A stretch of DNA of 64,000 bases. Origin: Thalia democratica. Lineage: Eukaryota. The first letter of the stretch is position 1. Each line of letters starts with the position of its first letter. The notes below the pieces were generated by a model. That model was not told the DNA's origin. It saw only the letters and a list, made by a program, of their open reading frames with translations, and ran no database searches. Made by a program: the position numbers and the translations under genes. The stretch is taken from the NCBI GenBank assembly GCA_965202585.1, contig OZ241832.1, positions 52,886,001-52,950,000 of the forward strand. The letters are read 5' to 3'. This document shows positions 1 to 64,000 of this stretch, one piece after another.

Positions 1-739
1 AATATAAAGTTTAAAATTAAACAATTAGTTTAACTTAATGTAAAATTGTCAAAAACTCCGCTATCTGTGATTATATTGTTTCCCTCCTATCAACTCCTCA
101 TCTTATAGCACGATATTCGCGTACATTCAATCATAAGAACTCACAACTTTCGGGACTCCCCCTTCACCCCGCGCTTTTTACCGTTGTTGGTCAACCCCCG
201 TAGCAAGAACTTACTAATAGTTTTTTTTAAGTTTTACTATTTTTCATTATATTTTATTGGTTGTAAATATAGATAAATAATTGAATTCAAATGAAGAGCT
301 CTAACATAGCTAAAAATTGTGCTATAAAAGACTTTTTTAAATATGTTCTATGGTAACAAACTTTAAAAAAGTTCATTATGAAAACAATTTGGTCAAAGCT
401 ATTTAAATATTTTTTCTAATAACTATTATTTTTCACAGGCGTAAATTTTCCACAGACAGTTTCAAAACCAGGTAGAAAATAAACTTTTGTTTACTACTTA
501 GCTCAATAAAAGTATATGTGATCACAGTAGTGCACTTTTTTACACTACAAAAAATAAAATTAATACTCGTAAAAAACTAATTAAAAGTTTTTCAAAAAAT
601 TATAAGCACTTTTTTATGAGACAGATAAGTAACAAGATAGTTTTCTTTATAAAGTACTAACAAAACTATTTCATAAAAAAGTCATTTCGTTTATATATCG
701 CTACGTTGGTAAACAACTTAAAAGCAAAAACACACAACT

Positions 740-913
740 CCAGTTGCAGCTTTCATATCGTAAAAATTGTTTTTCTTTCACTTGAAATCCACAAACTGAC
801 TGTTGAGAACTTCGATAGAAGCTTGCCAGCTTGCAAGAGACTTTGAGGGACGTGAAAAGTAAAGCATTTTATTGAAAGTAGAAAAAAAGTAGCTGTCGAA
901 GGCGCGCGCTCCG
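740..913 (+). other. Probable non-coding 5' exon of the protease gene
   Basis: Locally GC-richer stretch ending in a strong donor CCG|GTAAGA at 914. A candidate acceptor (AAATACAG) lies at about 1699, just before the ATG at 1717. The start coordinate is approximate and there is no transcript evidence. Confidence 0.35.
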
Positions 914-1716
914 GTAAGAATTAGTCATAACGCAGTATTCGTTCATATTTACTTTGTTCAGTTGCAAGCATATTTTAGTGTGTGTTTATTAAGAAACGAA
1001 AAGTTTTATAAGTCTTTCAATTTTTGTTTCTAAGATTTACTAGACTATAAGTTAAAGTAAACATTTATAATTTGTTATATTTACTAAAAGCATAATTTTA
1101 ACATATTATCCATATTTGGATATCGTTCAAATCTTGTTAAAACAGAAATATTCAAACTTTTCTACGAACTTGCGAGTGATGGGTTTGCTTATGTAAGTTA
1201 CTTGCATATGATAAGCATTATGCTTTGTTACACTTAATTTGGTTTGTTAAGCCGAAACTAATTTAGAATTCTTGAAATATTTTTATTTACAACAACGATT
1301 TATATAAAATTTGTTAAAGTTATTACTTTCATTTGAAATTTAAATGCTTGCAAGAGTAGCACGTAAATAAATTTTGTGCACTACGATAAATATAATTCAC
1401 ACTTAAACTTGTTAGTTTTTGGCTAATGCGATTATAGGTTTTATTTTGAAAAACTTGCTAACCTACACATCGTTGTAAAACAACTTTAATTAGTAAAATA
1501 TATTAAGAACAGATTTATACCTAAAATTTTCGCACCGTATGTACAAATTTAAACAAAACAGAGTATTACACCTACCACTGTTTTATTTTTGTTTCATTTT
1601 CTTGTGCCTTTGAAAAAATAAAGTTTTTTGTAGCAAGTAGTTTGAAAATTATTTAAATTTTGCTAACACTTTTGATAATTAATAAATTATGAAATACAGT
1701 TTTTATATTTTTTATT

Positions 1717-4700
1717 ATGAAGTTAACTGTGAAGATCTCATTTCTCTGCATTATTGTTTTACACTGCCAAGGAGGTAAAAATTGTTTTATATATTACTTT
1801 TTTTCTTTTGATTTTTTTTTGGGCTTTCAAAAGAGTCTTTTTGTTCTTTAAACGCATTTAGATGTTTTAGAAACATTTTAAGTTCAAATTTTAATTTAAA
1901 AAAAAACTGTTTTTGCTAAATTTTCTTTTAACCTATTTATAAACAGATGACAAAATCAAAACTGATAAAGCTAAAGACTACTTATTGTATTAAAAAAACG
2001 TTTTACACAATATTTACTAACACAAATAGTTAGACGCATTTACTAGTGCAATTTTCATCTTAGCACCTCAAACAGCGATTGTTAAGTTCACAAAAAACTG
2101 TTTTAAAATGTTGAGTGTTTTATTTACAAAAAAAATTCCCAGTCGCCAATCCGAAAAAAGTAGTGACGTTCAGGAGGGGATTCACCCCCGGTGACGTCAT
2201 CACGTGGAAGGGAAAGCCGATGACGTCACGGTGCGTTCCCGCAAAACTTTTCTTGTTGTCACGTGACGGCAGGAAACTTTTCAACCTCAACGTAAAAAGC
2301 TGCATGCATCAGGTTATACTCAATTTCATTATTGTAATTAAATAATTTATTTTCATAAATTTTATCACTCACAATTTATTTGTAAATTAAAGGCGGTAAG
2401 TTATTATAAAAGCATTTAAACGATTGGTTGAGCTCAAAACGCGAGTTTATGATGTTTAAAACGCCAATACGCTTGCTGCAATAAAAACACTTAAAAGGTT
2501 ATTTAAGTTTATAATCGGTTGCTGGTTTAGGGATAAACGTAGCTAAAGCTTTAATATGTAAACAATTGCTTATTAACATATTTCAACACTTATCTAGCGT
2601 GTCAAGCATTAGTTTTGTATGATTTTGCAAAATACAATGTTTAGTTTAAAACCTCTGAACTGATTTTGTTCATTCTAACCTAATTTATTTTTTTTATGTG
2701 AAGCTATGTAAAAATAACTTAGATATCAAATTAAACTTTTCATAACCCAATCTACTCCACAACAAGGTTTCAGTCAGAACTGCTTCAAAGTCGAAACGAG
2801 CGAACGTCAAAACATGCTCAGTCAACAGCAGCTTGATACAAAAGGGAGCGGAATTCAACATTAAGATTCAGTTTCAGCAAAAACAGTACAACTTCTTCCT
2901 GGACAACAAGCTACTCTTCACCATTCCGTTAGTTCAACCGACCAAGTTTAATCTTGTTTTATTCAAAAGAATTCTGACTTAACTTACTGAATCGTTTTAG
3001 TTGAAGTAGCGGCTGAAGTTTATCAGTCATAACAGAAGTTCAAGTTTAATGCAACAGTCAAATTTTTTATCTTTTAGTTAAAACACCAAAATACGTTTGA
3101 CTAAATCGTTTCAGTCGAAATAACTGCCAAAATCTCGCTGTTTTTTATCAGTCAAAGTAAACTGATAATCTCAACTGTAATCGATTTCACATTTCACAAA
3201 CCGGCCCATCATTACCGCCTAATACACCTGCAATTATTTAAAATTACTCAAAATTTATTTGTAAACAAGCAGCGCCTCGCCCATTAAAATATTTCAGAAA
3301 CAATTTCTTATGCAAACTGCCGGCAAGCATCGTAAATATCGCTGTCTGTTGACAGTAGTAATTTGCGGCGGATTCTTGGAATATTTGAAATAATTTAAAT
3401 ATTTGTTGCTAAATTAAGTGGATATTGCTCCTTTGTGTCAAGGCCAGAGCTAAAAATAGATTTGAAATACAAATGTTAAACCGAGAGCGTTTGCCTAAAA
3501 AACACTTACTGATTGCAAGTTATTTTTGTGTGTTAAGGCAGCCGAACAACATTACATAATTTTTTACCAGGCATTTAGATGAAAAACAACTGAAAGAAGA
3601 AGCTAAAGTTGTGGTGTTGCACACAGAAGCAGCAAAAATACATCAAATGAATTTCTACGACTTCGGTTAGAAAAAATGTGTTTTTTCGATGGCTCAAAAT
3701 AGTTGCAGCTATCTTAATTTAAAATTAACAAATAACTTATTTCGATGCTCGAACAATTGTTAAAGTTTAGCAATGTTGTTAGCTTTTTTCTTTTTTTTCT
3801 TAACTCAGATAAAAAAAATGTTTTTGAGATTAAAATAGTATAAAAAGTATAAAAAATAAAGAAAAAATTAGATTTAACAATATCCGAATCTAAACTACTT
3901 AAGTGGTATACTTTTAATAGAAAATGTTTTTATATGAAACTTCATTTATAATGTTTTTATGTTCTTACACCATTTTGAGTATGTTGATTTGTTTAGCAAA
4001 AAATAAACAGTTGTTAGTATTTTTTAAGAAGCTTAACTGTTTGTTTTTACAGTATATAAAAAATCATTTATTCTATACAACCTATTAAAATTTACAGCAA
4101 AACATATTTCATCTGCCTTCAATCAACATGGAAATTATTTACAAGCGAGACACCAAGTTCATCATATTTCGAAAAGAGTAGTGAATGGTAGAAACGCAGA
4201 AATTACTTCCGCCCCTTGGCAGGTTAAGTATTCTTTTTAATGTTCTACTATTTTGGTTAACAGTTTGTATTGTTTTAAATCAACTTTTTTTTCTTTTTAA
4301 ATGAAAGTAGGTTCGTTGCTCTTAAAAGTATTTAGAGCATTTGAATAATGTTAAGTTTTAAAGCAACTAGTTTGCAAAAAATGACTGCTCTTTAAAATGC
4401 ATGACAAAATTAACACAATGACTAAATCAACGCAATTAAAATACTTGTATATTAAAACTTCAAAAACTTTTTAACAGGCGTCTTTGCATAAGAACAGGAC
4501 GCTTTCAAACTCGAGTTTCGAAGATTTGTTTTTCTGCGGGGCGACCCTGATTGACAGGTGTTGGCTGCTGACCGCTGCCCACTGTTTCCACAACCACAAC
4601 TACCAGTTTGTTGTATTTTTATTTATATTAACAATAAAACAGAAATTGTCTGTTCATAAATAATCGTGTAAGAACTTCCACAGACAATACTTGTTTCAAC

Positions 4701-7383
4701 TACACATAAACTATTAATATTTTCGCACATCGAGTCACATTTACATTAGATGTAAAACTCTGAAACCTGGCTTTTAAGCAACAGTTTTGTTAGGTTTAAC
4801 AATCTGACAGTTTCTATTAAATTTTAAGTTTAACATAGTCAAAAAATGTTTTTGGGAGAGGCAGTGCTAAATACTAAGTATATTTTTCTGAAGAAATAGT
4901 TTTTAGTTTATTAACTGTGCTTGTGTTCAGATATTTAACATCAAACCTCAAATAATTACGTATTTCATTAAAAAATATGTTAGCAGTTTCAACTTTTCAA
5001 TAACTTGCAACTAAAACTTAAATTATGACTAACCAGCTACACTAAACATAGATACAATAACAGTTTTGAATCTTCATGCTTACAAAACACCACATTTTTA
5101 ACAGTGACGTCAAAAACTACTGGGTCACAATCGGCAGCCAATACAAAGACGGTTATGACAAGAGTGCACAAAACTTGCAAATCAGAAGAATATACGTGCA
5201 TGGGCAATTCAACAGAGTTACGGGGGAAGCTTCCAGATTCGATATTTCCCTCATACATCTGAGAACTTGCGCTGTTTACAGGTTTGATTAACGGCAGTTA
5301 GTTTAAGCAGTTGTATAGTTTTATCACAGAAACTTCAACAGTTGTGTTAATTTTTATAACATTGATCTTGTAGTTTAATTAATAGAAAAATAGTTTTTTA
5401 CGTTATATAAAAATAGTAACTTCTGTAACATGAGACAAATTTTTAAATCAAAAATTGTACAAAAGTATATACCTTTTGATAGGCTTAAACTTATCTAAGT
5501 TTGTTATGTAAAAGATGCTCGAAAATTGAATTTTTTAATACTGCTAAAATTTGAAAGCATCAATATATTTAAGGCCCTAATTTCTTAACAAGGTTAAAAC
5601 CTTAATAGTATATTCAAAAACTTTATTAAAATTTGTTTATTAAAAAACTTTATTTTTACTAAAAGCATTTAAAATCTTTACGTTGTTTGGTTTTTTTTGT
5701 TTTAATTTTTAGGGGTTTAAAATAGTTTCAAACGGAAAAATAATTTTTATCAACTTTTGTGAAACAGTAATCTGTAACCTCAAGTCAGCTTTAAGTTTAC
5801 GCAGTGACAACAAACAACGTCATAAACATCAGTTTAAGATGGACTTTAGCTGCCGAGTCAAGCTGCATCGTAAAATTGTAACAAGCAGAATTTTAATCCG
5901 TTTCGGTCGGTTATTCGGTGTGTAAACACAGCTTATGCGGTGAATATTACAACCAGCTGTGTTTGTTATTGTCGTTAGTGCTTGGTAAAGTGTGTTTCAG
6001 CAGATTAGCGGGATTTGTTCAAGATAAATTTTTGTTGATTGTGCGTGTGTTGTGTACATAGTTGTTGGTATGCACAAATTGTTGTTGGAGATTTGTTGTG
6101 CTTTGTTTGCTAAAATCGTCAAAGTTGGCTAAAATTGTTTTTAAGACTTTTTTTGTTATTCTGCTTGGTAGTTTTACAAATATAAAAGCTGCTTTAACTG
6201 CTATCAAATAATAAACCTAAGTACAGTTTAAAACTACCAAGTCATTATCTCATAACCACTTGAACCGTTTTGCAACAGCGAACACGTGAAACCGGCAAAA
6301 CTGCCGTCAATGGAAGGTCAGTTTGTGGAAGGAGACAGCTGCAAGGTGACCGGATGGGGAGCCTACAAAGTCAAACAGAAACGTTTGAAATTTTACTTGT
6401 CGTGTGATATGTACTTGTAGATAAGTTGAAATCTTTGCTAAAACTTGAAGCCAAAGTATAATGCGTTAAGTGATACACAGAAACTTAAAAAAAAATATTT
6501 TTTGATTATTCGAATAAGTCAGTATACTGTTTTAGTTTAATAAAAAGATATAAAATCTTAATTATGTACTAATAACAGCAACGAGCGCAAAGTTCAGCTT
6601 CAAAAAGTTTGTCGACGATCTTGACTTTACGGAAGAACTGCAAGAAGGAAGAGTGAACATTCAACCGGCTGGTGATTGTTACAAGACACAAAAATACTTC
6701 AGTAAGAAGCATCAACTCTGCGCGAACGGGGTAAGTTGAAAAGTTGTTGTAAATTTCTTGTAAGGATTTGCTGTTTAGTTGATGGTAATATAAATTGTGT
6801 TTATTCTTTCTTACTAAAATTGTTTTTTGTAACTTAGATTAAAAAAATTAAAACAAGTAGTTTAGTTACTTTTGTCTCATATATTTATACTTTTTTTTAA
6901 TAAGTTAATTATTTTATACTTATATTTTTGCAGTGAATTGTTTATCAATAAACAAAAGTTAACTTAAATAATTACAAATCATATTTTTAATTGAAACAGC
7001 TTTTGAAAACAACAATTAACTGAAGACTGACATAACATTAAATTAACTTTTACAATATCAAAATGCATTTTAATAAATATGTGAATCTATATTACAACAA
7101 ACAGGTTGTGTACGACGAGCAAGGCAACCAACATCCAATCAAATCGGTGGACGCCTGCCTCAACGACAGCGGTGGCCCCCTAGTCTGCAGTCGCCTTAGC
7201 AACCACAATCGCCCCAACAACCGCTACGTGCTGTGGGGGGTGACCAGCCACGGTAAGAAGTGCGGAATAAGGGGAATTCCGGGGATTTACACGAAAGTTG
7301 CTACTTTTTATAATTGGATGTACGCGAAGATCGTGTTGAAAGACGAGGAGTTTGTAGGAGGGAGGCAATGTAACTACAGATAG
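1717..7383 (+). CDS. Secreted S1A (trypsin-like) serine protease with signal peptide and a divergent galectin-like N-terminal region, about 496 aa, 11 coding exons
   Basis: Hand-built exons, all GT-AG and phase-compatible: 1717-1774, 2143-2312, ~2767-2927, ~3115-3156, 3571-3665, 4098-4222, 4478-4605, 5105-5281, 6279-6382, 6579-6730, 7105-7383 (sum 1491 nt). Signal peptide MKLTVKISFLCIIVLHCQG. Activation site SKR|VVNGRNAEITSAPWQ. Triad motifs WLLTAAHC, FDISLIHL and DACLNDSGGP, plus CKVTGWG and PGIYTKV. Exons 3-4 have weaker boundaries (AAG acceptor, 42-nt exon). Confidence 0.9.
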
Positions 7384-10300
7384 CAGAATGTTTGAGATTG
7401 TTTTCGGAACAAAACTTGAAAAACGTATTCTAAATGATTTTTTTAGTTGTTTTTATAACTTTGTTAAACATGTTTAATTGAACATTAACGTTATACGACT
7501 GACGCGTTTATTTCTAAATATAAATATAGACTGATACAGTGAAAAAAAATGTCTGTTCTTTTTTGATTGTCCTTATTTGCTCTATGTCTATTTTTAAACA
7601 TTTTTTTTTTAAACTGTTTTTTTTTTTTTAATTTGTTATAATAAGTTTTTAGTTTACCTTTTGTTAGTGTCATTTTAGATAGTGTAATTATTTTTATTAT
7701 TTATCGTTATATCATTTTTCGTAGCACTGATAATGTAACTTTTAAAATTCTTTGTTTCAAAAATCAATTAGTTATGATTTAATTGATAGTTATGTTTATT
7801 CGTAGCATCATTTTTTGAGTTTATAGTAAACGTTTTGTAAATGGATATCAAGAGGTCTTGGTGTTATGACAACTTTTTTACAAATTAAAAGATTCGTTTC
7901 AAAAACTAAAATTTATGTTTTGCAACTGCAAACGACTTGAAGCTGCATGTAAATTTTTCACTTTCTTCAAATTTATTTATATTGTATACAAAAAATTTGT
8001 AGACTTTAAGTTTAGTTTAAAATCAAAGCCAAACCTTTATTGTTTTTGAAAGATCTTTTGGATCAAGTAAAAAACATGATCATTATTTTTACTTGTTAAA
8101 AACTTGGGTCATTTTTTTCACTTCCCCAGGATTTTTAGTGAAATATAAATTGTTTGATGTATTTCAATATCAGTATCAATATCAGCGTATATTTTCAATA
8201 TATTACTTATTAAAATTTATATTTTAGAAATACTTATTTCTAAGATATTTTTTACAATTAAGAAAAAGAAACATAGCCAGTCATAATCTATCTAAAAACA
8301 TTTTAGTAAACAAGGTGTAATTGTTAATATCTTAAACTATTTTAAGTTCTTAAAAGTAAGCTATCAGGTACAAACAGAGACAGATAAAGTTAATAACTCT
8401 GCATATAAAAACAAAAAGACTTGAGAGTTTTTAAAAGTACAAAACTGCTATGTAATAGCAAACAAAGGTTTATGTATACACTATATATAGTTAGGTTTTA
8501 TGTATGATTTTTTAAACTATTTTTGTAAAAATATTACAAAAAATTAAAAATAAAATTTTTAAATCAGTTGTCGGTAAAACCAACTTGTATTAAAAAGACA
8601 GAATTGATTTTTTTAAGTATATAATGATTTAAATATGCTTTTTTTTGTGACTCTGAATAAGTATTAGTTCTTGTTAAATGATCAATATGACTTTGCTTTT
8701 TAGCTGTAATTTTAATGTTTTTAGTATAACTTTTTTTAAATTAAAGCCGTATGCTAAGACATGTTTAACTCTATCTACCATGTTACTTGTAAAAGTTTTC
8801 CGACCCTTTTTTAAACTAACAATTGATAAATCGAGAAAACACTTAATCATAAAAAAAAGCTAAAATGTGTACATTTTTTTAAGCAGTGCGACCGAAACTG
8901 TGTACAGAAACTATTTTTCTGTTAGTATTTAGTCAACCATAAGTGGTGAATTTGTTTTAAAAATAGGTAAATGCTCTCTGTTTCATATTATTTAGTTGTT
9001 TTGTAACATTTCCTAACAAGTTTTAGCATATTATTATTAAACATCGTCGTAAAAACTTAGTTTTTGCATTACAAAGTATTTATTTAAATATCGAATGTGC
9101 ACAAAGTTTATTTTCTACTTTGCATAACTTTTAAAAGATTTTGAACCATTTCTACATTATAGTTTTTGTTTTAGTCAAAAAATGCATAAGTATTTTTCAG
9201 AAAGTTACGCAAAATTCCTAAAAAGCTTTTATTGTTGTTAAAATACGCTTTAAAAATGTTTCAAAAATGACCAAAACAAAATGGGTATATATTTTGTTTT
9301 TAATGTTAGTTTGTAGGTACTTATTTTTTTTAATATTGGTAATGTAAACAAATACATAATTTTTTTACAGACCGTTTTAATAAAAAATACTTTTTTTAAT
9401 CAACAAAGTCAACGTGTTTTCCGGTCGTTTAATGACTTATATGCAAAACTAAAAAAGTCTTTTTACCATACTTTTGAAAAAGTTTAAAGTTATGCAATTG
9501 TTTTGTGTAGTAGCTCCTAATAAAGTCTTAACTATTAAATTTCATTCGTTTATTTATGAATAATCAAAACAAAGCTAAATATTAGCGTAGAGATACTAAA
9601 AATATGTTTTTTGTTTTATTCAGAGCACGATCTGTAGGTATTGAATGACTTAATTGAGAATTTTAGACTTATTAATTCGTTTATTTCTGTATATGTATAC
9701 AAAAAAAAATTAAGCTAATATTTAAGCACGTTACAGCTGTAAAAGCTTCAATCAAAAAAAACTTTAAAAAAATATCATGATAGAAAAATTAATAAGCTTT
9801 ATATAAGCAAATTAATAGTAAACCAAGTATTTGAAGTTAAACGTATGCCAAAAAAATATAATTGCTTTTTAAGTAGAAGAAGTTATACAAAAAACTTTAT
9901 AAAATAAAATAATATAAATGATTTAAAAATTAAAGGTTTTTTTTTACTAGATAATTTTTTTTTGCAGACTATAAAAACAATACAGTTTTTAAATCATATA
10001 AGAATTTTATTCAAATAGAATGTAAGTAAATAAATAATACATTAAAAATAAACTAAATCTAAAAAGAGTAAGTAATTTATTTTTAAAGTTTTCAAATAAA
10101 GGTTGAATAAATGTTGTAATCATTATAAAGTTAAAATTATTATTATTATTAATATATTGTTATCGTTTATTATAGTATTGAGTTATTAACAAAAATTGTT
10201 GAATATGATAAACTACAAATATTTTCGATAAAACTATGTTGTTTTATAAAATCAAAAAGCAAAAAACTAATAGTGGAAAATAAAAGTTCTAGCAAAGTAA

Positions 10301-11289
10301 ATAACTTTAATTTAGTATAAATAAAAAAAAAAATAATAATAATAAATAAAATAAATAAGTAATATAACATAAATAAAATAATTTTATAACAAAGACATAA
10401 ATCTAAGTTGTTAATCACAAGCAACTTGTAAAAGACACAAATATATTTGCAAAGTGTATATCTATCGTTTTATAACTTAAAAGAAATAGCAAAAAAGATG
10501 GAATAACAGAAAGATTTTGTTTAAGAATAAAATCAATGCGTTTAGCTAATACAAAAAAAATATAAAAATATACAAAGTAAAGTTTTTTAATAAAACAACC
10601 AAATTTTGTTTAAATATTTAACAGCTAGAGCTTTCAATGACATAGTATAAGTATCTATTTTTATATACACTTTGAATTTCAATCAATATAAAACGCTGTA
10701 ACATTGAAATCGCTTTCATCGATTTACTTGTTTGTTTATCAATGTATGATAGCACCTTATGTTAAGTGTCCGAAAATCTATTTGATTGTAAACACTATAC
10801 GTTAAAATTAATCTACTTTCAGTTTATTTCGACATCTGTGTTTCAAACTGACAATTTAACCACTTTTCAATATTTTAAGGAAAGCGAACGTACAGTTAAC
10901 AGAAAAAAAGAACAATTTTTATTCATCATATTTTCTATAACTTATTTTTTTAAACAAAGCTATTATTTTTTTATAATGTGTTTGTACAGCAGTATAGTTT
11001 TATGTTTAAATATCAACAACGTAGTTAGCGAAAGCTTACTTGTGTTACATATATTATTATATTGTAACATTGTGATCTTCTGTTTAAATTAGAATAACAA
11101 AAACTTGGATTGTAAAAGTTCTATTACTGTCAGGAAGTATAAACTTTATTTAATACCAAATAAGTTTTTCTTTTAATCTAAATTAACTTTATGTTGTGTA
11201 TATTACACAAATATAACTAAAGGATTATTTTGAAACCAACTGATAGTTTTTCCAAATATTTTAGATAGCAAAACTACCATTAAAAGGAA

Positions 11290-14200
11290 ATGAAGATCGT
11301 GATCTGTTTATTATTTTATTGCTCGGTAAGTTTTCCTGGCGTGATTCAAGAAACTTTGATGTATAACAATTATCTTTCAAAGTATTTTAAATTGTTTCAA
11401 ATAGATTTTTATATATATTCTGTAACTAAAAATAACCATACCACAACTATTAATCTAATTCTACCAAATTTTAAACTATTTAAAGCTAGAATTTTAATTG
11501 ACGGTTAACATAAAAATACAATAACAAATAGTATAGTATTTTACTAAAGATTCTCGTAACTAACATTCAAATCAAAAGCTTAAAACCTTTAATCGCATGT
11601 GAAAAGATAAACGTGCATAATTAATACATCGAAGTTACAAAACCTTGCTTTTGTTCAGAAGTTTTCAAAAGCGAGTTAACATGTCTAAATACAATGTAGA
11701 GTGTATGATTTGAACTTTCTTTTTTCTAGCTGGTCATCTCGTCCCTTAGCACTAAATTGTATGTATCTGTACACGAAGGAAGCAACAAAGGAACCGGAAA
11801 CATTGACAATCCTTTCAAGACAATTCAAAAAGCCATCAGAGTTGGAAGAAAGTTGAGAAAAACTGAAGCTTTCAGTGTGAAAATAATTCTCAGAGGTGGT
11901 ATGTACGTAGTGGATAAAAACATCGAGCTTTTTGCGCAGGTTGGCATTGAAAAACTACGACTAAAAAAACTGACTTTTTAGTATACTTTTAATCAAAAAA
12001 TACAGGATTCGAATACTACTATTACTAGTTATAGAAATGAAGAAGTCATAATTACCGGGTCGATTATCATAAAAAAAGAGAAGTTTGATTTGGTCAGAGA
12101 AAATGAAGATATAAAAGTTTACAAAGCAACTTTCGATGGCGAATGTTCACAAAATACATTCGTTGGGAGCAGAAGGCTTGTGCGGGCCAGGTTCGTCATA
12201 AAAATACTTTTGGTTAATGTGTTAAAAAGTAGTTAATAATTTTAAAAAGCTGATTGTAAAATAAAAGTTTGTTGTTCATTAAACATATTAATTCATACAC
12301 TTAGGTTTTTTTAGAGAATAGTTAGTTATCAAGAAGCAAAATTTTTAATTATTTATTTTTTAAAGTTTGGATTCTGAATTTAAAGCATTGTAGTTCAAAA
12401 CACAAGTAAATGTTCACAAAAAAAACATAAACTGCTTGCAAGTAATTAATACAACAATTTGTTCTAAGTTACATTTCTACAATGTATTTAAAAAAAAGTA
12501 AAGACTTGTGCTCTAAGTATTGTTTTAATCTCGTGAAAAACAATAAATAAAATCACAATTTATCAATCAAAATAAGTTTTTTTCTTACATTATATTTCTA
12601 CAGAAAACCCAATTTAGTCCAATGGACAGGCGAAAATATGAGTGGAGAAGGGCCTTACTTAAAAGTCAATGGATTGCTTAAAGAAACAAAAAGTTGTACT
12701 TACGAGTCTAAAGGAAGATTTCGACAAGTAAATGTTGCTTATAACTATACAGGAGTACCAATTAAAGCTTGCAAACACTGATAAATAAAGTTTACAGCTC
12801 AAGAACTTATTTTAATCGGCTCTTTTTCTTCGACTTTTGATTATAAAGTCTGGTATTTACAAAAAGTTATTTTATCTTTAATTTAAAGAGGTGGCGAACC
12901 GATAACGTTTAAATCTTTCAAATATTTCAATTTCTAGAAATGTCCCATAAGAAACAAATCGGGTTTCGTCTACAAACGTGGCGACATAACCGCTGACTGG
13001 ACACCGTCCATAAAGTCCAAGCACGGTGTGGATGTAATCGTGTTCCACGCCTGGACCGCAGAAAGGGGCACCATCGGCAAAATTGACCAGCGAAAAAACA
13101 GGGTTCTGTTCAAAAAACCACTCAAGAAGGCCGTAGGGGGTCACCCCTTCTCATCTGGGTACAGATACATTGTTGAAAATATTAAAAGCGGTAAATTTTG
13201 TTTTTTTTGAATTTGTTGATTCATTTCTAATCACTTTTGTTATCATGTAGAGTTGGACGCCCCTGGTGAGTTTTACTGTGAGCCGACTAACGGGAAAGAA
13301 TCGGAACTATTTTTTGCACTTCCGAGGAATGAAGTTCTATTTGACGACGTTTATGTAGGTGATACGTCTAAAATTTTTAAAGGTAAGTATTGTTAACTGA
13401 GTTTAAAAATAACTAAGTTAAAGTTGATTACTTTTGTGTTGAACAAAATTTTGGTGATGATTTACTAAGAAAAACATAAAATTTTGATTTAGAGAATTAT
13501 TTTTGATTTTCTCTGCTTCAACTAGTATTGAATTTTAGCAAAATATAGGTGCTTAATTATTTCGAAATTTTAATATGATTTCAAATAACTTAACCAGATT
13601 GTGTTAATACAAACTAATCAATGTAAACTCGTTAAATTTTAAGAACATATAATGTTTTGAAAATTTTTTTCACATAAAGTAATAAAAAGTAAGTCCATAG
13701 TAATAATGTACAAAAAACAAATAAGAATTGATATAATAAATTAAATTGTAACCATTCTAGTATAAAAATAGTACTTTAACTTTTTTATTAGCTAAAGTTT
13801 AGTATGAAGTTAATAAACAAAACTGTTCTTTATTAAGCAGAAATTTTATTTAAAAATGATGTTTTTTCTTTATGAAGTTATTTCCCCGTGTCTAAAAGTA
13901 TTTAATTATTGTTGTTTAACAATTTAAGAGTTGTAAAATCCATAAAATAATAATTAAAGTAAAAAAGTTTAGTATTTTATATAAATGTTTTAGATCTCTA
14001 CCTCAAAACTTTTGTCGATAAAACCTATTTTGAATGTTACTTATAATAAAATTTTACTACTGTAAAAAGACAACTGCATACTAAAACTATACTTTTAAAT
14101 TCGGCTGTCTTGCTTAAATTTAAACATGCTTATTTCAGTAAGTTTTTTTTACTTGAGTATTTTTCCAGCCTAGACACAACTTAATCTCAATTTAAAGCTA

Positions 14201-17200
14201 GCTTAGCATAAAAGTTTACTTTCAAACTATTTCCAAAACATACAGCAAAGGGAGCAAGCAACATCGCCTTCAGAGGTATATCGTTCAAACACACTGGCAA
14301 TGGAGGATTTCACGGATACAATCAAGCGAGAGCTGCCTTGATGTTTGACAATTGCTCGTATGTAACTATCACAAACTGCTCGTTTCATCACATAGGTTAC
14401 AATGGCATTTACACTCAAGGCACAAGAAACGTTAAGGTTTGCTTCTTAATCTTGTTTGTTTTTGTTTTTCTACTAAAAAAGATAAAACAGCTCAATTTTA
14501 CAACTAACTTCATATTTCTTAATTGTTTTTAGGGAAAATTCAATTTAAACGGCACAAAAAAAACGTGTATACTAATTAAAAAAATAAAACAATCAACTAT
14601 ATGATTGCATTTTTTTAATTTAAACTACTACAAAAGAGTCGATCGAAGCAACAAGATATTTTTCAGATTTTGAAAAACGACTTCAAAGACATTGGATACA
14701 TTGGAATAGCGGTAGACTACAACGACCAGCCCGGCAGTAAACTTGCGACTGAAAACGTTTTAGTGAAGAACAACACGTTGAAAGGATGTGGCGTCATCAA
14801 CATGTTTCAAGTAAGTCATTTCAACAACGTCTCTGTAGAAAAGTTCACAAAAGTTTTTTGAGCATCAGTTTTTGTTTTACAATGTTATGATGGCAGATTG
14901 CTCACTGCTTCTTCTTATTTTTTATGAAATTCTTCAACAGCCCAGCTGTATCCACGTAAGAGGAGCGGAAAACATCAGAGTGTCCTGGAACAGTGTTCAA
15001 ATAACACCTTATGCTGGAATTAGGGTTTGTGTAATTTAGCTTTAAACAGTAACTAGTATCTTTCAGTTTAATATGATTGACTTAGATATAAAGTTGATTT
15101 TTTTTTCAAGTAACTTTATTGTTTAGATGTAAAAGTAGAAGCAAACAGTATAAGTAAAATTATTTTTATATAATACATTTTGTTTGAAACAACCAAAAAT
15201 AACTTTTAAAAACATTTTCAAACAAAAAACACTACTACAAAAGTATGTGTGTTCGTTAATTCAAATTTTCTATACACAGTGTAACAAATACTACAAACAA
15301 ACTGTGTACATTTTGACAACCTCCGTAGAAAATAACTGCATTCACACCATTTGCAGGTGGGATGGCAGAAAGCGTTTGGTACAAGTTACGTCACAAGAGG
15401 AGAATACGTATTCCACGTGGATCACAACCACGTTCGTGATTACGGAATGGGAATTTTGAATGATTTCGGTGGTATTTATCTGTCAACTAACATTGCGGAT
15501 TGCAAGGATAAACAGGTAACAATATTGAGAAATTTCACAAGTGTATAGCTTAAAAGGTTAAGTGCTTATTATGTTAAAATGTTTAAAAGTATCTTAAACA
15601 AAAGTTTTTCTACAGTGTTACTGAGAACAACTCAAATTTTTTAAAACTTGGTTGTCTCAGTAATTTTAAAATATTGACAGTAGGTTATATATAACTATTC
15701 TAATTACATTACGCAAAGTTAATTAATTTTCTATAAGAGTTTTGTAAAACATGACAATTTGTTTCAAAACACTTTACTTTAAACTGTGCTTAAGCCTATA
15801 AAACACAAGCTTATGTAGAACTAAAAATAAACGGGAAATAATAAACATGTGTAGCATGTGTACGTATATAAACCATGTTTAGTTTAACTAACTTTTTCTT
15901 TTCAAAACCTACCACTTGGTACCGGAAAAAAAAGAACTATCACAACAACTGGAACTGTACAATGTTAAATAACTTTTCTTAAACACACCTCAGGACATGT
16001 CAATATGCAATTTGCACGCCTTGGTAAAAAACAACGTGGTGCACGGAGGAATACCTTATCTATACGGAGGATCTGGAGTCTACGGAGACACTTCCTCTTC
16101 TGCGTTGACAGGTATAACATGTTTAATTTTATATACTTTTTAAAACACTTTTTATATTTCATTTAGTGTTAACTATCATATGAAGCTTTGCTTGTTTTTT
16201 ATTTATGTTTCTGGCGGTACTCTTAAAAAGTTAATATTGAAATTTTGTTCAATGTATGGTTTTCTTTTTTAACATGTTTATGTGCATTAAACGGGTACAC
16301 GACTATTCAAATTCGAAAAATTTAAATTCCGACAATTCAACATCTTTAAAAAAAGTTGAAAGAGCCACAACTAAAAAAGTATTGTATATTTGTCAAATAT
16401 AAAAAAATACATACCACAGATGTTCTTGTGTTAAAACTTTATTTCAACTCACGGCGTTTCACTGCTCTCAAATAGATTTAAGAACAGATCTACGGAGTCT
16501 ATAAAATATTAACACAGATTAGAAAAAAGCAGAAAAAGTATGTATAGTTATGTATAGTGTTTATGTAGGTAATAACTATAAATGAACTTTATGGTTTAAA
16601 AACATAAAATTATAAAATTGTCTACAAAAAATACGCCGTTAGTTGAAATAAAGTTTTAACACAAGAACATCTGTGGTATATATTCCGATAAGCTTAGCTT
16701 ATCAGGATCTCCAGGATTTAACTCCTTTTAACGTTACATCTTAAAAAAATACTTATGTAGGTAATATTAATATTTACAAGCCATTTTTTTCATTTTGCAA
16801 AACATTAAATATCTTTTAAGATATGGCTCAAAAAAAGTAAAAAACATAGTTATTTTTAGTACTTTTATAATATCTTGAACAATACTTAAGATTTTGCAAA
16901 AAAGAAAAAAGTGGCTTGTATATATTAATAAGATATACATATGTATGTTTTATTTTTTTCAAATTTATATTACTTTTTTAGATATAGCTTTTTAAGTATT
17001 TTTTTTGAGGAATCGAATTGTCGAAATTTGAGTTGTCCGAATTCGAGTTGTCGTGTAACCGCAATAAACATTTAAAAAATAATATATTTATTTACTTTAA
17101 AGCAATTAAATTCACTTTTTGTGTTTAAACATAAGTTCTTAAACTGACAAAGTTGTTCGTATTACATTAGAAAAATCAAACTAAACTATAAACTAACCAA

Positions 17201-19448
17201 GACAGTTTAATTTTAAAGCTATAACATCCATGACAAACACTTTTTGATTTTTACTTTAAAAAAACGTTGAAGTGTTAGATATTTAAACAGAACATGTTTT
17301 TTACAGTAAAAGAAAACTGGTTGTACGATTTAAGCGACGCAGCCGTGGTATTTCACTGCGGACAGAGAAACTTGGCGAAAAGCAACGTTTTTGCAAACAT
17401 CGATTCCAAGAGAGCAATCGGAACTTGCAATGCTGCGGTCAGTGATAAGAATGGAACTATGCCTGAACAAGTTTGTTGTTTTTGTAGTCTGTTTATCAGT
17501 AAATGATTATAAATTTGAAATAGGTTTATTTAACTAAATCCATTTTCGCTGAGCTTGCGTGGAAGGGATTTTAAAGTCTTTATTTTAAATGAAAACTTGA
17601 GTTTAAATTTTTTTTAATTCGCTATTAAGAATAAAGTATAAATGTATACACACAAATATAAACAATTTTATAACACAAAGTTTTTGAAATAGGACTGTTT
17701 CTATTTGATAAAGTCTATAAAATATACAAGTTCATCAGTAACTTTACTAAATTAAAATAAGGCTTATATCAAAACATACCCAATTCAAACTATTAGCTTG
17801 AAAACATTTAAAAGTTATTCAGCTTTTAATCTTCTCTTTATGGTAATTACTTAAAAAAACATATGTAAAAATAACATATATATATTTGATTATATAAAAA
17901 ACAATAGTTTAGACGACCATTTCTTATATGAGATATAAAACCCCTATACTCCTCAGTAAGCTAAAGTTTATTACAATGTTAAACAGAAACTGAGAATTTT
18001 ATAATAATTATTACGTAGAATAGTAGATAGAGTTTTTTTACAGTAAGCTGAGTTTAAAAAAATACGCTGAACTTGTTAATTTGTGCATTTTGAAAAGTTA
18101 AAAAAAGGTTATATTAGAAAAATCAAACTCAGCTTACTCTACAATAAACTCTATTTACTATTACTACATCATAATTATTATAAAATTTTCAAATTTTTAA
18201 TTTTTTTTAAACATTGTAATAAACTTTAGCTTACTGAGGAGTATATAGGGTTTTATATCTCATATACGAAACGGTCGTCTAAACTCTAAACTATTGTTTT
18301 TTATATAATCAAATAAATATTTAGCTTCAATTAAATTTGTCGAGCACTATCAACCAGAACTTTTCACAAAATCTTTAACACATATATATATATATAGAAT
18401 TAAGTTATTTAACTTGATAAATTAAATCTTTCACACTGAGCCCACCTTAAGGGCTTTATTAATAACTAGGTTTATTTCAAGATGTAAAACTCAAAGGACT
18501 CGAGTTTCGTGCCTATGCACTCATCAGCTTCAAAACCAGTTAAAAAAGTACAAAACTTGTTTTGAAGCTGATGAGTGCATAGGCACAAAACTTGAGTCCT
18601 TTGAAGTATACATATAGAACTAAGTTATTTAACTTAATAAATTATTTTTTTTTCACACTGAGCCCACCTTAAGGGCTTTATTAATAAAAAGGTTTTATTT
18701 TTTGCATAATCTATTTATGCAAAAAATTTTTAACTTTCATTTGTGATTTTGTTTTGTGCTTTATTTTAAACTTGTTTTGAAGCTGATGAGTGCATAGGCA
18801 CGAAATTCGAGTCCTTTGAGTTTTACATCTTTAAATAAACCTTTTTAATAATAAAGCCCTCAAGGTAGGCTCAGTGTGAAAAATTTAATTTATTAAGTTA
18901 AATAACTTAATTCTATATATATACATATATATATATATACACATATATTAAGTGAATGGTAACAGTATCTCAAACATGTTAGTAAAGCTGTTGATGTAGC
19001 TATTTTGGAGCTGATACTTTTTTAATGTTTAGAATCACTACTACAAGTTTTATAAGTATGTACTTTTACTGTTATATTTTTAAACTTCAAACTACACTTA
19101 ACATATTTGCTATAGCAATTCACAATCGACGGGAACATTTTCTACGTTGTAAACGAGAACTTAAGAATGTGGAGAAAATTCGACTCGTGGATCTATCAGC
19201 AACCCATGTTCAGAAACAACTTGTACTATTTCGACACCGACTCATCAGAACAACGACGGACGTTCTTCCCGAGAGGAAAGAGCTATGACGAGTGGAGGAA
19301 TGAGGAAGAGCAAGATGGAGGATCGATGTGTGATGAGGATCCGATGTTCGTTGATGTCGCATCGGACAACTTCTGTTTGAGACCCGAGTCACCGATGTCA
19401 GATCTTCCCGTATATCGTCTCGACCTGACTGATGTGCAAAGAATTTAA
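11290..19448 (+). CDS. Secreted right-handed parallel beta-helix protein, GH141-like (pectin-lyase fold) glycoside hydrolase, 710 aa, 13 exons
   Basis: Exons 11290-11325, 11730-11939, 12006-12190, 12604-12727, 12938-13190, 13251-13382, 14246-14436, 14667-14810, 14941-15024, 15357-15515, 15994-16111, 17307-17470, 19116-19448 join in frame (2133 nt). Signal peptide MKIVICLLFYCSLVISSLS. Motifs typical of bacterial GH141-type proteins: YVSVHEGSNKGTGNIDNPFKTIQKA, IILRGGMY, RRLVRARKPN, VIVFHAWT, YIVENIKSELDAPGEFY, TPYAGIRVGW, NDFGGIY, GVYGDTSSS and C-terminal DPMFVDVASDNFCLRPESP. The family was assigned from remembered motifs, not from a search. Confidence 0.88.
16292..17061. mobile_element. Non-autonomous TIR element (770 bp) in intron 11 of the GH141-like gene, with internal inverted repeats
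   Basis: Ends CGGGTACACGAC and GTCGTGTAACCG (11/12 inverted match), with subterminal CCGACAATTC/GAATTGTCG motifs. Imperfect flanking duplication CATTAAA/CAATAAA. Internal inverted repeat of about 47 bp at 16411-16457 and 16633-16680. Confidence 0.7.
17883..18315. repeat. Foldback (long inverted repeat) element in intron 12
   Basis: The arm at ~17883-18060 (TATTTGATTATATAAAAAACAATAGTTTAGACGACC...CTCCTCAGTAAGCTAAAGTTTATTACAATG) matches the reverse complement of ~18125-18315. Confidence 0.8.
18397..18913. repeat. Rearranged foldback element flanked by (TA)n in intron 12
   Basis: Starts GAATTAAGTTATTTAACTT and ends AAGTTAAATAACTTAATTC. Arms of about 140 bp (18397-18536 and ~18770-18913), with extra partial arm copies at 18555-18604 and 18617-18698. 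(TA)n lies on both sides. Confidence 0.8.
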
Positions 19449-20804
19449 TAGTTGTGTGTTGTTTGTAGTGCAAATGTTTTTATTTATTGTTGTTTGAAAA
19501 TTTTTTAGTTTGCTGAAAACTTGTGCTGCTAACTTCAACTACAAAATTGTAACAAAGTCGTTAGTATTCCAATTATACTTAATGTTTTCACTTTATCTTT
19601 AAAACCAAGAAAAAAAGATTAATATTTTAACATTTTAAAGTTTATAGATAAATATTATCTATCATATGCAGTCAGAATATTTTTACAAGCTGTAGTAAAC
19701 TTCTTCATTATAATATGTTTTTTAGAAATAGAGTCAACATGCCATTTTGTTATTTTAAAAACTAATTTAAATAATATTAAAAATTATTTTTCAAAATTTA
19801 ATTTATTTGTCATTAACACCCCTTTTTTATTTATATTACATTAAAATTATTTATAAACTGCGTGTTCTTTTAATATTTACGTCGATACTAGTTCTACTAA
19901 TAAACTAGGGTAGGTAAGTTTTCTAGTCGGCGGGCCAGATTTACTAAAAAGCTCTTTTTTAGGTCCAAACCACTTTTTGATCTGCCTAATTTTGAAAAAG
20001 TATAAAAACTAAAATCAATATTAGAGAAAACAGGATTAACAAGCACTACTGTGCTTTGAAACCCAGAGAATGTTTTAAAACATTTGTTTAAAAAAATTGA
20101 TTTGTATTTTAAGGTAAACGCTAACAAGCTGTTCGCAAGTTGTTTCGTGGGTTCTTGCTTACGGACAGTACTGAACTTGTACTCGTTTATTCTGATTGTT
20201 TGTCTTGACTGTCGTTCAATAAACATTTAACTCAATTAGACATCTTCTTAAAGTGGAACTTTCATTAAGTTGTTTTTTTTTAAGTTGAGACTTTAACAAT
20301 TTTTAAGACTGTATGATGCAATATATCTAGAGCTGTAATAAGGCAACTAAGTAGGTTGATCGTAAAAAATAATTAATATTAAGATATCAAAAGTTTAACT
20401 ACTTCTAAAATTTTTTTTTATTTTTTGTGTATGAATAGTAAGGGCGTTAAAGTTAAACTACGACATTTAAATGAGAGTTTGTTTTATTGGCTTTCGATTA
20501 TTCTTAATTTCAAAAAGCTTTATTCTAGTCTGACGATCTGTTTTTATTTTAAAACATCTTTTCACTTGATTGAGTTGACACAAAATTTAACGTTTTTTGC
20601 TGTATGATATTTAAAACTTGTTACATTTGTTTTACAAATGTAGAACTATAAATAAAAAAATCTTTTTAAGTTACAATTTATAGCAACTATAAACAGTTTT
20701 TTTCTTAGAACCTTAATAAGAAAACTAATTGAAGTTGTAATTAGTTTTTGTAAGAAACAAAAAGTAAACTAGTGATAAATCAGTGATTACTAAGTAATAA
20801 AAAC

Positions 20805-23800
20805 TAGTGATCTACCGAATCCACTGTTTAAGATCTGGCCGGTTCCGGGTATAATTTTTCAAATTAAGATCCTGCCAGATCCGGTTTAGAATCTATTTTT
20901 TAATTTAAGATCCGGCCGGTTCCGGATCCTAAATATTTCAAGTTTTATGTAGTTTGAATGGACAACAAACTTATAAAATTTAATTATTAGAAAACTATTA
21001 ATTAGTAAAATTTGTTTAGTACAAATATTTCGTTGAAAAAAAAAAACAATGTTATTGTCTGGAATCTGGATGTTTTATTTGAACACTAGGAAAAAGAAAG
21101 TTGTAAAAATAAAAGTCTACGTGTACGAAATCTTAGTTTAAATGTTAAATTTCAAGCTACATATACAACTAATTTTGAAATTTTTACTTGTATGACGTAA
21201 AATAAAACTAAATTAAATGTTACAATGCTTTAAAATAATAACGAACTTTCTTTTTTATGATAGGCTATACATTAGACTTTTACTTACAATAACTTCTTTA
21301 GCAACTTTTTACATATACAAAAGTAAGTAATTTGGTAGGTAATTTAGCAATAACATTTACTCATATCAACGCCATTAAGCTACAAAGAAACATATTCTTG
21401 TTTTTTCAAGTTGTGATAAAGAAATAAAAAATTTTGCCGGTTTTTGGAAACGATCGATTCCGCTTTTGTTCGTAAAAATTACCAGCTTCTGAAAATAACC
21501 TTTCAGAATAAACAGAAGATGGTGGTGCTAAAAGATACTTTCTTGCAGACCTAGCAAGATTTGTGTGTTTTTTTTTTCTTTGAGTTCCACTAAGACAAGA
21601 CTTCAGCTTCTTTAACTTCTTCAGCAGATAAATTTTCTTCAGCAAAAAAATCCTTAATTTATGTCTCAATTTCCTGATGAAGTGAATCTTGTTGCTCACT
21701 TTCGTGAGTGTTTGCACTTCTTTGTGATTTAAAAGTAGAATGGAACTACAAAAATCTTTGGGACTATCATTTGTATGTATTTGAGCTTTAGATTTATTAG
21801 GCAGTACTAGAGGAACTTGACCACTTTGACCAGTCTCACGACAACTATTATTTTTTACTTGTGATTTCAGTAGCCTTACAACCTTCTGTTTGAGATTAGA
21901 AGGGAAAAAGTCAAGTCGATACCGTGGATCAACAGCTGTTATGAGTAAAAACAAGTCGTTATCATGAACATTAATTCGTGTGCTGTTATTAGTAGTATAA
22001 AACCTTCTTTCGAAAGCGTCTTCTATTTTTCTGCCAAGGTTGTAGAACTACTTTGATCTAGACCTGGTGGACTATTATCTTTATGACTAAATACTTTTTT
22101 GGTACCGCTGCATGCGGGATTACACTTGACAGTAATGCGTTCTCCCTTCATCAGCTGTAAGAATATTTTCGGCTTTAAATTTGTTGTTAGCAACGTAGTT
22201 CTGGATACTTGTTTTTATTTTTTATAATCTTTTGAGCATTAGGTAGGTTGAGTTCCACCTCGTTTCAACATCTTGCACAAGTAATAAGGCTTTTTGCATC
22301 GACACTGATGAACCCAAAGTGACCTGGATGATTTTAGTTTCTCGCACGCTGTAGTGAATGGTCAAGTTGCCAATAGTTTGGCGGGCCTAGGCTATTAAGA
22401 AACTTATGTTACTTTCTTAAAACAGTGAATCTTTAATTGTCAGTTGAAGCATGTGAATGAAACAGGGTGCTGAAGAGGATTATAACATCAACATACCAGC
22501 CTTCACGTTAAATGCATTGTCGCGCAGAAAAACGTGAATGCGATTCATTTTATTACCCTATTTTCAAGCATCTCCTTATGTTTTCACAAATATTTAAGCC
22601 AGTGTGAGAATCTTCTATTTCCTTACAGTGCAAAGCTTGGTGTCTGTACTCAAAGCTTTCATTAAACCAATGCGCTGTTAAACAAAGATATGATGTTTTT
22701 GTTTTCGAATTTGCCCATATGTCACTTGTAAATGACAAAAACGAAGCTTCTAATAACTCAGTTTGTGCTGTTATCTTCAAACTTTAATAAGTCTGAGGAC
22801 GCATTATATCAGTGAAGTATGTAGTGCTCGAAATCAAGTAACCTGGCTCTTTAGCAGCCAACAGGTCTATGGAGCCTTGATCGCTAGTAATTGAAGTGTT
22901 CGGTTGTCCATAGCAATCGTGTTCTTATTGGATGATGATGATGATTTTCTAACCTCTAAATTTTCACTTTGATGTTTTGAATTCAAATGCTTTAGTAAAG
23001 AAGAAGTGCTGTAGGAATTAGCCTTACATACTTTAATGAGTTTGCTGCAAAGACTGCAAACTGCACAACAAGGGTCTTCCTCACTTACGTTGAAAAATTT
23101 CCATGCAATTGACATTTTAATTTAAGGAGATACAATTTATGTAACTGTTAAACACTAATTATATTAAAAATAATATGATTAGTCTTCTATTTCTACACGG
23201 TTGCCACTCTTTTTGCCAATGGAACTATATTATGTCATCTTGAGTTTTATCAAATGCTTTAAAATGTTTTTCAAAATTATTAAACTTTAAGTTTTTATCA
23301 AAAAATATGGTTATAAAAAATTGAATTTAGCTAAATTTTATTTAAATTAAAACCTAGAACATACATTTTCTGAAACTTTAAATGTTCTTGAATTTACAAA
23401 ACTATCTTGAATTATCCTGACCGTAAACCCTGTTTCTAATTACTCATTTAAAAGAAGAAGCAAACCATATCTCCCTAAATTTATCTAATGGAACTTAAAA
23501 ACTATTATGAACCCTAAAACTTTTTCAAATTTTCATCAAAAGTAGATTAAATAATGGTCATAGTGAAGATGAGAACTTAATAAATTTTTGATAAACTACT
23601 GCATGTACCTGCATTTCTAAAACAAATGATTGATTAACTAAAGTTTAGTTAGTCTGCTTCGCTTGACTAATTTATATCTACTAAACTTTAAACCACAATA
23701 ATCTAAGAATATAAAATTGAAAGAAGCAGCTGATCGCGAAAACAAAGTGTTTTTAAACTAACTGGATCCGGACCCAGCCAAATTTCAGCTAGGATCCGGA

Positions 23801-23882
23801 TCTTTTTTTAATAAGGATCCGACCGGATCCGGTTATAAGCAAAAGATGGCCGGTTCCGGATCTTGGATCCGGTAGTTGACTA
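20805..23882 (-). mobile_element. Full-length hAT DNA transposon (3078 bp), ZBED-type, transposase decayed
   Basis: TIRs TAGTGATCTACCGAATCC and (reverse complement) TAGTCAACTACCGGATCC match 15/18. Perfect 8-bp TSD ATAAAAAC at 20797-20804 and 23883-23890. GGATCCGG-rich subterminal repeats at both ends. Confidence 0.92.
21406..23115 (-). pseudogene. hAT transposase pseudogene (BED zinc finger, DDE core, dimerisation domain)
   Basis: Fragments in different frames: AWKFF...CSLCSKLI...TSSLLKHLNSKH (BED), FTSDIWANS...SYLCLTAHW, FLRDNAFNVK, CFIHMLQL (CxxH), QDVETRWNSTYLML (22234-22275), ARKYLLAPPSSVYSERLFSEAG. Interrupted by stops and frameshifts. Confidence 0.9.
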
Positions 23883-23890
23883 ATAAAAAC

Positions 23891-24585
23891 ACTATACCAT
23901 AGAGCCTACAAGACTTGTTCTAAATAACTCCTTCATTCTGAGGTGAATAGAATAAAAAACATTGTAATAAAAAATGGATACACATGAGATTTGATTAAAA
24001 GGGTTAGAAATCACATGACAATAACCTAAAAAGACCTATGATATACGGACCGGAGAAGTTCCCAACAGTTGAAAACTACTATATAGTTTAAAATCACGTG
24101 TATTTGAGAAAAAAGTAAAAGATTTAACAAAAACAACTTACAATCAAGTTAGTCCAAGAGTTATATTTCGCTCAAAACCTTCATTAAAATTGCAGTTAAA
24201 GGATCCGATACTAGACCTAAACAAAAGTTATGTAGTATACAAATTTAATTGCTTCTGCGAAAGAAGCTATATCGGTAAAACTTCCGAGGCATTTCAAAAC
24301 CAAGATAAAGGGACATTTACCTGCTTGCGTGTTGAAATTTATTGAAAAAGAACCTGAAATTAATACAACGGCAACTAAAAACGCAGCTAAAGATCTTCAG
24401 TTGCAGAACATTTAATAAACAATAGAGACTGTGCTAGGAAATATGAGATATCTTAATTAAAAACAATTCATCATTGTACTAGTGTATTTGATCTCGTTAA
24501 GTTAGAAGCTATCTCTATATTTTTAAAGAAACCAGAATAGCACAAATAAAAATAATTTGATTACAAAGTGTCTTTATTTAGTTGA
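23891..24585 (+). mobile_element. Degenerate Penelope-like retroelement fragment (RT C-terminus and GIY-YIG endonuclease)
   Basis: Decayed translations TLYHRAYKTCS, HSEVNRIKNIVIKNGY, SYVVYKFNCFCERSYIGKTS, VAEHLINNRDCA and DLVKLEAISIFLKKP fit the Penelope GIY-YIG pattern. Stops and frameshifts are present. Confidence 0.8.
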
Positions 24586-24642
24586 GTTACCCATTTTGTT
24601 TCCGTTAACAGCATTTTAGTTTAATTAATTATTACTTTACAC

Positions 24643-24907
24643 CAGGGTTTCCCAATGTGGACCCAGTGACCCCTTAGGGGGCCATGACAGATACTCAGCG
24701 AGCTATGAGCAGCAAAGGGGTCAAAGGAGGGGCCATGAGTTCATAATTCAAAACTTAAACTAGATATTCTGGAGTTGTTGATGGAGAGCAAAAAAAAAGG
24801 TCTTAGGTGTTTTAAATGGTAGTTATTTGAGGAGTCTTGTTGAAGGGTGCCATAGCTTTTTTAATTTCTTTAAAGTGGGCCATTTGAAAAAAGTTTGGGA
24901 AACCCTG
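24643..24907. mobile_element. hAT-type MITE (265 bp)
   Basis: Perfect 13-bp TIR CAGGGTTTCCCAA / TTGGGAAACCCTG and perfect 8-bp TSD CTTTACAC on both sides. Confidence 0.9.
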
Positions 24908-25261
24908 CTTTACACTGATTATTTATTGCGATAAATACTTTATTAGCTTAAACGTTTTTTTTGTCTTTAGAAAAAAAACTATTCATTATTTTATGTTCTG
25001 TTCTACTATAAGTTTCTGACAAAAAGTGGAGAAATACGTATTAAACTGTCACAAAATAAACTTGAGCGAGTGTTTTATACTTGTTATGTATTTAATTAAA
25101 AGCTACTAATGTTTGAAGTTTTAAAAAATAAAGTTACAAAACTAATTAAAAAAATTCCTGTACCCGAAAGAAACCAAACTAGCCTGAGTTTTTATGTTTA
25201 TTTGGTAACAATCTGAGCTAAGTCATCCGTGAATCACTGAATTTTTTGCAACCCTGAGTTT

Positions 25262-25264
<3 letters not shown>

Positions 25265-25297
<33 letters not shown>
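25265..25297. repeat. (TA)n microsatellite
   Basis: Uninterrupted TA dinucleotide run of about 33 bp. Confidence 0.9.
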
Positions 25298-25300
<3 letters not shown>

Positions 25301-26185
25301 ACCTTTCAATATACACTTATTATTCAAGCCTATTAAAATTTCAAGTCAGTATACTGATACAAAGTTAACTATTTAAAATAAAACTTCAATATCTCAAAAC
25401 AGCAACTATAGGCTGATGGTGTGCAGCTTAAATACATATAAAAATTATATTAAAAAAGATTTAATCTCTTTTAAATTTGGAATGCTATCAATTTGTTAAA
25501 CTTAACTGTTGAATGATTACCTTTGTCAAAAGCAAACTATTTTACGTCAACTATATATAAATGTCACAGCCTTATAACTTATAAATAGTACTACACAAAG
25601 TAAATACATTTCAGAGTAAGAACTCAGAAATGAAAAATGCGCACTTTTCAATTGCTTTTTTCTGAATTTTTCAATTTTCACACGGGTTTATATTAGGGAA
25701 AGTTTAGTGACGTGATGTATTACATTGTGAAAAAATTAAAAATGTTTATTAACAGTGTGGTATGACGTACAAAATTTGAAGATGAATAAGCATTAATAAT
25801 TCCAATTTTTAAAAAGAAAGTACAAAAATATCAATAAAAGTATTTTGAAAAAAAAAGAATAAAAAGCTGAACTAAGTAAAAAACAAATTATGACTAATAA
25901 CCATTATTTAAAAGCATACAAGTTTAAAAAAAGCATAAGTTTGCATAATGATAAATTAGATACTAAAAAGTCTTTCTGAAAGCTAAGACAACAATAAACC
26001 TTAATAAAACAAATCTTTCCTAACTGAAGTCAAAAAAGTATAAAAGTTATTACATCTCACAGTAAAAAATAATTGCTACACTTTTAAACAAAAATTTATA
26101 TAATTAAAACTCAACACTTAACAAAGTATTTTAAATTATTAGAAATAAAATAAAAACATTCAATACTTTTAGAAACAAACGAAAA

Positions 26186-28624
26186 CTACCTGTACCTGTT
26201 CTGCTTGTACAGATTGTTCCTCTTCGCCTTCAGCTGCAGCCTCCGCACCCGCAGCTCGGTGAAGCTGTCGTTGTCGGAGGAGTCGGAGAAGGCGCTGTAC
26301 TCCTCGTCCTTCACTGCAGCGATCAGCTTGCTCGGGTCGTAGTTCTCGCCGCCCTGCAGGCACTTCACGCAGATCTCGTTCATCTGGTGGTAGCACTGGT
26401 TGCAGTAGACGGCGCCGCAGCTCCTGTTGGCGCACGTCTTGAACTTGCGCACCTCGTCCGCCTTGCCCTTCGCGCCGCATATGTCGCAGCGGAACTTGTA
26501 GTTGCCTTTAATAAAGTCCACCAGCTTCTGCACCCTGCCGGAATTTTTCTTCTTCGGCGGCTCCAGCTTCTTGTTGCGCAAGTAGACGATGTCCGAGTGG
26601 AAGAAGGTCTCCCTTTCCTGCCATATTTTCGCGTGCAGGTACCTCACCCGCGCCCTCTCCTGCTCCGGGTGGAAGTAGGTCATGATGCTCCTCCTCAAGC
26701 GCAGGATGTACGCCTGCAGGAAGCACACCAGGTAGACGAACAAGTACAGGACCGCGCACAGTATGTACACGCTGTAGTCGGGCCCTTGAGGCTGCGGTAT
26801 GCACAAGCTGGGGTTCAGCTCGAACGCCGGATCGATCGCCAGCCTTTTGATCGAGTCCTTGATCTGGTTGAACAACTTGCTCATGATGCCGTTTTGAGAG
26901 TTTAACTCCGTGTTTATGTGGGCGAACACCTGTTTGAATTCTTTAAAGTTTAAAACGAATTTATTTGTGGTAACTGTTAATTTAAAAAAATCTAAGACAT
27001 ATTATGCAAGTTTTAATGCAATTTTTATGTATATTTAATTTAAATTATCAAATAATAATACTTATATATTGTTTTGTCACAAACAACTTTAACTTTGTAT
27101 AAAATAACTTGTACAGCTAAAATTAAAATATATAATATTTTTATAAGTTCAATAATACATTTTTTCTAATACCTGCAAAGCAAATTCTTCAACCGTATCC
27201 ACGCTGTCCACTTGACCATGAGTTGCAATCCTCAACAACGTTACGGCGTCTTGTATTATCAGCTCCTTCCAGTCTTCAAACACGGTTCCTTTCGACGAGC
27301 CGGTGCTGGCAATTTTACTGAAAGCAAACAGTATCTGGTAGAACATATAGTCGAGCAAGAACACAATGATGGAATAAATCAAGTGGACCGTCACCAAAAC
27401 CAATCCGATGCCCGTCAGCCCAATTTCGTGAGAAGACAGCTTTTTGCTCTTTGTTGCCACGTACTTGCCCGACTCTCTTTTGGTGAGAGGCAGCAAGTAG
27501 TTCTGGTGCCTGTGCAGCTTCCTGCAGTCAATTTTTAAAAAGTACGGGGTCAAGTACACGTTGTCAAAGTCGAGGGAGGTCAGGTACTTTCTCCTGTAAT
27601 GGAAGCCCGCGTAGAAAACCCACATGAAAGAAAACACCAACAAGGCATGCGCCCACCTGTACAAGTTGATGGCAAACCCAAAGTCTTCTTTGATTCCTTC
27701 TATTATGTGCTTTGCCAAGTCGTCATGTTGAGTTTCAAAGTTCACGTCAATGGACAGTTCGTGTACAAATTTAATGTCAAAATCAAAATCTTTTTTTATT
27801 TTTTTAAACACAGGTCCGACTGTTTTTATTATTCGGTTGTAAATTTTTTTTATAATCCAGTTTGGAACATAGCAGAATATATCCCAAAACAGTTCTTTAC
27901 ACTTTTTATCAATATTGTCCAAAAATGTGTGCGAACCCTCAATAGCTTCATTTACTTGATTGTAAGTATCAATAACTTTTTGAATATTTTGTTTTAACTC
28001 TTCCGCCAGACTGTGCATTCTTTGAATTGAGCCTTTCATTGATTCCATGACCGCTCGCTGACCGTCGTTCAAAACCTGCCTCATTCCGTTGCTGGCGTTC
28101 AAAGAGAGCTCCTCGGTGCAGGACAGGACCCTGGTCGTTTCATGGTAGTTGCTCACAATGGTTCTCATTGGTCCTCCTGTAAGCACAAGCGCCATGTAGA
28201 TCAGTATCAACGACCTTCCCTCCCGCGTGCAAAGGTACGGCAGGCTGAGCAGGACTCCGCTGAAGAGCGTGTCCGAGAAGCAGATGCTGGCGGCAACAAC
28301 AAAACCAACAGCTCCACTCACGTAAAGAGGGGTCAGGCTCCAGAACTTGTTGTAGCTGACAAAAAAGTACGCCAGGTGCTGCAGAAATATTCCAAAGAAG
28401 AACTTGAAGAACACCGTCTTGTTCCTTCTCTGCCTCAAATACTGCACTTTTTTCCTTGATACTTTAACGTTGTGGTCTGAGCCTTCTTCATATTTTTTCA
28501 AGAAAACAAACTTCTTTTGGTAAGCTAATTCATTGTTGCTTGACTCTGAGCTTGAGCTATACTCGCAGGGTTCTTCATTCACTGAGGTTTTTTTAACTTT
28601 CTTTCTGCACAAATTTTTAAACAT
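26186..28624 (-). CDS. DC-STAMP domain-containing multipass membrane protein with C-terminal C4C4 RING (DCST1/DCST2, SPE-42, Sneaky family), about 731 aa
   Basis: Exon 28624-27173 and exon 26929-26186 are joined by a phase-0 GT-AG intron (CAG|GTATTA ... AAACAG|GTG). Motifs TREGRSLILIY, YRRKYLTSLDFDNVYLTPYFLKID...LLPLTKRE, CIPQPQGPD, RLRRSIMTYFHPEQERARVRYL and CDIC...CANRSCGAVYCNQCYHQMNEICVKC. Residues are a mix of DCST1-like and DCST2-like, so no symbol is given. An upstream phase-0 coding exon cannot be excluded. Confidence 0.9.
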
Positions 28625-30303
28625 TTTTTTGAAACATACCTGTGTAAATTCCTTTTATTAATAACATAAATTATTAGTGATTTATTCTAATTAATAAAAT
28701 CAAAATGACAGCTGACTGTATATACATCATTAGCTTTAAGTTTTTACATACAATAACTTCATAAAAATTAAGCAATAAAATGCATTTTAATTAATTGTAC
28801 TTTGTGAAATACATTTACTTAAAAAGCATCTGAAATTTTTCACACATTTGGCCCATTACGGGTTGCGACTTTTTGAAGTAAAAATGATGGCTTGGGTGAA
28901 CAAAAGCTGGATAAGATTATGACAAAATAAAATTGTTAGACAAAAACTGAACTAAAATGTACATCTGATTTGAATAACTACAAGATTTGATCATACCAAT
29001 TTGATCACATTTTTCATTCTTATCAAAGCTTGTTTAGCCAGTTGAAACCAAAAAAACTCTGTGCTATCGTATTTCTGACTGATGAGTTCTTATAAGGAGA
29101 AAACCGGTCTCCGTCTACCAAAGGCTTGTGGTCTGATGATAAAATTGGTATAATCAAACCTTGAACTTATTTCATGACATTTGAAAGTCCAAGCTTAGGC
29201 TCTGTAGATTTTTTTTGATTAAGCACCCATATTTTCTATGATTAAATACCTACAAAAAACTTGAAGTATTTTTTCAGTTGCATAATAAAAAAGTGGTAAA
29301 CAAATTTTGTTTGGCTGTCAAACTTTGTACTTGTTGAAATAGCTTTAATATTCCAAATTTTCCCAGGACTTCAGGTTTTGTGGCAACACTGATATAGTCA
29401 TTTTGAAAGCTATTAATGAAAATTATTTTGCATGATGGAATAAATATAAAATTAGCAAAATGAAAAGAACTTTTACAGATCTAAGTAAATTTATTAATGT
29501 TCATTTGTCAATAGTGATTGACTGTAAAAAACAAAAAAGCTTTCCAATCTAATTAGACTTAAAACAAAACTGAAGAAATTGGTTTCAAAAGATTTTATTT
29601 CAAAGACATATATGAATCAAACCAACTAAGTAGATCAAAATGTCCTAGATTAAATGGTTTACCAAAAAACATTAAAAAGACTGACTAATTAGACCAATTT
29701 TGTAAAATATGAAGTTGCTCACTACTAAACACTTAATCATGGTTTAAACATAAGTTTATAACAAAATCACAAATTTTTGTATAAAATATTTGTTTGTATA
29801 TAGGGGTGGGAGTAAAGCACTTTTTTGGTCATATTGTAAAAATCACATGAGGAGATATGATTTGGATGTGTTTTTGCTTCATTAAAAAGAATCTAAAAAA
29901 ATCAAAAAATTGTAAAAAAAAAGTCGCTGCCAAAACAATTTCATGACAATTGCATGTTAATATAGATATAAAATACATTTTAAATCACTTTCCGTTATTA
30001 GAAATTATGATTATTGAGAGCACTTGTCTAAGAGTAAAAGATCTAGTAAATGTATCATAGAAACTGCATGTAAATTTATTAAAAGTAGTGTTATTTTATT
30101 GTTTAAATATAAAGAGTTTTTATTTAATTAATTTAAACAATAGTTATTTATCTGTATTAAGTTTTTCTTTTTAGCATTAGGTATGTTATTGCTTTAAGAC
30201 TACTATTAGTTTTAGTTTATTAAGTGTTATAAAATTAAACTAATTAAAACTTAATTTGTTAGTTTGTTTAAATACTGTAATTGTCTTATCTAAAAGCTTT
30301 TTA

Positions 30304-30668
30304 CAGGGTTGCCACTTGTTTTTTCAAAAATTTTCCAGGTTTTCCAAATTTCTTCCAGGTTTTTAAAAGTACACATTTTTGTGTCTATTTATAGTTTAGA
30401 GTTAAGTTAAAGTTAAGATACTGTAAAGCTATTAAAAATATGTTTTTAATAAAAAGAAATTTGATGATGACAAAAATAGTTTAGTTATATGGTAGATTTT
30501 TGAGTCAAATCAAAATTTTACTACTAAACATGTGAAAATTGTTAAAATTCCGGGTTTTTCCAGGTATTTCTAATATCTTTTGTTCAAAATTCCAGGTTTT
30601 TCCAAGTTTATTTCAAGATTCCTCAAATTCCAGGTTTTTCCAGGTTTCCAGGTAAAGTGGCAACCCTG
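30304..30668. mobile_element. CAGGGTTGCCAC-ended non-autonomous TIR element (probably hAT); family fragments also end at ~29388 and 35076
   Basis: TIR CAGGGTTGCCACTT / AAGTGGCAACCCTG with repeated AAATTCCAGGTTTTTCCAGG subterminal motifs. The same right end recurs at ~34930-35076. No clean TSD was found. Confidence 0.75.
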
Positions 30669-30699
30669 TTTGTATCAAATCCTTTTCAGTTTTATAGTT

Positions 30700-31030
30700 G
30701 TTTTTTGAGACAATGCAAAAAACATTAAAAAGCACAAACAAAACAAAAAGCCTTGCTTCTTGTCCAAGATATGGATACAAGGTGGAACTCTACATATCTT
30801 ATGCTTAAGAGACTGAAAAATCTAAAATCAGGTGTCTGGTAGTATGTGGCTATCAATAAGAACAATCAAGATTCAATTATTACTTCTAAAAAAATGGCAA
30901 CTGGTTAATCACATTATTCTACTGCTCGAACCTTTTTATTGTAACAAAAGAGTGTAGTAAAAACAATGCATTGCTCTCAAGATTGATTGATCCCGCATGC
31001 AAGATTGCTGACAAAGTTTGTTGACATTAT
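30700..31030 (+). pseudogene. Degenerate, internally deleted hAT transposase core fragment
   Basis: LRDNAKNIKK is followed closely by LLVQDMDTRWNSTYLMLKRL (30756-30815), homologous to the motifs in the 20.8-23.9 kb element. Confidence 0.75.
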
Positions 31031-31185
31031 TGAAAATTCAGAAGCATTATCAAATGTTTGTAAGACTTTAGTCTAAAATATAGGAGAGGCTTGCAAAAGA
31101 AGGTTCTATAATAGGAAGGGGCAACGTTTTTAATCGGGACTGATCCAAAAAATTTTTGTTTTTGGCAGGCTGGAGCATTTTTAAT

Positions 31186-33271
31186 TAGTGATTTACCATG
31201 TCCAATATCCAGATAATGCCTTTTCAAATCCAAATCCAGTCAGATACTAATTTGAAAACATTAGCAGATCTGATTGGATACTAATACTAACCGGATCTAA
31301 TTTAAATTGAGATCTGGTTCCCGTAGGATTCTAACTTAAATAAAAGTTTTGGATTCGGCTGGAAGTTGATCACTTTTCTGATTCCATCTAATTCACAAAA
31401 ATTTCTCAGACGTGACAACTTAAGATGTAGATTGAGACATGTCAGATGTTTAAGTAATGTGTACAAATAGAATTTATATAGTAATTGACAAAGATTGGTA
31501 TGTAAAATATCAAATTTAAACAAACAATTTGCTTTAGGTATTTGACAAAAATATATTCCAACTAAGTTAGAACAACACAAAACATTACGACAACATGGTT
31601 TTTTATCAGTAGATATTAATTTGAATAGCCATTTTTACACATGATTTTATGTCAAAATCTTACAGTTTGGTTTAGTAAAAATATGATACTAAATTTTATA
31701 AAAGTTTTGTAACATTAAACTTTGCGGGCCTGACACTTCTATTGCAAGCTGGTCATTTTCATCTGTGGGCCAAATTTGATTGTAAATCAAAAAACGGTTG
31801 GGGACTGGTCATTTTAACTCTTCGGGCTGTACATTGCCCACTCCTATTCTATACCAATAAAAACAACTTAAACATGAATGACAACAAATTACTACTAGTC
31901 ACAACAGGTTGATCCACTGTATTGACTTTCCCCTTTCCCTTCTTACCTCAAAAATAATGTTAAAGAGCAGCTAAAATTTAATTTCAAAAAGCATATCTCA
32001 ATCCAGACTGATCAAAAATGTGATTCTCATATATTGTCACCAGAGAAAGCAAAACCACAACCCTCAGTAAATTTTAATCCAAAGAAGTTATCAACTTGAT
32101 ATTCTTTCTTTTAAAAAAAATCAAACACAGCTACACAGTAGAACGAGCAACAGGATTATAATATGAAGAAATTGAGCAGAAATAAAGGGCTTTTTTGCTA
32201 CAGAGAATTTGAATGCAGAAACTGAAGAAAATCAAGTCTTAAACTGATGGAACTTTAACACTACAAAGTACCCATATCTTACCAGCTTTGCAAGGAAATA
32301 TTTATCACTACACTATAATCTTCTGTGTATTCTGAAGATGGTAATTTGTATGAAGAAAAGGTTATTGATTACTTCCAAAGACCAAAAAAAAACTTTATTT
32401 TTCCACCACAACTAAAAAAACAAGAATAGTCTTTTGTAGGATAAAAAAAACATTTTTGCATTTGTAGTTTGTTTTATATTTTCAAACAGTTGCTAAGTTA
32501 GGTTAAGTTATATTTCTTTTTTGTAATGGTAAAAGTGTAATCCTAAGTGAGATTTAAAAACCTTTTATTACAAATGTAATCCCTATTCTATTTTAGGCTT
32601 TTACTATAGTTAGTATTATATTTCTATTTTTCACGGCTCCATGTTATTTTCATTTACATTTTGTTTTAAAAATGCAACTGTTTATGTTCTAAAGTTTATG
32701 GTCACAATAAAAACTAGCTCTTAAGCTAAACATAAAATGTTAACATTGTTGGTGATTTGTTTTCTGCTTTAAGCATTTATTAAGTCGATGATTTATTTAT
32801 TTTGCATAACAAAAATAAAAGTTAATTGTTAATTTTGCTTGCATGGATATCAAAATATTGAAACTAAGTTCTTGTGTATGTAACTTGAATTTTTTAGCAA
32901 CACATTCGTTTTTTTGTTTGCTTTTAAAATAAATAGTTTTAAATAATAATGTATTTATTTGTTATCAGTTAAAAATATTGTTCAAACTTAATTTACTAAA
33001 TGAGTAATAATATAATAAGTATTTATTATTTATAAACTTGTATTGTATTTACATTACAAGCAGCTTAAATCTTTAGAATTCAAATTATCAAAATATTTGA
33101 ATTTGGACTCTGATTAGGCCAAATCCAAATTTTAAAACTCAGATTTGGATTTAGATTCAGTTAAATCCTAATTTGAAAATAAGATTCAGGTTTGGCTGAA
33201 TTCTAATTTGAAAATAAGACTTGGATTTGGATCTGGCCAAATCCAAAATTTTTGGGTTTGGTAGATTACTA
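31186..33271 (+). mobile_element. Old, deleted relative of the 20805-23882 hAT element in the opposite orientation
   Basis: TIR-like ends TAGTGATTTACC (31186) and GGTAGATTACTA (33271), with decayed GGATCCGG-type subterminal repeats. Dimerisation-domain remnant WNFNTTKYPYLTSFARKYLS at ~32245-32310, and the downstream sequence matches the reverse complement of ~21350-21550. No TSD was recovered. Confidence 0.65.
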
Positions 33272-33895
33272 AGTACAACTATATTGAAAAGATACAGTAA
33301 TACTACTTTAAGTATGTTTTTTTTATTTGAAAATATTTTAATAGTACAAAAAAAATTATAATTATGATAGATTTTACACATGTACCCAAAACTTTGTAAT
33401 TTTACTCGTGAATAAGTTTAAAGTTTAACATTTTTTAGTTTTAACATTTTGTTTGAAATTCCAGGTTTTTTTTTGCCTAAATGGTCAAATTCTATGTTTT
33501 TCTAGGATCCCAGTTACTTGGCAGGTACTTTTGCACAGGTTGAAACTTTTTTTATTTATAATCACTGTTACCCCTAACCTTTTCCTTGGTTGTTTTTTTA
33601 AAATTTAATCTTTAAATATTTATTTATTTTTTTACTATCACTGTTACCCCTAACCCTTAGTCAGTAGTGGTTATTACTTATTTTTTAACTTTGTGCAATT
33701 GTTGTGCAAAATTTTGTGCATATTTGAACCATATTTCAAAAAAAGTTTAAAACTTTGCAAAATAAAAATAAGCAACTATAGGTATTTACATCCTATTTTT
33801 TTAATTTTTTCAAACATATATTACTTTTTGAGATATGGCAGGTTAAACATTTTTTTTAAATTTTGATTGTCAGAATTTGGATTGCCCAAATTTAA

Positions 33896-34440
33896 GGCCA
33901 TAGAGGGGTCCAACACTTTTTTTTACAAAAATTAACTTTGGCTTTTATATGAAGCTTCAAGTACAAATTACAAGCCAGTTTTTATAGAATTCAAAAATAT
34001 CATTTAACTTTTGTTAACTTTTTTAAGTTTTATATTTTGTAATAAGTTTCTGAATACAAAGTATTGACCGTAAATTTCGAGGTCAATTTTCTTGGAAATT
34101 TTTAAGTTCACTAAAAATCTATCTCCTCCTTCATTTTTAAGCAATCTTCTCCAAATTTTCTGGAAATGTTAATTATATTATATGAAAAAATGTTACTTAT
34201 GAACTTCAATAACTTAAAATATAAAAATTTTTTGACAATACTTTAAAATAATAGTCTTTTATTTCAAAAAATAAAATGTCTTTTTTGCTGTTTTAGTTTT
34301 CCATTCCCATAAGGAACCTATCATGCGGCCCAACTTTGACTGGTCATATCTCAAAAAATATTTTTTTTTTAATGGTAAAAAGCATTTAGAAGCTTATTAA
34401 AAACTCTATAAAATAAGATCATGACCTACCCCCTATGGCC
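33896..34440. mobile_element. Kolobok-like non-autonomous element (545 bp) with TTAA target duplication
   Basis: TTAA|GGCCATAGAGGGGT ... ACCCCCTATGGCC|TTAA. GG termini with a TTAA TSD fit Kolobok better than piggyBac, which has CC termini. Confidence 0.75.
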
Positions 34441-37400
34441 TTAAATAGCTTTGCAACCATATTAGTTAGGTCAGTGTTACTTTTGCACTCAGCTTGGTTT
34501 AAATGTATTTTTCTTTTTTTAATCATCACTGTTACCTCTAACCCTTGTGCAACTACTAATTGAAATGTGGCTCCAAAAGATAGCCCCAGCATGTACTAAG
34601 CCTGCACTAAACCAATTTATAAAACTTAAAAAGGATATTCTGAGATTTAATTGAAAGTTCTTAGGTACAACTTACAGAAGATTTGAAAATTACGCAAAAT
34701 ACAGTAAAAAAGGTCAAATAAAACCAGTATTTTGCCAAAATTATTTAATAGTTGACCAACTTTAGTGATTAAATTGAAAGGCTCTGGCCTTAATTTTTCA
34801 ACTTTTTGGCTGAAAACATTACCCACCCCTATTTTAAGTTATATATTGTTTTTAATTTCTTGGGAATTTGAGTTTTTTACTTTCCCATACTTGTCAAATT
34901 GAAATTTTACTACTGATAATGTTAAAATTGTTAAAAATTCAAGGTTTTCCAGGTTTTATGATCAAATTTCCAGGTTTTTCCATATTTTTTTCAAAACTTC
35001 TCAAATTCCAGGTTATTTTTGCCTTAATTGTCAAATTTCAGGTTTTTCAAGGTTTCCAGGTAAAGTGGCAACCCTGAATAGGTAACAAAGTTAAATACTT
35101 GGTTAAATAAAAAACAAATACCAAAGGGACAGGTTAAATTAAACATGATGTAACAAATGTGTATTTGCCTAGAAAACAAAATTTGAGACAGATGTTTTTA
35201 ACCATAGAAATTAAAGTTAAACTTTAGGTTTAGTTGTATATTAATATTTATAATTTAATATCAATATTTATACTTAACTTTTTTGTTGGAGATTTTGTTG
35301 ATTAATGCTGAGTAACATACATATAAAGAGAAACCTAAGCAAATTGTAAACAATTTTTATTATTTAGATATTTAAAAGAACCTCCATCAAGTTTTAGATA
35401 AGTACCTAGGATGATGTTGCACCAATATCAAACTGAAAATATATTATTATATTTGTAATTTTTTTAACCATATATTTTGGCTAAAAATATTTAACAAGCT
35501 GAAATTATATGTCGTTTTAAAAATAATTTTAGGCTCAAACTACAATGTTTTTCTTACTAATTGTTATAATATTTTACAATTCATTTTCTGAAGGTCAATC
35601 TAAAATTTTAGCTTTAAAACAATTAGAAAACTTTGTAATTTGACTAAAATAATATATAGTATACAAATACAAACTAAAAAGTTATTATCTTGTTTACTTT
35701 TTAAAAATCAAATAACTATTTATGTAATAATCAGAAAAATATCAAGCATAATCTTTACCAATAGTTAAACTTATATATTTGTATTGGTCTTTGTCTTAAA
35801 CCTTTTTTTTTTGGGCTGATTGCTGTTGGTCTTATAAACTGGGTGAAGGTAGAGCTGTATTTGTATAGGTTGGTTTTATTATTTTTATTTTTTATTTATA
35901 CTTTTTTAATTTGTTTCTTGTACATAAAATTTAATAGTATTGCTTTGTCCTCATTGACAGTGTGATTAAACAAGTAGATGTTTTATTTTTCTTTTTCAAT
36001 TCTATTTTGTAGCTTTTTGTTTACTATATATTATTTGTCAATTTGTTTCAGAAGATAGAGATTTTAAATTTAGAATTAAAAACTTGACATTTTTTAGACA
36101 TTCTGGTTATTTAATTTTATTTGTTAAAAATTAGTTTTAGGTTAACAAACAGTTTATTTAACTCAATAAAATACTTTTATTATTACCTTATTTTTTTCAG
36201 AGTATTTGTTAAGTTTTATTATTATTTTTTTTAAATTTAACTGTTTATTGTTAGAAGTGATTTTATTTTAAGTAGCTTAAACAAATTCTATCAATTATTA
36301 GTGCTAGATTTTATTGTTTAAAACTGAATTGTTTACAAATCTATAAAACAGTTAAACAATCTTTTTTTTTTTTTTTGCTCTATTTTTATTTACTTACAAA
36401 CACATATACTAGAAATTTAAAGACACTATTTTAAAATACATGGTGCTTTATCAGTTTTATGACATTACTAAATATTTTATGTATACTGACATTACTAACT
36501 CTCCCCGTTTATTCAATTTTGAGATATATGTTGCATTTTTTGTGATTGCTCTTGTAGAAAGGGCAACAAGAAAAATGTGAATGTACATGATCATAAAAAT
36601 AGAAATCTAGGGGAGGAGACGGTGTGGAGCCCATGGTAGACTATGGTTTCCATGGTCAATATTGGCAGTAATGGGTTAAAAAAGGGTGCTTACCATTTTT
36701 AAACTTAAAAAAAAAAATTGTATATACAGTTACTTTTTAAGTTTTTGTTTTTTCATTATTGTTTTAAAGTTAGCTCAAAGAATTAGTTACAAGTAAATGG
36801 TGTGCAGCTCGATGACCGAAAGGTCTTTCTCCACACCAATCTATTGACCTTAGTTGTGAGCGTTCACATTTTTTTTCTTTCTTTTCTTTCTTTCATATAC
36901 AGCTTGTTTAAAACATATTACTCACAAAACATTGATTTTTAGCCAAACTTTATGGTTAAAAAACATCAAATATAATATAACTTCAGTTTGATATTGGTTC
37001 AACATCATGCTAGGTAATTACCAAATATTTCTACACATTTTTCTTTATATTATTTTACCTTACAATGTATATTTATTACAATTTTTGGTTAATTCAGAAA
37101 TACCTAGAGTAATTTTATAGCAAATTTGGCTTAAATCTCAAAGTTATTTGCATATACTTATTATGTTTATACTATTTATTATGCATCAACGAATATGTTT
37201 ACAAACTGCTTTTTACAGCAAAAGTTTATTTAAACATAAATGTTTTTCTCGTAAGTTTTGTAAGTTTCGATAACATTAAAGTTATTAAGTACTGTTATTT
37301 GACTTTAAGTACGTGAAATAAGAATAAAATGTTGATAAATGTTGCTAAGTTAAATAATAAAGTTTATTAAGCTTATGAATCAGATTGATTAGTTTTCTTT

Positions 37401-38167
37401 ACTTTTTGGAAAACGATACAACAATTTTTAAACTAATACATACATACTTAGGTGTTAAATATTTGTTTGTTGTTATCAATTGTTAAACTTTAAATTTTAG
37501 TTCTAGTTAATTTGTGCTTTTCGTAAAGAGCAGCATACCATTAACCACACTGCCTATTAGTTCAAGTCTACTATTGATAGAGCTTGAAAATAGTTAAGTC
37601 AAAATTTATCTTTACGGTAACGTAATATAGTTAGTAGGTAATGTTTTGTAAATTCTTATGCTAATTTAGTCCTTAGTTTAATTAGAAAAAACTTATTAAG
37701 CCTTTAACATGTTTATGAGAAGGTAATAAAGAGCATAACTTTTATGTTTTATTTAGGTACAAAATTGCAAATAACAACAACAATACGTTTTTGAAAACAT
37801 AACGACAGGTTAATATTTAATAATTCAAGTTTTAGTTTCTTTTTAACTTTAAATTAAACTGAAAATGATCATACAAAGACTACTGTACAATTACATTAGA
37901 TACAATTTAAAAGTATTAATTGCTATACATTTTTAACTATTCAAAATTATAAATTTAAACGTCTAATAAAGATCCAAGCGAAACTAGTTCACTGGATGTG
38001 TTAACGGGTTAACACACAAAAACAGAGCTCTGTATAAAAAATTAATACTGTAAGGAAAGAATATAAGCTAAAGTAGGTATATATGTGCATGATAATAACA
38101 AATTATACAGTATCCTTTCTTTATTACATTAACACATGTTTCTGTGTGTTAACGGATTAACACACTA

Positions 38168-38813
38168 CGGGGGAATGGGTCTAAATTGCACAAAGACAAA
38201 ATTGCACGAGGTTACTAAATTGCACTAGGGGACTAAATTGCACGAGAACGAAATTGCACGAGTGCACGAAATTGCACAAAATTGCACGACGCCAAATTTT
38301 TACGAGGGAACAAAATTGCACGAAGACGATTTTGCACCAAGGGTTAATTTTGCACGAGTTACATTTTTGCATGAGAGTAAAAAATTACATAAAAAAAATA
38401 AAAAAACTGAAAAAAGTTAAATAATAATAATTTAATTTGAAAAAAGTCACTGACCGAGGGTAAGGGTTAGGGGTAACAGTTATAGCGAAAAATAAATAAA
38501 AATAAAATAAAAAAGTACAAAAAATATAAATAACTTACCGACCAAGGGTAAGGGTTAGGGGTAACAGTAATAGTAAAAAAAAATAATAATATTAATATAA
38601 AAAAAAGATCAACCCGTGCAAAACTGTCTCCGTGCAAAGTTGTCTGCTCGTGAAAAAAGTTTCTTCGTGCAAAAGTATCTTCTTGATTTTTATCCCTTCG
38701 TGCAAAAGTATCTTTGTGCAATTTCTCTACCTTATAATAAAAAAATTGTATATTCAAGCAATTTTGTCTCCTTGTGCAATTTTGTGCGCTCGTGAAAATT
38801 TGACAGCTACCCA
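38168..38813. mobile_element. MITE with tandem AAATTGCACGAG subterminal repeats and internal GGGTAAGGGTTAGGGGTAACAGT motifs
   Basis: Left end CGGGGAATGGGTCTAAATTGCAC, right end GTGAAAATTTGACAGCTACCCA. Many (A)AATTGCACG units on the left arm are inverted on the right arm. Same family as 61327-61783, with decayed pieces at ~33530-33720 and ~34470-34550. Confidence 0.8.
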
Positions 38814-41800
38814 GAAATAGATGATAAAAATTAAAATATTTAAAACAAACACTTTTTTTTTGTTTTAATTAAAAAACCTTATGTCGTATAAACAAGTTAA
38901 TGAATTTGTATTAGAAAATGTCCTTAGTTAGCTCAAAATAAAAGTTTTAATTTAATGGAATTTTTTTGAATTAATGAATCTAAAAAGAACACCCATCGTA
39001 AATAGAGAAATACTTTAAATTTCCAAAATAACCTAACCTTACTTTATTAGTTTTATAAAAACTACTAATTATATATATTTAAACTAAATAACCCGGCTAA
39101 TATACTATAAGTCAAGTTCATCAATTATATGGAACTAATTCAGAATGACATTGTTGTTTTATGTTGTTGCTATGGTTTTCTTGATTTAATCTTATTTGTT
39201 CGTTCTATCGTTGCCTTTTCAAATTCCATGCCTAAAACATTGTAAACTTTTATTTGTCATTATTGAAAACACTTTGATTAGTTTGTTTTTTGCATAAAAA
39301 AATTAAAGCAAGTTCAAATGTACCATTTTATGACTTTTATAGCCATTTAGACTTTAGTTTACTTTATTCTTTTTCTAAAGCTAAATTGTATTTCTGTCAT
39401 CAGCTGCGTAACTTTTAAATCGTTGTATTTATGTAAACTGTCACTTTTTCACACCTTTCAAAAGTATATATTACTACTTACAATTCATACTGATTACATT
39501 CGAAATACTTTTAACAATGTTTTGTATATATTTGGAACATAAATTTTTATATACATTTTTATTTATTTATATGCTAATGTTTCTAAACTTTGATTTACAA
39601 CATGGATTTATTTGAAAATGAAAACAATATTTCAACAATTCAACAGTTTTGAATAGTTATTGTAATTAAATTTATTACAACTTTTTTTTTGTAATCGACT
39701 TTAGAACAGCAGTTTATTGAACGAAAAAAAAAGCGCTCAAATATTTTGTCCTACGACCTGGTGTACAAAAAAACCTTTCGTCGATATCGTTAGATCTTAT
39801 ATTTTAGTACGAAATATGTCATACAAGTAGCAAATTCTAAGACAAGAGTTTCTAACTAAAATAACTGCTATTTCAATTATATTACAGTTTGTCTGTTTAT
39901 AAAAGTTAAAGTACACCTATAAATCTTGTTTTGGCCCAGACTCAAAGTTAATTATGTCACAATTTAAGTTTGATTACAATTAAGTCTTAACAACTTGTAC
40001 TACTTGTCTGTATTTAAACAAGCCTTAGCCCTACATCACCATTATAAGTAATTGTATGGATTTATTGACAATAAAGACAAAATTTCAACGACAGTATGTA
40101 TAAGTTTAAAGCTATAATAAAACTTATAAGCAATTTTAAAGTACCTAGTAAGGGTTAATTCTTTTTAATTTTCTATGCTTTATTGTATTTAGTTTAAAGT
40201 TTGAAATAGACATCATATTGTAATGTTAGTAAATTAGTAAACTGTCCATTTTATTAGTTCATTTCGTTTTTTATCTATGACTTAACAATTTTTTTTTGGT
40301 TTACAGTGTCTTGATTTTACTAATAAAATTTATGACGAAGTAAATAACATAACATAAGTTTTTGGTTAACGATAACATAGAAATAAAAAACGACGCTTAC
40401 CTTTAAAATAATTAAAAAAATAAAAATTTAATTTTTTTAAGTTAAAGTTCTACATACTTAAGAATGTTTTGAACAAAAATATACTAAACTATTCAAATTT
40501 AAATCAGAAACTAGTTATAAGTTAGTTCTGGAACTACATCTGGAAGGTCTTGACTTAAGGCTCACCACAATAGAACTGACTTCTTCTCAACATACTCATA
40601 CATACATACTATTTCTCCCATCATGATCAATACCTACATCAGTCCTTTTTCTCCTTCTATTTAATTTCTTTTTACATTAATCATTTGCTCAAGCTGAATG
40701 ATTTTACATTAATTAATTTTGACTAAATAAAACACGGCAAGTGAAACTGCTATTTCATGAAAATATCTGTAGATTATAACTAATCTTAATGATACTTTTC
40801 AAACTTTACAAAACTTTTATAAGATTTCTAAGAAAGATTAATTTGTCTGAAATATATTAAATTTATCTCGTGCTAAAATAGAAGAATGACAAGATACAGA
40901 TGTGCATCGTTTACTTTACCATATTTTTTGTTAAAAAAATGTGAAGAGTTTTGTGTTCACTTTTTTGTATGATTTTTTTTCCCACAATATAAGTTCCATC
41001 CTAATAGCATATATACTTAATATCAAGCTGGTTAATTATATAAGTCAAAATCTAATTTAAGCTTTCGTATTAATGCTTTTATTCTATTATAAATGGTCAT
41101 ATGATAGATGGTTATAGCTAAACTTGTTTTCAAATACTCTTTAAAGTACAATTATTCTATATGTTACTTCTAGCAGAGTTTCGTTTTAATAGGCTGTTAT
41201 ATTTATGTTCAATTAATTTTTTTAAATAGAATAGCTAAATTTTGTGGAACTGATTATCAAAGGTTTGCTTGTGATTTATTTTTTTCTTTTACGTACTACT
41301 ACTTTTCAATAGATCAATATCAGAAAAGTAAACAAAACATATAAAATTTATTTATTTAAAAAACTTAAAACAAACATTTCTATAAAGGTTGTTCAAGTAA
41401 TAGTTTAATGTAAGAAAATGTAGAATTTTTTGAAATTTAATCAATACTGATAATTTTTTATTTGTAATAAATTTGTATGGTTTTACTTTTTAAAACACTT
41501 GTACTTATAAAGATTTAACTTTTTTAAGTATTTGTTGTTTTAGTTTAAGCTTAATTTTATAAGCAGAAATAAAAAGGAACAAAAATGAGTAATGTTTTAT
41601 TTTGTTATAACCTAAAATACATAGTTTTATTTTTTGATACATTTTAATAACTAAATGTATATAATAAATATTTTTTTTTTTTCTTCTTTTCAACGAACTT
41701 TTCAATAAATAATTTTTCTTGTTTTTTATAACTTATAATTTAATGTCAGTATATCAAAAAACTATTTAAAATTTAATTGCTTTTTTACTATCAAGGGATT

Positions 41801-42457
41801 TCGTTACAGTAAACAGTGTTAAGGTGTAAAAACAGCTGATTACTTAAAATAAGTTCATTGAACTATCTTATGACTATGATGAAAAGCTAGAAAATAATTT
41901 AATTAGTGGACGATTCGATAACCAAGGTTTTATCTTACACCTCGTCCTAAGACTAAACTTAGTTTCGTTAAATAAACACTACATAATTTTATTGATTTAT
42001 TATGGAAGTAAAATAGATTCACTTTTTATACGAGAAAATCCAAAATTTTTTGTATTCAGCTTATACATACAAAGTTATCAAGTTTATTTGACTGTTTGGA
42101 GCTTTATGGTTTTTTAAATTTATAATTGTTTTTTTAAGAGGATTTATTTAAAAAACAATAAGATCAATAATAAATAGACAAATAATAATTCCCTTCTTCG
42201 AAAACTAGTCTGTATTATAAAAAATAATTGTTGTTTTTTGTTAAATGACAAACATTAAATTAAGATAAAATTAATGACAAACAACTTAAACATAGCATTT
42301 TATTTAAGAAACAAAATAATTGCAAACCTTATTAACCAAACAGACGGTTCAAAATAAACGAAATCTACTTATACAATATCATATATCTCAGCACAACAAA
42401 CTACTTGATTGCTTAGCAAAGCAGCAATTTCAAATATGTGGCAAAGAATTTTTTAAA

Positions 42458-43144
42458 TCATACATAAGTTGTTTTAGCAATTTTTTTTTTACAAAATATA
42501 ACGATCAGACGTATACACAAATAAATAACCGCAACAAGCAACAAAAACGACAACATAATAGCTACATTATTCACACCAACCAGCAGCTTCAACGTTTCTT
42601 TGTTATAATTGTGATTGACTTTAATCTTCTCAACGATGCCAGGATGCAGCAAATTTCTCATCATGTCGCTCCAAACCCCTTCTTTTGACAACAGAGAGTT
42701 GTGGATGTTCACAATTTCTCCCACCACCACGTGAGTGATCATCAGGTGCACGCTTTTCATTATGTATTCCGCTTTCACTGTGATGATACAAAATCCTGCG
42801 GTGAACAGGAAAGCTGCTGCTCCAGTGATAAACAGGACCACCAGGAAAAGTGTATCCACTATCTTTTCTGCTCGAAGCTTCTTGTAGAGACCATATACTG
42901 TCAATGAAGAAAGAATTAATCCAGCAGTTGACACGACGGCTGATAATATCAATCCTGATAACATTGCAGCTATGACGCTTCCAAACTGTAATTCTAATTT
43001 GATTACTGCAAGTATTAACAGAGCTAGTAGTGAAGTGCAGGACAGAATAACTGAAGCGTACAACAGGTTTAGAAACATTAGCAGGAGAATGTGTTCTGTT
43101 TTTCCCCAGTTTGTTGGAAGTAAATAAGTTATTACTGATAACAT
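42458..43144 (-). CDS. Intronless four-transmembrane protein with tetraspanin-like topology, 228 aa, family uncertain
   Basis: 687-nt ATG-to-stop ORF in very AT-rich DNA. Three closely spaced hydrophobic segments, a hydrophilic loop of about 60 aa, a fourth TM segment and a basic tail (CKKKIAKTTYV). The tetraspanin CCG motif is absent. Confidence 0.75.
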   Translation of the reverse strand: MLSVITYLLPTNWGKTEHILLLMFLNLLYASVILSCTSLLALLILAVIKLELQFGSVIAAMLSGLILSAVVSTAGLILSSLTVYGLYKKLRAEKIVDTLFLVVLFITGAAAFLFTAGFCIITVKAEYIMKSVHLMITHVVVGEIVNIHNSLLSKEGVWSDMMRNLLHPGIVEKIKVNHNYNKETLKLLVGVNNVAIMLSFLLLVAVIYLCIRLIVIFCKKKIAKTTYV

Positions 43145-46100
43145 TTTACCTAAAAACTTTGAAACGGTCTTTTAGAATGAAATTTCAAAGAATATTCTGT
43201 TTAAAAAGTTAAGCTGTTTTTAAAATATAACTTAAATGTATCAACTTACAACATTTAGATGTTATAAGAAAATAGTACTTGTTGTTCTTATATATATGTT
43301 AATAATAAGTATTTTAAAACATCAAATACTTATTATGTGTGTAATTTTATTAAAACTTTTAGAGAATAAACATCTAAAAACTAGTTAAAAAATAATATTT
43401 TTTCGGAAAATTTAAGCTTTATCTATGTTATTTAGCCTTCAAAAAATTAAATTCTATTTTTAAATAGTACTGATCTAAAAATAAACCTTGTATTATTGGA
43501 AATGGCTTAAAAGTTTTAAAATTGTTAGGATAATAACAATAAAACATGGAAATGATTGCTTATAACAACATTGTTAGGAGAAAAGTTTGAGCTTATAGTT
43601 GTCATAACTAAAGCTAAATAAAGTATATTATATGACGCTCAAGAACTTTATATAAAAATGTAAACTCATCGAGTGTATGTAATAAACTATTAATTTGTTT
43701 TTTAAAATCACATTACTATTTAATTCAATTAAACTAGATTTTAGAGACATCTGATTTTTAAATGCTACAGTCCTAACTTACTAAAATCTCTTTTACTAAT
43801 ACTAACTTTACTCTAATTATTAACTGAAAGCATATATTTGAATTTAGTTTTAAAAAAAACTATAGTAATGTTTTGGAGTATTAAGTGAACTTTTAAAACT
43901 AAAACAACCAAAAAATAAGAATATTTTTACTATAAGATAAACATGTTTATTAATAATACATCTGGAATTCGATTTTAGTTGAACGACAACTAGACTCGCC
44001 TACACTCAGGTCAAACCTCAAAACAGTTGCTTAGTATAAAGTATATTTAATAGACTATAATCTAAAAGATTACTAAATGCTGTTATAAAAATAAGAGTAA
44101 AAAAGATAAAAAGCTTGAGATTACTTTAATTCAAAATTAAAAACCTTTGATTTTTTTTCAAACAACTGAATAAGATTAAGAATAAACGTTTTCTTTAAAG
44201 ACATTGTTATGATTTGTTATTGTTTGATTAAACGTTTTACTTTGTTAATAACGTAATATAATGATACTGATTACTTAAGCTATAGTTTATTTTCAAGATT
44301 ACCAATATCATAACTAAACTATTTAGATATGGTTTAGTAAAAATTGTTTAATGAAAGTTATACTTTTATAAGAATTATAATTACCGCTTATTTAAAAATC
44401 ATTAAACAAAAAACCTTAAAAACTATCATAAAATATGGTTAAATAATTTGCTCTTAATTAAACACAAAATAACAAAATTTTACACTTGTTGATATGATAA
44501 ATGTAGTTACTATACTTTCGTTGTTTAAAGTTAAGAAGCAAGTAACTTGACTAAATTAAAACTTAGCCATGTTACACAGTTTTAAGCTAAAAATTTTTCA
44601 ATTTTACTAAATTAAAACTTGAATTTATATCATTCTGTTTACTAAAATCAAAACAGTAGTTAAAAACTTATAAGTGTTCTCTTTTTTTGATTTTTATCTT
44701 TCGTTTCTCATCTATATATTAAAAGTGATATGTGCTGTTAGGAGTGATAACAATATTTTGTTTTTTTTTTTCTTCAAAAATCCTAATAAGAGCTTTAGAT
44801 TAAGTGTACTACATTAGTTTAAGATTGAATACATGTTATTTTTATAATTTAACAAATAGTTTAAAAGTTATAAGCTTTATGGAAGCTTATTTCAATACAA
44901 TTTTGCCCTTTTTTTTCTGCTATATAATTATATTGTGTTATTACTTTTTATTAATGTGCCTAAACTTAATCTTCTATCAATTGGTCTGGCCCGTCTTTCG
45001 CTTATTTTATTGAAATTAAGAATTCTTTAATTTGAATAAAATTTTTCCCTTTTTATGTTTGTAAATATCATTTTTAATTCAACCTATTTATCTATTTCGT
45101 TCCGAAACCTGTGACTTTAAATATTGCACAAGTACAACTACTCATGTTTTGTTTGTTTTCATTATTATCTTGGCTTGTTTTTTTGTTATTATTTCATTCT
45201 TTTGGAGTAAGTTTTTTGATTATCTAAACAGTTAAGTTGGCTTTTTTAATTTGTTAAGTTCTAATGAAAATAAAAGGCAACAACACTGTCTCCGTGCTCA
45301 ATTTAATGATAATTTTGTTTGTAATATATTTTTTAAATTTTACACTAGTTACATGCGTTTAGAAAAGTGAAGTTATAGAGAACTAATTAGATGTTTTATT
45401 GCATTTTTTTCTTTAAACGTTTAGATAAATGAACAAAATATAGTTATTTTACATACACACCAGAGGCAGATCCAGACTTGTTTCCTAGTGCATGTGCTAT
45501 ACTTGAAATAGCTGAATAAGATAAAAAAATTAGTTAAAATTATTAATTGAGGACGTTTGTAATTCAAATACTTGTTGTTGTAGAACTGCTTGTGCTTTCA
45601 TACTAAAGCTTTAAATGTTGAATATAGCCAACCAAATACTGTAACAATATGTAAACTTAAATTAAGCACATTTCTTTTGTTTTATGAGTACCTTGAGATG
45701 ATCAGTCGTAACAAATTTTAAATTATAAGTCCTCAATAATTTCATAATTAGTTTATAATTTATGAGAGCTTTCGTGTGAAAGGAAATCCTTTAACTCGTT
45801 TGCATAAAGTTTGTAGTTGAAAATGCTATTATAAATAATTAAAGTTAAAATAAATGTGTAGATGTCTGTAAGATTTATCTTTAAAACATGATAAAAGAAA
45901 TTATTTATATTATGAAAAAATAATCATTAAAAGTTTTTTTAACCAGTTGTTTGCTGTTTTCAAATTTAACAAAAACTTATATATAGCAAAAGCCCTTCAC
46001 AACGCTTCATGCCAACTAAAATAACATATGTTGTAGACGAGTCTTTTATATTTGTTTATATGCACTACTTGCGCTAGATTTTTGCCTTTCTAGCCACCAA

Positions 46101-47104
46101 TTTAAAAAAATGCTTTTTCCAGTTGCGGGTTTATAAGAAATAAAATACCATTTTTGAAATATTCATAAACATTTAACCTTTTGCAACACTTTTTTAAGTT
46201 TTAAAGTTTTGCGATGCATTGAAATGAAACAATTTAATTTCAAAAGTAAAAAAGTTTTGCTCTTTGTATGAAAAGTACTCAAAATATGAATAGTTTGTAG
46301 AGCTTATTTGCGCAAAATGTAACAATCTTTTAATTGAAAATATAAATTTAAAGATGTTGAGTAAATTTATAAACGAACTATTTAAACTAAAAGTTATCTT
46401 ATTATTGTACTTTTGTATATTTTCAACATCTCTAATATACTTTATAAGTTAAAGCTAAAGAGGAGATTGGTTTTAGTATATTTTTTCTACCTCTATTTTC
46501 AATAATAAACTTTAGTTTATAAAAAGCGTCATAGTTCTTTAGAACGTTTAATCTAACATGTTAGTTAAATTAATTATGAAAAACAATTTTGATTCACCGA
46601 AAATATTGCTCATAAAAATACTCATTTGTGTTCAACTAAAACGATTAAAAAATCAAACTTCTATTTGAGTAATTTTTAATTCTTAGTAATCAATTACTAA
46701 CTTATATAAATTAAGCAAATAAAAATTAGCATCTTAAACAAATGCTTTAAAACGTATAAAAATACAGTATTCGAAAACATAACCAAGTTAAAAAATTATT
46801 TTAAAGCATACTTTTAAAAACCTTAGGCACTTCATTTTTAGCTCAACGTATGTTTAGCAAACGTATAACCAACTAAATTCAATAAAATCAACTCAGTACA
46901 AGAAAATATAAGTAATTTTAAACTTTAAAATCGACAAATTAAGTAGAGCAATCTTTTTAAAGTTTCTAGTACAAAGTTCTCGCTAAAAATAAATTAAACA
47001 CCAGCCTTGTTTTATAACTATGAGTACTAAACCACTTCGTTCAAAAATCAAATAGCTTTCTGAAACAAACTACAAAAGGAAACAAAATTGTTCACAGAAA
47101 AGCC

Positions 47105-62624
<15,520 letters not shown>

Positions 62625-63097
62625 CTGCAAAGATGTGTTTATTTCACATCATTTTTTAACATATATGGATGTATTTTATACATTTTATACTAGATATCAA
62701 GTAGATACAATTATAAAATTTCCTCCACAGTGGAATATTGGTTTTGCTGTTGGTTTATTGTTTTGTTTATTTTGTGTATATGTATATTCATTTATTTGTA
62801 AAACATTCTGTGAAATTTTTTTATGTCTGTTAGTCTACTGCGGCATTATGGTTGGTTTATGTTTTATATACTTCTTGTAAGTTTTATTTCTATATCTTGT
62901 TGTGCAATTTTCTTATTAAACTTTAAAAAGCTTGGGTTTAAGCTTTTACTGATGTAAAATAATAATATAAAATATTAAAAATAAACCAAACTTTTATTGC
63001 AATGACTAAAAAGTTATAATTAGTTTGTTTTCAAACGACAATGTAAATGCTATTTAAAACTACTTTAATGTTGAACAGCATTGTTTAGATTTTAAAA

Positions 63098-63410
63098 CAG
63101 CTATTCTTAACCTGGGGGGCAAACTTAACCTTGGGGATAAACTCCCCTGTTTTAGGAGATAAATTTTCTTTATTACAAGTTATGTAAACTAATGTTTATT
63201 AATTGTCTTTTTATTTATAAGTTAGTGTATAACTGTAATTTTTCAAAAGTTAAATAAACTCTTTAAATTTTACGAATTTTAACTATTAATAAGCTTAAAG
63301 TTCAAAAAAAAATTTTTCAAAATTAAACACTACTTTGTAAATTGGGGGTAAATTTAGTAACAACCATCCAAAAAAGAGTAAAACATGAAAAAAAGGTTAA
63401 GAACCGCTTG
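63098..63410. mobile_element. Charlie-like hAT MITE (about 313 bp)
   Basis: Imperfect TIR CAGCTATTCTTAACCT / AGGTTAAGAACCGCTTG. The flanks match only partly (TTTAAAA / TTTACAA). Confidence 0.6.
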
Positions 63411-64000
63411 TTTACAACTTATCCATCAAATTAAACAGATCTTAAAAAATCAATCGATTTATAAGTATTTTCACAAAACTACAACAATATAACATTAGAT
63501 ATTAATATTCTTTTTTTTGAACATAACTTAAAAAAAATATATAAGTAATTTATTTTTAATTCAGTTTTTTTTTTTTGTGAGATACAATTTATACTAAACC
63601 CTAAATTAGATTAGTCAATAGCAATTTTATATCTGATTTTTTTGAGATATGAAACAGTTAAGGTTGAAGTTTTTCGACTTAAATATTACGTAGTACTTAA
63701 TAAAGTACTTTTTGCAAAATTTCAAACAAAATAGTTTAATTATAATGACTGATTATTTTTCAGTTTTTCACTTCTTACTGTTGTTCATAAATTCCTTAAT
63801 CATATTGTCTAGTACTTTAATTTAAGCCAAAACATTTCAAACGCATTTTTAACTTGATTAAAGCTTGCTTCTTTGATTATTTTTGGTTAACTTGTAAAGT
63901 TAATACTGTTAAATTTATTATAATACTAAGTGTGAAACCATAAACCTGTTTAGAACTTCCCTTGCCAGAAAACAACTTGGATTAAATTTGGGGCGTCTAT

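Follow-up and report, generated by a model that had tools for sequence, protein, structure and literature searches.

The window, that is, the whole 64-kb stretch of DNA analysed here, corresponds to C8:52886001-52950000 of an 802-Mb assembly and is AT-rich, with a GC content of about 0.3. It carries a gene of ten exons, the predicted product of which consists of a signal peptide, a domain of ~140 aa encoded by exons 2-4 (hereafter the N-domain), a 26-aa Cys-free linker and an S1A catalytic domain, in that order. The parts of the gene are listed below, with a slash marking a cleavage point here and an exon boundary in the splice-site motifs further on.

1717-7383, plus strand: whole gene, window (C8) copy; 10 exons with frames joined via GT-AG introns, 482-aa predicted product
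1717..1774, plus strand: exon 1; start codon and signal peptide (about 19 aa, hydrophobic N-terminus)
2143..2312, plus strand: exon 2; first ~56 aa of the N-domain, with a G..D.I.W.G motif; aligns to galectin strands S1-S4
2767..2927, plus strand: exon 3; middle ~53 aa of the N-domain, VRT...F.I.I....Y.F..N.KL.F; aligns to galectin S5-F5
3571..3665, plus strand: exon 4; last ~31 aa of the N-domain, with two strand-like stretches that align to galectin S2 and F1; phase 2 to phase 1
4098..4222, plus strand: exon 5; Cys-free, His-rich linker and zymogen activation site KR/VVNG
4478..4605, plus strand: exon 6; protease domain, TAAHC with the catalytic His at 4580-4582; Pfam Trypsin 33.5 bits
5105..5281, plus strand: exon 7; protease domain, catalytic Asp in FDISL at 5241-5243
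6279..6382, plus strand: exon 8; protease domain, Lys at 6298-6300 replacing the interchain Cys122 of the paralogs (P[VI]CLP)
6579..6730, plus strand: exon 9; protease domain, Cys168-Cys182 loop
7105..7383, plus strand: exon 10; Asp189 at 7150-7152, Asn at position 193 at 7162-7164, Ser195 at 7168-7170, stop TAG

All junctions of the gene are GT-AG and in phase, and the open reading frame is intact across the ten exons. The peptide strings quoted in the first-pass annotation were all recovered on the plus strand where it had placed them. Exon 1 ends at the phase-1 donor G/GTAAAA, and the phase-1 junction into exon 2 is common to all of the paralogs described below. Exon 3 begins in phase 0 after an unusual acceptor (aacaag/) and ends in phase 2 at the donor CC/GTTAGT, with both junctions conserved in the paralogs. 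Its end at 2927, as given in that annotation, was exact, the donor being matched by three paralogs; a second candidate donor at 2945 (AA/GTTTAA) was ruled out, because the paralogs conserve the CC/GT donor and its phase. Exon 5 does not itself supply a start codon or a signal peptide, and the predicted activation cleavage at KR/VVNG falls between the codons at 4175-4180.

Seven of the nine introns of the window gene begin with GTT, i.e., with T at position +3 (2313, 2928, 3666, 4223, 4606, 5282 and 6383), the donors reading GTTATA, GTTAGT, GTTAGA, GTTAAG, GTTTGT and, twice, GTTTGA. Several donors of the paralogs are also GTT (GTTAGT, GTTTAT). In most animal donors intron position +3 is A or G, and the GTT donors may be a genome-wide peculiarity of the donor consensus in this species. 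Elsewhere in the window, GC-rich islands were observed at 46000-50000 and 26000-28000 (0.41-0.51, versus about 0.28 around them), together with a strong AT skew at 48-50 kb, and no Rfam family was matched within the 64 kb. An ORF at 32248-32412 on the plus strand, which served as one of the controls below, showed a weak match to the hAT transposase dimerisation domain (E 0.043) and is possibly a transposon remnant. At 64-177 on the minus strand lies a decayed, inverted copy of the last exon, 50% identical to residues 441-482 and interrupted by a gap and two in-frame stops. No further exons adjoin this fragment or occur in the 10 kb upstream, and it looks like the remnant of a partial duplication.

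By searching the genome with exon 3 and then with exon-level profiles, we identified exactly four loci, namely the window gene and three paralogs on two chromosomes other than that of the window, so that the family occupies three chromosomes.

c5a, chromosome C5: paralog in tandem with c5b
c5b, C5:36102000-36108500: paralog in tandem with c5a
c7, C7:14525300-14535100: paralog

At each of the four loci, exons resembling exons 2, 3 and 4 are followed by trypsin exons, and the intron phases are identical throughout, with exon 2 starting in phase 1, exon 3 running from phase 0 to 2 and exon 4 from phase 2 to 1. Given that three paralogs share this domain order and these phases, the fusion of the N-domain to an S1A protease, which had first been proposed for the window gene and is now seen as an architecture repeated at four loci, is almost certainly genuine at the level of gene structure. 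Among the paralogs, c5a possesses a complete triad and the pair of cysteines that typically tethers propeptide to protease. The c5b copy retains the His57 and Ser195 motifs and the tether pair; in place of an Arg followed by (I/V)V.G, its activation region has ...KGR PVSLEN..., and this copy may not be activated classically. It also carries the most galectin-like F4 strand of the family (F.I.YNG). In c7, whose N-domain is 60% identical to that of c5a, exon 2 is interrupted by an in-frame TAA, and His57 and Ser195 are replaced by Ser and Asn, respectively. These changes make it a dead gene or a pseudo-protease. It may have become a pseudogene recently, or exon 2 may end elsewhere, leaving a catalytically dead "pseudo-protease".

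The protease domain of the window copy was assigned to the chymotrypsin-fold serine proteases (S1A). Exons 6 and 10 scored 33.5 and 44.3 bits, respectively, against Pfam Trypsin (PF00089), for which the cut-off is 20.6, and the closest PDB matches of exon 10 were factor I, TMPRSS13, hepsin and enteropeptidase, with plasma kallikrein also represented. The His57/Asp102/Ser195 triad is intact (mapped to TAAHC, FDISL and NDSGGP). The protein has both the classical (I/V)V.G N-terminus after activation and an Asp189 pocket, the latter predicting Arg/Lys specificity. The Gly193 of the oxyanion hole is not kept in the window copy, where Asn occupies this position (NDSGGP), whereas c5a and c5b carry the usual GDSGGP; this substitution might lower activity. 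The window copy also lacks the linker Cys and Cys122 (Lys instead), where the paralogs have a CG-type linker Cys and Cys122. Six of its cysteines, at residues 50, 73, 93, 231, 301 and 479, have no assigned partner, and the C-terminal tail in exon 10 includes a family-specific Cys.

The N-domain had been described in the first-pass annotation as galectin-like. In a search of the Pfam library, window exon 3 gave just two matches, of which Gal-bind_lectin (PF00337; E 0.047, profile positions 77-106 of 132) was outscored by DUF6250 (E 0.013). In c5a exon 3, PF00337 was the sole Pfam match (E 0.041, profile positions 81-105); the two exons are only 19% identical and match the same region of the profile. 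With 13.6 bits for window exon 3 and 13.8 bits for c5a exon 3, the PF00337 gathering cut-off of 22.1 bits was not reached. No Pfam galectin match was obtained with the other window exons or with exon 3 of c7 and c5b. Among ten window ORFs of the same size, analysed as controls, two showed some match (E 0.02-0.04) and none a galectin match. An Atlas language-model search placed window exon 3 nearest to three galectin clusters, at 0.82-0.84 on a scale for which the trust level of the tool is 0.9; exon 2 and c5b exon 3 yielded noise and no galectin signal.

Other searches were negative within their scope. When exon 3, the sole piece searched in this way, was compared by phmmer with 1.8 billion representative proteins, only two ankyrin-repeat proteins were returned. 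An ankyrin relationship was rejected, as the hits summed a short repeated motif ("L.EKGADIN") that matches "LIQKGAEFN" of the exon; with nothing but these spurious hits, exon 3 is therefore taken to lack close relatives among recorded proteins. PDB sequence searches with exon-level family profiles and with single exons gave no galectin match. A search of the same genome for canonical galectin genes (PF00337, the HFNPRF codon pattern and a 45-aa galectin-3 probe) returned nothing usable, the filter probably being insensitive to short exons. Using AlphaFold2, exon 3 alone folded with a pLDDT of 49. A split-domain test, in which the peptides of the three exons were folded together, scored 0.02, a value that speaks neither for nor against the fold.

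We then compared the whole N-domain directly with galectins, using a profile built from 93 complete carbohydrate-recognition domains (CRDs) cut from 127 vertebrate galectin-3 database sequences; this profile is narrow, covering galectin-3 only. The four N-domains, spliced from their coordinates and scored with all HMM filters off, reached 12.2 (window), 9.7, 4.3 and 1.8 bits, and these values were attained by 1, 0, 5 and 92 of 3000 shuffles each, respectively. By hhalign, the four-sequence family profile aligned to the galectin-3 CRD profile over 94 colinear columns with a score of 29.5, a probability of 40% and a P of 3e-4, which alone would fail a library-wide correction. Column-shuffled queries scored 12.5 +/- 2.3 (maximum 20.5) and none of 300 reached 29.5, a null that any beta-rich domain may beat, since column shuffling destroys strand periodicity. 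A reversed query scored 16.6. At relaxed thresholds the alignment covered the galectin profile in full, over 135 columns and with two small indels, so that the domain is of CRD size and colinear with the galectin strand order. Exon by exon, the alignments were not significant singly and fell on the same diagonal, with residues 10-24 of exon 2 on columns 10-24 and residues 24-48 of exon 3 on columns 80-104.

The main competing explanation is that the module has no kinship with galectins and represents a beta-rich domain particular to this lineage, its likeness to them stemming from a shared periodicity of strands and from a handful of glycine and hydrophobic positions. Such a domain would be consistent with galectin signals that are all sub-threshold, with exon 2, exon 4 and c5b exon 3 each yielding nothing singly, and with DUF6250 standing slightly above galectin on window exon 3, for which no homologue was found among the 1.8 billion representatives. 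It would not, however, readily explain why two paralogs with so little sequence in common should converge, in library-wide searches, on the same columns of a single Pfam family, or why a domain of CRD length should align end to end with only two tiny indels. Moreover, the hhalign score rose from 18.5 for the window domain alone to 29.5 for the family profile, whereas the trypsin domain of the window, itself beta-rich, reached only 11.8. We thus regard an unrelated domain as unlikely, though it is the most serious of the alternatives. The galectin signals are each individually weak, and they are mutually consistent and fit the size of the domain; both the galectin hypothesis and its tests draw on the same sequence. 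The original description is supported by the CRD length, the colinearity, the Pfam and Atlas pointers and a profile score above those of shuffled, reversed and trypsin controls; the threshold of the Pfam family itself was missed, at 13.6-13.8 versus 22.1 bits. Taken together, these data indicate that the N-terminal module probably has a galectin-type fold.

Constraint on the coding sequence was indicated by a dN/dS of 0.25 between the N-domains of c5a and c7, at a dS of about 1. Three sequencing runs that match the stretch consist of DNA-type contigs, in which introns are covered and splice joints absent. In these runs, haplotype differences in exons 3-5 comprise six synonymous and eight conservative non-synonymous changes, with no stops and no frameshifts, and contigs from a second organism carry a 12-base deletion in exon 10 that is in frame. 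It is improbable that the gene model is an artefact, with exons 2-4 unjoined to the protease exons in mRNA, or that the gene is an unexpressed pseudogene. The runs that contain the stretch are DNA and none is RNA, the c7 paralog is interrupted by an in-frame TAA and lacks both the catalytic His and the catalytic Ser, and a decayed last-exon fragment lies at 64-177, all of which would be compatible with a dead gene. Against this, the 10-exon ORF is intact with canonical splice sites, the four loci, spread over three chromosomes, have identical phases, exon 5 contributes no start codon or signal peptide, the dN/dS is low, the frame is kept in the other haplotype and in the second organism, even across the deletion, and both partner cysteines have been lost together.

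At the seven columns that contact galactoside in galectins (H, N and R of HxNPR; N; W, E and R of WGxExR), the residues of the window protein are L, N, N, T, A, K and C. Six of these seven canonical contacts are thus replaced and one, an Asn, is kept in the profile alignment, which bears out the earlier claim that the HxNPR and WGxExR residues are missing. That the module is a working lectin still binding beta-galactosides through a remodelled site is very improbable, for although the one contact Asn is kept and in c7 the stacking position is still a Trp, the window protein has Leu, Asn, Thr, Ala, Lys and Cys in place of His, Arg, Asn, Trp, Glu and Arg, and the contacts are unconserved in the paralogs too. 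Among galectins, the module comes closest to those with degenerate sugar sites, such as GRIFIN, the galectin-related protein LGALSL and galectin-10. Because it fell short of both the Pfam threshold and the binding-site test, we have not filed the module as a galectin. The reading that we favour, with reasonable though not high confidence, is that of a secreted S1A zymogen with a galectin-derived, non-galactoside prodomain or targeting module.

Compared with the galectin CRD (PF00337), the module is similar in its length of about 135 aa, in its end-to-end colinear profile alignment, in its two conserved N-terminal glycines and in an F3/F4 strand pattern of the F.I.I ... F.V.VN type. It differs in its sub-threshold Pfam scores, in the replacement of most galactoside contacts and in being fused to a protease; the intron positions of the N-domain in the window gene also appear to differ from those of chordate galectin CRDs. 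Moreover, the window protein has a signal peptide, in contrast to classical galectins, which lack one.

Mosaic serine proteases owe their specificity to non-catalytic modules, and the set of such modules is small and well catalogued. The window protein shares with mosaic S1A proteases (complement factor I, TMPRSS13/hepsin, enteropeptidase, plasma kallikrein, MASPs and the horseshoe-crab factors C and G) the order of an N-terminal non-catalytic module, an activation site of Arg followed by (I/V)V.G, and a trypsin domain, and its paralogs keep the linker-Cys/Cys122 tether typical of the group. It departs from them in that the module is not a CUB, LDLa, SRCR, kringle, sushi, clip, apple or C-type lectin domain, in having a single module and, in the window copy, in the absence of the tether cysteines and the presence of Asn at 193. 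Jelly-roll accessory modules are found on other enzymes, with the enteropeptidase MAM domain as a precedent of ConA-like or galectin type and a galectin domain in plant GT31 galactosyltransferases. These are precedents in architecture and involve different enzymes or a different jelly-roll family. To our knowledge, no named protease family combines a galectin module with a trypsin-type protease. No description of a galectin-trypsin architecture was found in the literature searched, and the main text of a survey of the "tryptome" (PMC6767649) makes no mention of galectin or lectin modules.

We propose that the window gene encodes a secreted zymogen that would be activated by a trypsin-like convertase cutting after Lys-Arg and would then cleave with trypsin-like (Arg/Lys) specificity via Asp189. 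The module would be a beta-sandwich derived from a galectin CRD that has lost beta-galactoside binding, and may act as a targeting or regulatory prodomain that binds another glycan or a protein and positions or restrains the protease until cleavage. The canonical disulfide between the linker Cys and Cys122, which joins propeptide to protease, appears to have been lost on both sides in the window copy, and this coordinated loss suggests that the module would be released upon activation. Alternatively, the module may be held by another bond, six unassigned cysteines remaining.

In tunicates, the sister group of vertebrates, immunity is innate and lectin-based, so that a recognition module joined to a protease is plausible as a lineage-specific immune, digestive or fertilisation device. 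In the lectin complement pathway, recognition is performed by MBL or ficolin and proteolysis by MASPs. A bolder reading, which we consider a long shot, is that these proteins are tunicate-restricted, single-chain "lectin-protease" sensors in which a galectin-derived module, retargeted to a ligand other than a galactoside (a protein, or a glycan of microbial or self origin), delivers or gates a trypsin-like protease; recognition and proteolysis would then reside in one polypeptide. The scope of the finding is modest, comprising one small family in one genome with a putative function. Within this family, the four copies represent stages of change, from tethered and active (c5a), through tethered with an atypical activation site (c5b) and tether lost (window), to catalytically dead with a stop (c7). 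If the module is galectin-derived, it would be a new addition to the module set of mosaic proteases, and a cytosolic-type lectin fold would have been recruited into a classically secreted zymogen after loss of its sugar site.

Follow-up and report, generated by a model that had tools for sequence, protein, structure and literature searches.

A GH141-like beta-helix protein gene of Thalia democratica and the probable horizontal entry of its family into tunicates

The tunicate Thalia democratica has a gene for a GH141-like beta-helix protein of 710 amino acids, and this gene is real, expressed, spliced and under purifying selection. Enzymes of the GH141 type are a known kind, previously known almost only from bacteria; the eukaryotic form is new, and no publication on it was found. 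Compared by sequence, the nearest relatives of the protein are probable diplonemid protist proteins, neither bacteria nor other animals. The explanation favored here, with a probability of roughly 0.78 for the whole, is that the gene specifies a secreted GH141-type glycoside hydrolase of a eukaryote-specific subfamily, which probably entered the tunicate lineage horizontally.

The founding member of CAZy family GH141 is BT_1002 of Bacteroides thetaiotaomicron (PDB 5MQP), in which a beta-sandwich is inserted in a beta-helix, and 98% of the family is bacterial (PMC10154630). In BT_1002, D523 is the putative nucleophile and D564 the putative acid/base (PMC10154630; PMC12786026), roles that have been proposed without experimental demonstration (PMC10154630). 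The original prediction had named a fucosidase and a xylanase as the only characterised activities, which is out of date: endo-fucanases are now also known (PMC12786026). Of the three known activities, two are on fucose-containing plant or algal polysaccharides.

Structure and Expression of the Gene

The gene occupies positions 11290-19448 of the plus strand in the window (the whole stretch of 64,000 nucleotides that was analysed). A reconstruction from the raw letters gave 13 exons, 12 introns with GT..AG borders throughout, and an intact reading frame of 2133 nucleotides that specifies 710 amino acids and a stop codon, as had been predicted. Exon 1 (11290..11325) begins with an ATG, which aligns with Met1 of the transcript-derived ortholog P0053, and ends at a GTAAGT donor. 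The N-terminus (MKIVICLLFYCSLVISSLS) is signal-peptide-like, as judged by eye; the original prediction of a signal-peptide exon is right as to the signal, but exon 1 encodes only residues 1-12 of it, and the remainder lies in exon 2 (11730..11939), together with the N-terminal beta-helix cap. This cap has the motif YVS..G.N.GTG..PFKTIQKA and a weak DUF1565 N-terminal motif, and was aligned by profile with the N-termini of BT_1002 and PDB 9rx2.

Exons 3-6 (12006-12190, 12604-12727, 12938-13190 and 13251-13382) correspond to the region matching the GH141 beta-sandwich insertion domain and encode four invariant, tunicate-specific cysteines (129, 175, 187 and 279). Exons 7-9 (14246-14436, 14667-14810 and 14941-15024) encode the central beta-helix coils, including a GCGV..MFQPSCIHVRG motif with Cys418 and Cys428; when single exons were compared with Pfam and PDB, exon 7 had a weak match to Pfam Beta_helix (E 9e-5). 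Exon 10 (15357..15515) encodes a GWQ motif, the NDFGGIY motif (beginning at residue 488, with Asp489) and the start of a two-cysteine insert (Cys502), and exon 11 (15994..16111) encodes the second cysteine of the insert (Cys511) and the GVYGDT motif (beginning at residue 534, with Asp538), the two aspartates being 49 residues apart. Exon 12 (17307..17470) encodes the FHCG and GTCN motifs (Cys563 and Cys586), which are common to the protist sister clade. The C-terminal domain, which carries a DPMFVD..DNF.LRP.SP motif, is encoded by exon 13 (19116..19448) along with the stop codon. It has no counterpart in BT_1002, where the alignment stops near profile position 574, and is found in 9rx2, where the alignment reaches residue 714 of 717, and in many bacterial homologs. 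Intron 11 contains a non-coding foldback (MITE-like) inverted repeat (16406..16684) with 52-nucleotide arms that are 96% complementary, whereas the 1.6 kb length of intron 12 is explained by several nested inverted repeats within it (17937..18928), with arms of up to 165 nucleotides.

P0053 is a protein of 708 amino acids from an intronless contig of a Tara Oceans metatranscriptome and has 72% identity to the Thalia protein. It is collinear with the gene model over residues 1-710, through all 13 exons, with two indels of one amino acid each and none at an exon junction. The 13 exons are not open reading frames that line up by accident. The dN/dS ratio between the gene and this ocean transcript (L001) is 0.11. 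The RNA evidence from Thalia democratica itself is a single low-depth contig, in which the predicted exons 11 and 12 are joined, the loose end of record 26 of run X5 being the first 30 bases of exon 12; this spliced contig comes from run X5 only, and runs X1-X3 are genomic.

Fold and Family

A profile made from tunicate sequences only (A2) matched, among PDB sequences, 9rx2_A (E 1.9e-31) and 5mqp, i.e., BT_1002 (E 4.4e-23), the match to 5mqp_A consisting of three stretches (BT_1002 residues 37-122, 229-327 and 369-581). A mixed profile (A1) matched the same two at E 1.9e-85 and E 2.3e-72, respectively. The single tunicate protein P0003 had no match in PDB by phmmer at E up to 10; thus, the similarity to BT_1002 is visible at the profile level only. 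The AF2 models are of the orthologs P0003 (pLDDT 75) and P0053 (pLDDT 81.5), standing in for the 710-residue protein, and the best structural match of both was 5mqp. In Foldseek, it came first (E 2e-23), ahead of the next family (E 6e-13); VIA-align gave Z 35.8 over 500 aligned residues at 2.6 A, compared with Z 29 or less over about 330 residues for generic beta-helices. The fold of these models is a parallel beta-helix that is right-handed and has an inserted beta-sandwich, as in GH141. Together with the profile matches, this bears out the GH141-like beta-helix that had been proposed from the sequence.

Formal membership of GH141 is borderline for the tunicate protein, since tunicate proteins fall below the threshold of the Pfam domain GH141_M (PF21231) and are 16-21% identical to BT_1002. 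The gathering cut-off is 27 bits; P0003 scored 16.2 bits, P0053 and P0012 had no match, the protist relative P0046 scored 24 bits, and the bacterial-type relative P0018 passed with 33 bits. In the models, the insertion domain is present structurally yet divergent. No family for the tunicate protein was found in NCBIfam.

The likeness to BT_1002 extends from the inserted beta-sandwich to the two essential aspartates, but BT_1002 has neither the two-cysteine insert nor the C-terminal domain of about 110 residues nor the extra cysteines, and, as an enzyme of the bacterial periplasm or cell surface, belongs to a pectin (RG-II) utilisation locus, whereas the tunicate protein is predicted to be a secreted animal protein. 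The closest solved structure by sequence is 9rx2, a bacterial “Parallel beta-helix repeat protein” of 717 residues, which is like the tunicate protein in length, in full architecture (including the C-terminal domain with its DPMFVD..DF motif) and in both aspartates, and differs from it in being without the two-cysteine insert and in having a bacterial lipoprotein-like N-terminus. No paper on 9RX2 was found; as far as could be found, its function is unpublished.

Distribution Among Tunicates

Homologs were found in every tunicate sampled, including Clavelina (at least nine copies), Styela, Ciona intestinalis and C. savignyi. The Thalia protein has 40-43% identity over the full length to the annotated Clavelina, Styela and Ciona proteins, and each of the 12 introns has the same position and phase in the Thalia gene and in its counterparts in Clavelina and Styela (two chromosome-scale assemblies). 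Thus, the gene predates the split of these tunicate lineages. The 12 introns and the secretion signal had been thought to be gains of the gene; the introns are there, but with the family being tunicate-wide and its introns shared, introns and signal are old and not particular to Thalia.

The statement that vertebrates have no familiar ortholog holds, in that no vertebrate or other deuterostome ortholog was found in the database searches run. No other named animal was found with the C-terminal exon of 110 amino acids, for which alone the search was exhaustive, word-index searches missing relatives at about 40% identity. Homologs do occur in rotifers, the euglenid Ploeotia and the haptophyte Chrysotila. 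No paper was found that links GH141 or the gene LOC100183085 to tunicates, rotifers or diplonemids.

In being a predicted carbohydrate-active gene of non-animal type that is tunicate-wide, has introns and, as far as searched, is absent from other chordates, the gene is like CesA and the GH6-1 and GH16 candidates (PMC13390645, PMC7464555), but unlike the known tunicate transfer genes, its nearest relatives are protist, not bacterial. The 2026 Ciona catalogue of horizontal-transfer candidates does not list it; at the BLAST threshold that this screen applied to a small landmark database, the gene would escape notice.

Relatives and Origin

In the phylogeny, a tree without the rotifer homologs, the tunicate sequences form one clade (100/100), and its sister is the Artemidia-type (probable diplonemid) clade. 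Together, these two clades are split from the bacterial-type sequences, the next group outside, at 100/100. Ploeotia, likewise a euglenozoan, sides with the bacterial-type sequences and is thus outside the diplonemid-like clade. Common to the tunicate and protist clades are an insert of about 20 amino acids with two cysteines between the catalytic aspartates, the QP, GWQ and FHCG motifs, and one further insert. Six extra invariant cysteines were gained in the tunicate proteins, among the aligned homologs; three or four of the tunicate “extra” cysteines are also present in the protist clade and, therefore, were not gained in animals as had been supposed. Identity is 27-29% for the protist clade and 22-25% for the closest bacterial-type proteins.

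In the genomes of 185,579 bacterial and archaeal species, the tunicate motifs led to no relative, and no bacterial sequence bearing the inserts of the subfamily was found. In the same genomes, the LNDFGG motif was found in 12 proteins of Acidobacteriota and Dormibacterota (about 1,150 amino acids), initially candidate donors, which were rejected, as they have that motif only and none of the other inserts. In viral contigs, none was found, which gives no support for a giant-virus vector.

Since no ortholog was recovered from other animals in the searches, of which the one with the C-terminal exon was exhaustive, we infer a horizontal origin. Entry into the tunicate lineage would most likely have been by horizontal transfer, before the sampled groups split; the 12 introns would have been acquired early, followed by vertical inheritance and by expansion in Clavelina. 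The bacterial-type origin originally proposed fits the wider family, but with a probable diplonemid clade as sister group, a simple transfer from bacterium to animal is not established. Possibly, the gene passed directly from a bacterium to tunicates and the protist clade acquired its copy separately from the same unsampled bacterial lineage. The overwhelmingly bacterial membership of the family, the structural neighbours in the Atlas (Planctomycetota, Verrucomicrobiota and Bacteroidota) and the earlier uptake of bacterial CAZyme-type genes by tunicates (CesA and GH6; PMC13390645) are all consistent with this, whereas the lack of the inserts in all of those species genomes and the lower identity of the bacterial-type proteins make it unlikely, though worth serious consideration. 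A more far-reaching proposal is doubtful as a whole: that the transfer was from eukaryote to eukaryote, involving the tunicate stem and a lineage of marine diplonemid-like protists, that the proteins are a new eukaryote-specific, disulfide-stabilised GH141-related family, and that this family has a role in the tunic or house matrix.

Vertical descent of an ancient eukaryotic gene, lost nearly everywhere and surviving in tunicates and euglenozoan protists, is improbable. It could account for the single clade with shared indels, for the absence of the subfamily features from every bacterial species genome sampled, and for the homologs in Ploeotia, Chrysotila and rotifers; but the gene would have to have been lost independently by virtually all other opisthokonts and by most eukaryotic supergroups, the euglenozoan Ploeotia sits apart from the diplonemid-like clade, and the exhaustive C-terminal search recovered no other named animal.

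The Catalytic Aspartates and Function

In HMM alignments, the family's aspartates in “sDfaGiY” and “GvYgDt” are placed at residues 528 and 569 of the BT_1002 chain, i.e., native D523 and D564, the counterparts of Asp489 and Asp538. Neither residue varies in any of the 30 aligned homologs. The two aspartates noted at the outset do lie at the catalytic positions of BT_1002. They are 49 residues apart here, compared with 41 in BT_1002, owing to the two-cysteine insert between them. Another 17 positions do not vary among the tunicate, protist and bacterial-type sequences, and conservation within the protein is highest in the motifs around the two aspartates.

By analogy with BT_1002, Asp489 and Asp538 most likely cleave a glycosidic bond as nucleophile and acid/base, and the insert between them would form a disulfide-type loop that, with the QP, GWQ and FHCG motifs, marks the eukaryote-specific subfamily of tunicates and probable diplonemid protists. 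On these grounds, we infer catalytic activity and, from the N-terminus, secretion. Beta-helices also serve as adhesins (PfbA is among the structural matches), and the six cysteines gained by the tunicate proteins could suit a carbohydrate-binding or structural protein, e.g. a matrix or adhesion component, that has lost catalysis; such a loss is very improbable, given the invariant aspartate pair and other positions, the conservation concentrated around them and the low dN/dS.

The substrate is not predictable from membership of GH141, as the activities in the family (fucosidase, xylanase and endo-fucanase) are diverse. The endo-fucanases Wf141_1/2/4 of Wenyingzhuangia fucanilytica and the xylanase Xyn141E are bacterial GH141 enzymes of polysaccharide-utilisation loci with the same conserved aspartate pair (PMC12786026), likened here by description rather than by sequence comparison; a filter feeder could plausibly take in, as food polysaccharides, the marine sulfated fucans on which the endo-fucanases act. 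Perhaps, and this is a guess, the tunicate enzyme acts on a fucose- or L-galactose-containing, often sulfated, polysaccharide, either of phytoplankton that the animal has eaten or of its own tunic or house matrix.

A pseudogene was also considered as a reading, and then rejected or down-weighted. Bacterial contamination or an assembly artefact, for which there is the bacterial flavour of the family and nothing more, is refuted by twelve AT-rich spliceosomal introns (24% GC, compared with 42.5% in the coding sequence), by the flanking animal genes (including an adjoining DC-STAMP gene at 26.2-28.6 kb) and hAT fragment on the same contig, by three independent genomic runs that span exons and introns, and by the identical intron positions in two other chromosome-scale tunicate assemblies.

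Significance

The gene represents a conserved, expressed and, to judge from its residues, probably catalytically intact tunicate branch of the essentially bacterial GH141, and joins the few foreign carbohydrate genes of tunicates as a candidate that the most recent systematic screen did not list. The eukaryote-specific subfamily has signatures clear enough to be followed in plankton data. With its protist sister group, the gene is a useful test case for eukaryote–eukaryote versus bacterial transfer. It further offers a testable way to ask how filter-feeding tunicates and diplonemids cope with marine fucans that are recalcitrant, or remodel a sulfated matrix of their own. If the more far-reaching proposal were true, the family would work on a lineage-specific sulfated L-galactan or fucan matrix (the tunic or house) rather than on food, and would be the third foreign carbohydrate gene behind the tunicate body covering, after CesA and GH6.

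The gene and its product

Rebuilt from the raw sequence, the gene occupies positions 11290-19448 of the plus strand and comprises 13 exons, which together form a single open frame of 2133 nt encoding 710 amino acids plus a stop codon, reproducing the original prediction of an intact 13-exon, 710-residue model. Each of the 12 introns has GT-AG boundaries, and the GC content is 42.5% in the coding sequence vs 24% in the introns. Introns 11 and 12 are enlarged by foldback, MITE-like inverted repeats (16406-16684 and 17937-18928), some of them nested, with arms of 47-165 nt and a complementarity of 84-96%. There is one copy of the gene in the 64-kb window (tblastn). The N-terminus of the protein, MKIVICLLFYCSLVISSLS, reads like a signal peptide, in line with the animal signal-peptide exon that had been proposed, although exon 1 encodes only the first 12 residues of this putative peptide. 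An AG that might accept a trans-spliced SL lies 20 nt upstream of the ATG. The motifs NDFGGIY and GVYGDT start at residues 488 and 534, respectively, and the two aspartates already noticed in them, 49 residues apart, are Asp489 and Asp538.

The last exon was used in an exhaustive HMMER search and the full model then in BLAST, which together turned up a homologous protein of 708 amino acids (P0053), encoded by an intronless ORF (locus L001) on a contig of 2304 nt from a marine eukaryotic metatranscriptome of JGI (sample 3300018950). It is 72% identical to the modelled protein and collinear with it over residues 1-710, with two indels, each of a single residue and neither at an exon junction. 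Codon comparison of the gene with this transcript gave dN 0.17, dS 1.5 and dN/dS 0.11. Three public sequencing runs (X1-X3) are genomic and span the exons as well as the introns. In a further run with the same organism label (X5), one 151-nt contig reaches position 16111 and then carries on with 30 bases identical to those with which exon 12 opens at 17307. The contig thus joins exons 11 and 12 precisely where the model does, which answers, for one junction, the call for a check on splicing. These data show a real gene that is spliced and evolves under constraint.

Contamination is excluded by the adjoining DC-STAMP-family gene and hAT transposase fragment and by the genomic coverage of exons and introns. 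The nearest clearly animal neighbour downstream looks like a gene for a DC-STAMP-family membrane protein (26186-28624, minus strand), in which two long ORFs match one half each of the Pfam DC_STAMP model (E 1.6e-17 and 2.1e-21). Between the two genes sits a probable transposase remnant (21406-21954, minus strand), a 182-residue ORF with a hAT-family C-terminal dimerisation domain (E 4e-6). GC content, 23-33% elsewhere in the window, jumps to 41-51% at 46000-50000, where two long ORFs lie on the minus strand (47105-48625 and 48710-49504), both without a Pfam match. The genomic runs, labelled as the source organism or as a second organism, show many differences from the window across 11309-16002; the 14 listed exon differences comprise seven synonymous changes and seven that are not. 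With 90-99% identity, the second organism appears to be either a close relative or a divergent haplotype.

Assignment to GH141

Pfam and PDB searches with single exons or single sequences gave too weak a signal. A profile built from eight tunicate proteins only matches PDB 9rx2_A, a bacterial protein of 717 amino acids entitled "parallel beta-helix repeat protein", with E 1.9e-31, and 5mqp_A, the structure of the Bacteroides GH141 founder BT_1002, with E 4.4e-23; for a profile of mixed homologs the values are 1.9e-85 and 2.3e-72, respectively. Structure matching used AlphaFold2 models of two orthologs standing for the Thalia protein. The model of P0003 (43% identity to the Thalia protein; pLDDT 75, pTM 0.81) has 5mqp as its best match (Foldseek E 2e-23), the next family being at 6e-13, so that BT_1002 came out on top in the comparison that had been suggested. 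The model of P0053 (72% identity; pLDDT 81.5, pTM 0.85) matches 5mqp_C best (VIA-align Z 35.8 over 500 residues, 2.6 A), followed by generic beta-helices with Z of at most 29 over about 330 residues.

HMM alignment sets the aspartates of the family motifs sDfaGiY and GvYgDt against residues 528 and 569 of the BT_1002 chain, i.e., native D523 and D564. These are 41 residues apart and are described as essential and as the putative nucleophile and acid/base (PMC12786026, PMC10154630). Asp489 and Asp538 are thereby aligned with the catalytic positions, as had been anticipated. Both are invariant in 30 of 30 aligned homologs (tunicate, protist and bacterial-type), as are 17 further positions. The C-terminal domain that exon 13 encodes is shared with 9rx2 and many bacterial homologs but absent from BT_1002. 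The Pfam model of the GH141_M insertion domain stays below threshold in the tunicate proteins and is passed only by a bacterial-type relative. By fold, homology and catalytic pair, the prediction of a GH141-type hydrolase is well supported, and the protein would form a remote branch of that family.

Distribution and intron age in tunicates

Relatives with 39-43% identity to the Thalia protein are present in Styela clava (LOC120341895), Ciona intestinalis (LOC100183085), Ciona savignyi (H2YGZ6) and Clavelina lepadiformis. One locus each turned up in Ciona and Styela, vs at least nine paralogs in Clavelina, several of them on one 8.5-Mb contig, which looks like a lineage-specific expansion. The exon maps of one Clavelina locus (L022) and the Styela locus (L023) have 13 exons each, and all 12 introns share position and phase with those of Thalia, the first, inside the signal peptide, to within two alignment columns. 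The intron-rich structure is therefore older than the divergence of these lineages. Tunicate monophyly is supported at 100/100, and the deepest tunicate split separates the Thalia gene and three plankton/transcriptome sequences from the three ascidian genera.

Relatives outside the tunicates and origin of the gene

The best non-tunicate matches are three proteins with 27-29% identity. P0096 belongs to the diplonemid Artemidia motanka (EukProt transcriptome); P0046 and P0095 are single intronless ORFs on metagenome contigs of 57-58% GC, which look eukaryotic from their spacers of about 1.4 kb and an RCC1/LRR neighbour. In an IQ-TREE analysis of tunicate, protist and bacterial-type sequences, the clade of tunicates and these three proteins is split from all bacterial-type sequences at 100/100. 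The alignment reveals five derived characters common to the tunicates and the protist clade that occur in neither the bacterial-type sequences nor the euglenid Ploeotia: a one-residue insertion with a QP motif, GWQ, an insert of about 20 residues with two cysteines between the catalytic aspartates, FHCG, and an insert around a CN motif. The two-cysteine insert is the reason for the aspartate spacing of 49 rather than 41 residues. The nearest relatives are thus not bacterial, as both the tree and these characters point to the protist clade. Nor were the "extra cysteines" all gained by the animal gene. Among the 16 cysteines of the Thalia protein, six are tunicate-specific and invariant (129, 175, 187, 279, 418 and 428) and two are confined to the Thalia gene (672 and 687), but three or four (502, 511, 563 and 586) are common to the protist clade; Cys 358 is universal among the homologs and two lie within the signal peptide.

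No bacterial or archaeal protein with the signatures of this subfamily was found in the 185,579 species genomes scanned, nor did the viral contigs scanned yield any. Acidobacteriota matches were dismissed, having only the LNDFGG motif in common. These matches, encoded in metagenome-assembled genomes of Acidobacteriota and Dormibacterota (L010-L021), are proteins of about 1,150 amino acids with a GH141-like beta-helix. They carry the same GILNDFGG(I/V)Y as the eukaryotic subfamily and a distinct insert, SDASSQD(T/S)DGYGG, but lack all of the eukaryotic inserts. The nearest neighbours in the ESM Atlas are rotifer-rich eukaryotic clusters and clusters of Verrucomicrobiota and Planctomycetota.

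The origin is less certain than the enzyme assignment. Our preferred reading is that the gene was acquired horizontally before the sampled tunicates radiated; the donor may have been a protist, or a bacterium outside the sampling that passed the gene to protists as well, and the transfer may have run in either direction. Ancient vertical descent with massive loss could also place the gene in tunicates and protists, but it is improbable, as it requires many losses and conflicts with the position of Ploeotia among the bacterial-type sequences.

Substrate and significance

Known GH141 activities are alpha-L-fucosidic cleavage in RG-II, endo-xylanase, and endo-fucanase on sulfated fucans (PMC12786026 for the last). 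Given these activities, and given that tunicates and diplonemids live by filter feeding or predation, our leading guess is that the substrate may be dietary fucose-rich algal polysaccharide; alternatively, the enzyme might remodel the animal's own matrix of sulfated L-galactan or fucan.

Database annotation of these proteins goes no further than "uncharacterized" or "right handed beta helix domain-containing". The Ciona relative is absent from a 2026 survey of horizontally transferred Ciona genes (PMC13390645), the thresholds of which would miss this gene, and we found no literature linking GH141 to tunicates, rotifers or diplonemids. We regard the gene as a previously unrecorded eukaryotic version of a known enzyme type, and the link between protists and tunicates or a role in the matrix, if confirmed, would raise its significance.
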